This document shows, one piece after another, positions 1-64,000 of a stretch of DNA of 64,000 nucleotides. The DNA is from Rhizodiscina lignyota (Eukaryota), in the NCBI GenBank assembly GCA_010015805.1, contig ML978132.1, positions 682,001-746,000 of the forward strand, given 5' to 3'. A program made the translations under genes and the position numbers. Position 1 is the first letter of the stretch. Each line of letters begins with the position of its first letter. The notes beneath the pieces were generated by a model. The model did not search any database. It had not been told where the DNA came from and saw nothing but the letters and a program-made list of their open reading frames with translations.

Positions 1-499
1 CTTACCCAGCACGGCGCTCTCAAGATCACCGACTTCGGGAACGGCGAGTGCTTCCGTATGGCATGGGAGAAAGAAGCGCACATGACAGCCGGTCTGTGCG
101 GTTCTGCTCCCTACATTGCCCCTGAAGAATACGTCGACAACGAATTTGACCCGCGTGCCGTCGACGTCTGGGCTTGTGGTATCATCTACATGGCCATGCG
201 GACCGGCCGGCATTTGTGGCGTACGGCAAGGAAAGGAGAGGACGAGTTCTACACGCGGTATCTGGAGGACAGGAAGGAGGAGAGTGGATTCCGACCAATT
301 GAGATTCTCCGAAGAGTAAGCCATATCACCCCTCACATTAACATTCTATGCTAACAAACTTTTGCAGCGTCCTTGCCGCAACGTCATCTACTCTATCCTC
401 GACCCCAACCCGAACCGACGCCTCAATGCACACCAAGTGCTTTCGTCCGAATGGGTTGCCGACATCAAGGTCTGCCGTGCTGGCGAGGAGGGGTACTAA
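1..499 (+). CDS. Ser/Thr protein kinase, NPR/HAL family (Sat4/Hal4-like), 3' part only
   Basis: LKITDFGNGECFRMAWE..GLCGSAPYIAPEE..DPRAVDVWACG kinase subdomains VII-IX. Intron 316-367 (GTAAGC..CTAAC..CAG). Last exon RPCRNVIYSILDPNP..CRAGEEGY*. Confidence 0.88.
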
Positions 500-1927
500 G
501 TCTTTGCTATCTCTTTCCTTTCTTCTAGGATGGATGGTAATGATTTACGTGCCCCTCTGCGAATAATCTTGGAGCTTGCCACGGTCTTTCTCGCCTCCAC
601 TTCTTCGAATTTACGATGCTTTTGCACGAGCGAGCGCATACCCCCACTGCTGCCGTTCACGACACATCCAGCGTTCCGTTCCTCGTTCTTTCTTCTTCGA
701 TCCACTTTGCATCAAAATGGCATGGCGTCGGACTTCTGCGGCTTCGGGTCAGGCTTAGGGCTCAAAGGATTGGCGGTGTTTCTCGCTCACTCTATGAAAT
801 GCTGCAATGACGCTTACGTTCTTCTTGGCGGGAGACGGTAGATTGAATTCAGCGAGTTGATGGGAGAGGAGATCTTTTTTTTTTGTGTACAATTTTTGAT
901 TGATAGAGGATTGGGCGGCTAGCTGCTGAGTTCATTTTTTCGAAAGATTGTGGAACGCCTCCCCTTCTCTCTTCTGATGACACTGAAATGTAAGCATGAC
1001 CCTGTGTGCGATGTATTGTATGTCTTGCGTGCCGGCCTTGATACCCCTATCGGTTCTTGAAGAAGCCGCTGTATCTAAAGATGTATATGCCTGTAACACT
1101 ACGTATATTCTGTATGGATATTATTCAAATAGTATCGAAAAGGCCGATAAATCATAAGACGAAGCAGGGTTGCGAATTACGGTGGAGCTGTGACACTCAG
1201 CGAGACTGTCAAGTGATAGCAGGATCACGATCGAAGTTCAATTGGACAATGTCCCCAAAGTTAAGTGTCCTCTTTCGTGTCTGGCCTACACATATGAATG
1301 TTGTAACCTCGGAGCATCTGGGTATTTTCTACACTTCGTACTGAGCACGCCAAACGCTCAATTATATCACCTAATACAGTTTAGCGTCTCTCAAAGCCAA
1401 AGGCTTGGCGGACTTGGCATTACCATCGACATCTGCCCCTGCTACCCAAGAGTATCTCTTTCGCATAGATCACTCTACGACTTCATATCATCCTTCGAAT
1501 TAGGCCCAATAGCTTTTGCCAACGCACGGCTAGAGCTGTGCATCATAGGAAGATACAATGATCCAATTGCACCCTCCATGGCTGTACTACCTGCATCATG
1601 CACCAGGTTAAGGTACTGTTGGAATGACGGCATGCTTCTGTGCTACCATTGCTTTCAGCTCGTCCAACTCCTTTAATTTGTGTCTCTTCAACTTCTCCTT
1701 ATCTCTGTTTGTCCCAATCATGAATCAAGCACTTTGGCACAAGCATACTGCACTCTGTTGAACGCTACTTTATCGGCTGGACCACTGCCTGCGCGCGATT
1801 TATGTCTTGCAGGGCGAACAGATTATGCAAGAATAAACCCAATCAATCGAATGTGTCACTTATCATTGAGATATTTCGTTGTCAGCACGGCGTATGACGA
1901 CTTTGCACCGCCTCACTTCCTACAGCA

Positions 1928-3825
1928 ATGGACGATTTCTTGGTCTTTACCAGCAGTACTGGCGGCTTTCCATTGAAGTATGGCTTCCGACAGCACCTTG
2001 ACGAAGGTGCTATCCTTTCAGCAACGCTCGCTAGGGTAGCGTCAAATTTCCCCTATTTGGATGACTCTAGCTCCGTCCAATATTCCGGTTTTGCTGAACC
2101 CGCGGTGCTTATTGGCAACGCCTGTAACACCGATGGAGGTGTGAACTGTACCGAAATCTGCGACAACAGAACTGAGATTTTCAGATCGTGGGAGAATCAA
2201 TGGAATTGCCTGACTTTATCGGCGCTTGCACTCTCTTTGCTTACATTCTCTGTTAACTCCTCAACTACCGCCTTCATCGGGGATACAGTAAAGCAACTTG
2301 GAGTTGATAACATCACGGACTTCAACGCCTGGGGTGTACTTAGTGCCACACATGACTGTGCGGTGGCTAGTTGCCGAGATCAGAGCATGGGCAACTGTTC
2401 ATTGGGCAAACTTCCTTCCCACTTACGCATCTCTGACGATGGATCCGGGTCAAACATATATGATGCGCTTCACCCAGTGTGCAGTAGTATCGACGGCAGT
2501 GTAAATGTGGATCTTGCAGGCCCTGGCGTAAGTGTTGATTGATCCAATGCCAACATATTTCCAAGTTCATGTTGGCGTGACCTCGGCACCTTGTCACCTC
2601 GCTGACCTTCACTAGGTTCTCGTGTCGTACATTATGCAAGCTGCGATAACTCTCTATGGTTGGGCCTTAGTTCATTTCTTTACTCTTCGCGAAAGTCTTG
2701 AGTGGATTCTAACTCCGCTCCGCCGCTGGTCATGCACCATTGCACCTGCCTCTACCAAGCGTCACCTAAAGTCATTCCTCACACGCTGTGAGAAATCGAA
2801 CCAAGCTCATGCCCTGCGCACGCTGCTAGCGGAGTTCCAAGAAGCGCAGTGCTGCTTCATCACTGCGGTTCAGATTGCGGTCCTGTATGCCTCATCCCAG
2901 TCCGCGGTCTTTTACGGCGCGGACAACTGGCAATCGCTTGTCAATGATCTCAGCGCTGTGCAAATGCTGGCTATTGCGGGTGCCCAGTCGATCCTGTTGA
3001 CCCAGATAAACCTTCGACGAGCCAAGCTTTCCTCCGTGTATTCGCTCGTCCTGGCTACGGTGGCCTCCGTTCTTGCGTATGTGGTGCTGGAGAGGGCAAC
3101 TAACCCCAACAACGACCAGGCCTACAGGATATTCGCTGGCCAGCATCCAATTGATGAATGCGGCGGCAATCCATCCTTAAGGACGTTCTGTTTAAAGCAG
3201 GAGAGCGAATTTTACTCGGCTTTGCATTGGATGCTCCCGCAGGCTGCTCTCCTTGCCCTCCTCTGGGGGAACAAGCTTTGGGTTGAAACAACCGGGACCA
3301 CATGGTACAAGAAACGACTGAACAAACTCTCCTATACGAAGCAGGAAACCATAGCATGGACAGAGCGCATATGTTCTGTTGTGGTCACTCTGTACTTTGC
3401 CGGCGAAGAGATCTTTACGGTATACTTGCTCGAAACTTCCATGCTGGGCAGTATGATCAGCGACACCTTCGCTCTAAGGAGCTTGCCTCAGTGGAGCATT
3501 GGACAGGTCATTGCGGTTCTAGTCTGGGCACCTGTCTTATCCAGATATCTCTACCTCGTCATACGTGAGTCCCCCACCCGCTCGCAGGCTCTCTCGGCAA
3601 ATTGTTTGACGGTTAATATCTTTCCTAGGCGGTATCGAGCAAGGCTTCTCTATCCGAATATCGAAGCCATTTGTAGTGGTGAGAAGAAGTGATGACGACA
3701 GAGATGAATCTGAAAACCATACACTCCTGAGAATTGAGGCCGATGGAGCAAACGTAATGGAGCAAGTGCAAGAGTCGAAGGCTCCGATAACGCTTGTTCG
3801 AAGCAATACACGTGCCACTATGTAA
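1928..3825 (+). CDS. Uncharacterised multi-pass membrane protein with Cys-containing N-terminal region (581 aa)
   Basis: Exons 1928-2527, 2616-3564, 3629-3825 with canonical GT-AG introns. Spliced junction gives DLAGPGVLVSY; later W-S-I-G-Q-V-I-A-V-L-V-W-A-P motif and several hydrophobic helices, typical of a fungal hypothetical membrane family. Confidence 0.75.
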
Positions 3826-4417
3826 ATTAGAGCCATTTCGGGAGGCAATGGTGTTTTATAGTAATACGCCTCTTATTAGAGAGAAGATGCTCATCTACCA
3901 GAAGCTAGCTGCTGTCATGGTGTCTGAGTTGCTCTCGGCACCTAGCTTCCGTGCGACTACAGCCTGTCAACTGGGAGGCATGGGCACCTAAATATCAACC
4001 CATTCTAGGAGCCTGCCCTACCTAGACTTCGGTATCTGCCTACTCATAATTGTCAAGATTCACATGCACAAGAATCGTAAAGTCGTACACTCGCACCAAT
4101 CCTGTATATGCACGAGCACCTGCTAAATTTGTTTCGCTTCTGGAGACCTGTAGTGTACAATTTCAGAATTTTGGAAAAGGCCATCCAGGCCCATCAGATG
4201 CAACCGCACTTCCCTCGAGAAAACAAGAAAAGGTCCAATATCAACAACACCAGTCCTCTGAATCCGAGTAAGAGAAATGGGGCTTTTTGGCCCACAGTTC
4301 GAAGCCCCCCCAGCGGACGAGACCGAATCAAAAGCCAGTGGAAGCAGTGTAAAGAAAGAACCCCATCCAGAATTGAGTGGCCTCTTCGCTGCAAGAAGTC
4401 ACCATCTAGAACACGTC

Positions 4418-7260
4418 CTATTCCTCAGCGACATCCATGTCCGCCTCACGACCCTCAGCCTGATCTGCGGCGCCATCTGCTTCACCGTCGACTGGAGCTG
4501 CAGCCACAGCATCGGCCATCTCCTCGGCCTTCGGTGGAGGCTCCGGCGCCGCAGCAAGTGCAGCCTCAACCGCCACCTCACCAACAATCGTCTCAGCAAC
4601 AGCGCCCTTGCGCCTGAACACGCGCACCCAGCGCTCTCCCCACTGGCGTATGAGCGCGACATCCTCGTCGCTCAGGCCTCCCTCGCCCGCGGCCTCGATA
4701 AGGCGATCAGCCTCACCCCTAGCGTAGGCACCAATCTTGTCGTCAATGAAGCCGAAGAGGTTCCGCATAGCCTGGCGCTCCTGAACAAGCGCGTCCTCAA
4801 GCATCTGCATCTGATCTCCCGAGAGGCCCTCCGTTTTAGCGCGGCACATTGTGTCGACAATCTGACTAACGCGGGTAGTCACTTTGCCGACGGTCCCGGC
4901 CACCATCTCGTAGCGCCAGCCATGGGAAAGACCAGTTCCATTACCGAGGCCGTGGTTGCCCTCGATGGCCCAGCCGACAATGGAGTCCGGGCTAAGAATG
5001 GTGTAGTTAAGGAGCTTGTCGACGATGTTGACGGCCACGCCCGGGTGGTCCTTCCAGTAGTCGACGACGCTGCTGATGATTTGGCGGCGCGCGTCTTCGG
5101 ATTGCGGGGCGAGGGCGAGGAGGCGGTCCTTGCAGCGCTCGATGCAGGAGAGGACGTGCGAGAGGGACTTGGAGCCGACGCAGCAGATGGCGGTGACGTA
5201 AGCATCGGTAGATGGGACAAGAGGGTCGGTGATGCCGTGCTCAGCTGCCAATGTGTGGATCTGATCCATAACCACTTGCACCTCCTCGTCTGACGCCTTC
5301 TTGCGAATGAGCTGCAGCATGGCAAGGCCCTGCTCAGCATAGGGAGTCTCTGTTGAACAATTTTAGTAAACTTTCGAATATCATAATAGGTGAGAACCCG
5401 ACTTACGTGGAGAGTTGTACTTGAAATCCGGCATATCCTTATCCTTACCCTCCGGAATGAGTGGATGATACTCTGCCGGCAGCGCCTCACGGATGCGCTT
5501 AGCGAAGCTGAGACGAATTTCCTTGTCAAGAGACGCGATGATGAAGGCCTTCTTAGGATGCAAGTTTGGGCGTTCGATATCCTCGAGCCATTCCGTCCAC
5601 TTCCAGCGGAAATCAAAGTTGCTCAAGTGATGAGCAAACCAGTCCATGAAACGATAGTTAAGCTCGATGTCCATGACATGCAAGTTCCTGAACAGAAACC
5701 TGATGGCTCTGCCCAGACTCGGCGCAATGGCAGCAGGAGCCACTCGACAAGCCTCGATGATCACGGAGTGATAGTAGGCCAACTTGTGCTCGGTCACAGG
5801 AAGCACCATGATCTGAGAGAAGATGGCATCCATTGCCATATCCTCTGGCTTCCAGGTCGTACCAGTGAACTCTTTCAGCTTGTCGAACGGCGTAGCGCGC
5901 TTGACGAAGGTGCCTGCGGCCCAGAAACAGTCGAGCTCGATCAAGAACTTGGCAGTGGCATTACGATTGAAGTCGAGGATGTTGATGGTGTCGTTGAGCG
6001 CATCGCGGATGAGGCATGCTGCGATGTTATCGGTGCGAGGCACCGACTCGAAATCGCCATCAGCGTAGAGCGAGAAGTACGTCTCTGGAAACAGTGGCTT
6101 CGATCCTGCGTTTGGAGGAGAAGGAATTGTGATGGCAGGGAAGGCATGCTTTGCAGGAGGTCCAGGCATGGCCACGTCTGCCGCATCGCCATTCTCCTTC
6201 TCCTCTCCATTTTGAGCGCCATTCGTGGTGTGCTCAGTTGGCTTGTATGGACGAGGGATGATCGACAACTTCCAACCGTTCTCTGCCTCGCGCTGGAGCT
6301 GCTTCTGGAGCAGACCAAGGATGCCCTGGTAGCCGAAAGGCTTCTCCTCAGGCTCTCCCTGGTACGGCTCGACCAGAGCCTCGATCGAGTGGGGCGCAGA
6401 CGCGATGACATCCGTGCTGCTGAGGAACTCGGTCGCTTTCTCGTCAAGTGCACCATTCGCGGCGGCAACAGCGTAAGGAAGGGTGTAGAGGATGATCTTG
6501 ACCAACTCAAGACCTAGAGTGTCTTCCTGCGAAGCCGTCTGGAGATCAACAGCAGCGCCGAAGAGCTCTTCGAGAAGCGGAAAGACTCCGTCTTCTTCCA
6601 AGATACCCTGCAAGCAAGCAAGAAACTTCAGCAGCAATTTGAAGTCGCGCCATTTGCCTTGATCCAAAGCTGTTTGCAGCTGTGCTCCAGCCCGCGATAT
6701 GGTCTCGGCAGCGACTTCGCCCTTGATCTCGTTGGCATAGAGGATGGCGCCGGCGATGAAGGGAGTCTTAAGCGGTTGCTCGATGCACCTAAACCAAAAT
6801 ATTAGTCTTGTAGCTAGACAATGTCGACGGTAGCAGGGGAGATCTTACATCTGGATCGCGAGGTCTATCACACCTCCCTTTACGTCCTCGTCGTCAAGGT
6901 TCTCCGCAATGCTCTTACCCAATTCACTTGCTTCATCCTGTGGTGTGCGAAGAGGACTCTCAGCAATATTCAGCTCCGACCTCCTCAGCTTCGCCACAAT
7001 TGGCTCCTGAAACCTCCTGCGATGTTGAGGACGGCTATCTCGATCGTAGTCGTCCTCCTCTGTATGATACACGCTTAGCGGACCATATTCCATTTCATCT
7101 AGCGTTAACTGAAACACGATGTAAACGAAAACAGAAAAGCGAAGATCATACCTCTGTATCTCTTCCTCCGATTTCCCTGCGAGAAACGCCCTCCTCCCCT
7201 ATATTCTCCTCCACCTCCACCTCCACTTCCACCCTCACGCTTGACATCCAAGTCCGCCAT
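4418..7260 (-). CDS. STO1: Nuclear cap-binding complex large subunit (CBP80/NCBP1), MIF4G-like repeats (877 aa)
   Basis: Exons 7260-7152, 7059-6849, 6788-5407, 5349-4418. N-terminal basic NLS RRKRYR; IEQPLKTPF; RFMDWFAHHLSNFDFRWKW; KEIRLSFAKRI; GSKSLSH; IVDKLLNYTI. Confidence 0.95.
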
Positions 7261-9624
7261 TGCGTGCGACAAGAAGTTGAGCTGTCCGTCAACGCCCTGT
7301 GGCCTGTAGCTGTCGATCAGCGGCCGCGGAGGCCAGTAGTCAGGATACTGCGCGAGCGGCGAGTCCGCTCTCGGGGCGTGTTTGCTGGCTGCGAGAGATC
7401 TAACGCGTGCAGCTCGTGAAGCTTTTGGTGGGTCGAAGGTTCCTGTGGTAGGAGTTTGGTGTCGCGGTGGTGATGGCACGTCGATGAGTTTTGAGACGCG
7501 GCTGTTAGCTTGATCAGCGCTTAGGTTGTCTTGGCACGGCGGCGCTTCACTCATCACGTGGTCCATGACTAACGGCATTTGGAAAGCATCGGGAATGGGA
7601 GTGTCGAGCAGATCCATCTTGATGGTATTTTGCAGTGAATGTGCAATTTTTGGCTTGGAATGTAATTGATTGTCGATACGGAATCATGAAATGTTCAATT
7701 GCAGATGTGGCTGGCCTCAGAGTTGTGCAACTCCAAGGTATGGCAACTGCACGCAACAGAAGCACCAGATGGGACGAATCGAGCCAGCTATGGGAACTGG
7801 AGGGAGCCGGCCATGGAATGAGACCGGATTTGTTGCTGGTAAGAGCTGGAAGGTAATTGCAGAAGAGGTTGTTGTTGTTGAAGAAGGTTGGAAGGTTGTA
7901 TAAGGCTAGAATGTATTAAATATTCGAGATCATGCCGGCAGCACTCCAGCAAGGAAGCTTAATTGTGAAGCCAATGTAGCTGGTTGAGTGGTGGCCGGAA
8001 GGAATTCATTCGACCGGCCTAACCAAGAGAGTGTTAAAGTGACTTCATGGCGCGAGGGTGAGGGGGAGCCGAAGGTATTCTTCAGAATGTAGAGTGAACA
8101 GCCGCCGTTTGTATTGCCTCTCGATTAACGCACTGAGATAATGTCGAATGGACTATTCGATGAATCCCGAAGTCGGAGGCCGACGATGGTCCAGCAACAT
8201 CAATCATCCTTGACGGAAGATAGTGTCGCTATGATCGAAGGGGATACAGATGGAAGACATCACTTGAGCAATCATCAGACACAATAGTTGAGAAGTGGTA
8301 ATAATAGCAAAAAAGTGTCTGTCATTTCTTTTCGTCGACTCGAAAGGGGGGTTGAAATGCCACATCGATTTTGGGTTCGCATAAACAAACAGTACGCGGA
8401 AGGGACAGACATATCAAAAGTCCTGCTCGTGAAGAGATAGTCCGGCCCTTCAGCAGTTTACAGACATGTTGCGGGGAGAAGGGGAAGATCATGTGCAATC
8501 GGGGGGCAGTTTGAAGGGGAGGAAAAACAAAAACCAAGTCTAGCAGGGCATCCCGTGAAGAAGAGAAAATTCCGGAGAAGAGAAAACCAGCGGCGTTAAA
8601 ACGTAATTCACCGACCATACAGAAACCACCAGTCCGATGAACTTAGCCGCTTTCTCCTCCGCCATTCGCGAAATAAAAAGCATTCGAGTCGACGCGAGTC
8701 ATACATCTAGCACACCGCAGAGAGTCACTTCGACTACAGCATGAAGAGGCAGTGAAGGCTCAGAGCAGTGGGTTAAGATGTATGATGACCAGATGATGAC
8801 CAGTAGTAGACAACAACAGCAATAACACCGCCCTGAATTTTGCCGTGAATTTCCGCAAAGCACTGAGCTCTGCACGTATGCATGAAAACGACTTTCATTT
8901 CCCCGTTTCGCTCTTTGCTGAGACAAAGTAAAAACCACCGTGTGATCATCAATCTTTCTTTGAAAAGAGTTTTCCCATCCGCATGAGGCATCGAGCGAAT
9001 TCAGTGGCGTGAAAATGTGCTCAAAGTGGAGAAAAGAGGAGAGCTGCAGCGAAGGGGATACAAATTGCAAACATCTACCAGTAGCATCGCCGCATCCGCT
9101 GCCAGTCGCAAAAGTGAAGAGTCGAGATCGGTGGGGGAGGGTTAAGGTATATTTCGCAGACCACAACAAGCAAGAGCACTCGCATCAACCCGTCAGCCTT
9201 CTATCGGACCAGAAAAAGAAAAAGGGGGCACAAGTGAGAACAGGCACACGACCCATTCTCTGCCCCGCAAACACTCCTCACTCTTGCTGCAGGGTAGGCG
9301 AGGATGGCTCAAAGTTGTGGAGACTAGGTCGAGGCAGGGACCGTAAAACGATGCCGAATCACACTCCACGATCGCATTCGATGGAAACGCCGCAAACGGA
9401 CCGACTTCGCGGAGACGAAGGGACCGGATCCATAATTTTCGCGCCAAGACAGAACTCGCTTTGAAAATGACAGAGAAGTGACAAGATGTCCGGGCGGGAA
9501 GGCATGTTGGTGTAAGTAAGGGAGAAACCCCGATGAATCATGACCTCATCGCTCGCCCGGCTGCGTTTCGAAAGTGCTCACGTGGTGCATCAGCCGCAAA
9601 ATGCGGCGGAGCCGTGAGCTTGGC

Positions 9625-11132
9625 TTAATCCAGCCGGGCCATCATTTCGTCTCTGCTCAGCGGTTTGAAATTCGGCGAGTCGATGTCGAGTCCACGAGCG
9701 CGAAGTGCTGCACGCGCATGCTGAGGAACGAGTCTCTGGTTGAGTTCTGGCGCAATTGAGAGTTCTGCGAAAAATAGAAACATTAGTAAACTAGCACATT
9801 AATGGAGATTAAAGAATGCAGATCTTACCGTGGTGGGAAAAGTCGAAAAGAGGCGGGAGGTCCCTGGACCCGCCGTTGGCGTGACGCGAATCCGGAAGTC
9901 GGGTATTTGGATCTCTAAGCTCGTCGAAGAATGGATGTACCATTGCTTGAATGGCGGAGAGGCGTTGAGTGGGAGTATACTCCAAAAGCTGTTCGATCAG
10001 AGAGATTGCGTTCTGATCGGCCTTACGGAACACCTTGCTGAACGGATGCGGCTTGATCTGTGGGAACTTGTGCTCCATGTAATTCGGATTCATGGTCCGA
10101 ATTTGCTCTCTTGTCGGTGTGCCGAGCACCTTGATGATTTCGACCAGCTGATCGATGCCTGATTCACCTGGGAAGAGCGGCTGTCCAAGCATGAGCTCCG
10201 CCATCACACAGCCCGTGGACCAGACATCTGCGAGCGTTTATGTTAGCAAGAGAAAAAAAAGTTTCCGAAATTAGTAATAGGCACACTTACCAATCTTCGT
10301 TGTGTAATTTGTCGCGCCAAAGATGAGTTCTGGTGCTCTGTAGTACCTCGAACAAATGTAGGACACATTTGGCTCATGCTCCACCAAAATCTTTGCGCTG
10401 CCGAAATCGCACAGCTTGAGAACACCGGTTGTAGGGTCAAGGAGTAGATTCTGCGGCTTGATATCCCGATGGCAGATGCCCTGAGAGTGGATGTAGGCGA
10501 GGGAACGGAAGAGCTGGTAGATGTAGAGCTTGACTTCGAGGATGGGCATGACGGTCTTCATCTTATTGAAGTAACGAGAGGCGCGGTACACCGTCTCAGG
10601 AACGAACTCAAGAATCAGATTCAGGTATACTTCATCTTTCTGTGATGTCTGGTCAGTTAGCGAGATTGGAAAAGCGTGAATTCGGCACATACCCGCTCTC
10701 CGTTGCTGTAGTAGAAGGCTTTAAGCTCAACGATATTTGGATGTCTGACGATACGCATAATCTGGAGCTCCCGATTCTGCACCAATCGATACTTTGTTAG
10801 CGAAAAAACACAAAGTTCAACGTAGCAAAAGAGGAGTGGAGGAACGCACCTTGAACCGCTTGTCTTGCAGCACGCGCTTGATCGCTGCATCTTCTCCGCT
10901 AGGCGACAGCTTGGTCTGGAAGACAACGCCGAACGAGCCATTGCCGACAATCTTGCACTGCGTGTACGCCAAATCTCTTGTTTCGCCGGTCAGTCCATCC
11001 TGGACCTTCTCGCGGACGACCTCTATGACGTGCATTAGCAATCCGCGTCAACACGCAATAATGCGAGCAAACAGTGTGGCGCTCACCTCCCATGCGTAAG
11101 CTTGAAAAAGCCGACGGCCTATTCTGCGACAT
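9625..11132 (-). CDS. GSK3: Glycogen synthase kinase 3 (Rim11/Gsk3 ortholog, 396 aa)
   Basis: Six exons (introns 11023-11086, 10777-10849, 10640-10692, 10228-10290, 9765-9828). [52 protein letters not shown]. Confidence 0.97.
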
Positions 11133-11769
11133 GCTTCGTCGGTGTTGTGCACGTTGTGGTCAGCGCTGTGTTGCGGTTGGTGCTATCGCGAGTACGGCGG
11201 GCTGAAGTTGAGGAGTGGGTGGAAGGAGCGCGTCGGTCTGCTGAGGAAGTCCGTCTTGGGCGGCAATTCGCAGGGTGAGGGTTGTTGAGGGGTAGGAGGC
11301 GTCCCGAGGAGCTTGAGGCAGTTGAGGTCTGGAGGCGATGCAGCGTGCGGCGGAGGTGTGACCCTGTTCACGAGGTCAAATGACGAGCGGCGGTGGGTCT
11401 TGTCGTGAGTGCAGCGCGGTAGAGTGGGCCGTGGAGCGCAATGCGGCGGTAGGAGGCGGGCGTGGAGTAGCTGGTGCTGTTGATGGGAGGATAACAGGAG
11501 CGTGGAGCTTTGTTGTGAGAGGGATGACGGAGGAGGAGGTGATGATGTGTGTGGTTTTGCGTTGCGGGAGGAAAGCACGATCCGTCGTTAGATGAGTAGA
11601 ATCCCCGCAACAGGCCTTGTGACAGGTGCTAATGCTAACGCTTCGACAGGCCCGGCGGCCTCGGGCTTGCGGCGAGCGTGAGGGCGGCGCAGCGAGCACA
11701 GCAACGCAGCGAGGAGGGCGAGAGCGCGGTGCAAGTTCGAGGAGCGAGAGGATGGAGCAGCGAGTCGTC

Positions 11770-11860
11770 GCAGGAGCAGCAGGAGAGCGAGAGAGAGAAC
11801 TGGAGCGCCGTGTATTGGTCCACCAGGCTGGCTGCTGGAAGGTGCGCTCGGCTCACGTGG
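11770..11860 (-). promoter_or_regulatory. Putative GSK3 core promoter: CACGTG E-box, CCAAT box and CT-rich tract
   Basis: CACGTG at 11854-11859; CCAAT (minus strand) at 11814-11818; followed on the minus strand by TTCTCTCTCTCGCTCTCC, a pyrimidine tract typical of fungal initiation zones. Confidence 0.35.
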
Positions 11861-13926
11861 TCCAAATAATGCCAGGTCTGTGCAGTGCAGCGTCTGTCTA
11901 GTCTGCTGTCTGCGAGCGGTGCCCACTAATGCCCAGCAGCAGGCCTGGAGGAGAGCACAGTCTGCGTAGCTCCCGTCGCACTGTGCCTATACCTACCAGC
12001 CAGCACCGGGCGAGGGCGAGCGCGCTTTTGTTGGGCGAGGCGTCAATTGCACGCACAACCCACACTCGATGCAAGAAATCGCGGCGGCAAAGCGATGATC
12101 GCTGACGCTGCTACTTGTCTCCAGCAGCACTTGTACATACATCCACGGCCAGCGTGCCGGTTTGGGGAGCTGATGATCTGCTCCGCTCTGACGGTTACAA
12201 AGTGTTTCAAGCACAGCTACTGACGTAGTGCTGCCTGCTCTCGCTCTCGTAAGGCCGCTCCATACGCCTTCAGGTGTAGCCGTTACCTTTAGCCCGCGAA
12301 CTCTTGGCTGTAGCTACAGCACAATCGCAATATTCGACCTGCTCCATCGCCGTCCATGAGATCAGCTCCCGTCGCCACGCCCTCACGGCGATCTGCTTGC
12401 GCTCACGGCTGTAGCCACACGGAAGCAAGCCATGCGACGCTCCGTCCTGCTCCAAGATCGTACGCGTACGAGAGGGAATCAGGACGTCAACAGCTGCAGA
12501 GGGGTGGAAGAGAGGATGGGATGGCCTCGTCAAGCGCTCTGCCGGGGGCCAAGGATGAAGAGGTCACGCTTCCACTCCCAAGCGCGCCACTTCCAGTGCC
12601 TGCATGATCGCAACTCTCCACTCAGGCCATTTGCTGGAGGTCGCCTCTAGCTTCTTTCAAGTCTGTGCGACCATTGCAAACGGACGATCATCAACACCAC
12701 ACTCTCTTTGTTGCTATTCTGGGCCGAGCGAGAATGGAGACGACTGCGATGTCTCGCCCCAGGGCGGTGTGTTGTGCATTCGCTTTTTCTGCTGCTGAGA
12801 CGCACACGCAATTTTGCAAAGGGCAAAAAAAGTAGCTACATGCAGTATTACGACCTGTCTGTTCTACTCCTCACACCAGCGGTCCACCCATGCGATCACA
12901 GCCAGGTAGCTAGCTGCTGCTGGACAGAAGCTCCACACCTCTGCTCACGCCCCCTCCTCCTCCTCCAAGTGAGTCCAAGACCGTCTGGTCAGCCAGGCGG
13001 GAGGCAGAAGCACCACCATTAGTCAATAATCGTCCCTCTTTGACCACACATAAATTCCCGCCCACAGAGAGCCAGCAGATGCGGACGAAAAGGCCGTGCA
13101 AACTCCATAAGTCCAAGCGTTCTGCATATGACGAAAGCTCGCCGAATTAGCGGCCTCGACCCCAGTCGAATCTGACAGAAACCTTTGCTTCTTCGAGCGA
13201 CGTGCAGCGCTGAGCCCAAATCCTCTGGCGGAGAGACGTGCCAGCGCTGTGCTCTCTGGCGACGACGAAGCAGACTTCACCAACTCACAAAGTGGAGAAT
13301 GTCCACGAATGAGTTTGCCAAAATGCCGATGAAGAAACAGCATTGGACGCCTTTTCGTGAATTGGCTGGCTCGGAGCTCACGCCGTATACGAGGGCATTC
13401 TAGCTTCGTGCTGCGGAACGCCGTTTCGTTGTAGGTGACACTGCACGTGCATGTGATAATCAGACCTGTTCATGCACGCAGAAAACATAAGCAGCAGTGC
13501 AGGCCCTCATCGAGCCCAGAAGCGCGCGCCGGAAGATGCCATTAGATACGTGCTCATTACTGTACATACATCCACATATTCGCATCAGCCCGTTAAAGAA
13601 ATGCTGTCGTATTACTACCCTTGTCTCAACTGTCAGCCGTCGGAAACGCCATGGCCATGCACGCTGAAAATGCAACTGGAATCTGTTTTCCATCCAAACA
13701 CAACACCTTCCCCCATTATTTTCTCAAGACAGGCGTGAGCCATTCCTTCTTTTCTTTTCTAGCCTCACTTTTCTCCAGAATGTGAAGTCGTATCCGGTCC
13801 ACTTCCCTGCATCCGCGAAACCCCGTTGGAATGCGATCAGATCTCTTGTCGTCACCTGCGTCTGCAGACTCTGTAGCGGCATCGGCGTCGCAACCATCAC
13901 GCGGCTGCTCCCGCATCGCCACCAAA

Positions 13927-16866
13927 CTACGAAGGCGATGCGCCGTCTGTGGCGGTGGCATTCCCTGCGCCTGCAGCATCTGATGGCACTGTTTCCCATT
14001 CCAAAGGATTGTCTCGCGTGCCCTGCGGCGTCGCTGGCCCGCTGCGGACTTGGCGCGGGCGGATGTGGGATATAGAGTCGGGACTGCTACCGCCATCGTT
14101 GTCGTCGAGCTCGATATCGCCAGAGCCGTTTTCGTGAGACGCTGTCTTCCTGATGCTGTCGTCTTCAGCCACGTCAATGCTGTCGTCCCTCGTGAAGCTT
14201 CGCACAGGAACGGGGCTTTCGTCTGCCGGCGTCGGTGGTGAGATCTCGACGATTGGCCGTCTCTTCTCGACCGGTGAGTCGCCACCCCCAAAGGCCGATT
14301 CGCGAAAGAATTTTCTGAGGTTTATCCTCGACCCTCTCCGTCCGCTGTCGGGTGAAGACGGCCTATCAGGACTACCAGGAGGGCTGTCATATGCCAGCGA
14401 CATCTTGAATCGCTGACTCTTATTCATCATGTTTTGTACAATGGGCATCTCCAAGCTACTGTTGCCGTGCTTGACAAACAGGACGAATCCTAAGCACATA
14501 AGTAGCAGCGTGCTTTGCACTACCGCCATGCGCTTCTGAAAAATGACTTCGTCCGCGAGCAACGTGAGTCGTGTGCTGATGGCAAGAAGCTCGCGCTGAT
14601 ACTGCTCGCGGTGTGTTTCAAGCTCGATGACTGTGCTTTGCCAAAGCTGATCATATTGGGTTCGAAATGTCTTGAGCTCGGCCATCACGGTGGTATTGAG
14701 ATGATTAAGGAACGTCTCCGTCTTGCTGAGTTGGCGCTTCTCGACCTTGGTGAAGGCATCGCGAAGAATTCGAGACTGCTCTTCGATATATTGAAGTGAT
14801 AATGTAGCGTTCGACTCGAGCATCCTAAGGCGCTTATCGACGGATTTGAAAAAGCTCTCCTGGGTCGGTGGACTCGCTGCCGGTGGCTGTGGCGGTGCAG
14901 TTGAACCTGAAGACTTGATTGTGTCGTGAGAGGCACCATTCTGAGACAACTTGCTGCTGGCTATTGTCGTGCCTGATCCGACTGTTTCTCCTGACGATCC
15001 TCTGTTGGTGGAATTTGCCGCTCCGGTTGTATCGCCCGAGACATGTGATTTATGCGTATGCTGTGTATCCACGCTTGCTGCTGCCGTTGAGGTAGTACTT
15101 GTTGAGCCCTTGACGCTCGTGCTCCCAGTGGTGTTTGTATCTGTGCCATTTATGGGCCTGTGACTCCTGTCAGATGTTCCTTGTGTTGTTTTTGTTGAAT
15201 TTGCTGATGCGTCTGTGGATCGTTCCGATGCTGTGACACCCGCCTCGTTAACGCCCTGATGGCCGCTGCCTGATGATGATACTTCGCCGCTAGAGTCTCG
15301 TTGGCTGGGAGGCATCGATGTAAAATCGGATGAAACTCCAGATACGTCGATTGGCTTTGCCGGGTCCATGGGTTTGCCGGGCTCAGCTGATAGCGTCCCA
15401 GGAACGTCAGAGGTAGCCTCTACAGCGTCTTCTGTGATCGAATCCGCAGATGATGCAGACGCAGCTTCTTGCAGCATCACAACCTCTGCCGTGACGACCT
15501 TCTCATGCCCACCTGCAGCCTCTTCAATACCCTGCTCTTCGCCCATTGCCTCCCCTCTGACCCTCTCTTCTTCATGCTTATACTCTTCCATCATCGTGAT
15601 CCCATGCACCCTAAGCAGACTAACGGGACAATAATACTCATTACCGTAATGCGTGAGAAACTCAAGTCTGAGATACCTCGCCCATACCCTCGGTCCATCC
15701 ACCAGAAACGCCTGAATCTCCCTGCTATTGCGTGCCTCATAAACTCCCAAGTCCACCCACTGGTTTGGTTTTGGAGGATACCTATCGCTGACACTAACGC
15801 GAAACGTCCGCACCATGGAGCTGAAGAACTCGAAATTTGCCAGCACGATGGTATCAACGATAATGTCGTCGCACAGCTCCACGACAAGAAATTTGTTCGC
15901 CGCGGCACATTCGTTGAGCATGTAACTGTCCTTGTTTTCCAGCAGCACCGAAGTCGCCGACTTGCATTGCGGGTTCGTCTTCAGAACAGTCGCCGCGCAG
16001 TCAAACGACGCGTAGTTGTACCGCTCCTTACACGTCTTGCCCGCATCTTTGCTCCGCAGGTATCCCACTGCCGGCGCCGCCTCAGATGATTGTTCCTCTG
16101 TTGAAGACTCTGACCGAGTTGGCGATTCCGAGTTGGGTGGAGCTTCTTTGCCTATCCCAGCAAACGCGCCGAAATCGAAATCAATCTCTCCTTCATCACC
16201 TAGAGAGTCCAAGTTGCTAATGTCCGGTCTCTTACGCCCTGGGGTCCCGCCCGCAGCGCCACCACGTCCATTACCGACATGCTCAGGGGATTGACCTGCA
16301 CGTTCGAGATTCTGCTTCTTCCATTCTTCGAAGGATAGAAACTTTGCATCTTCTAGTAGGGAGTCTGCATCGACTTCTTGTTCTGCTGGCGACGGTTTGA
16401 AATCTGTTTCCGAAACAAACGAGTGGATGTCGCTTGATGCTGTTGCAGGTCGATGTAATGCTTCAACAGTAGCGGTTGTCCTTCCTGACGCAGTTTCCAC
16501 CGTATTTCCATCATGATTTATCCCAGACACCAATACATCTTGCCCGGTTGCCGTCGGCTCCGCAGTACTTTCCGTCCATAATATACCCTCATAGCTAGTC
16601 TTCAGACACTGTTGCGGTAGAGTATGTGTGACATAGTTAACCTCCCTATTCTGGCAGGTCTTCTCGCCCGTTGGGATCGAGGATGGAATGAACGGAGGGA
16701 TCACATCGTCGAACGAGGCGCTTTTGGTCGTTGTCGGCGTGGACGCTGTTGTAGATAGGGTATCGTTCACCGCATGGCTGTTGGCAGCCGCACTACCTGC
16801 AAAACATCCCGAAGCCAGTAAAAGGAACGTCCCGCCGCTGAGGAAGTGAGGAGCAGTCCAGCGCAT
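13927..16866 (-). CDS. SLP1: Mid-SUN domain ER membrane protein (Slp1/SUCO family, 979 aa, intronless)
   Basis: Signal peptide; FLSFEEWKKQNL; KERYNYASFDCAATVLKTN..KDSYMLNEC..LANFEFFSS..HYGNEYYCPVSLLRVHG (SUN domain); QESFFKSV..LESNATLSLQYIEEQS coiled coil; one TM helix near the C-terminus. Confidence 0.93.
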   Translation of the reverse strand: MRWTAPHFLSGGTFLLLASGCFAGSAAANSHAVNDTLSTTASTPTTTKSASFDDVIPPFIPSSIPTGEKTCQNREVNYVTHTLPQQCLKTSYEGILWTESTAEPTATGQDVLVSGINHDGNTVETASGRTTATVEALHRPATASSDIHSFVSETDFKPSPAEQEVDADSLLEDAKFLSFEEWKKQNLERAGQSPEHVGNGRGGAAGGTPGRKRPDISNLDSLGDEGEIDFDFGAFAGIGKEAPPNSESPTRSESSTEEQSSEAAPAVGYLRSKDAGKTCKERYNYASFDCAATVLKTNPQCKSATSVLLENKDSYMLNECAAANKFLVVELCDDIIVDTIVLANFEFFSSMVRTFRVSVSDRYPPKPNQWVDLGVYEARNSREIQAFLVDGPRVWARYLRLEFLTHYGNEYYCPVSLLRVHGITMMEEYKHEEERVRGEAMGEEQGIEEAAGGHEKVVTAEVVMLQEAASASSADSITEDAVEATSDVPGTLSAEPGKPMDPAKPIDVSGVSSDFTSMPPSQRDSSGEVSSSGSGHQGVNEAGVTASERSTDASANSTKTTQGTSDRSHRPINGTDTNTTGSTSVKGSTSTTSTAAASVDTQHTHKSHVSGDTTGAANSTNRGSSGETVGSGTTIASSKLSQNGASHDTIKSSGSTAPPQPPAASPPTQESFFKSVDKRLRMLESNATLSLQYIEEQSRILRDAFTKVEKRQLSKTETFLNHLNTTVMAELKTFRTQYDQLWQSTVIELETHREQYQRELLAISTRLTLLADEVIFQKRMAVVQSTLLLMCLGFVLFVKHGNSSLEMPIVQNMMNKSQRFKMSLAYDSPPGSPDRPSSPDSGRRGSRINLRKFFRESAFGGGDSPVEKRRPIVEISPPTPADESPVPVRSFTRDDSIDVAEDDSIRKTASHENGSGDIELDDNDGGSSPDSISHIRPRQVRSGPATPQGTRDNPLEWETVPSDAAGAGNATATDGASPS

Positions 16867-17918
16867 TTCGGAAACTCATGGTCATTCCTACGAAATGCCA
16901 GGAGCTGTCGAGTTGTTGTGTATTGGCCAGGTGTGCTGTTGGAAAGATAAAGGTGGCAGGACGCGAATATCTCTTTGTGACAAGGAACCGCGAACCGCGG
17001 CTGGGTGCAGGGATGTGCGCGGAGCCTTGCTCCATCTTTTCTCAGAGAACTCCACAGCGTCTGAAACATGTGAAGACGGGAGGCAGGTTTCGGTTTAACT
17101 GGCAGAGAAGAGGCGACTTCATCAATCTCTATTGTAGAACGGATGGGTACGGAAATAATGTTGTCTGAGTTTGTATAGTACCAAAGACGCCAGCCGAACA
17201 GACCTCCGAAAATTCGACTTCCATCCAGCGTCGTAGACCTGCCCAGGTCTAAGGTTTACCAGGCGCAAAATGATCACTGTTCTATGGCCGTGCTGTCTCT
17301 TAACCTTTATGAGTTTCTCTAGGGCATACGAGGAGCAAACCCAGAAGGTTAGTTGAGCGATTGATACCGCGGTTGCACTGGTCGTTCCTCCCCGGGGACT
17401 TCGTCTTATTTTACTTCATCAGAGCTGCAATAATTTCAGTAATCCCATTGTGGACTTTTATTCATTCTTATGTATATCAGACTAAGCACTGCGTTCCATT
17501 ATGAGTCTCTTCCTGCCTCTTAGTTTCCCCAGCGACCTATTCTTCACTTTTGCAGAGCAGGCCCCTCTCGGCCCTACACCAGACGATTCAATAAACGACC
17601 TTTATCATAATGCCACCAGACAATCGCTGCAGCACCCTTCAGGAATTCCAACCCGGATAACATGGCCTAGTTGACCTGCTGAGCGTGGATAAAGGAATTT
17701 GGCTCTGTTTCGACACAAAGCATTCACGGTGACGGAACTATCACAAGGACAAACGCATTTAAGTCTTTCACTTTCGACACTGACAATGCGATAACAAAGA
17801 GCAAGACATTGTGTCACTAACTTGAGAGTGGAACAATCTCAATATGTACTGGCTTCCCAGCAATAGCGCGATATTCATGTACAAGAAGTCTCAAAAGAGC
17901 AACACAGTTTCAACCGAC

Positions 17919-19535
17919 ATGACAAGGACACTGAAAGAGGACAGGCGACGTGAAATTGGCGACTGGGCTGAGCAAACAGCAGCATCCGCTGAACCGGTCT
18001 TCGACAGACCGCCCTCTCCGGTCGAGCATGGTCGCTTCACACAAGCCGAAGAGAAGTGGAAGACTCTTTTAAAGAAAGACAGCAATGGCCGACGCATCAA
18101 ACCCGGAGATGCATCAGCGGACGTTGGTTACCCGCTAGGTACCTACGAATACCAGGGCTTCCAGTTCGTTGAAACAACCCGCGGCTATACTGTTCGACCT
18201 ACCAAGGCACATTATTTAGATCGCGCGCTTTACCTGTATCCATTTGAGATGTTGAGTCGAGCAACACTCCTGAAAATCAAATGGTACATCGAGAAGGCAC
18301 TGAAACATACGAAACGCAGCATGGATTACGCACAGGAGTTTGGGCGTACAGTTGTAAGTCAAGACCTGATCCCGTTCTCTGTACAAAGCTAACTGTCTTC
18401 GCAGATCATCGAAGGTCCAGGAAAAGACCCAGACAAAGAGAGACCAAACCGCAGACTGTTCTACCATTGGAACATGGTCTGCGATGTCTTAGATAGGATG
18501 GAGCAAACCGATGGCTGGGACAGCTTCTTTGAGTTCTGCAACCAGAAGGCAAACCTTATAATCAACAACCATCTGCTTGTAACTGCAGAGTATGCGCTGA
18601 GTGCCTATGTAAATCTTGATCATCCAGAAGGGCATCCGCTCAGCCTCTACCTCGATCATACGAGAGGACATTTGATACGCCATATGGGATCCGACCTGCA
18701 GTTCGTTGAGAGAATCGTTGATTCTATGCTCAGGCTTTTACAGGAGATGGATGAACCTGAAGAACAAGAATCAGCTATGGAAGAGTCCAGCGACTTTGGG
18801 ATTAGTGGGCAGCTGCGGGGACCTGGGCCTCCAGATATAAGGCGTCATTCATCACCACAAATACCATCTCTGCAGATAAAATCGCCACTTCAGCGATTAC
18901 GATCGATGCGGGCATTGTCACTGCACGTGCAGTTTGTGCGATCGCCGTCCCCCGAAAAGTCTACCAGTCCTCGGAAGTCTACCAGTCATCAGCAGTCCAC
19001 TAGTTCTCCGAAGACTACCACTCCTCCTGTCCGTGTCCGTTCTGTCCGAGGTCGCCTCACTGGCTCATACTGGGTTCGGGGAGGCGGCACGTGTCTTCCT
19101 AGACCGGAAGACGAGGCAGATCATCCGCGCTACGAAAGCATCTTTCATGAGGACTTTGGAGAAGCCTTTCAGGAAATGGACATAGCAATTGCGCAGGGAA
19201 AGAGGGGCGTCAAAGCCGGGACCAAAATTCGTGGTGCATATCCGAACAGGCTTCGGAGAGTTATCAACACGATTGGAAGTTCTGGTAGTCCAACAAGGCC
19301 ATTTGGAGACGATCAGGATGGCGCTCCTGCCACTGCGGAAGGCCACGACGGTGGAGATGACGAGGGCTTCATGAACAGAAGGATCCGGGCTTTGAAGGAA
19401 AGGGTAGACAAGATGCGAAATGGAAAGAATGGAAGCCCCAAGGAACTTATCGAGGCTGTAAGGACGAGGATAAAAATTGTTAATGAGGATGAATATACTC
19501 AGTGGCTAAGTACGACGTTCGACCGTGCGCCATGA
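17919..19535 (+). CDS. Hypothetical protein, lineage-specific (start uncertain: 17844 or 17919)
   Basis: Two long same-frame ORFs joined by a 51-nt phase-0 intron 18354-18404 (GTAAGT..CTAAC..CAG). No recognised domain. Confidence 0.6.
18957..19028 (+). repeat. Coding tandem repeat, 4 x 18 bp (KSTSPR/KSTSHQ/QSTSSP/KTTTPP)
   Basis: AAGTCTACCAGTCCTCGG, AAGTCTACCAGTCATCAG, CAGTCCACTAGTTCTCCG, AAGACTACCACTCCTCCT. Confidence 0.8.
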
Positions 19536-19898
19536 CCCGTCTGTGGCGCAGATTGGAACCACCATCAGTATCCACGGGTGTATTTGGAGGTGGCTGTTCA
19601 CTGGGGCCAAATTAAGAGGTTGAGTTATCTCCTATGTATTGTATGATTCTCTGACTCGAATACTTGCATTTTCCTTTGACTGTCACACCCAGATATTACT
19701 CCGGCGTCGGAAGGATTCACATCCCTGTTCGTGAGTCACCTCTTGCATGCTTTCAGTTTGCACAGCAATTTGCATCGTTGCGCAGCTCGAGTAAAAAGTA
19801 TACAAATAGCACGTTATGTCCCATGGCTTTCGAAATTCAGTTTGCATCTTTCGATGCTTGTCTGTGGTCCAATGCAGGATCTACAGGACGAACCGACC

Positions 19899-20681
19899 AT
19901 GGCTTCAAACGGGTCGACTTCTCGGCCAACCTCATCTAAAAAGCACTTCTTTGACCTTCCGGTGGAGATTCGCCTCATCATTTATGAGTATGTCTTCGGG
20001 CCCTCATGTCGGCTAGCCTCCATAGATCCGTATCACATCCATCGTTCGCAACGGGTATCAATCCAGTCTCCGCTTCCTCCTAAAGCGAGCATCACCAGAG
20101 TCTGCCGAACCATCCGCAGAGAAGCAGTGGCCATTTTTAATCAGTCACACATATTCTGCCACAATTCGAAGCACCCATACCCGGCATTAAGCGCATACAG
20201 GCATGAAGAAACGCAAGCCTGGAGGAGGTGGAAGAAGCTCGCAGAAAAGCTACAGATAGTTCATGTGCGAGACTTCCAGCTGGGAATGGAAATATCGCGA
20301 ATGCCCGAGTCCGCAGAACGTCCGAGGCAGAGTAAACAGGAGAATATGTCAACGCTAACCATATACGTCTCGATGGATCCGCACAAATGCCATGTTCGGT
20401 GCAAAGAACGCGATTCGTGGCGTACCGTCAAGTTGTCACCAACTTCGTGGGAGCTTATAGACTCGGTAATTCGAGAGACACTCGGTTCTTCAAACGACTC
20501 AACATGGAACGGCCTTACGGTGGTGGAAATGGTGGATAGAATCAAGGAAGAGCAGCGTCGGCTCCTGTGCCTCGAGATACCGAAACGCTGTGTTAGGCAC
20601 GACCTCATCGCGCAGTATAGCAGGAGCGAGACGAAAGGAATAGAGATGTGTGTTTTACACGACGGGTTCCAACGTTTGTGA
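19899..20681 (+). CDS. F-box-like / 2EXR-like N-terminal motif protein (~260 aa)
   Basis: HFFDLPVEIRLIIYEYVF...ITRVCRTIRREA pattern typical of fungal F-box-like orphans. ATG in ACCATGG context at 19899. Confidence 0.65.
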   Translation: MASNGSTSRPTSSKKHFFDLPVEIRLIIYEYVFGPSCRLASIDPYHIHRSQRVSIQSPLPPKASITRVCRTIRREAVAIFNQSHIFCHNSKHPYPALSAYRHEETQAWRRWKKLAEKLQIVHVRDFQLGMEISRMPESAERPRQSKQENMSTLTIYVSMDPHKCHVRCKERDSWRTVKLSPTSWELIDSVIRETLGSSNDSTWNGLTVVEMVDRIKEEQRRLLCLEIPKRCVRHDLIAQYSRSETKGIEMCVLHDGFQRL

Positions 20682-22628
20682 GGAGGAATTGATACGGTCA
20701 AATCGGACAGTGTAAGTTATCCAAGGAATACAGACCTGTCTCACGGACATGGCCTGATCATGCATATCATTGAACCACTTCATTAACACTATACTCAAGC
20801 TTGGCAAAGCGTTTAATCACCTCCGATATTTCCACATCTACGTGTTTCAACTAAACACGGACTGCACCACATCATCGATGGATTTCGATACTTCAAATTG
20901 ACCACCATTGGTCGGCGATCATTCTTCGATACGTCTCGCTATTACAATTACCTGGTCCTTGGGTCAAGCAAAATGTTTCCCAAATTACATGGCTAAGAAA
21001 GGTCTTTGATGTGCTATGACTCCCTTACACGCCAAGTCGGCGCGCTAGCTTAATATACGGAAGTGATACCCTTCACCGTTGATGCACCATATACATAGAG
21101 TCCGACAATAAAGGAATTGCTGCTTATTATTTATGCGATTTGGCTCGTTTGACGCTCCTCACTTGGCATCTTAATCTCCCTACACCGACCGTGAGAGTAC
21201 TTCCTGGCTCTAATGCGAGCGAAGAACGAGATGGGTTAATAATCGAGCCAGCGCTCGCTGAACAAGTGGAAGTTACGTTTTAAAGCTTCTAGCTTTCGGT
21301 TGAATTCAGGTTACCCGCTCAGGTGGTACCAGAAACTCGGGTTCTTTGACTTGGTGAAAATGCACCAGACCCTGCGGCTGAAGATTGTACGTTAGCCAAA
21401 CATAGAAATGGTGACAGTCTTTCAAAGTGTGTGCGTACGACTTACGATTGTACTTTGATAACAAGCGGATAAACGTTTAGTAAGTACACGACTTAAAGCA
21501 TTCTACGCTATTAATTTAAGCAGCTTAATATTTCGTAAGCCGACGCGGTAGGAGTATAAGGCTTTGGATCCGAGAGCAGCCAATTTCTCCAAGTAGTGGA
21601 GAGTGAGATGAGGAGATTCGACTAACAATCGAACGAGTGCTCGAGACCATGCGGCGAGTAGATTTGCAGCCTAGTCATTTGGTTGAATTGAACTTACGCA
21701 GGCAGGTGGGCGCTGTGTGTTGAAATGAAGCTCTACACCGGTGGGGGCCATTTTCGGTATGCCGAGACGACAGCGGAGCATTTGTACGCTCCGCTCGGCC
21801 GCTGTATGTAACATTTATCGGCAAAGTTCGAAGCCGACGTTCGTGCTGACCTCGAACCTTGGCTGGCGTCAAATTGCAGTGGCTATGCGCTGCAGGCGAG
21901 ATGCCTGGCGAAGCTCGTATTTACTCAGCTCATGGAAATCTCCGATCGGAGCAGCACCTCCGCCTCCTGACGAGCGTGGCACTTCCGACCTTCATTCGCT
22001 TCACCCTCCCGCCCACCGCCCTCCCTGCCACGATCACAGAGCGAATCGATCCTTTGGCACTTCTCTCCATCGTCGCACCATGTGCTGGGGTTTTGAACCC
22101 CACGGATTGTTGTCAACGGTCGAGACCGTCGGCACCTTTCTCCCCAACCTTTTTGCCCGACTCCACTAGGACCACCACGGATGACACGCAATCTTATCCA
22201 CCTCGAGGCCTGCAATGCTGAAAGATGCAGAGATCCAGTCGTAGTCATCCTTCGCCTCCACCAGCTCAAGACATTTCGGGAGACATTGCGCATGCCGTTG
22301 CACAAAGTCCTTGACCGCTGGAACCCTATTTCAGCTTGCGCGCCATGTGTACCACATGCCTGATTGGTCGCCGCTATACATAGCCACAAGTTCCTGCAGC
22401 ACAACCCTAACGGTGCCTGCGTGGGTAGTTCATCCTTAACAGTCATATTACGTCCCCAGCAGGGAGGATTCCTTCATTTCTTTGCTGAGTGCACTTTTGC
22501 GCGCGACTAATTTGGCCACGACAGCGTCGATCGTTTCTATTCTCCGGTTTCCCTTTCTTAATCTGTTTCCTCTGATCGTTTCGACGTTTCTTCCTCTCAG
22601 CGAGAGAACATCGTGAGAGGATGTCGCG

Positions 22629-25600
22629 ATGAGGCCTTTCATTCTATCTTCTCTTCTCTACGCTCGCTTTGCCCTTTCTCAAACTGGTGCACGTATGATT
22701 TTCGCCCTCTATAGACTGTGGCTCGTACCTCGATTTACTAACTCGTGTCAGATCCACCTCCTTCGCTAACCCTGAACTCTGGTCCAACAGACAGAGGTTC
22801 TATTTCAACATCTTCTTCAAGTGGAAACGTTCCAGGGTCAACTACGGTTCCAAGTAACGCTACTATTACCTCGGGTGTCTGCACAGGATGTCTTCTGGAA
22901 GCTCTTAATCCGTACACCATTCCCGATCCCACGACATTCAAGGACAGCAATTCAACCACTGTCATAACGACAGCGACTGTCATTCGTTCGACGACATTTT
23001 TTGATCCACCGACACCAGTGCCGTATGAGGTTCATTATTATACGGAGACTGTACATTCGACGAAGGTTATCCCTGGCAATTTCTCGACGCTTTCCACATC
23101 AGTTTACACATTTAGCGGAGTACCTCTGTAAGTCGGGCTAAAATGTGTTCCACAAGTGTCTGACTAATTCTTCCAGGACATGGCCGACCCAATATGTATT
23201 GTATTCGACCTTTGCGACAGCAGACAAATGTGCTGCCTCGCCAACGCAGGTATCGATTCCAGAGGCTACCGATTTAGCAAGGCTCATCTACCCGGTTATT
23301 AATGGCTCTGCTTTGCCTTTGGAGCTCGTGCAGTATCTTGAGACGTTTCCCGAATTTGATGGTGTTGACCTTACCAACTGCTCATCTCTGGCACTATCTG
23401 TTGAGCACCTTGCCCGACGGCAGTTTGGGCGTGTTCCTTTCCCCTTTGGCCCTCGAGCGGATGCTTTACCTTTATTCCGTCGTGGAATAAACTCTACAAC
23501 AACTGCAGAGTCTCAGCCATCGCCAGTGCCGGCAGATAATCTTCAACAGAGACCTCCAAACCACATCGTGACTGGAGTTTCGAGCAGCATTCGTTCAACT
23601 GCTTCGAGGTCCTCAACCAGCTCAACATCAAGCTCCATCAGTACTTCGTCATCAACGTCGTCGTCCATTTCTCCGCTGAATTTCAAGCAATCGGGCCTAA
23701 GCACTGGGGTCTCATCAGCAGCGTCGTCATCAAGCTCGTCATCCCGATCATCATCGTCGTCTTTGTCTGTGGCTCCGTTGAGCTTGAAGCCGTCGATTCT
23801 AAGCACTGAAATCTCATCGGTGTCGATTTCCTCTGCAAGCTCATTGTCGTCACTATCATCAACGATTAATTCAACGAGCGAATCTTCGCACTCCCAGCCT
23901 AGCAACGTGGTTTCGCGGCCATCACACATCCCAATCAGCCGCACATTTGCATCCTCCCTGTCGGTTCATATCCAGACAGACCGCCGAAGCCGTCCACATC
24001 TGCCATTGTCAACCGCTTCGCCTGCATCAGTAGGGACGGGTACAATGCCGCATCCACCATTATCGACTGGTTATGAGTCACCTCACAATAGAACAGAACC
24101 GGGCCACCCGCACAAGCCTCACAAGCCCGACCATCCCCACCGTTTCAATGCCACAGGGGAGCATCACCATCATAATGGCACCAATTGTCGTCCTTGCACA
24201 GCCTTCTTTTCACAACCGGAACCTGCAGAGGCAACATCAGCCGAGACCTCTACGAGCATAGGTCCCGTCGGTGGTATTGGCACGGGACCTGATCATAATA
24301 AACCTCCTAAGGTTGGGCACGGTAACGGTGGTACGGGTGACAATGGTTCAGGTTCGGACAATGGAAATAACGGGAGTGGGTCCGAAGCCAGTACAGAGAT
24401 CAACACCCAGCCGGCCCCTGCGTCTGCACCACCAATCTACAAGACGAGCGTCGCAGTTTTGACGCAAGTCACGTCAGACGCGAGTACGACGGTCAAAGCT
24501 CCAGGAACGGTGAGCCACCCTGCTCCAGTAGTAATCCCAACGCACAACAACCAGCCCGGAAACCCTGCGGACAGTCCAGCAAAGAATCCAAATGCAGGTG
24601 GTGGTAGCGGTGCGGCTGGGGGTGGACAGGCGCAGCAAGTACCGGCGAGTGAAAGCTCCAATACAAATGCAGGTTCTAACGTTGTGGGCGGCCTTGTTCC
24701 GATCATCCAAAGTGCGGCGAAAGAGACAGCCACAGTGGCTGCAGCGCCTCCAAAGGATGGTGGAAGCGGCAGCCCAGGTGGTAGCAATGGTGGGCAGCAA
24801 GGCGCAAAAGGTGGTCACGGGAACGGTGGGGGTAATGGAGGAGAGCAGCAGAGCACTGGCCCGGAGCATGGCAGCACGTCCAGCAGCGGTCCGGAGAACA
24901 CCAACCCACAGTCAGATCATGGCTCCGGTAGCGGCCCGAGTGAATCCAATAACCATGGCGGATCGGGCAACGTCCACAATGGAGGCAGTGGTGGCAGCGG
25001 AGGCCAACCTGAAGGTACAAAAGGCGGGCCTGGTTCAAGTGGCGGAAATGGCGAGCCTGCAGGCTCCAGTGGCGGACACGCAAATTCCGGAAATGGGGAT
25101 GGCAACGACGCCGGCTCAGGGATTGGAAATGCTGTGGCTGGAGTAGTTGGTGCGAAGCCTAGCAACAATGCTGGCAATAGTGCTCCAGCTCAGACTGTCA
25201 ATATCGGTGGAACTCCTGTGGCTGTACACGCTTTGCCGACGAGCGGCGGAAATGCTGGATCTGGCTCCGGACATGGGCCTGCGAGTAATGGCGCGTCGAA
25301 CGAAGTTTTTGGAGGATCTATTTCCAACGGTGGCCCGCATGGAAACAACGTTGGAGGGTCTCCTGGAAGCACTCCAGAAGGCTCTTCCGCTAACCCTGGC
25401 AACGGTGTGGTTATTGGAGGGCAGACGATCCAACCAGGCCAAGCGACAACCATTAACAATGTTCCTGTCTCCGTCGGTCCGAGCGGATCAGCTCTTGTAG
25501 TCGGCGGTAGCAGCACGGTCAATCTGCAAGGAGGAGCTGGAGCGCCGCAGACTGTCAATGTTGGCGGAAGTCCACTCCCCGTCCACGTAGCGCCAACGCC

Positions 25601-27800
25601 TGTGCCTGGGAGCAGTGGTCAAGGTGTCGTAATTGGAGGCCAAACCTTGCAGCCTGGCCAAACTGGCAGTGTCAATGGTGTCCCGGTCGTGGTCGGCAGC
25701 GGTGGCTCGTCTCTAGTAGTTGGAGGAACTAGCACGATTGGCCTTCAAGCTCCGCCGAGCAGTCTGAATATTGGAGGCAAGCCCGTTGCGGTCACGCCTG
25801 CACCTGCCTCTGATTCCGGCTCAATTGGTCAAGGAGTGGTTATCGGAGGTCAGACTATCCAAGCAGGACACACTGGTACGATCAACGGGGTACCGGTTGT
25901 TGTCGGCAATGGTGGCTCATCTTTGATTGTGGGCGGCACTAGTACTGTGGGGCTACAAGGTTTCCCAAGTTCTGTAAAAGTTGGTGGGAGCCCTGTTGCC
26001 ATCACACCCGCTCCAAATGCACCTGCTGCGAATGGAAATAGTGGAGTGGTCATCGGCAGCCAAACTGTTCAACCTGGTCAAGTCGCAACTATTAATGGCC
26101 AGCAAGTTTCTGTTGGCAGCAGTGGATCCTCACTTGTCATCGGCGGAACCAGGACGGTTGGTCTGCAGAGTTCACCCACGAGTGTGGATATTGGCGGAAG
26201 CTCCGTACCAATCAGCAATCCTGCAAATTCCGGCTCTGGCAACGGAGTAGATATTGGAGGGCAGACTGTTGGTCTTGGCCAGACCGCCGACATCAATGGC
26301 GTACCTGTCTCTGTTGGAAACGATGGTTCGTCTATTGTCATTGGCGGCACGAGGACCGTTGGGCTTCAGGAATCTCCAAAGACAATCAACATTGGCGGAA
26401 CTCCCATAGCTGTCAACTCTGGCATTACACCTTCTCCAAATGCAGGGGGACTAGTTGTTGGAGGAAAGACACTGACGCCAGGCGAAGTTACGACAATCAA
26501 TGGTCAGCAGGTTTCTGTCGGTTCTGATGGATCAGACCTTGTCATTGGAGGAACAAGGACAGTCCACATTCAGCAACCGACGGGTGCGCCCACGCTCCAA
26601 GTTGGAAGCTCGACAATCACGGCGAAACAGAATGGCGAATTTGTCTTTGGCGATAAGACCCTTTCGCCTGGAGGACCGGCAATCACTGTTTCTGGGACTC
26701 AACTCAGCCTCGCGCCCTCTGGAGGTATTGTCGTCATCAACGGCAAGACGTCCACTTTGGCAGGTTCATTCACAACACCAACGAACGCTCCTGTCCTGAC
26801 AGTTGGCGGAAAGCCGTTCACCGCGTCGGTATCGGGAGGGTCAACCCAATTTGTTCTTCCGCACCACCAAACGCTTACACCAGGTGGAGTCGTGACGGTA
26901 TCTGGGACCACCATAAGCCTTCCAGCAACAGGAGCTGGTAGTGTCGTTGTCTTGAACGGGCACACGTCTACCCTCGGTGTCTCTGCGCCGTTTGTTACGA
27001 ACGCTCCAGTTATCACGGCCGGCGGACATCAGTTTACAGCAACTGTATCAGCTGGCACTACCGAGTTTGAATTTGACAACGATCAGACACTGACACCTGG
27101 AGGTGCTGTCACGGTATCTGGCACACGTTTCAGTCTGCCAGCGACGGGCGGCTCTATTGTCACTGTGAACGACAAAACGTCAACCCTTGGCCAAGCATTC
27201 GTTACTCCTGCAGCTGTGCTCACAGTCAACGGCCATGAAATCACAGCGAGCGTAGAAGGCACACACACAGAATTCGACATCGGCCCAGGCACTACGCTCA
27301 CTCGTGGAGGCGTACTCACTATATCTGGAACGACATACAGCTTCCCGGCTACAGGAGCTGGCTCCGTCATTGTAGTTAACGGCCACATCTCTACACTCGG
27401 CACAGCCCTCATCACTGCTGCTCCTGCCCTGACGATCGGAAGCAGAACATACCAGCCGACGATATCGGGCTCTTCGACGTACTATGTCATCAATGGCAAG
27501 ACACTGACACCCGGTGGCAATGTCACAATTCACGGGACAGGAATCAGTCTCGGAAACAGTGAATCGTATCTCGTAATTGGCGACAAGACCTCGACAATCA
27601 AAGGTCCCGCGTCGGCTTCCACAACTCCAACTACCACAAGCGGCCTTGGAGGCGCGATTAATAGCGGGCTGAGCGGTCCCGATGCAGGTGCCTCGGCGAC
27701 GACCTCGAAGCACAGCGCTGGGACAAGGATCGCGTTGGACCGCATCGGCTTCATCAAGCTGCTGTCTTTCGTTATGGCATCTTACCTTTTCTTTGTATAA
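22629..27800 (+). CDS. Large secreted, probably GPI-anchored Ser/Thr/Gly-rich cell-surface repeat protein (adhesin-like, ~1687 aa)
   Basis: Exons 22629-22692, 22752-23127, 23177-27800. Signal peptide MRPFILSSLLYARFALS. Ser-rich and Gly/Asn-rich tracts; 11 beta-rich repeats; C-terminal SAG followed by a hydrophobic tail. Confidence 0.85.
25405..27600 (+). repeat. Eleven degenerate ~60-70 aa repeats (core VVIGGQTLxPGxxxTINGxxVSVxxxGxxLVIG)
   Basis: Read from the translation. Repeats 1-6 are of the VVIGGQT..VSVG type; repeats 7-11 are of the (F/Y)xxxxxTLTPGG..VSGT..SL type. Confidence 0.85.
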
Positions 27801-29807
27801 TGGGGAAATTGTACGACTACTCGGGTACTAAAAGAATGTTTCTGAGCGTTTTGGCGGGCCATGGATAATGACAAAAAAGGGATTTTGGGCCGGGACTTTA
27901 TGTAGCGCATGATACCACTTTACTCTCGAGCGAGAGAGATATTTAGAGATGCTTTTCTTTGTAGATACTTGAGTCTAAATTCAATGGACATAGAAGTGCC
28001 GAAGTCGAAGTTGCGCATGTTTCTTAAGCGCTTGTTTGACTGTTGTTGGAGTCCACTTGCGCTATACTCTCCGACTTGATGAGAATGGCTATGTCGGTGT
28101 CTGAAATCCTCTAAATCCTGTCTTCCATGGGATGCAGAATACTAATATGCTGAAGTCAGAAACCTTTGAACCTCCTATTCGGTCTGTCTACAGATGTTGA
28201 CACGCTAAAGTTAGATGACTTAAAGCTTATGTCCCGCATGTTTGTTAAATTTTAGTTCTCCGAGGGCGGGAGTCACCTCATAGTGCTGCTCAAGACTTAG
28301 AGAGATTCGCTATTTTCTAGCTCAGGGCCATTACACTTGTTAGTAACGATTCGCTGAGCGTTGATATAGTCAAGTTGAAAGCGTCAAAACCTGCGCTCTG
28401 GTTGAAATAACTCTCCGTATAAAATGTTGCTTGTTTTAAATTCCCCTCACAATTTCAGTTCAAAACCGAGACTACGTCGTGTGAGAACTTGGGATAACTA
28501 AATAGGTTATCACTACTTCCAAATTAGGCTAGCGCGAAACTATATAGAGCTATTCTAGATTAGGCTAGCTAGCTAGTGTGTGATTTTAGCGCTGAATGGG
28601 CAAAACATCATCGTTTCCTTCATCGTGTCCGCGCTGTATTTGCTGCTGTAAAATTCACATATCTTCTGATGCTTCTACTATACATCCGAACTGTCTCCGA
28701 GACATCGATCTTCATTTCAACAAGCGGAAATGAAACCGTCATCAGTAATTAGATTCTCCATCGAGCCCCTGATTCTATGCTCGACGCAACATTTGAGAGT
28801 TGTGGCAAGTATTCGCATGCACCGCGTGTCGGAGCTTCGTCTCGCCCGAGAAAGGAACAGACGCTCAACCGAATATACACAAATTCCTGTTCCACCGTTT
28901 GATGTCGTTGCTGGAAATAACGGTTGGAAGCCGGTCCATCTCCAGGCGGCCGCCTGTCAGCGAAGCCGCGCTGCCGCACACGAAACACCTCCTCAACGCT
29001 TCTTAGAACACCTCGACCTCCTGGGTGGCGTACTATTAAGACGACAACTGCTGTGCTTCAGATATTGCGGCTCTAACAAATTGCACTTAATATGGGAAAC
29101 CTTCCGTCGCTGTTTCAAACAGCGGACGAATTCATCTGTTAACTCGCAACAAGACCTTTGTTTGGAACACTACTTTCGGTGTCTGATAATATGTTGAGCA
29201 ATGCTCAACTCGTTGCCACATTTATTTCTCCACCATCACGGTTAGCTTCCTAAAGTGCTGCACTTGCTGACCGGCAAACAGGCTTGCCATTGTGCTGAAC
29301 CCGATGCCAAATATTTGTGCGGCTAGTCACGGTTCTAAGCTTACATTTGGTTCGCACGACCAATCTTTGCGAAGTTCTCCATGCCCAGAAAATCATGCGA
29401 GCCTTTGAAGGCACGGTTATTAATCAATTCCAAGAGAAAAGAACGAAGACTGACTCTTTTTACTGCGTCTTACGTGCGAGAGTCTTTATCTCTGGGCCTT
29501 TCTGCCCACCCCTCGCGCAAAAAATTTCTGGTTTTATCCTCCCTCAAAATGAAATCAGGGATTACACTCTTTATACGCAAAGGGCGTACATCCACCCCTG
29601 TGGCGATCATATCGGTATGCTTTGAAAGTGTGTTGCCGCGAATTCCACCGTTGTCGCAGAGAGGCGAAATACCACATCAGTAGTCAGCCCTAAGTAGTAA
29701 GCGACGCTGACTTGCACAGAAACGGTATGTATCTCTAGTGGTTATCTTCATATAAGTCTTGGTTCCTCTCATCGAAGGTTCTTTGGTCTGTTCCGCAATT
29801 ACTCAAA

Positions 29808-31714
29808 ATGCATTCTGCGCAAACCCCACCAGTTCCAATTGAGCAGCTCAAGGGCTCTTTGCCCGTCGTTGACATTGACCCAGAGGTTGATGCCAAAGCC
29901 ATAGCAACATCGGTCCTTCAGAAGTTCCCTGTTTTCAGCGAATCAACCTTTATTGAGGATGGAATATGGCGAGATCTATATGCGCTCACCTCGACTTTCC
30001 GGACCCTCTTCAGTCGGCAGTCAATCATCGAGGCATGGACGAAGCTCTCTGAGAAATACAAACCGTCAAGCTTCCAAATCGCCACAGATCGAGTGTCCAT
30101 TGAACACGCCCCTCCAGGCGGCCCTCCATGTTCGTGGATACAAGCACCGTTCACCTTCACCACGGCCACTACCCCATCTAGGACATGCTCCGGAGCAGCA
30201 TGCATCATTCCAGACTCTGATAATTTATGGAAAATCTGGTGCTTAATGACCGTCCTCGAGAGTGTCGAAGGCTTTGGAGATGTTGATCATCTCGAACCGG
30301 AGGCTGACGCACAAGACCTTCCGCTCCCTAGTCCCGTCAGCAGTAACGCTTCTGTACATTCTCTCAGCTGGAGCGCATCGGCAAAACCGCCCTCAAGCAC
30401 CAATCACTTCGACTGCATCATCATCGGCGCCGGCCAATCTAGCCTAAACACCGCCGGGCGCATGAAAGCCCTTGGCGCGTCAGCGGTAATCCTGGAACAA
30501 AATGCCCACATCGGCCAAAACTGGTTGTTCCGCTACCGTTCGTTGCACTTGCACACGCCTGTGCGCTATAGCACTCTAGCATTTACGCACGTGTATCCCA
30601 AAGACGCGCCGTATTTCCTGCACGGTGCAGACGTAGGGCGCGGTCTCCAGTATTTCGCGCAACGCTATGGTATCGACGTGCGGACATCGTCGCACATTGG
30701 CTCTGCGACATGGGATGAGGTGAAGAAGGAATGGAGCGTCAACTTTACTCAGAATGGAGGTACACCGCAGACCTTTCATACGCCACACCTTGTTCTTTCC
30801 ATGGGTCATGGCGGCCAAATCCCGAAATATCCTTCTATCCCAAACCAGGCCGCCTTTACTGGTGAAATCATGCACTCTGTCGACTAACGCTCTGCCAAGC
30901 TATGGGCTGGCAAGCGTGCCGTCATCATAGGCGCTGCGAATACGGCGCATGATATTGCGCGTGATATGGTGGACGCCGGATTAGCTCCTGTCACAATGGT
31001 GCAGCGCAGGCCGACGACCGTAATACGCATGGATCCTAAGGGCAACTTATTCTCACGCTTGTATCGTGAGGGCTTCCCGACCGAATCGGCAGATCGAGCA
31101 ATGCTGTCAACTCCAACGGTTGTCAGGCGATTGCTTACACTCAGGGCGACCGAGATGTTTCAGCGAATGACTCCTGACTATTATGAAAGGCTTGAAGGAA
31201 TGGGTTTTAGAATTGATAAAAATGCTGATATCTGGCAATGTCTTTACGAGCGTATCGGCGGACATCACATCGACGTCGGCGTTGGAGAGAAGGTTGCGCA
31301 AGGACTAATCAAAGTCAAAAGTGGCACCCCGATTGCGAGCTTTAAGAAGGATGGGTTGGTGTTTGAAGACGGAAGTGAGTTGGAAGCGGATGTGATTATC
31401 TTCGCGACAGGATTCGAGAACAGTATGCGCGACCGGGCGGCGGATATTTTGGGTGATGAGATTGCGGACGGTTTGGATGGGTATTATGGGTTGGATGAAG
31501 AGGGCGAGTTGCGAGGCGTGTGGAAGTATACTGGCCGTGAGTACGCCCGTCCCTTTTCTTCGAAAATTTGTGCTAATGTGAGGATATAGACCCGGGGTTG
31601 TTCTACGCCGGGGGTGATTTCGGTCATGCTCGCTTTTATTCACGCTTCCTTGCGCTGAGAATGAAAGCAAATCTCATGGGCGTGTCGTTTGAGGAGTATA
31701 CCGAGAAACCTTAA
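29808..31714 (+). pseudogene. Flavin-containing monooxygenase (type II FMO/YUCCA-like, with N-terminal extension) carrying one in-frame TAA
   Basis: FAD motif IIIGAGQS; FMO fingerprint FTGEIMHSVD[TAA 30885-30887]RSA; NADPH motif IIGAANTAHD; late FATGF; intron 31537-31589. The frame continues unbroken through the stop (618 codons in total). TATAAG near 29751. Confidence 0.85.
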
Positions 31715-32129
31715 TGAGAGAATTATTCTGAGTATGATACCTTTGTTAAGAAAATGTGTCCGTCTACCCAGTCCAACCTCTTAGATTTCTATTTCCCATT
31801 GTCAGCGGAGCATCAATTGAACAAGCTGGGAGACTGGATGCGTGGTTTGCGCCTAGCAACGGAGCACTAATGCAAGCAAGTGGAGAGATTCAGTGTCTTA
31901 TTCTCGCGCGGCCGCAAAGCAGTGCTACGTAGCACGTGGTAGATTCAACATCACTTTCCATCTTGAAAGTGGAGCATCGATGGGAGCAAATCAGAAGACT
32001 CGACACCTGAGCTCTGCTTATCCGTAAAGCATGAATTTGAACTCTAAAAAATATTTGACATAGTTTCTCCCTCACATGCGAAGTATCTTTCAGCTCAAGT
32101 CGAAAGATTCCGAGCCTGATTCCGGCTTA

Positions 32130-33086
32130 TGCATGGAGTATTGATGCGAGACAGGTAGGAGAATCGATGTATTTGTCACTTGCCTGCAGATCATCAAAGT
32201 GGGCTAAGGAGGAGATTGAAAACTTATTTCTGACTTGCCTACTGAGCATCCACTCGAGCTTTGTGGAAGATCAAACGTCTCCATGTCACTTGTGGATAGA
32301 ACATCAATCCGAGCACGCTGGAGGATTCATTGCCTGATTTCCTCGCAGATCTAAGCAATGCTGTGAGATCGTTAGAAGACTCAAAGCCTCTCATTTGAGC
32401 ACAAAGAACCAACTCGGCTACACCGAAGAAGCCTTCCCATCGAATTGATAGGACCGGATCTAGAGGGAAGGCGGGAGCCTGTCGCGGATGGCCAAGACAG
32501 TCATTTCATTTTTCACTATCACCAAGTCCCCCTCCATCCTCACGCTGTATTGTTCCGCCGCCTTCGCCGCTGCAATGGCTTCACCTGCTCGTAGCTTGAT
32601 CTTAGCGATGAATGGTTCCGTATCGCACAGCGCGTGGAGAAGGATTGGGAGGCACGGCTTCTAAATAGATCATCCTGCGGATGTGGATACTCAGCCGGTT
32701 GACTGAACCATTATCAAGGATTGGTTTATACACCCTGTGCAGGGTTGAAGAAACATCGCTACTCCGCCTTGATCCCTACGGTTGGAGTCGAGTCGGAATT
32801 TGAGCCCTTTGCCGAAAACTTCCCGATATTAGCCCGACTCCACATCTTTCTCAACTTCAATGTCACTGCGGTTTGTCGCAGCACTCAAGGCGTGGACGAG
32901 GTTGGCGCTATAAACATCGACCCCAAGCTTGGCCTGACCCTGCTGCTTCATAGAGCTTGGGCCAACCTTTCTCACATCGAAGCAAGACGAATATTTGCTG
33001 TCCAGATGATTCCGAGCACTCCCACTGAATCTCCGGTTGACCGTCCGAATGCGGTCTTCATCATGACCTGTTCGAAGCCAGAGTAA
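32130..33086 (+). pseudogene. Possible degenerate gene relic of unknown family
   Basis: One + frame from about 32400 to 33086 reads protein-like (LDLSDEWFRIAQRVEKDWEARLL...FEPFAENFPILARLHIFL) but has two internal stops (TAG, TGA) and apparent upstream frameshifts. Confidence 0.25.
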
Positions 33087-33406
33087 TCGAACAGATCAAT
33101 GGGCAGAAGTGTGACGCCGGTTCCAGCGGAGAAACACCAATATTCGTGAGACTATCATTAGCATGGCTCGAATTCTTGTGGCCGGCTCTATCACCTTAGG
33201 GGTATCACTTCATACACAGCGCATTTCCGGACAGTTTAAGTAAATGGAATTGTGTCCACCATTCATTCTAGCTATATGGCAGTTGGGCGCTAAGAAATCT
33301 CCCTTAGAAATCAGCAGTGGCAGCTTTTATGCGCGAGCTACTATATGGGCCGACGCAAACTAAAACATTATTTCTCTCCTGTCGTCTCCAGTCTATTGAA
33401 CGCTAA

Positions 33407-34376
33407 CTAAGCACTACCAGTAGTGTGGAACTTGTAGGTGGGCAGCTTCCAACTGGCATTCTGAAACGGCCAACCAACAAGCCCAATACTGAGTTGCGTA
33501 CTCGTTTCGATCCCTTTGGCTTGAGTCTTGAGCTCGTCTACATCCCAGTTTGCCCACAGAAACTTGCCCGACAGGAAACGCGCTTCAGGGCTCGCGAGCC
33601 AAACATTGAAGCTTGCTGGCAAAGAAACTAAGGCATGGTCAGCTTCATAATATTTCACTCAGCAAACCGGTATTCCACTTACCATCATCTTCGAAGCCGA
33701 CGGCATCAATACCCCCAGCTTCATCATTCATCGCAGTGCGCACTACGCCAGGCTGGACATGGAAGACGCTCATTTCAGGGTGTGCAAAGGCCAGAGAATC
33801 CCAAAGCCGAAATACTGCCAGTTTGGCTATGCTGTATGAAGCAAACCCAGGAGCGAAATTTATATGTGCAGCGGACGAAGATATCTCGATGGCGACCGCA
33901 TCCGTTGATGCATAGCGAAGGAACGCCTGTGCAACGAAAAATGATCCTTTAAGGTTTTGCTGAATGGCTTCGAGGAATTTGTCACCGTCCGCATACCTCA
34001 CGGAATCCTGGGGCCCAATAATCGCCGCGTTGCTAACCAAAACATGAATTTTCCCCTCGCCAACAAATTCTGAGAAGGCCGCGTCCACTTCGCTACGCTT
34101 CGTGACATCAGTGGGGGCCGCAAATACTTCGACATCAGCAAACTTGTGCTCGATGGAGGCTTTGGTATCGAGCAGGGGCTGCTCCCTACGGCCAAGGAGG
34201 GCGATCCGAGATGCGCCTGCTTCAGCGAAGTAGCGAGCTGTCTCTGCACCGATGCCAGTACCCCCTCCTGTTACTACCACGGTCTTGCCTTTGGCGGAAA
34301 GCTCGGGACGGGTGGGAGATATTGATGCGTATGTTTTCGTGTGCCACGTTGGGGTTGGCGATGGAAAGGGAGCCAT
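33407..34376 (-). CDS. Short-chain dehydrogenase/reductase (304 aa)
   Basis: TGGGTGIG Rossmann motif, VSNAA, catalytic YSIAK, QPGVVRT; C-terminal WLASPEARFLSGKFLWANWDVDEL. Intron 33628-33682. Confidence 0.93.
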
Positions 34377-34631
34377 GGTAATTGTAAGATGTATGGGTAA
34401 TGGGCAATGATGAGTCGATTGTTTGAGAAGAAACATCGCTTTGAGTGAACAATGCTCATGTTTATGTATGGTTGAGTCTGGAACTAATTCACTCACTCAG
34501 TTGTACAATTTGTGAAGCCAAGTGCGACCATAGCGTATGCGAAAAGCTGTACACCGTACCGGTTCTCCATTCAACTACTGGGCCCCTGAATCGATGTCAC
34601 CAGAAGAGGACTTCATGAAGCGTTCTTGGAA

Positions 34632-34753
34632 TTTACAAAATGTTCCGCCGAATGGACTATTCTGAATCCAGGCAAGATCGTTTTTACAAAATGTCCCGCC
34701 CTACGGTGGTCGGCCATAGCTGGACTGGCCGACCACCCCTACGGACCATTCTG
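34632..34753. repeat. 33-bp direct repeat pair; the second copy is interrupted by a 30-bp hairpin flanked by an 8-bp duplication
   Basis: Copy 1: TTTACAAAATGTTCCGCCGAATGGACTATTCTG. Copy 2: TTTACAAAATGTCCCG[CCCTACGG]TGGTCGGCCA-TAGCTGGAC-TGGCCGACCA-C[CCCTACGG]ACCATTCTG. Confidence 0.85.
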
Positions 34754-34866
34754 TACGGAGGTACTATTGATCGTAACGGAATGCTGACAAATGCGATGAA
34801 TTTACACCATCGGAATTTCACTTCGCGAATTCGCATTTGCTATGGCTTATTGCAATGTATTTTGAC

Positions 34867-36602
34867 ATGTACGAAGGAGATACGCAATCCGTTCTGCGCT
34901 GTGCACAGTGCAATAAACCGTTCAATAAGCGTAAGTTGCTTTTCCAAAGAGATGACATCTGACGTTGATGCTGTACTAACAATGTGGCGTTTTAGAATCC
35001 ACGTTGAAGAGACATGGGTACTATTGCCGGTCTCGAAGAGCTGGTAGTACTATTCGGTCCCGATCGTGTATTTCTTGTGCGAGAGGCAAGGCGCGTTGCG
35101 ATAACAGGTGGCCTGAATGTTCGAGATGCATAACCAAGGCCATCGAGTGTCATTATCCAGCAAACACGCCCAAACCTACAGAGTTACCGGTTGAGCACAA
35201 TGATGAGTCGCCGACCAAACGGCGGAAGTTAGCGACTTCATTGGTAGCAGATTCTCTCAGCTTCGAAATCCGTCAAGAAGCAAGCAGACATGATGATATA
35301 GTTCTCGACAGTCCGCTCGCCACATCAGACCCAGAATTGGCAGATCTACTTAATTGGGATAACCTCGATATCGAGTTTCCCGACTTTTTGAATCCGCAGA
35401 CGAATGACGACACTGTTCAAGACCATTCGTTAAAGCCGCCGTTAATTCGTCACTCGACAACTTGGACCGACAAGATATTTCAAGGACACCAAACCATCTC
35501 TTCTCCCAACATATCGATACCGAAACAACCGACTTCGGCTGTCCGATCGCTTATCCAGCGACCAAAAATGAAGACAGGGACGCAAAGAACCGCCAATCTC
35601 ATGCTCCATACCCTGAAATCTTATCCCTTGATGATGCTGCGCGACAACACCCTCCCACCGTTTATCCATCCGAGTTGGATATCTTCCGATGTCGAGAATC
35701 AGGACATGGAGCCCCTAAACAACTGCATCAGTTTGATGCATATGATCAGAAGTGGGGTCCAGGGCAGTCGAAAGTTGTTCTGGAAAAATGTCCGGCTGGA
35801 GTGTGAACGTTGGTGTGAAGAGGTACGTTGAATGTACAGTTGTTCATGATGAAGACTGACATAGAGCTGATGGATAACTTTAGCATCTGAAGTTAAACAA
35901 ATGGGAGCTACTTGCTGCTCTGCAGGCCCTCTCAATTTACATTCTCATCAGGTTGGATGAAGGCGAGACGGACTACAATAACTCTGATTTTCTATTACTT
36001 ACAGCAGTCACTGTAAATGTACACCCGCAGGTCTTCTCTTACCTTAGCTCTAATGATATAATCTAGGTAATATCTAAACAACTCAGCCGCATGGACATCG
36101 CGCAGTCTCCCAACAACAGGCTCAACATGAACTGGAAAGATTGGATTTTTGAGGACTCAAGCCGAAGGTTAGATCTCTGTCCCTTCTCTTGCAATGAGCT
36201 GAAAGATACTAATCGAAGCAAAGAATATGCGTGATCTATCAAGTCTTGAACATGCTAGTCTATTTCGAACCAGCGGCCTTGTGCGATCTACATTCAACGG
36301 GCCTGATTCTGGCGCCACTACCGGCAAAGAAACAGCTATGGGAAGCATGTGATGAATTTGTATGGAAGGTGGAGAGTGAGAGGGAATCCGGGCTTCAGAC
36401 CGCCTTTGGATTAGCTACAAACGGTGAGCTGGTCAAACTTGAGGAAGGCCAGAACCACCAGCTATATTGTAGTGATGTAATGCTATTGTCTTTGGATCCC
36501 ATGACTCCGTTAAGGAGGAGCACTGCAAATTGGGAGGACTGGTGCTCGGGAATGGATGCGCTTGGTGGGCTTGTTATGCTTGCTGCTTCTCTGATAGTGT
36601 AG
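34867..36602 (+). CDS. Transcription factor with an N-terminal C2HC-type finger and a Zn(II)2Cys6 binuclear cluster (499 aa)
   Basis: Exons 34867-34930, 34996-35822, 35884-36012, 36067-36167, 36224-36602. CAQC-x12-H-x3-C followed by CISCARGKARCDNRWPECSRCITKAIEC; C-terminal WIFEDSSRR..LPAKKQLWEA..WEDWCSGMDALGGLV. Confidence 0.9.
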
Positions 36603-37110
36603 TGTCTTCCAGATGCCAAACCGGCCTTTCCTCGTATGCGTACACCAGGACACAGCCTCACACAAGGCAAGAGCAGTGACTCAGATCCCTCCGATGTCGC
36701 TTCTCTGTCCATCGTTGCTTCCACCGGTAGCGACTGTCCTCTTTCCATTATTGACGCCTGAGAAGGAAACCGAGATGCAGGGACATCATGAAGTTAGGCA
36801 TATAAGACATTCCCACACTTTCTAGTTCTATTGTTTATCTCTGATTTTCGCATACATGGCATATCCATATCGCACAGTTCTTCTTCTGCTTTGTGCGGCA
36901 ACAAATGATCAGACTCGATACCGCAGATGAACCTTGGACGAGCACCCCCACGAAGGACCACACAGAAGTCAACGGCATTTGTGTCGCAATACTCAGATAT
37001 TCGGAGACTACATTGTCCATGAGGCACAAAGCTGCACTGTGTTGCTATTCCAAGCTATGGATGTCAATGTCGTGGTTGTGTGGACGCCTTCCAGATCAGA
37101 TCATATCCTC

Positions 37111-38010
37111 ATGAGATCTGACCCCATGGAGGCAACATATCATAACGACAATGAGGACGAGCAAATTCCATATCCCACCACTCCTCCAAACAAAGCCGAT
37201 GTACACGTCACACCTCTCGGCACTTCCTATCCGAGTGCGTCCACCGATTCCGGTGTGTTTGTCACGGGCTCTTCAGTTCCACCCAGCAATTCCCACTGGG
37301 ATGAGGCAAGTCGTAACGAGTTTCTCTGGCTTGTCGATTGCAACGGAGATATCATAACGGACTTCATAGTCCAAATCAACAGTCTCCTGGCTTCCAAAGC
37401 TTGGGTTGACAAGAGGCTAGGCTATCCCCATAGCCCCGGAACCCTCCTTGCAGCAAAGGACAGCTCAATATTTTCCAAGGCAGAGAATTTGCAGCGCTTC
37501 TTCAAAGATTTCAAGCCGGAAGGAAACCAAACGGCGGATCCGCACCGCAAGGAAGGCCCTCAGCAACTCCCGATAGATTCTCCTGAGGCCATACTTGCTT
37601 GGAGCAACAGATACTTTGGAAAATTTCCATCAAACGAAATATGTATGGACCGGAGGCTCCTGCCATGCGAAAAGGCCTTGTCCCGGATGGAACTGAATGG
37701 CATCAAGCGTCTCATGGTGGAATCTGACAACGACCTTACGAAGCTCGACAATCGCCTCGCCAGACTCAACCAGCATGCACGGCATTCCGTGCGCAACATA
37801 GGAGCACAGTACTTTCGACAGGATTGGCTTTGTACCCTCGAAGCTATGCGGTCGGATCTAGAAGAATTGCAAAGGAACGTGAAGTCAGCGGTTCAGAATT
37901 TCGAGGTCGTACTGGCAGCCATTCAGCAAATGCGCGAGGAGGACAGAGTTTGGTTCTCTCTGAGTTATTTGACTTCGATCCCTGTACACAAATTTTTGTC
38001 ATCAGTATGA
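37111..38010 (+). CDS. Hypothetical protein with a predicted C-terminal coiled coil (start uncertain)
   Basis: ORF of about 300 codons; heptad-like LTKLDNRLARL and LEELQRNVKSAVQNFEVVLAAIQQM. No recognised family. Confidence 0.5.
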   Translation: MRSDPMEATYHNDNEDEQIPYPTTPPNKADVHVTPLGTSYPSASTDSGVFVTGSSVPPSNSHWDEASRNEFLWLVDCNGDIITDFIVQINSLLASKAWVDKRLGYPHSPGTLLAAKDSSIFSKAENLQRFFKDFKPEGNQTADPHRKEGPQQLPIDSPEAILAWSNRYFGKFPSNEICMDRRLLPCEKALSRMELNGIKRLMVESDNDLTKLDNRLARLNQHARHSVRNIGAQYFRQDWLCTLEAMRSDLEELQRNVKSAVQNFEVVLAAIQQMREEDRVWFSLSYLTSIPVHKFLSSV

Positions 38011-39533
38011 AGGGGACGGAGAGTCAATGAAGGATACCTTGCTCGATGTATCCTATCTTTAGTGTATAAGCTTTTCAGAATACAGAGTTGATCAACTGTG
38101 GCGTTCGAAGGAGCTGGTTTCGCTTGAGCGAATAAGACGTGCAACGACATTTCACTTCCGCGACAATAAGAAGCAAACCTTCCAAGGCAAGTTTAGTAAG
38201 CCACTCGTAGAGAACCTCGAATAAACTCACTAACACGCGGAAGCACCTTGTAAACACTGAAGGCAACTGTAATAGAGTGGATGAGTGTTCGCTCCTTCGT
38301 AGGTGGGACACCGAAGTCCATGTCACGCAGCTGAATGCCCCAACACCCTACCGGTTACCGCTTGCGGAAACTCGAATTACGCTGTAACGAGAACTGGATT
38401 GTCGTTCGAGACCAATTCAGTTGTCGATCCAGAAGCACCCCATGTTCATGCAGATATCCTGCCCGCTCGGCAACGCACTCCGACGAATCCCCACTATCCT
38501 ACGTGCTTGTGCCGAAGGAGAAACCGAATCTGACGTGTCTTATCGCCCCTTTTGAGCCTTTCAACAACTTCTCAAATTCCATTTCGCTTTCATAGTTCCT
38601 TCACACTGCAGTGGTACCTGTGGAGCAGCAGCTGAAATCTATCCACTGAGTCTCCAGTGGCCGAACAAGAAGCTCTGGCGCCGCAATTTCACGGCAAGTT
38701 GCAGCTGTCTGTACCCGCCTCGCCTCGAGTCTCCGGTCTTCCGCTACGCCTCCCTGTGGGCTCGATAGTTACGCTGCTGTGATCTATTCCATTCTGTCCA
38801 GCAATCAATGTTGTCACTTCTTAGCTCTCCTTTCTGCACGAATGACACTGGCGTTGGCTTCTGTGAGCGACATGACTACGGCAGAGAGCTAGACCTCAGA
38901 GCCGCGGCAGACACAGAGCAAAGAAGCGCCGTGTCACAAAACTAAGGCATATGCAGGTTCGACGCATATCCACGGATCCGGGTTTGCCAAAGCCATGGCC
39001 ATCGCTGCTCGCGCATACAGCCTTGTCTCCTCCCTCCACTTGTCTGCACAGACACCTCAGCCCGACCGACGCAGAATGACACTCTGTACAACCACAGCTC
39101 GCGTAGTAGAGCCAATGGCCCGCAACTCCGTCCGATTCAATCTTCCATTTCTTTTTTGGGTCCCTTTCGGACACTGCCGATCGTCTCATCCTACCTTTTC
39201 TCGCTTTCGCATTATGCGCAACTGACGTCTCGCCGCTTCCTCACACACGAGCATGAACTGATCCCGCGCCCACCAAGGCTCCCTCACTCACTTGCGGTCC
39301 TACGCACTTGACCAGATGCAAGCCACATGCGAGAGAGAACGGCCGGGCTGTCTTCGAAAATATTAGTGCATACGTAGATCTCGATTTCTCCTGTCTCTCC
39401 ACGCTCGGGTCATTTAATCTTTTCATTTGGAGCGATGCATTTCTCTTGCTCGAGACCGATGCCCTAATGTCTTCGAGAAGCTGTCATTCTTATTTCACGA
39501 TACCCCCTTCTTCTTTGCTGGATTGCTTGTGGC

Positions 39534-40955
39534 ATGTGTCTGTCATTTCCTGCAAGGTCTTCGATTTCATCTATTCTTACGGCACGTTTCTTTTGGCAAA
39601 CAACTCTCGCCGCCCCGGGTCAAAGCTCTAGAGCCATCTCCTCGACTCTACCCGTCGTGGCACGTCATAATGTCACTCCACTCTCAACGGACGCCCGCAG
39701 TGTCTCGGTGACAAGCAGCAGCGGCGAAGCCTCTATTCTCTACAGCGACGGAACGTTCCCGCGCACGGTGTACACATTGATATGCCTGCTCTGCCTCATA
39801 CTATTGTGTGCTCTATTTGGCACGACATTTGCACTCCTGCCTATCTTTCACGCTTAATTAACAAGACCAGGTCAACGAGCGCGCTCCCTCCTGCGACGCA
39901 ATCCACCATTCATCCGCATCCTCGTCACACTGCTGTACGTGTTCGCCGCCCTTCTCATTCTCTCCGCATCGACACTCTACTTCGGCATCACACTCTCCAC
40001 GCTACCGGCCTGTCATGCAACAATCATCGTCTGCCTCATCTTCTACGTCGGCTCGAAAGTGGTCATGTACCTCTTCCTCGTCGAGCGTGCACACGCCCTG
40101 CGCGCCCCGTACCTGCGCCGCCTGCATGATTGGATGTGGCTGGGGATGATGTTTGTGGTCATCACAGGCTTCGGGACCATCGCTGGCGCCGCATTCGCTT
40201 GGCCAATTGCGGAAGTCGGAGGTAAAGCCATTTCCAGCGATATACCTCCCGCCGCAGATGGCAGGTGCAGGATCGGAATTCCCCTCAAGGTCACCGTTCC
40301 GCTCTTGACATACGACATCTTCATCAACATTGCGCTCACGGGGGTCTTCCTATGGCTTCTCACGCCGCTTGTGAGCTTCAGCGCGCGAGCCACATCGATG
40401 TCGCCGGCGTCGAATACTACAACTGCGTCTCAGCAACTACATTGGATGTCTCGACTGTCGTCCATTCTGGCGTCTGTTCTCTCTCGGGATAACTCAGGGT
40501 CGCCAACGATACTTCCTTTGTCGAGCACTCCTGCAACTCCGAGCATTGACACAGCCATGATGACGGAGATGAATTATAATGTCGTATCGACTCGGCCAGC
40601 GGGTGCGACAAGCATCGAGAAGTTGGTCGCGAAGAGCCTGATTGGTGCAGTTCTGGTGCTATTCCCGACGGTGGTGAATCTGGTGCTGCTGTACCATTTC
40701 AAAGGCAGGGAGTTTGGGTGGCTTTGCCTGAGTATTTGCACGTTGGATGGTAAGAGTATCACGCCCTGATTGAACAGAAATGGTTTCAATGTGTAGGATC
40801 TGATGGCTAATGCTTTCTACGCAGTCACATGGGCGGTCTCCGTGGTGCACTGGCTCACAGTCGACCCGATGGAGATGGAAGGCCAACACCCTTCCGCAGT
40901 GTTGCCACGGAGCACGGCGAGGAGTGGCGAACAGGGCGCAGGAGTAGTGCTTTGA
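39534..40955 (+). CDS. Fungal seven-transmembrane (GPCR-like) protein (~431 aa)
   Basis: About seven hydrophobic segments; CLIFYVGSKVVMYLFLVERAH, CRIG..TVPLLTYDIFIN, GWLCLSICTLDVTWAVSVVHWLT. Introns about 39820-39870 (donor ambiguous) and 40750-40824. Confidence 0.75.
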
Positions 40956-41084
40956 AACGTTGTAGATGTGCCGTTTTATTGGAGCTGCTTCCACAATCTT
41001 AACCTAAGCCCTTGGGTATCTTCGATTATTTACTCCAATGGCCCACTTGAATACAATTGAGAGTCATTGCGATTCATGAGTCCT

Positions 41085-41769
41085 TCACGATTCCGATGCC
41101 GTCCCGTCGACCGAATCATCTTCTTCCAGTATTGTACTTGACTGTAGGCCCTGTCGTCCTGCTCTTCCACGTCTCGGTGACAACGGCGAGCTTGGAGCCG
41201 GCACATCTGGAATGGGACCAGCTCTCCGAGCAGGCCCAACGCTCCTCCTGGTTGTCTGCCGCGAGGCACGGTAGCTGGAAACTGTCCGAAGCGGTTTTCG
41301 TGGCGGCATTGGCGGGTCGTCTTCAGGCGATAGTCCCAGTGCAGCGAGCATGCCCCTTGAGACGAAGTGCAGAATAACGCCGGTGACGAGGCCGATGATG
41401 ATAGCTATGCCGAAAAAGATGTAGACTGCCTGTAGGTATTGTCAAAGTGTCGGTCGAATCGGACACGAGGGGATGATTTGCAGGTTTGTTGATTTGATGT
41501 CACGTGAATGCGATTCTGATGGGATAATGTACCTCGAGCTTCACAATGAGTTTGATTGGAAGAGAAGCTAGGTAGCCAACGAACGCGCCAATGTAGGTAA
41601 TTGGCAGAAGGACGAATTGAAGAGCATTCCAGATGGGTTTGGCGATGGAGAGGACAAGAAGGAAGAGGATGTAGAGCACTTTGACGACCGCGTATCCAAT
41701 ATAGGAAAGAAGCGTCAAGGTCGCGTCGACAACGGAGGCTGCATCCGCGGCCACGTTGGCCGACTCCAT
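41085..41769 (-). CDS. Small fungal membrane protein (193 aa), hydrophobic N-terminal half and basic/acidic tail
   Basis: Exons 41769-41533 and 41429-41085 (intron GTACAT..CAG). Hydrophobic helices, then TILEEDDS near the C-terminus. Confidence 0.75.
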
Positions 41770-42084
41770 CGTTTTTGGCGTGTCTATGTGTGATTGCGGC
41801 GCGGCTCAAGAGATTGGCAGAATTCAAAAGGCATTGGAGTTGTTGTGTTGTGTTGAGATTGCTGGAGAGTAGTGACTTCCTCCTCCCCCTGGCGCCCAAG
41901 CGGAGCCGAAGCTCGCGCACCTATTTTAACTCGCAGCGCGGAACCTTTGCCCTGCACGAACTGCACGCACGACAGCAACGTCACCTCACCTCCCCCCTCT
42001 CCTCCTATCCTTTACCTCTCCCTTCCCTTCCCTCCCCTATCAGCCTCTCCTCCTTACTTCCGCCCTTCGGGGGCCCGCGCAGAA

Positions 42085-44201
42085 ATGGGGAACACTCAGT
42101 CCCGTTCGAGTGCCCCGCACTCGCCAGCGCAAGCAGCTCCACACCACAGCGCCTCGACATCCTCACAAGCACATGCCAGGGACTCGCAAACAGGCACCCA
42201 GAAGAGGGAGCCTCGTCGCCGCGAGAGCCTGCAAGCCCTCCAGTCTGGAATCGTGGGAGGCTCCGGCAAGGCGGCGCCTGTGGCACCTACGGCGAGCTTA
42301 GCCAGTGCGACCGGGACCGCCGAGTATAAATCGCATTCCAGCGGCGCTGGTGCGCGCGTGACTGCTCCAACGCCTGCGCAGAGCGCGACGACGAAGCCGG
42401 CTAGTATACAAAGTAACAAGAGCGGCCACCAGGGAACGAACACGCCGCATCTCAAGCCTACCGACGCGATTGCTGAGGAGAACACGATGGGCAACGATAA
42501 CAGCAAGCAGACTGCGTCATCCTCGCCATTGAGGGTGGGCGGCGAGAAAGATGCTGCGACAGCACCGATTCCAGCACAACAGGCGCCTCATGAGCCTGTT
42601 GGCCCGATGGATGTGCCAGCTTCAGCTATCGCAGAAGGCGTTGACGACTCTCCCATCTCGCCTGACCAATCCTATTCACTCCCTCCGAACTCGAACTTCT
42701 CGCGACCACCACGCCTACCCTTGCCTATCGAGCAAGAAGACTACACCCCCGGATCGCCTATAATCTCTTCTGCCGATCTCACAGAGCCGGTCGAGCCCGT
42801 TGATGGCGATGCTGAGGGAGTGACGAGGTCACGTTCGACGTTGAGCAGGCTGACAATGGACGAGGATGAGCCGGAAGATGACAATCAAGATGGCGGTTTG
42901 GTGGGAGAAGCAATTGGACCTGCAGTGCCAACGGTCATTGAATGGAGGCAAAGCGGCGAGAAGGTCTACGTGACCGGCACCTTTGCGGCGTGGGACCGTA
43001 AATACCGCCTCTACAAGGAGTAAGTATACTTCCTCGAGCTTGACTTGAGACCTTTCACGGACGGCTCGGGCGGCAGTGGTGTCTCGGGTGTGCTTGCTGA
43101 AGGTTGGCAACGAGCTGCAGCCATCCGATACACTTGCCCGTCTCTGCTATGTTACTTGCTCCCTCGTTGTGTCTACCCGCTTTTGCTCTGCATGATCCTG
43201 CCTCTGCGAATTTGAGCACAAACTCAACAAATTACGATGCTTGCCATGATCTTGGCCGCGTCGCTGTCAACTTCCCCCCCGCGTGTTTGCATCGCTCCTG
43301 CAGTGTGTTCATGGCTGACTCTGATAATCACAGTGGTCCGAGCAAGCATAAAGATGCGCTTTCCGCTACCATCAATCTCCAACCTGGCACACATCATCTC
43401 AAATTCATCGTGGATGGCGACATGCGTCTATCCGACGAGTTACCGACTGCAGTCGACTTTACCAACATTCTCGTCAACTATATCGAGGTCTCTCCAGATG
43501 ACCGCCCAGTTCCCGTGTCGGCGCACACAGCGACTGGTGCTCCTGTCATCCCGCCTGGCCAGACTGAGCCGATCGATATCAAGCCTTTGCCTGGTGCCGC
43601 TGGCAATGCGGGAGCTTCTGTGAAAGGCCCGCCGAAGAAACCGCAGTACAGAATCCCGCCGAACATTCGTCCGCCTCAAGTCCTTCCTCCGACCCCAGAG
43701 CTTGTCACTGTTCACGACCAAGAGCGTCCATCTTCTCAACAACAGCATACACCTTCGCAGCCACAGGCTCAACCGAAGACACCCGCGCTGCCGAAAGACA
43801 GTCGTATTCCCACAAAGTACTACCACAACGTCGTTCCCAAGTACCTGCTCGACCTCGATGATGCAGATGGCTCCACTGCTCAGCGCCGCGCAATGGCTGT
43901 GTCAGAGACGCTTCCTGCTCCTCCATCGCTGCCACTCTTCTTGTCCAAGTCCGTCTTGAACGGTGCAATGCCAATGAAGGACGACGCGAGCGTGCTGATC
44001 ATGCCGAACCACACGGTGCTCAATCATCTCGCCACGAGTAGCATTAGGCAGGGCGTGCTGGCGACAAGTGCAACGACAAGATACAAGCAGAAGGCAAGTT
44101 GAATAATCTCTTCCAGAATCCGTCTTTCAATTGTATTACTAACCTACAGCCAGTTCCTAACCACGATTCTGTACAAGCCGACCAAAGACGTCGGCGACTG
44201 A
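42085..44201 (+). CDS. GAL83: SNF1/AMPK beta subunit (Gal83/Sip2-like, 580 aa)
   Basis: MGNTQS myristoylation start; CBM48 IEWRQSGEKVYVTGTFAAW..HHLKFIVDG; ASC domain PPSLPLFL..PNHTVLNHLATSSI..TTRYKQKFLTTILYKP. Introns 43020-43333 and GC-AG 44094-44153. Confidence 0.95.
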
Positions 44202-45324
44202 GCCGCGCGCTCGCAAGGCTTCCTAACATCCCCGCATGGAAGCGCTTTGACTACATGCGTGACGAGGAAGAGTCCATTGGTCTTGATCTTGATATATGCT
44301 GCAATATGCAGTATGCAGCGGAGCTTTTTGACATGAAGGAGCTGGAGCACACCAAGTGGCGGGTGCCCCTGGAGGGCTGTCGTGCGACGAAGTGGTTCTG
44401 CAAGTACAATTTGCCGGAGGGTATTGAGAGGTTTGAGGCACGCGGACTGTTAGCTGCATGGCGGTGAGATTTGGTTACGCGCCCTTTCGGGTGATTGGAT
44501 AAAAGGGAGCAAGGGGCTCCCACGAGCATGAGGTTGCTCTTTCGATTCTTGTTTAATAGTTTGAGGGACAGGGAAATTGGTGAAATTGATGGTGATTGTG
44601 CAAATTTGAATATTTCTCTTGAAGAGGGGTGAATGAATTGATGCACGAGCTTGCAGTGGCCCCGTAACAGACCTTCCACGATTATATTGTCAATGGCTCA
44701 GAGTAAACTCGGCCCGAAAAAAGCCCCTATCTCCTCGACCGTTTTATCACTCCCAAGCAGATATTCAAAAGCTTTAATGACTCTAATTTCGCCTGGAGAA
44801 GAGTTGACTTGATGTTCTCACTTCCGACTCGATACACACAGCTCTTAGACGATGGTATCATTCAAGAGATAGCATGAAGCTTGGATGTTCAGGTGATCTT
44901 GAAGCCTCATCCTGCCGACCGTGAGGAGAACGACTACTACTCCGGAACTTCAAGTCTCCCACCAGGCCCACAAGATATGCACAGGTCTCTACTAACGGTC
45001 TCATACTCAGTGAAGTGCAAATCCCATTAATATCGAGACATTACAGCCTCGTCGTGCTGGGCGTTTATGCCGCGTCCCTGGTCTGATAAGGTGAGGCTGT
45101 GCGGCCGCCGCGGCTGTGCCAATCATTGTTGCCTTAAGAGAAGTCCATCTGGCTTCATCGATCAACTCAGGCGGCAAGTAAGTACAATTGAATTTGTATT
45201 TCAAAACATTCCGAAAGCTTCTTTTTAAATGGTTTGAGAGCGAATGCTCCAATCACGACAAGCCATTCTTCCATCCACTTTACATCTCGTCCTAGCATGC
45301 AAACGCTCATAACCACATTTCACA

Positions 45325-46986
45325 ATGACGACGTTATCAACCATCCTCGCAGTCCCAGATCTCTTATTCTCCATCGCCGACCATCTCGATCTTCTAACTA
45401 TCATATCCCTTCTCCGCACAAACAAAGAAACTAGTGCTAGCATCAAGCGTGTAGAGTTCCATGTCTGTCGCATAATCAGCAAGCAGTATCGAGAAACTCC
45501 ACAGAGTTCAATGGATTGGGCCAAAGAAATCGACCAGACAACCATTTACGGCCTCTCACAGCTACATTATATCCAATTTGCAACGGCTGTTTGCACTCTC
45601 ATAGAGCGAGTCCCCCAATCTCCCCCTTCTTCGGGCCACCTTTGCGATGTCTCGAAGTATATTACCCCTCCTCCCAACATGTTCGACAAGGGACCTTCCT
45701 GGAAGAGATATGGCGCTCTCCAACATATTATCCAGGCAATCAATCTCCTCCGGAGAATGTCGCGGGTAGCATCACACATCCCTAGATGTGTCCCGCATGG
45801 CAATCTTCCGTTTTGGCGAACTGCCCCTTGGAGTAATACTTCTAGTTTCTCACTGACAGACATCAAGAGACTTTATGAACGATTCTGGCAACACTTCCAG
45901 AGAGTAGATCCAGGCCTTGCATCTCGAACAAAATGCTCCGCCAACAAAATCCCGCGCACATTTCAATCCTTATCCCTAGAAACCCACAACTGTAGCGCCA
46001 ATGAGTCTCTCACTCCTTGCCATATCTGCAGTACTATCCGCTCACATATCACCCTCGCCGCCCGACTTGCTATCCTCCGCTCGGCACGACCGCCGGTCCT
46101 CTGCGCAGTCTACCGCATCCGCCATCTCCTCTCTGTCTACCTCAGCCGCCATCTAGCCACCGGCCGGTACATCAACTCCTGTTCTTGTGGACCAGCAACA
46201 GCCCCTGGTTCCTGGATCTTCAATACTGTGAGCCCGAGTAAGAGCCGCTTATACCGTTCATGTCGCTGCTCGCGCACGACGGCGTCGGCCGGTCTTGGGC
46301 TAGACACTGTACCGCTTTTCCCTCCCGCCTCTCTGCTCGGCCGCATGATGCCCCCCTTCACACTGTCGAAGCGATGGGATGACGGCTTTTGCAATTGTAA
46401 AGGAGCATCACTGCCGCATCTCCCGGGCCGTCACGAAGACTGCAAAGCGATCGCAGCACAGATACCCGCGCCGAGAAGCTTCAACCTCATGGATCCGTGG
46501 ACACTATGGTGGTTCTTGGACGGCGAGGAGATCGGACGGGGCGTGGATCTGCTATGGGAAGCATGGCATGAGCGAGACACATCTCGCCCCAGGGCGACCA
46601 CCACACGGAATGGCCTGGTTTCGAACACTCGCTTCGATTGGGACGAGCACCTCGAGCAAGGGGCTGAGCATGAATGCGGGCTGTACTGGCGCGAGACAGA
46701 CTCTGCTACTGGCGGCCCACTGACGGAGAATGGAATCAGGAAGCATCTGATTTGCGCACTTGTGGTGAGGTGCTTCGAGGCGTGGGGTGCGAAATCTAAT
46801 GTGGAGAAGGATGCGGAGAGGGCGTTGGGGTTGGTGCTCATGAAGGAGATTGGGTTGGAGGCGGTGGAGAGGAGACAGAAGGAGGAGGAGCACTATAAGA
46901 AATGCCTGCAATTCCACGCTGCTCTCGAGATATATAAGAAATTTGCTGGTACGGAAACCATATTACCTCAGAGCGAACATCAATAG
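45325..46986 (+). CDS. F-box-like orphan protein with Cys/His clusters (553 aa, intronless)
   Basis: N-terminal LAVPDLLFSIADHLDLLTIISLLRTNK resembles an F-box; internal PCHIC, SCSC, SCRC and FCNC motifs. Confidence 0.65.
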   Translation: MTTLSTILAVPDLLFSIADHLDLLTIISLLRTNKETSASIKRVEFHVCRIISKQYRETPQSSMDWAKEIDQTTIYGLSQLHYIQFATAVCTLIERVPQSPPSSGHLCDVSKYITPPPNMFDKGPSWKRYGALQHIIQAINLLRRMSRVASHIPRCVPHGNLPFWRTAPWSNTSSFSLTDIKRLYERFWQHFQRVDPGLASRTKCSANKIPRTFQSLSLETHNCSANESLTPCHICSTIRSHITLAARLAILRSARPPVLCAVYRIRHLLSVYLSRHLATGRYINSCSCGPATAPGSWIFNTVSPSKSRLYRSCRCSRTTASAGLGLDTVPLFPPASLLGRMMPPFTLSKRWDDGFCNCKGASLPHLPGRHEDCKAIAAQIPAPRSFNLMDPWTLWWFLDGEEIGRGVDLLWEAWHERDTSRPRATTTRNGLVSNTRFDWDEHLEQGAEHECGLYWRETDSATGGPLTENGIRKHLICALVVRCFEAWGAKSNVEKDAERALGLVLMKEIGLEAVERRQKEEEHYKKCLQFHAALEIYKKFAGTETILPQSEHQ

Positions 46987-47738
46987 CACTATGAGCCATA
47001 CAAGTGCCCAAGTGAACGCCCTCGTCTCAAAACCTGGCGAAGCTTTAGTTCCCGAATATATATAGCTCCTTTCCAGTGGCAGCTTCTCAAGAGCATAATG
47101 AATGTAGCCCTTCTGATTCGCGTGTCTCTTGCAATTCCCTTGTCGGTTATTTTGATCTTTGTGGTGATGGCTCGCGCTCTTTTTATATGCCGAGGACGTC
47201 TCAGTGGTCCATTGTGTCGCTGTATCTTACTACTCGAATCTTGTTGAAGTCCCAATTTTAATCGGTTCAGGATCTGGTATGGCCGCGCCTGGCGACCAAG
47301 GCATCTACCAGTCTTCTAAGCAGAGATTCCTCGTACGTAGTACCGGTGTCACTTCCACGCCCCAACCTCTCGGAGTCGCATGGACGATGGGGGCTGTTTA
47401 TCACGGGCGATCAATTAGAGTCGCACCGGAATGTCGGATAAGTCAAACAGCTTTGGTGAAGACTTCGCCCTGAGGCCCTTTGGACACTGACGAAGCTACT
47501 TCATATACTCAGTAAGGCCGCCCTGTCGCCGTGAAAGGTCTCCAAGTTAAGGAAAGTCTAGTGGATGCGGATGGTGCGCTGTCGCTGCGGCCTCGAACGA
47601 GTTGATATCGGGAAACGAACGTCGATCGGGAGAAGCGTTGATGTACTTAGACGCGCTTTCAACATATCGTGCGCTCCCTTGCTCCAACTCTGAAATTGAG
47701 AGGCTGTTGCTTTGGTGGCAATCAAGCACGTATTTACT

Positions 47739-50426
47739 CTACTCCTCCCGCAGGATCGTCATGCTATCGGCCGTGTATGCCGTATTCGAGCTAACGCTCA
47801 ATCTTTGGAGACTACTCGCCAATGGAGAGCTAGGTGTGTGCCGTTTCGACTTCCCCTTCAAGGCACGAAGAACTTTTGCATGATCTGGAAATAAGAAAAG
47901 AAAGAACGTCAGTCGGCTTCATCACTTCCTATGACTCGCGGAAACTAATATAGCTGCTAGGATCGGAGATCGGGGACATATAGGTGATGGGTATAGGGTA
48001 CAAGAAAATAAAACATAAGGGTTGTGCTTACGTAGACCGCAGGCATTACAGAGGGTGTTTGGCCCATTGGGTCCTCGCCACCATCGCGGAGATTCTGCGC
48101 GATTACAGCTATGACATCTTGTTACAAGATCTGACCGAGATTGGTGAACTCTTTTCGCGGATGATGAACTACTCCGGTCACCCTCACGTGCTCGTTTCTC
48201 CCCAGCCCTAGAATGATCGCGTCCTTGATCGCCGCCTTGCGGATTTCTGTACATCCAGAGCTTCTGATCGGCCATGGCCATCGTTGGATCCTCAGAATCC
48301 TGGATGTGGGTTGGGGTCGGTACGCGAGTGTCGTGGAATTCCTCCTCTCGGCGGCCTTCCCTTGGAAGTGGCGCCACTATATCAGAGTTAGTGTCACCAG
48401 ATCTTGGGTACGATGTTTCCCAGCCAGAAAGAGAGAATATCCGACGGCGTTCTCTGGGCAGTCGAGCTCTGAAATCATAGAGAAAAGGCGAGGCCCCGAA
48501 GTTTGTTTCGATGAGCGCATTGTCTTGCATGCCCACAGTTGGGAAGATCACACGCTCTGACCGGTCGGGGTAGAAGAAGAAGTCTGATCTGAAAAAGCCT
48601 GACGAAGTTAGCTTTACGCTAGTAAATGACTCAGAAAATGGTGCTTGAGCTACCAAGGTGTTGGCCATTCTTTGTAAAATAGCCGAGCTCCCCATAACGC
48701 CCACATCCAATTGTATCTCCGGTGGCAAAACATGGGCCATAGTCGTCTCCTTGGTTATCGTTGGAGTACAAACGGCCGTCATCTCCATGGTATGCAACTG
48801 AATCGTCTCTCCAGCCAGGCAGCTGGGCCAAATCAGCACCTCCCTCGGAGAGGCCGATACAAACAACCCTAGAAGCATGAGCAAATACCATCACAGTGAG
48901 TATAAATGATCGTACTCATTGATTTTGCCGCTAAAGAGTATCTTAATCTCAAAGTAAGAGAAATTGTCGATGCCTGTAGATAAAGGTTCTGTTGCTTGGA
49001 CAGACCATCCGACGGAAACGAGATCTTCGTAATCCGGGATTGTATCAATTGGTCCATTATAGCGGACACTGAGTCCGTCGGACAATATCCGCAGATTACT
49101 ATTGCAATGCATGGGGTTCCATTTCACTGGTGCTTTCAACATCAGTCTGACTCGAGAGTACTTGTTAATCACAACATGTGGATCGGGCGCTCCGAAATTT
49201 TCCTCGAGCATACTGTCTCCATCGTCATCCGTAGAGTCTCCAGGATGCTGCGGCTGGCGTCGCTTGTGAGGGTTACCGGAAGACTTCTTTGATCGGTCTT
49301 TGAGACGATTCTCAATCTTGCCCCGCCCTATCGGTTTATCCAAGGGTTGAATCCGTCTGTAAGTTTTCTCGCAGCGTTCACTTAATCAGTCAGCAAGACG
49401 TCTCAGCCGTACGAGCAGGCCTCACCATTCAACTTCTTGGTCCATCTCTGCATCATTCACGTACTCACAATACGGACATGCGTTCTTTGGCCCCGCCGAT
49501 GCGTCGTTGAAGATCATACTCATATGAACCCTTTGACCTGCGCGAAACCAGTGTTTCCAATTCAACTCTGGATTAATATCCCGCTTTGATTGGATATCTT
49601 GCATAGCAAATTCGCCGGCTTGAATTTTAAATGCTCCCTCTTCATCGAAGCGCTCTTCCAGAAGCCGCAAAAACCATTTTGAAGAGGTGATGAACGTCAA
49701 ATCAATGGCCATCATCTCTCCGCACGCGTCTGAAAAGTAGACAGGTTGCTGGCGCAAAACCTGAGGAGGAATGACTGTAGACATGGACAGATGTTTTGTG
49801 AGAGTCGTCAACAACTCTAGCAACTTTTGGCACTGGTGGGAGCCCTCGGACTTCATCTCCGCTACAGCTGCAACCAAGGTTGTTAGCATTTCTCCATGAA
49901 CGGTTGTCAGTTCGTTCGTGCGTTTGAGGTCATTGGCAAGCGTTGCAGTTGCAGTTCGAATGTCTGTCTGTACTTGGAAATTGCGTTGTATTTGGAATGC
50001 ATTCAGAAGGAGGTTGATCAGGTTTGTGTAGCTGTGAAGAGTGATTCGTAGCTCCTGGACGTCTTCTCGTCGGTACAGTTGCCATTGGACCTTCTTGACT
50101 GCGCCGCACCACCATTTCTCGGATTTCTCGGAGGTGAATGTAGATTCGAATTTTGAGTTCTTTGCTAAGAACGCGACAATGATCTCCTCACATTGTGAGG
50201 CCACGACCTTAATCGCATCCAGATGTCCCTTTAGTTCAGTCGGAATCTGCGGTATCTGAAGATCGTTGATGGTTTTGAGAGTCACTTCGAGGTTTTGGAG
50301 TTCCTCTCGGAGCTGGTGGAAATGAGCTCTCGACCCCGCGCTTGATTTGAGCGCCTGTCCGACATGGTGGACGAAATCAATACCAGCTATGAAATCCCCA
50401 ACGGAAACCCCGAAGGGTAAAACCAT
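47739..50426 (-). CDS. Multidomain protein: STAND/NLR-type fungal N-terminal helical domain + ubiquitin-like domain + C4 Zn ribbon + SPRY + GATA zinc finger (797 aa)
   Basis: Exons 50426-49426, 49380-48916, 48868-48654, 48598-48032, 47884-47739; all introns GT-AG, total 798 codons. Motifs FGVSVGDFIAG; QQPVYFSDACG..GQRVHMSMIF; CPYC-x13-CERC; YFEIKI..LPGW..YHGDDG..YGP..GDTIGCG..FTKNG..FPTVG..NFG; CHSC-x18-CNAC. Confidence 0.85.
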
Positions 50427-51501
50427 ATTCACTCAAAGTAGGACGCGATACGTGACATGAGGGAAGGTTGAAGAACTTGATCTGAGTCCTATCGCGGATA
50501 CTTAAAAACTACGATCCTGAACCGAAACAACAGCCTCGTCCTGATTTGGCGTGGCGGAGTTTCCTGCCAGGTGCTGTGGAACTGTGTTTGTGGAGCTCAG
50601 CCACTTTGTGACTTGTCATATAAAGTTGCTCGTATCGCCCCTGCCCCTCTGCAGTGGGCCGAGAGTACCCGGAGATTAGCGGACTTGGGTACTTCAAGCA
50701 CCCAAGCTTCGGTACAACGGTGCCTAGATATTAGGTGTGCAGCGCTCGCTCGCTTAGGCAAGTGTGGGACTCCTCGTAGCTATCTCGCAAGCAACCTCTG
50801 CGCATATTGTAACTTTAACTGTCCAAATAGAGTTAAGTTGCAATCAGTTTGAGTAGGCAGACCGCCTTCAGGCTTGGAGATGTCAGCTAGAGAGCTGTTT
50901 AGAAGCAGTAAAGGATTCAGATAGATTTCGGTTCCCGTTGACCTATCACAGCGCCAGACGCGTCTGGTAGTGAAGAGAAAACGATTGTCGAAAGTGGGTT
51001 TTAACAGGTATGAAGGAGCAGAGACGTGACAGAAGCTCGACATGTACGCCACGCATGCAGCTACTCCTGAAAGCAATTGAGGTGAAGTGAATGGCAATTG
51101 TGAAAGTCGATATGAATTTCCCATCAAAAGTTTATGCCCATCACGCAACCTTATAGGGATTAGCGTGTGACTGCGCATTGATTCCTTTTTCTGCACCCCA
51201 GGGCCTAAGGAGCCCCTGCAACGCGTCGTGGGCAATCAAGGTTTCCCGTCGAGCCGCTGAAAGCGAGGCCAGTGACGTTGGACTGTTATAATTCTCCCGC
51301 CAAAATGAATGTTAACTCTATTCCTTACGTCCCGAGCACCTCTCGATTATATTTCGTCCCATTCTTGAGCCAACCCACGATTGAAGGGACTCAGTTACAT
51401 TCGGTCGATTCACCTGGATGACGCCAATTGACATTTGAGCACTCGATGAAAGGATCGAGCACACCCACATTCCTACACGATAACGAAAGCTTAAGATAAC
51501 A

Positions 51502-53867
51502 ATGTCTTCTTCAGGACCTACATCGCAGCCCAATACCTTCGGCAATCACCTTGGTCGCGTTAATTCTGTTGGTAGTAGCAGATCGAATGGAAGCTCGTCT
51601 CCGAAACAATACCGCATTGCGAACCTCAAAGGCTTCCTCCCTCTCAACGAGACGACCGGTGCCTCGGCGCTCTCAACGCGTGGCCAGAACCTTCCATATC
51701 TCCTCGGCACCGGCATAACGAGGAAGAATTCAGGGATATGGTACCACGAACATGAAGCTGAAAGCTCAAGCGTTGACTTGCGCAATGGACTGGGCATGAC
51801 AATGGGGTTTGGGATGCCAACGAGCTTACCACAGTCCGAGCGGCCGAGTCGCAGGGAGAGCTTTGACCGACCACATAGGCGTGGCCGAGAAGACGATGAA
51901 GGGAGCTTAGAAGACGGTGGCTTAGGGATGACAATGGGGTTTGGGAGAGACTCGTTGGGTGCTGCTCAGCGGCGAATGAGTTTCACACAGGACGAGAGGG
52001 CGCAGATCTTGATGGCACCGGAGATGAGAAGTCAACGTTTGATCGGGAACAGTAATCCGAGATATCGGTGGGAGCAATATTGGAAGACTGAAGAAGAGTT
52101 GAAAGCAATGAAAAAACCCATGTAAGTTGGTCCAAGGTTATCTTCACCGGAGCAGACGGATTGTGGCATAATAGCGTGGAGGTTGGCAAATCCAAATTGT
52201 CGTACTCGAAATGATTGAGTGCATCATCTCAGTGCCGACTAAACGGAACCAATGCGATCTAGCGGTAGTCGAACGTAATTTCATGGGTATGATACAGAAA
52301 GCTAACAAGCAAGAATAGACGAAAATACTACGAACGCAACAATGAGCTCATCCAGCAATACACTTTCATAGATAAGCTGCTCGACAGCTCACTGCCACAC
52401 GACCTTATTCAGGAGTATCACAACGCTGCGATTTCCGCATCCCTACCAAACATACCCGAGACCATCACCGAAGAAGCCGCCTCACCGCAGCCAATGCCGG
52501 GCACGCCAATATCGCCGAATGGTAAGCCACTTACATTCTACATTCTCACTTCATATGCACCTTTTGAGAAATATGGGAGTGTGGCCAAGATCGAGGTTTA
52601 CTCAATGTACGCCGGAGATATATGTTTGACAGGCAGGATTCATGGCATGCAGTAGTGCCGACTTGTTATTTTGAAACTTCAATGCTAATGTTATACGTGC
52701 ATTTCAAGGGAATCCACCAGATGGCCAAGCCCCGAAGATTAAACGTACGCCAAAGAATCTCTACAAACTTCCGCAGCCGAACCAGCAACCGAGCCCAGTG
52801 GAGGAAACGGAGAACACGCCATTGCTCAAAGCCAATCCAGACGACCTCGAAAATCCTTCACCGACCCCACCAATGCCAGACTGGGAACCAGAGGAAGAAG
52901 CAGACTCGAATAGTCGCATTGTGTCAGTTGCGATTTTCATCAATCTCGTGGCCAATACAGTATTGCTCGTACTGAAGATCATCGTTACATTGATGACTTC
53001 CTCAGTATCAGTCCTAGCATCCATGGTGGATGCGGCACTTGACTTCCTCAGTACTGCTATCGTATTTATTACAACACGTATCATCAGCCGGAAATCAGCC
53101 CATGATAAAGAGAAGTATCCGGTCGGAAGGCGAAGATTGGAGCCGATCGGCGTTCTTGTATTCTCCGTCATCATGGTTACCGCCTTTGTTCAAGTAGCAC
53201 TGGAAGGCTTGGGCAGATTGACGAGCGGCCGAAAAGAGGCAGTTCAACTAAGCCCCAGCGCCATTGCGATCATGTCTAGCACTGTTGTCATTAAAGGACT
53301 CTGCTGGCTGTGGTGCAAGGCCATCAAGAACTCTTCTGTCCAAGCACTGGCGCAGGACGCCATGACGGACGTGGTCTTCAACGTCTTCTCCATCATCTTC
53401 CCCTTGATAGGCTACTACGCAGACATCTGGTTCCTTGATCCGGTCGGTGGTATCCTGCTCTCCGGATACGTCATCCTCAACTGGTCATTTACCTGCTCCT
53501 TCCATATCTCCCAGCTCACCGGTGCCGCTGCGTCCGCCGATCAGCGGAACGTCCTGCTATATCTAACTATGCGTTTTGCAAAGACGATCAAGCATATTCA
53601 GGGATTGACTGCATATCATGCGGGAGATAAGCTGAACGTTGAAGTTGACGTGGTGCTGGATGAGAATATGAGTTTGAGGGACAGCCATGACTTGGGAGAG
53701 AGCTTGCAGTATGTGCTGGAGAGTGTACCGTATGTGGATCGGGCATTTGTGCATGCGGATTATGCTCGATACAACGTAAGTTCTGAATTGGCAGTTTCAA
53801 GCTTCAATGGATATAATGGGCTGACGTTGCACAGTTACCAAGTCACATGGAACAGCAAGAGGATTGA
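51502..53867 (+). CDS. Cation diffusion facilitator, Mn-CDF (MTP8-11-like) transporter (640 aa)
   Basis: Exons 51502-52121, 52319-52521, 52709-53775, 53835-53867. SMVDAALD (TM2 DxxxD), YPVGRRRLEPIG, QDAMTD (TM5 DxxxD), C-terminal HDLGESLQ..VDRAFVHAD. Confidence 0.92.
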
Positions 53868-54409
53868 GATGATAATTTTCTGTCGTCCGGAGACGATGAA
53901 CCTCGTATTTGATAAACTTTGAGATACCCAGAACTAATGCTCTACCAACGTCTATATCCTGGCAGTGGAATTCAGTTGGATGCCGCTCCAAGTATGCTTC
54001 TCAGCGGATGTTTACATCGCTCACGAGATACAGCACATGTAACCCATTATTGCTTCTTGCCCACTCCTTCCAACGCGTTATAAGCTTCTTTGCACTGTCG
54101 TCCAGCTGTTCTTCCGCAGCAATCGTACAAACGGATAAGCTCTAACGAGAAGTAGGACGACCTTCTTTCCAAAACAGGAAGGTAGTCAGATAAATGTCAA
54201 TGGCTGCTCAGATACCCCTTATTCCGCTGAAATCACACTATTGCGTGAGCACTATTAGCAATCGAGAGTGCTCTTCTTTCAACGCAATTGGATAGAGGGT
54301 TACGCGATGGCAAGAACAGGGATGACCTTTCGTCTAAGCAACAGCGCAGTCAAGCGAACGTCAACATTAACTTAGATAACCCGTCTTCTGTTGCAATCAG
54401 CCTGCGATG

Positions 54410-54445
54410 GAATGCTGATAGCAATTGAATGCTGATAGCAATTGA
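54410..54445. repeat. Perfect 17-bp tandem duplication
   Basis: GAATGCTGATAGCAATT x2, followed by GA. Confidence 0.85.
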
Positions 54446-54634
54446 GAAAGCTGTTCATCTGTGGCGATCATACTGCTGATTAAGCGGCAGCATGAAATGG
54501 TATCACCTCTCTTCCAAAGCAATAGGATAGAGTGCTAGGTTCATAAAGTATACAATTGCTTGTTCTATCTAGGTATCCCCAATGCGTGCCCAACGGCATA
54601 TGCCCCTTTGTACACCTCTCGTAAACACCACCTA

Positions 54635-55321
54635 TCAAGCTTCAGTAGCTTCGGTATCAACATCACTGGAGTCTGATCCATCAGAAGCAACATAACTGCT
54701 CGCCGAACTCACGTTGTCGTAGTAGGTAGCATCTGCAGTTAGTAGGAGCCATTGTATGCACGTGTGGGTAACACAAGGGAGCCTTACGGGTTGTTCCATC
54801 TCATCGAACTTCTGCGCTGCAGAGCCGAGTGGGGAGTGCGTCCCATGACCGCGCCGCACGACGTACCGAACAGCAATGTCCCGAAGGCAGTTGATGTACT
54901 CGATGCGGGCGATGACCGCATTGCTAAGCTTCTCCCATGCCTCAACCAACTCCAGCGCGGTCGCGCGAGTGATCGGCTCCTGAGACGCGACAATTGGGCC
55001 TTCGTGCCTCACGACGGGAGTGATGTATCCGGTGCCGTTTTCGTACATCTGAGCATATATGTTGTAGACAAGGCCATCCGTCTCGAGCACATCTGGAATT
55101 TCGAGTATGAGAAGGCTCTGCTTCATCGTGACATGTTTGTACGGTGTGGATTGGTTGAAGTAAACAGGTACGTTCACAACTTCTGTCTGTTGCTCGCCAT
55201 CGATGTATTCGCGGAGCTTCACTTCGCTGGTGTCTCCAAACTCGGCGAGCTGGAACCAAATATCGATCGCGCGGTCGCTAGGGAAGTTGTAGTCGAGAAA
55301 TTCTTCCAGCGGAGTCGACAT
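54635..55321 (-). CDS. Hypothetical protein (228 aa), acidic
   Basis: Uninterrupted ORF with coding-like composition, ATG in ACGATG context after a pyrimidine-rich leader. No recognised domain. Confidence 0.6.
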   Translation of the reverse strand: MSTPLEEFLDYNFPSDRAIDIWFQLAEFGDTSEVKLREYIDGEQQTEVVNVPVYFNQSTPYKHVTMKQSLLILEIPDVLETDGLVYNIYAQMYENGTGYITPVVRHEGPIVASQEPITRATALELVEAWEKLSNAVIARIEYINCLRDIAVRYVVRRGHGTHSPLGSAAQKFDEMEQPVRLPCVTHTCIQWLLLTADATYYDNVSSASSYVASDGSDSSDVDTEATEA

Positions 55322-55821
55322 CGTGAGCGAGGATGATGGAAGGTCCTGAGATTTCGACGCAGGAGTTGTTGAGAGTAAGTGTGCGAAGAGAGCGGAAATC
55401 GAAGAGTAGGGAGGGTGTTGGCAAAGGAAGAAGCTCCAGGAAGCTTGTATATCGTAATGAGTAGCTCTATTCACTCGAGACTGCGCGACCGGAACGTCGA
55501 CTAGAGGGCAAAACCGAACGTCTCTGCGCGCTTCACTGAAATAAAGCTCGGAAGATACCAGACTGCCGTTAATTACCCATTAAATCCAAGGAATTTGGTT
55601 GCATGACGGACGTTTTCGTGTGAACTGCGGAAATCGTAAGTCGGAAGCACCCACTTGTGTCACTATTGACCACCTGGAATCACTGGCCGAATTTGGAAGT
55701 TTCTTGAGGTCTGGACCCCGCGATCATAACACATATCGCATGCCTTGAGACATCCTCTTGGAAAGAAAGCGATACCGTGAACAGACGCGGTGGTCTCCGC
55801 TTGGTGCGTTGCTTGTTTCGC

Positions 55822-57272
55822 CTATGCTTTCCACTTCCAGCACTTCTTGTCCCAGGCATCAAATCCTCTGACCCCAATAACACAGAGACTGCTACCAAGT
55901 AGTAGCGCCGTATCGTACCAAATCACGCCTTTAAATTGGCCGGACATCTCTTTTCCTCTCCCTTCTCCCAGAATCACACCTCCAACCGGGCTTCCAAAGA
56001 ACGCTCCGAGACCTCTAACGAAGTAGATAAAACCGTTAACAGATGCATATGCCTGGATTCCGAACACTTCGGTAATTGTCGTTGGAAATAATGCATTATA
56101 TCCACCAGCCGTCAGTCCATACAGCACGACGAAGGAGATCCACAAACCCTTCGCGCCTTCTCCTGCCATAGCACTACCTAGCCAGAGCACTCCCACAGAT
56201 AGTGCTGATGCAAGAACAGATAAGACAAGCGTGTTCTGGCGGCCCATCTTGTCCGCTACAGCACCCATGAGGATTCGACTGACGCTGTTGACACCGTTGT
56301 TAAGCGACAACAGAAGTGCTCCGAATGCTGCAGTGTAGCCAAGCGCGATACTGAACTCTGGCAGGAATGTCAGTGGAACAAAGTTGCCGCTAGCTTGCAA
56401 CAATGCTGCAGTTGCCTGCAGGATGAATGCGGGCTTCATTGCCAATTTCACATTTACCAGTGTTGGCCGTCTCGTGGAGCTTCGGCTCGGTGCTGCAGTG
56501 AGCGCAATCGGCATACCAATGACAAGGTTAACAAGCCCAATTGCACGAAGTGTCCATCGCGGTCCGACACTTGATAGAAGTGCGTTGGTAAGGGGCGAGA
56601 GCGCGAGTCCACCTATTCCAGCGCCGGACAGGATGATACCCATTGCTGCTCCGCGGTGGGTATCGAAATACTCTGGTGCTGTGCTCAGGATTGGGAAATA
56701 CAGTAACGACGAGCCGATTCCAGAGAGTAATCCTTGCGTGAGCAACAGGTGCCAGATCGACGAGCTGAAGCCGGCCAACGCATACCCTGCGCACATACAG
56801 GCAGCACCAGCTGTGGTAAGATAACGAGGGTCGCTACACCGGGCCATTAAGGGATTCACAAAGATAGATCCAGCCCAGGTCAGGCCAGCAGCGAGAGTGC
56901 CAATGAAGGCTACCAGCGCAGTATTTGCTGCTTCAGACGGCGACAGAATGGCGTTTGATTCGGAAGAGGAAGAGACGTAGTAGGATTGAAAGACGCCATA
57001 TGCTTGGTTGACTCCTTAACTTACTGTTAGCAGACTATCGAGCAGAGAGGAACACCGGAAATACCAATGGTAAGAAAGACTGCGAAGAAGCCCGAGACGA
57101 GGACAAGGAATTGTCTCCGTCGTGTTGTCGGGAGTAGCTCGTGAACAGTTGCTCGTGGCGATTGGCCCAATACTTCTTCTTCGGCATCATCCAGCTCATT
57201 GCCTACTAATATGCGATTACTGTACGATGAAGTAACCCCGAAGGATCGCAGTTCTATGTTTGTAGCTGACAT
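55822..57272 (-). CDS. MFS transporter, monocarboxylate porter (Mch-like) family (466 aa)
   Basis: Intron 57015-57064. GVNQAYGVFQSYY, LTQGLLSGIG, YFDTHRGAAMG, SRILMGAVADKMGRQN; about 12 TM helices. Confidence 0.92.
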
Positions 57273-58106
57273 GATGAAATCTCAGAAAACGGTGAAGCTC
57301 GAATTCAAAGATGAGAAACAAAGGAAGAGGAACCGCCAACTAATCTTGAGTGATTCAGGACAATAGGATGAAGAGTCATAATCGGGTCGACAGAGCCGAG
57401 TTTAGGGAGGCCAGCGCAAAGTCCATGGGAAAATGCGGGTTGAGGTTGGTGATCGGCACTTGGACAAGCTTGAGCCGATCGGCGGTTGTTATAATGTCGA
57501 GTCTAACCAAATACTGACATTCGCCCAAAGTCATACGAAAAGGGATATATGCTTATAGTATGAAGAAGTTCAGGGAAAAGCTGGCAATCTTCAAGGTTAG
57601 TGAAATTTGACAGTTAAGTACCGAATTCGGTGCCAGTACCTATCATTCGGGTTGCTGCGGCATACTGAGGAGGTGAAGTAGCAGTCGACATTATAGCTGC
57701 CCTGAATCGGGTAACAAAGCGGAAAACCCCCTTGGCGAGAGCTGCATTCACCACCACACCGTGCATACCAAAGAGCTGTTGTCCCCTTGATACCAAAGAA
57801 GGACATATCGAAAAAGCTTTTGTCACTCATGCTTGGAAACTCTGATTGAGGGGAAGCACGTTAATGTGTGCGTGGAGAGGTGCTGCTATATATTCGGCAA
57901 GCTAGCTGATAAAACATTCTGTCACGACACTCTATCTGATATCTCCGGAGACTTTTAAGCACGAGTTGACATTCGAATCTTATGTCATGGAGTTGCGCCG
58001 TCTTACGGGACATATCCGTTTCTCCCTTATTTCAGACTGTGCATGATCAGCAGCAGAAATTCGATTACGAGTTGGACTGTCAGTCCATTGATGAAAAGCT
58101 TTTGTC

Positions 58107-58808
58107 ATGGCTTCTACTACCAGTGGTGTTTTGGCTGCGCGACATGCAGAACCATCCGACTTACCAGCGCTGGTAAACGTATTCGCCAAATCCTTTCATC
58201 CAGTTTCTCCATTCATGCGTCGCGCATTTCCTGACACACCAATCATGAGGGAATGGTGGAAGAAGGTGCATACATTCGCTATCGACGATCCAGATGTTCG
58301 GCTTCTCATTGTTACCGATCTTTCGAGTGACTCTATAGTGGCACTCCTGAGATATAGAATTCACGGACCCAGCAGTGCAGATTTGGTAGTGGACGCAGGA
58401 ACGTGGTCACGCGTTCCACTTAGTGTAGATCACGACCATGAACTGTGCAACGCTTTCACAGACTTCCTGGCCGAGGGGAGACGAGTATTTATCGGAGGCC
58501 GTCCGCATATATTCGTCGAACTGTTAGCCACAGTGCATGAATTCAAAGGTCGAGGAGTGGGAAGATTGCTAATTGACACGATGTGTCGAGAAGCTGATCA
58601 GGCTGGCTGGCCGTGCTTCGTCGAGACAAATGGGGCCATCGTCAAGTTCTATGAGAAGTTTGGATTCAAGACAAAAGCCATGAAAGAGATGCCTGGGTCT
58701 TTTGGATATGAAGAATTCATCATGGTCCGTCCAGCAGGGCTGTGGTCACTCTACATGTGCCAATCCTCGGAGATGATTATCTGCGATGTCGCTGAGTTCC
58801 AAGACTGA
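58107..58808 (+). CDS. GNAT-family N-acetyltransferase
   Basis: LATVHEFKGRGVGRLLI (acetyl-CoA motif A), CFVET..AIVKFYEKFGF (motif B). Confidence 0.88.
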   Translation: MASTTSGVLAARHAEPSDLPALVNVFAKSFHPVSPFMRRAFPDTPIMREWWKKVHTFAIDDPDVRLLIVTDLSSDSIVALLRYRIHGPSSADLVVDAGTWSRVPLSVDHDHELCNAFTDFLAEGRRVFIGGRPHIFVELLATVHEFKGRGVGRLLIDTMCREADQAGWPCFVETNGAIVKFYEKFGFKTKAMKEMPGSFGYEEFIMVRPAGLWSLYMCQSSEMIICDVAEFQD

Positions 58809-61247
58809 GGTGAGCCCTTCGATCCGTCGTAATGTGTATTGCAGAACTTGAGGCACACCGATCGAAGTCTAACGCTTCAAGTGTTAGCCCAAGAATTATA
58901 TACTGGTTGGGGATTTCAAGGCTGTTGTACGACAGTTTGAAGCATGGTACGCAAGATCTTAGTGCTAGCCGTTTAAAATGAGAAGGTCATCAATTGAGTA
59001 CCGCACTTGCTCACTAAAATCCACCCTTCTTTCACCTCGCTTCCATTACCACAGCAAAGACAACCAGACATTCCTCAAAATTTTGCATCATACATCGTCG
59101 TATACGCACAGAGGTACTCAAAAAGAAAGAAGCTATGGCCTCGAATCTTAGAGATCAATCCCTCACGAAAAACTGGGTCGACAGAGATCAAAAGTTCAAA
59201 ACCACTGGCTTCGCACAGAATTATCTAACCGCAACATGTGTCTTATAAAACTCAAACTACGTCGTACTAAGGACGCTGGTAGAATGCTGCATCCCGAATA
59301 CTTGACTGGGCCTATCATAAGTCGTATTCAGAGAGGAGAGAGTAGCATAGAGAACTTCGTTGTCTGGTGTGTGTTCAATAAAAGGGCGCGACAAACCGCC
59401 GATAAATGGAGCTCACACGCGCTTGACGGAGGTGTGATTTTGGTTGTTGTGTTGGTAAACTGAAGTTACTGCTAAGTTGCTTGCTCTCAGAGTGTTCCCT
59501 TTGCCGAGACCATAGAGCAGCCGAAGAGAATGAGTCGTACGCTCTTCTAATATTTGCACTTTGTGCTCATCTTAAAATGAGATCTCTGGATTTGATATCC
59601 GGGTCATGAGTCGTGGAGCATTGTCTGCAGCTGAGTCGTTTTGTTAGCCATCTTGGTCCTATGATCTCCGCAGCACTGAGGTCGGAGCCGAGATCAGGAA
59701 TGCAGTCGATTCCTGGTAGCGACGAATTTCACGGAGAATCCTTAAGCGTTACAAGGGACGCACTTGGTCTGTTGATGTCGTATTGATTGCCGTCATAGAT
59801 CTTGGGAGCAGAAAACGCCAGTGGAGCAAGAGAGCAAAAGTCCGCTTGATTTGATTTTCAGGGTGAATACGGCTAGCCCATGAAAGTGTGGTCTGTTGAT
59901 CCTTTGGTCTTTCGAAATTCTTCCTTTTAATTGTTATTGTTAATGTTCAGGCGTCGATGAGTGTGATGCTGTGGATGCCATCAACATCGACGGAAAACAC
60001 TGCCTTCAGGGAACAGGTGTTTGTAGATGCAATCTGGTCCCTCTCTGGGCCGTATTGTGGGAGGTGCCATAACCCTCCGAGGGGCCACATTTCCGACGCC
60101 TTTTCCGGCCGCCCGAACTGATACTGGTCCATAGGCAGAAGAGTACATCAAGTAAAAGCCAGTCGAGCATGGGAAGGATTTGCGAGGTCCAACCTTCTGT
60201 GGCATGATTCTGGCGTGTGAGTTTTAATCAAACGTCGCTCCTGGGTTCGATGTCTGGCTTGAACATGCCAGAGTCCGCGTAGACCTCGCCTCACCGCCTC
60301 ACCGCGTGCACTGGCTCGCCCTGCTCTTTCCTTCTGGAGATCCTCATGCGATGCGGTGTAGAATCCGTGTAGTCATTGTTCGTGTCGTGTCGTGAGCTTT
60401 AAAGTAAGTAGTCTTAGGCGCCCGTCCGGATCCTGGAAACGGTAGAGTAGCCTTGCCGTTATGATTCGTTGAGGACAATCCCGGACTTTGATCGTATCTG
60501 GCTGAAGCGGGAGATGCCCTAAGGTGCAAATGGCCTTACTAACAGTACGGAAGAGAAGCTGTATGTTGAATCTATGATCACTGGTCAGCAGTCTTACAAC
60601 TGTTCTTAGCTGTGTAGGTTTGCTTGTGCTTACAGTGAAGCCAGCCACGGCAAGCAGGCACAAATGAAAGCCAAAACGGTGGTGAAGAGAGGTCTTTGGC
60701 AAGCCTTAGATAAGAAGGAATAGAGTGAACTGAAGAGGCCAAAGTCCGTACAAATAAAGGTTGCGTTGTGCAGAGTTCAGAGGCGGTGCATCGGACACCA
60801 TTTTATAACCTCAATGGAATTAAAGTGACCTACGAAAACAGTTAATAAAGTAACTTGGCAAGTAAGGATTCTGGGAATTGTACATCTTTCACACGAGCAG
60901 ACATGAGTCGCAAACAAGTCAGGATATAGATAGTTATCTGGGTTGGTCACCTCAAGAAACCGGACCTTTTGAGTGCTGTACTCCTCATATCCGACTTGAT
61001 CGTCCCCGTAATCGGTCCAGAGCTATCGCGAAAGTAACGTGGGTCGCAAGGCACAGAAAACTTTGAAATTAGGAAGGAGCAAATGAAAGCCGATAGATTA
61101 GACAGTCGCAGAATGCAGCATGTGACCAAAGAGCCACAGTGCTTCTATGCCCCTAATGTTCTAGTAGTACACTCACCAAGCCCCATCACAATCGCAGTCT
61201 CTTTGCGCTCATTCATTTCCCTCTTGCAAAACCTCAAGTATCTGCTC

Positions 61248-62799
61248 TTACAGATAGAGACCCTCTGGCTCGCCCTCACTCTTCGTCTTGAGCACTCTCT
61301 CCCTTGCAGAACGGAAGTCCGCCATCTGCACCCTCATTCTCCTCTCACGCAGAGCCATCAACCCAGCCTCACTGCAGATGGCCTTGATATCGGCACCGGA
61401 AAGATCGTCTTTCTGGTTGATGAATTCGTCGAGGTCGACATCTTCGGCGAGCGACATCTTGGAGGTGTGGAGGGTGAAGATCTTCTTCTTGGTGACCTCT
61501 GCAATATTGTTAGTAGTGTCGTAGACCACGTAGAAGAGAAAGCTTACGGTCGGGATTCTCGAAGAGAATTTTGCGGTCAATACGACCAGGTCGGATAAGT
61601 GCAGGGTCGAGAGTTTCAATTTTGTTTGTAGCCATGATGACCTTGACGTCGCCGCGGTCGTCAAAGCCATCCAGCTGGTTCAGAAGCTCAAGCATAGTTC
61701 GCTGAACCTCGCGCTCACCACCAGATGTTGACTCGTATCGCTTCGTGCCGATAGCATCGATTTCGTCGATGAAAACGATGGACGGCGCGTGCTCAGCAGC
61801 GACTTGGAAGAGTTGTCGCACCAGTCGAGGCCCATCACCCAGATACTTCTGGATCAGCTCACTACCAACGATGCGAAGGAATGTCGCGCTCGTCTGATTC
61901 GCCACAGCTTTGGCGAGCAGGGTCTTGCCGGTGCCGGGAGCACCGTACAGAATAACACCTTTTGGTGGCTTGATGCCCATTTCCTCATACAGTTCGGGAT
62001 GCAGCAGAGGAAGTTCCACTGCTTCACGAACCTCCTGAATCTGAGCCTCCAAGCCACCAATATCTGCGTACGACTCTGTAGGTGCCTTATCTAGCTTCAT
62101 GACCGAGACCAGTGGATCCGACTCCTCCGTCAACACACCGACCACCGACACAGACTTGTGATGCAGCAGAATGCTCGCGCCCGGCTCGAGAAGGTCCTTG
62201 TCGACGAAAGACATGATTGAGACGTAATACTCCGGTCCAGTCGCGCTTGAGACAATGGCGTGATCGTCATCAATCATCTCCTCGAGGTTGCCAACGCCCA
62301 TCGGGCTTCCTCTCATGTCGTCAACTCGGCTCCTCTCGTCCGCATTCCGATCGATTGCATCAGAGTCACCTCCAGCACTCGCTGGTGTCGGCGCACTTGC
62401 CGCCTTCGCCTTGCGGATCTGCTCCTGGTTCTCAACGTATTCCTCCTCAAGCAGCAAGTGGTCATGTATTCTCTGCATTCGAAGGTATCGGAGCTTGCAT
62501 CGCGCGGTGGGGTAGACGACAGGTAGTTTGGCAGCAGCGTTGGGACCAGCGGCTCTGCGCTTCTTGCGACCGATACGTGTCGTCGGCTGTGGTGGCGGCT
62601 CGTACTTGGGCTTGTCTTTCTGTGACGGTGTCAGATACTGAGAATGATACAAACCTTCCGGCCTTGATTTATACCTTTTGGTCTTTCTTGTTATCATCTT
62701 TCCCGGCGCCAGGAGGACCACCTCCGGGCATAGACTGGTTTGCACCCTGCGATGTGATTAGAAAAGCTATGGCTTTGCTACACAGAGTCCACGTACCAT
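61248..62799 (-). CDS. RPT2: 26S proteasome regulatory AAA-ATPase subunit 4 (465 aa)
   Basis: ATG-only first coding exon, introns 62747-62796, 62620-62674, 61499-61547. MGANQS start, [17 protein letters not shown]-terminal PEGLYL. Confidence 0.97.
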
Positions 62800-63448
62800 G
62801 ATAGCAACCGCTGACTTTACTTGCTTTGACGGCTGAGCAGTTTATTCTGGGCGTTACAGAGGATACGAAGGATGGCCAGAGGTCTCACGCAGCTGTAGAA
62901 TGATGTTTGTGGTTGTGGTGAGAGTTCGGAGGTTGAAGCTTGACGCGCGCTCCCAGAGCTTTGATAAGTAAGCGCGCCTCACGGCCCTGGCCCTGGCTGC
63001 GGCAAGCTCCGAAGGCGTTAATGGTTCTTGGCATGGATATACCTGACCATCGACGACCTTCGAGCCTGCTCCATTCACCTCTCGACACGTCTGCCTGCTA
63101 CATCGGACTGTCAAAGGCATCCTGCTCTCCTCTTCCACACTAGACATCACTTGAACCTCCAACAACTTGCATCTCCACAGCTTAGTAGCGTCCGAACAGC
63201 TGCCGCTTGCCCCCACGGAGCTCGACAGCCTCACAAGGCTGCTCTGAGTTCGTGTGACTGTTGGCCCTGCTGCCTCGCAACGTCAATTAGATCCGACTGC
63301 CGAGCACTGCCTCGCTCACTACTTCCTCACCAAACCTTCTGCCTCTTTGTGCTGGGACGGACAGGTCTTTGTCTTGTCTCATTCACCGCCGCTAAACCAC
63401 GCATACCGACATCACGAGCCTCCGCGATTTCACCCATCGAACTCCACC

Positions 63449-64000
63449 ATGAGCTCTAACCGTGCTCGTCGTATTGCTAAGGAGATTGCGGACATCAAGG
63501 CTGATACTCACTCGAAGATATCTGTCGAGCCGGTGAAGGATGATGATCTCACGCATCTCCGCGGCCAGTTCATGGGGCCACCAGATACGCCATATGAAGG
63601 TGGCACTTATTTCGTCGATATCAAGATTCCGAGCGAATACCCCTTCCGACCTCCAGTAATGAAGTTCGAGACTAAGCTCTGGCATCCCAATGTCTCTAGT
63701 CAAACGGTAATATGCTATTTAGTTCGTGTCAGTTGTTGTCCTATGGCTAATTGGAGATGGTTAGGGTGCGATCTGCCTTGACACCCTTTCCTCCCAATGG
63801 TCCCCTGTTCTCACCATCAAGTCCGCTCTTATCTCTCTACAGTCCCTCCTCTCTACCCCCGAGCCAAAAGACCCACAGGACGCTGAAGTCGCTGGTATGT
63901 TGATTCGTAATCCGGCGGAGTTTGAGCATGTGGCACGTGATTGGGCTGTCAAGTATGCTGGTGCGCCAAAGAAGGAGAGTGGCGAAGGTAGTGGCGGTGC
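63449..64000 (+). CDS. UBC1: Ubiquitin-conjugating enzyme E2-25K/Ubc1 (3' end beyond the window)
   Basis: [38 protein letters not shown] (catalytic Cys), [12 protein letters not shown]. Intron 63707-63764. Confidence 0.93.

Follow-up and report, generated by a model that had tools for sequence, protein, structure and literature searches.

A five-exon ascomycete gene predicted to join a HeLo-like head, a ubiquitin-like domain and a zinc ribbon to a SPRY-GATA tail without an NTPase

In fungi, heads of the HeLo-like type have been found attached to NLRs or acting as amyloid-activated partners of NLRs. Why, then, should a gene of the ascomycete Rhizodiscina lignyota join such a head, in a single polypeptide that has no NTPase, to ubiquitin-like, zinc-ribbon, SPRY and GATA modules? 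The gene lies on the minus strand within a stretch of 64,000 nucleotides of contig ML978132.1 that was analysed as a whole (the window). Here we show what the gene model is, which domains it encodes and to which family, with its variable tails, it belongs, and we weigh what a protein so built might do. As read from its sequence, the locus is an intact five-exon ascomycete gene with an NTPase-less product of 797 aa; its features are collected in Table 1.

Splicing of the window sequence joins five minus-strand exons across four GT..AG introns into a single frame. The spliced exons total 2394 nt and encode 797 codons followed by TAG, free of internal stops, and a CTRAY-like branch site precedes the acceptor in all four introns. 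The coordinates and the length given in the original prediction were recovered in this way, with the frame open throughout, and its remark that the ORF track shows the gene only as disjoint fragments agrees with the five separate minus-strand ORFs listed. Introns 1-3 are supported because collinear homology spans them, through the zinc ribbon in relatives and through the SPRY alignment, and intron 4 is a prediction from splice signals alone. For intron 1 the TTAAG acceptor was chosen because it restores the Cys codon and the family consensus. Two other solutions were rejected: the TG/GTGAGG donor with a stronger-looking TTACAG acceptor at 49357 yields TGA, and an upstream GTACGT donor with the same acceptor would remove the ribbon spacer. 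Retention of intron 1 gives W followed by TGA, and hence a short product of 336 aa, and retention of intron 4 adds 36 extra codons before a stop at 47922-47924. Since every exon junction cuts a domain, no gene boundary fits between the modules: the junction of exons 1 and 2 falls in the zinc ribbon, the next two fall in the SPRY domain and the last in the GATA tail. In exon 2 one open frame holds the second half of the ribbon, the motif of the family and the beginning of SPRY, and in exon 4 one frame holds the end of SPRY and the GATA finger. A contig of 69,778 nt from a DNA-like run spans the whole 2,961-bp gene stretch without difference or joint, which attests to the contiguity of the locus and says nothing on splicing; this contig may be the assembly's own source.

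Table 1. Features of the gene and of its predicted product (positions in the window)
Feature	Position	Strand	Remarks
ORF fragment	49422-50432	-	336 aa, stop-to-stop list
ORF fragment	48891-49385	-	164 aa, stop-to-stop list
ORF fragment	48631-48915	-	94 aa, stop-to-stop list
ORF fragment	47922-48890	-	322 aa, stop-to-stop list
ORF fragment	47739-47918	-	59 aa, stop-to-stop list
Exon 1	49426..50426	-	aa 1-333 plus 2 nt; start ATG 50426-50424; head, long helical hairpin, ULD_2, first CxxC of zinc ribbon
Intron 1	49381..49425	-	45 nt, phase 2, GTGAGG..TTAAG; inside third-Cys codon of zinc ribbon
Exon 2	48916..49380	-	second ribbon half, charged linker, family motif, N-terminal part of SPRY
Intron 2	48869-48915	-	47 nt, GT..AG, within SPRY
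Exon 3	48654..48868	-	SPRY core
Intron 3	48599-48653	-	55 nt, GT..AG, within SPRY
Exon 4	48032..48598	-	C-terminal strands of SPRY, low-complexity linker of ~105 aa, GATA finger
Intron 4 (predicted)	47885..48031	-	147 nt, GTAAGC .. ACTGAC .. TTTCCAG
Exon 5	47739..47884	-	basic tail after GATA finger, Ser-rich end, stop TAG 47739-47741
Four-helix head	50073..50426	-	aa 1-118; related to HeLo-like / PigL_N (PF17111) and SesA
Long helical hairpin	49779..50069	-	aa 120-216; AF2 helices 120-194, 197-216
ULD_2 (PF22893)	49506..49754	-	aa 225-307; 44.8 bits vs cut-off 24.5, E 1.4e-11
Zinc ribbon CxxC-x13-CxxC	49371..49478	-	aa 317-337; third-Cys codon split by intron 1
Family motif [FY]xR[VI]x[IVL]	49143..49160	-	YSRVRL, aa 408-413
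SPRY	48432..49130	-	aa 418-616, spanning introns 2 and 3
GATA finger CX2CX18CX2C	48033..48116	-	aa 722-749; basic tail continues in exon 5

The head is, on sequence grounds, a putative HeLo-like four-helix domain (PF17111/SesA-related, MLKL superfamily). When Pfam was searched exon by exon, the window protein scored 18.9 bits with PigL_N (E 0.0011), below the cut-off of 27.2, and 16.2 bits with SesA (E 0.012), below the cut-off of 26.3, so that its head reaches the curated cut-off for none of PF17111, PF17107 and PF14479. Among the 88 relatives scanned, PigL_N is matched at E<=0.001 in 46 and at or above its cut-off in 30 (best, 48.9 bits); the cut-off of SesA is reached by one of the 88, and that of HeLo likewise by one. 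The predicted membership of the HeLo-like/SesA group is thus upheld by the relatives, with the window protein itself below the cut-offs. An AF2 model (mean pLDDT 83.8) places the helices of the head at residues 9-27, 34-55, 63-97 and 105-118. In an alignment of 143 sequences F5, G6, S8, G10 and D11 are at least 90% conserved, and all five are present in the window protein, whose start agrees with that of the family; the most conserved residues of the family core are those at the extreme N-terminus of the head. This N-terminal motif may resemble that of HET-S, a likeness that we do not use as evidence. In HeLo and HELL domains the N-terminal helix is the functional key, according to a recent review (PMC12881547). 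PF17111 is described in another study as the HeLo-like domain of fungal NLRs and of amyloid-activated executioners, and there Wojciechowski et al. (2022) aligned it with MLKL's four-helix bundle (4HB) (PMC9815663).

In a comparison of folds with VIA the head matched MLKL (4btf_A, Z 9.4, rmsd 2.6, 100 aligned; 6ux8_A, Z 9.3), the NRG1 CC-R (Z 8.2) and MLA13 (Z 7.9), all within the top 30 of 48,161 chains behind IncA in first place (Z 11.2), but a Z of 7.9-9.4 is one that helical bundles often attain through their shared arrangement, and the tool cautions below Z ~13. Sequence and profile searches of the PDB with the head returned no HeLo or MLKL chain at E<=10. The long helical hairpin sits between the head and the ubiquitin-like domain, in a brace-like position.

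The ubiquitin-like domain that follows is modelled with high confidence (pLDDT 95-97 for the ULD_2 block in AF2), and Foldseek matched it to the B-Raf RBD, ISG15, NEDD8 and UBX at a probability of ~1.0 and E ~0.05, with a TM to target of up to 0.67. ULD_2 is present in 88 of the 88 relatives scanned, in keeping with the earlier expectation that a head of this type is commonly paired with a fungal ubiquitin-like domain. Directly after it comes the zinc ribbon that had been proposed, whose CxxC..CxxC pattern is intact after splicing and conforms to the family consensus CPxC..CxxCGxxYxR; in 52 full-length relatives each of the four Cys is either invariant or conserved at 90% or more. The ribbon is complete in 56 of 150 relatives, and a further 23 stop exactly at the W of intron 1, while 16 more show this W followed by a tail, which indicates that their annotation was truncated at the same intron. 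A conserved phase-2 W-stop intron thus appears to be the source of a systematic annotation error, truncating many public models of the family and hiding their tails. The core closes with a strand motif, found in 36 of the 56 full-ribbon relatives at 37-71 residues past the ribbon and in the window protein at 70. In the AF2 model of one relative (P0033), the motif strand (403-413, in covering blocks with mean pLDDT 81 and 94) and the ribbon strand (352-362) are both confident, and the flanks are disordered (pLDDT <50).

Exon 1, which carries most of this core, matches 1259 clusters at E<=0.001 (best 1.3e-76, Ascomycota), annotated as 'Ubiquitin-like domain-containing protein' or 'Fungal N-terminal domain-containing protein' (PF17111 + PF22893); Atlas clusters with the same annotation names score 0.95-0.97. 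The gene is accordingly placed in a large, uncharacterised family of predicted Pezizomycotina proteins that consist of the head, the helical hairpin, ULD_2, the ribbon and the strand motif, followed by a tail that differs by lineage. Tails with a Pfam match occur in 13 of the 88 relatives and belong to 10 families (Myb, Forkhead, Clr5, PAP1, RGS, MIT, EVH1_PP4R3, HET, Hpt and PHD), with matches at or above the Pfam cut-off in nine proteins and 8 families, such tails being lone DNA-binding or interaction modules of unrelated regulators; in most long relatives the tail has no recognised domain. The supposition that swapped C-terminal domains would be found on the N-domain and ULD core was therefore borne out. 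Our literature search, which covered main texts, found no paper on the architecture of head, ULD_2, ribbon and variable tail, and in the main text of PMC12881547, a 2025 review on cell death in fungi, the word ubiquitin does not occur.

In the window protein the tail begins with a SPRY domain, a few residues past the family motif and across a clean in-frame junction within exon 2. Pfam matches it in exon 3 above cut-off (E 2.2e-7), the best PDB matches of this exon are the SPRY domains of RanBP9 (8.9e-14) and RanBP10 (1.3e-13), and the spliced domain is collinear with that of P0151, a CLTH+SPRY protein of the RanBPM/Vid30 type (36% identity, E 1e-27). The best PDB matches and this alignment confirm a domain of the RanBP9/10 type. 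P0151 and a second SPRY relative, P0152, carry PF10607. The type of SPRY is thus common to the window protein and to RanBP9, RanBP10 and Gid1 (Vid30), yet the former has it joined immediately to the end of the family core, whereas RanBP9/Gid1 has LisH, CTLH and CRA, the parts that tie RanBP9/Gid1 into its complex. It is conceivable that the protein is an adaptor of the ubiquitin/proteasome system or of the GID/CTLH complex, with SPRY binding a substrate or a GID partner, ULD and ribbon docking to the ubiquitin-handling machinery and the helical head serving only as a scaffold or oligomerisation module. The closeness of SPRY to RanBP9/10 and to fungal CLTH+SPRY proteins would suit such a role, as would the confident ubiquitin-like fold and the succession of ULD and zinc module, which recalls the RBD-CRD arrangement (a weak Foldseek row, 7jhp_C, has an rmsd of 10.7). 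However, LisH, CTLH and CRA are absent, exon 4 giving only GATA at E<=10 in Pfam; the Foldseek matches of the ubiquitin-like part do not go beyond the fold, none reaching E<=0.001; and it is the core that is conserved in the family and not the tail. We consider an adaptor of this kind improbable.

The tail ends with a GATA finger, which had likewise been predicted and lies above the Pfam cut-off (33.5 bits vs 26.8, E 3.2e-8, profile positions 1-28 of 36), with GATA18 (8j48_D) as its best PDB match (2.4e-6). The four Cys ligands are intact, with a TLCNACG core and a loop of 18 residues, and the basic tail of the finger depends on the predicted intron 4. The same CX2CX18CX2C finger is found in GATA factors with an 18-residue loop; the difference is that in the window protein the finger stands alone and lies at the far C-terminal end of a chassis that is not that of a transcription factor. 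The main rival to the reading that we favour below starts from this finger. It takes the protein for a GATA transcription factor that is kept sequestered or set free only under certain conditions, and in which the finger is the output, the core of HeLo-like head, ULD and ribbon tethers, masks or destabilises it until a signal arrives, SPRY recruits a partner, and the family is one of regulators with one common control module. This would account well for a finger above cut-off with its ligands intact and, after splicing, a basic tail, for relatives whose tails are nuclear or DNA-related (Myb, Forkhead, Clr5, the C-terminal domain of PAP1, PHD) and for an ordinary genomic neighbourhood. However, the RGS, MIT, EVH1_PP4R3, Hpt and HET tails of other relatives are not outputs of transcription factors, conservation in the family peaks at the extreme N-terminus of the head rather than in the tail, our analysis identified neither a cleavage site nor a transmembrane anchor nor any known motif for processing, and the superfamily of the head is known for membrane attack, as described in two papers (PMC9815663, PMC12881547). 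On balance we regard a released GATA factor as rather unlikely.

Neither SPRY nor GATA is found in the tail of any of the 88 relatives scanned. Word-indexed searches among longer proteins with exons 1 and 2 found no orthologue with the same tail, and a search with exon 3 found five SPRY proteins, none with ULD_2, so that neither exon 2 nor exon 3 has a ULD_2-bearing match, each of these being a weak negative. The nearest relative of the core is only 43% identical, and its model, predicted by read-through on a contig of 1.7 kb, has an uncertain C-terminus. Such isolation, together with the immediate stop in a retained intron 1, might mean that the gene is a chimera, either young or in decay, that serves no function itself, a core gene having captured a SPRY-GATA fragment by rearrangement so that the long frame is transient, or that only the 336-aa intron-1-retained product is made. 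What speaks against this is the state of the gene itself, since 797 codons are open, all four introns have canonical signals, the zinc ligands of ribbon and GATA finger and the core of SPRY are all intact, and SPRY joins the family motif cleanly within one exon. We therefore hold it to be quite unlikely. Repeats on either side of the gene, which could have accounted for a recent fusion, were looked for and not found, and tblastn detected no second copy of the gene within the 64-kb window. The sole repeat is a 29-nt direct repeat inside a neighbouring gene. The neighbours are housekeeping genes (an AMPK beta subunit, a CDF transporter and an MFS gene), and no NLR, HET or amyloid-motif gene lies near.

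As originally claimed, the protein has no NTPase: none of its five exons gave a Pfam match to NACHT or NB-ARC, not even at E<=10, and none contained WD40, ANK, TPR or HEAT repeats. Fungal NLRs with HeLo-like or SesA N-termini have a head of the same family (PF17111/PF17107), but they also have NACHT or NB-ARC and repeats, and the window protein is without both. HET-S and HELLP resemble it in that they carry a head of the HeLo superfamily and no NTPase. According to PMC12881547 and PMC9815663, their activation occurs in trans or by their own C-terminus. They possess an amyloid motif, whereas the window protein has instead ULD, zinc ribbon, SPRY and GATA, and no adjacent NLR gene. MLKL has the same order of parts, a helical head, a long helical connector and a C-terminal regulatory domain, again without an NTPase, but its regulatory part is a pseudokinase in place of ULD, ribbon and variable tail, and the likeness of the heads is at fold level only, with Z in the common range of helical bundles. 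Finally, plant NLRs with integrated decoys likewise combine a conserved signalling chassis with unrelated, lineage-specific domains derived from regulators, as seen in part from PMC12258605. Unlike plant NLRs, the chassis of the window family has no nucleotide-binding switch, and its tail is a candidate bait.

As to function, the original prediction had offered two readings, an immune or allorecognition sensor with integrated baits and a released transcription factor, and both stay at the level of inference. The reading that we favour, to which we would give somewhat less than an even chance, is that the window protein is an MLKL-like, NTPase-less sensor-executioner whose tail is a bait or regulator. 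By analogy to MLKL, a single chain would comprise the head, a brace and a regulatory domain, and the head would be kept in an inactive, perhaps autoinhibited state by the hairpin together with ULD, ribbon and strand. As for the tail, it would serve as bait or as a regulatory module and would derive, as a copy, from a hub conserved in cells, in this case the GID/CTLH complex and a GATA factor. Once the tail is bound, modified or cleaved, the head could be released and might oligomerise and attack membranes, with regulated cell death or a stress alarm as the outcome. In favour of this reading we count the PigL_N matches of the relatives, the fold matches of the head within the limits given above, the conservation of its extreme N-terminus, the lone modules in the tails and, for a possible latch, the confident ribbon and motif strands in the model of P0033. 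Several observations fit this scenario poorly. One relative has a HET tail, and HET is itself a death domain, which sits badly with a simple bait. Since several tails are DNA-binding, a family of transcription factors fits them equally well. The PigL_N and SesA scores below cut-off, the lack of HeLo or MLKL sequence matches in the PDB and the housekeeping neighbours likewise count against a sensor-executioner.

Whatever its function, the architecture is distinct, combining a HeLo-like head with a ubiquitin-like hinge and a freely varying tail without a nucleotide switch. Should the head prove to be an executioner, one could regard the family as the fungal equivalent of single-chain death switches of the MLKL type, with tails that indicate which cellular components are guarded, so that what fungal immune receptors sense would become directly testable. 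A bolder proposal, which we think doubtful, is that the gene belongs to a class, large and as yet undescribed, of fungal sensors that lack an NTPase and serve immunity or surveillance, in which an executioner head is armed by an integrated bait taken from a conserved cellular hub. In such a class an MLKL/HeLo-type head would be latched by ULD, zinc ribbon and the return strand, and the baits would be the GID/CTLH SPRY and the GATA finger here and, elsewhere, Myb, Forkhead, the Yap1/PAP1 redox domain, RGS, Hpt, MIT and PP4R3-EVH1. If so, the class would be partly hidden from view because gene predictors cut its genes at the conserved W-stop intron, and the set of its tails would amount to a catalogue of the targets of fungal pathogens or parasites.

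The modules encoded on the minus strand at window positions 47739-50432 belong to one gene, since any boundary between them would split a domain. A stop-to-stop ORF list breaks this stretch into five disjoint frames; direct reading of the strand and joining of the exons reproduced the exon coordinates and the 797-aa length of the original prediction, with four introns of 45, 47, 55 and 147 nt that are GT..AG throughout and each contain a CTRAY-like branch site. The start at ATG 50426 is correct because the top conserved columns of the family, F5, G6, S8, G10 and D11 (at least 90% of 143 sequences), are present downstream of it. In exon 2 a single open frame covers the rest of the zinc ribbon after intron 1, a charged linker, the family motif and the opening SPRY strands, and exon 4, likewise a single frame, leads from the last SPRY strands (collinear with RanBP10 residues 172-202, a weak match) through a linker to the GATA finger. 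Residues 418-616 of the spliced model align without a break to P0151, a fungal CLTH+SPRY protein (36% identity, E 1e-27), and much the same holds for four further SPRY proteins; thus, introns 2 and 3 are validated. Intron 4 is predicted from its splice signals (GTAAGC, ACTGAC, a pyrimidine run and CAG); upon its retention the protein stops 36 codons on and keeps the Cys ligands of the GATA finger. In a single DNA-like run, one 69.8-kb contig spans the locus with 0 differences, and the assembly itself may derive from these reads.

Intron 1 (phase 2) falls within the zinc ribbon, and if it is left unspliced the frame gives W followed by TGA. A scripted survey of the 150 best relatives of exon 1 (P0001-P0150, in rank order) found a complete CxxC..CxxC ribbon in 56, termination exactly at this W in 23, and W with a further tail in 16, most of which resemble intron read-through, but at least two (P0082 and P0133) do not; in the remaining 55 the region is absent or unmatched by the script's pattern. 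These counts indicate that intron 1 is old and widely conserved, and the W endings that many database models of the core family are truncated, hiding their tails. The spliced sequence matches the family consensus over the intron 1 junction and further on. Retention of intron 1 could yield a genuine short isoform. That only this short product is made, or that the locus is a young and possibly functionless chimera, is improbable.

The anatomy originally proposed was borne out; the protein has head, hairpin, ubiquitin-like domain, ribbon, strand, SPRY and GATA in this order and no NTPase. In an exon-by-exon Pfam run, listed to E<=10, ULD_2 scores 44.8 bits (cut-off 24.5) and the head stays under the cut-offs of PigL_N (18.9 bits, cut-off 27.2) and SesA (16.2 bits, cut-off 26.3), while no exon contains NACHT, NB-ARC, repeats, LisH, CTLH or CRA. 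The AF2 model of exon 1 (143 aligned sequences, mean pLDDT 83.8) places head helices at 9-27, 34-55, 63-97 and 105-118, a long hairpin (helices 120-194 and 197-216) and, at 229-304, a beta-grasp domain with block pLDDT 95-97. The latter resembles the ubiquitin folds of B-Raf RBD, ISG15, NEDD8 and UBX in Foldseek (prob ~1.0, E ~0.05), with no match at E<=0.001. For the head, neither sequence nor profile searches turned up a HeLo or MLKL chain in the PDB. A second fold scan, independent of Foldseek and covering 48,161 chains, lists MLKL within the top 30 (4btf_A, Z 9.4, rmsd 2.6, 100 aligned; 6ux8_A, Z 9.3), together with the Sw-5b SD (Z 9.1), the NRG1 CC-R (Z 8.2) and MLA13 (Z 7.9); the best match is IncA (Z 11.2), and Z values of this order are attained by helical bundles through their common arrangement. 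Within that range, the modelled fold is consistent with an MLKL/HeLo-type head. PF17111 (now PigL_N) is the Helo_like_N or HeLo-like domain found at the N-termini of fungal NLRs and in executioners activated by amyloids; Wojciechowski et al. (2022; PMC9815663) aligned it with the MLKL executioner domain.

Past the ribbon, the motif [FY]xR[VI]x[IVL] occurs in 36 of the 56 full-ribbon relatives, 37-71 residues on; here it reads YSRVRL, 70 residues on, and the SPRY begins within a few residues. For P0033, a relative with a Forkhead tail, AF2 (mean pLDDT 72.1) predicts confident strands at the ribbon (352-362) and the motif (403-413; block pLDDT 81-94, flanks <50), a sign that the motif strand may fold back against the core. 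The family ribbon, CxxC, spacer, CxxCG[LM]x[YF]xR, bears a weak resemblance to a GATA finger, and a PDB profile search includes GATA-2 at a non-significant E of 0.44. If this resemblance is real, the gene would have two GATA-like zinc modules.

The core belongs to a large family in which the tails are interchangeable. Exon 1 retrieves 1259 clusters at E<=0.001 from 1.84 billion representatives (349 at <=1e-10, 17 at <=1e-30), the best at 43% identity. Ten relatives whose records were consulted span Dothideomycetes, Leotiomycetes, Lecanoromycetes and Sordariomycetes; they are annotated as hypothetical, as 'Ubiquitin-like domain-containing' or as 'Fungal N-terminal domain-containing', and Atlas clusters agree. 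Pfam was run on 88 of the 150 (ranks 1-50 minus the 142-aa P0034, plus 39 longer ones of ranks 51-150). ULD_2 is present in all 88, PigL_N at E<=0.001 in 46 (30 at or above cut-off), SesA in four (one above cut-off) and HeLo in one (above cut-off). The swapping of tails anticipated by the original prediction is evident in 13 of the 88, which carry extra C-terminal domains of ten families, nine of these proteins being at or above cut-off and spanning eight families: Myb (P0007; weak in P0017 and P0044), Clr5 (P0019), Forkhead (P0033), EVH1_PP4R3 (P0029, P0084), HET (P0059), Hpt (P0061, weak), PHD (P0097, weak), the PAP1 C-terminal domain (P0127), RGS (P0138) and MIT (P0140). In the remaining long relatives the tail, 100-400 residues in length, matches no Pfam domain. 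The 470-aa P0059, whose model is probably truncated, would join two death-associated domains on a single chain, its partial HET (profile positions 1-82 of 146) lying at the C-terminal end.

Neither SPRY nor GATA occurs in the 88 scanned relatives, and their combination as a tail was not seen elsewhere. The SPRY (31.5 bits, cut-off 26.3) is of the RanBP9/10 type (PDB matches RanBP9 8.9e-14, RanBP10 1.3e-13), and its closest database relatives combine SPRY with PF10607 (CLTH/CRA). A role as a ubiquitin or GID adaptor is quite unlikely. The protein is no orthologue of RanBP9/Gid1, as LisH, CTLH and CRA are all absent. The GATA finger (33.5 bits, cut-off 26.8) has an 18-residue loop, its best solved relative being GATA transcription factor 18 (2.4e-6). 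A typical GATA factor was rejected as the identity of the protein. Nor is it an NLR, since it has neither NTPase nor repeats; we regard it as a variant of the kind represented by HET-S, HELLP and MLKL, HeLo-superfamily proteins without NTPase. It belongs to the PF17111+PF22893 family, for which databases offer entries at domain level only. The literature searches yielded no account of a HeLo-like head that continues into a ubiquitin-like domain, a zinc ribbon and a tail that varies.

Features of the gene and its surroundings (window positions)
Feature	Position	Strand	Remarks
AMPK beta-subunit gene	41857-44102	+	AMPK1_CBM split by intron over two ORFs, then AMPKBI; ordinary housekeeping gene
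557-aa ORF	45313-46986	+	No Pfam match; convergent, ~750 bp from the gene's stop
Gene, spliced exons	50426-49426, 49380-48916, 48868-48654, 48598-48032, 47884-47739	-	2394 nt; 797 codons + TAG, 0 internal stops
Intron 1	49381-49425	-	
Zinc ribbon	49371-49478	-	CxxC..CxxC, third Cys codon split by intron 1
CDF cation-efflux transporter	Neighbour		Cation_efflux domain
29-nt direct repeat	51786-51814, 51918-51946	+	86% identical, spacing 132 nt; in N-terminal region of Cation_efflux neighbour, codes duplicated Gly/Met-rich peptide
314-aa ORF	54635-55579	-	No Pfam match; between CDF and MFS transporters
MFS transporter	Neighbour, past 314-aa ORF		

No NLR, HET or amyloid-motif genes lie near the gene, no second core-family member within the 64-kb window, and no flanking repeats were found around it. 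How might such a protein work? The head may be a membrane-attacking module of the MLKL/HeLo type whose conserved N-terminal helix would be the working part; HeLo and HELL domains cannot target membranes or cause death without this helix, according to a review (PMC12881547). Just as the brace and pseudokinase restrain the head in MLKL, the hairpin, ubiquitin-like domain, ribbon and strand would do so here, and the tail would provide the input. Four points speak against a bait or sensor: one relative has a HET tail, many tails contain no domain that can be recognised, the neighbours are housekeeping genes, and the head of this protein itself scores below the Pfam cut-offs. The main alternative, though somewhat unlikely, is a family of regulators with a common control head, of which this member would be a conditionally released GATA factor. 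The tails represent interaction or DNA-binding modules of conserved regulators in isolation from their customary partner domains; examples are SPRY without LisH, CTLH or CRA, the PAP1 redox domain without recognised bZIP, MIT lacking an ATPase and EVH1 lacking the remainder of PP4R3. It is for this reason that we favour, tentatively, the scenario in which the tail serves as a bait or regulatory sensor, much as the integrated decoys of plant NLRs do.
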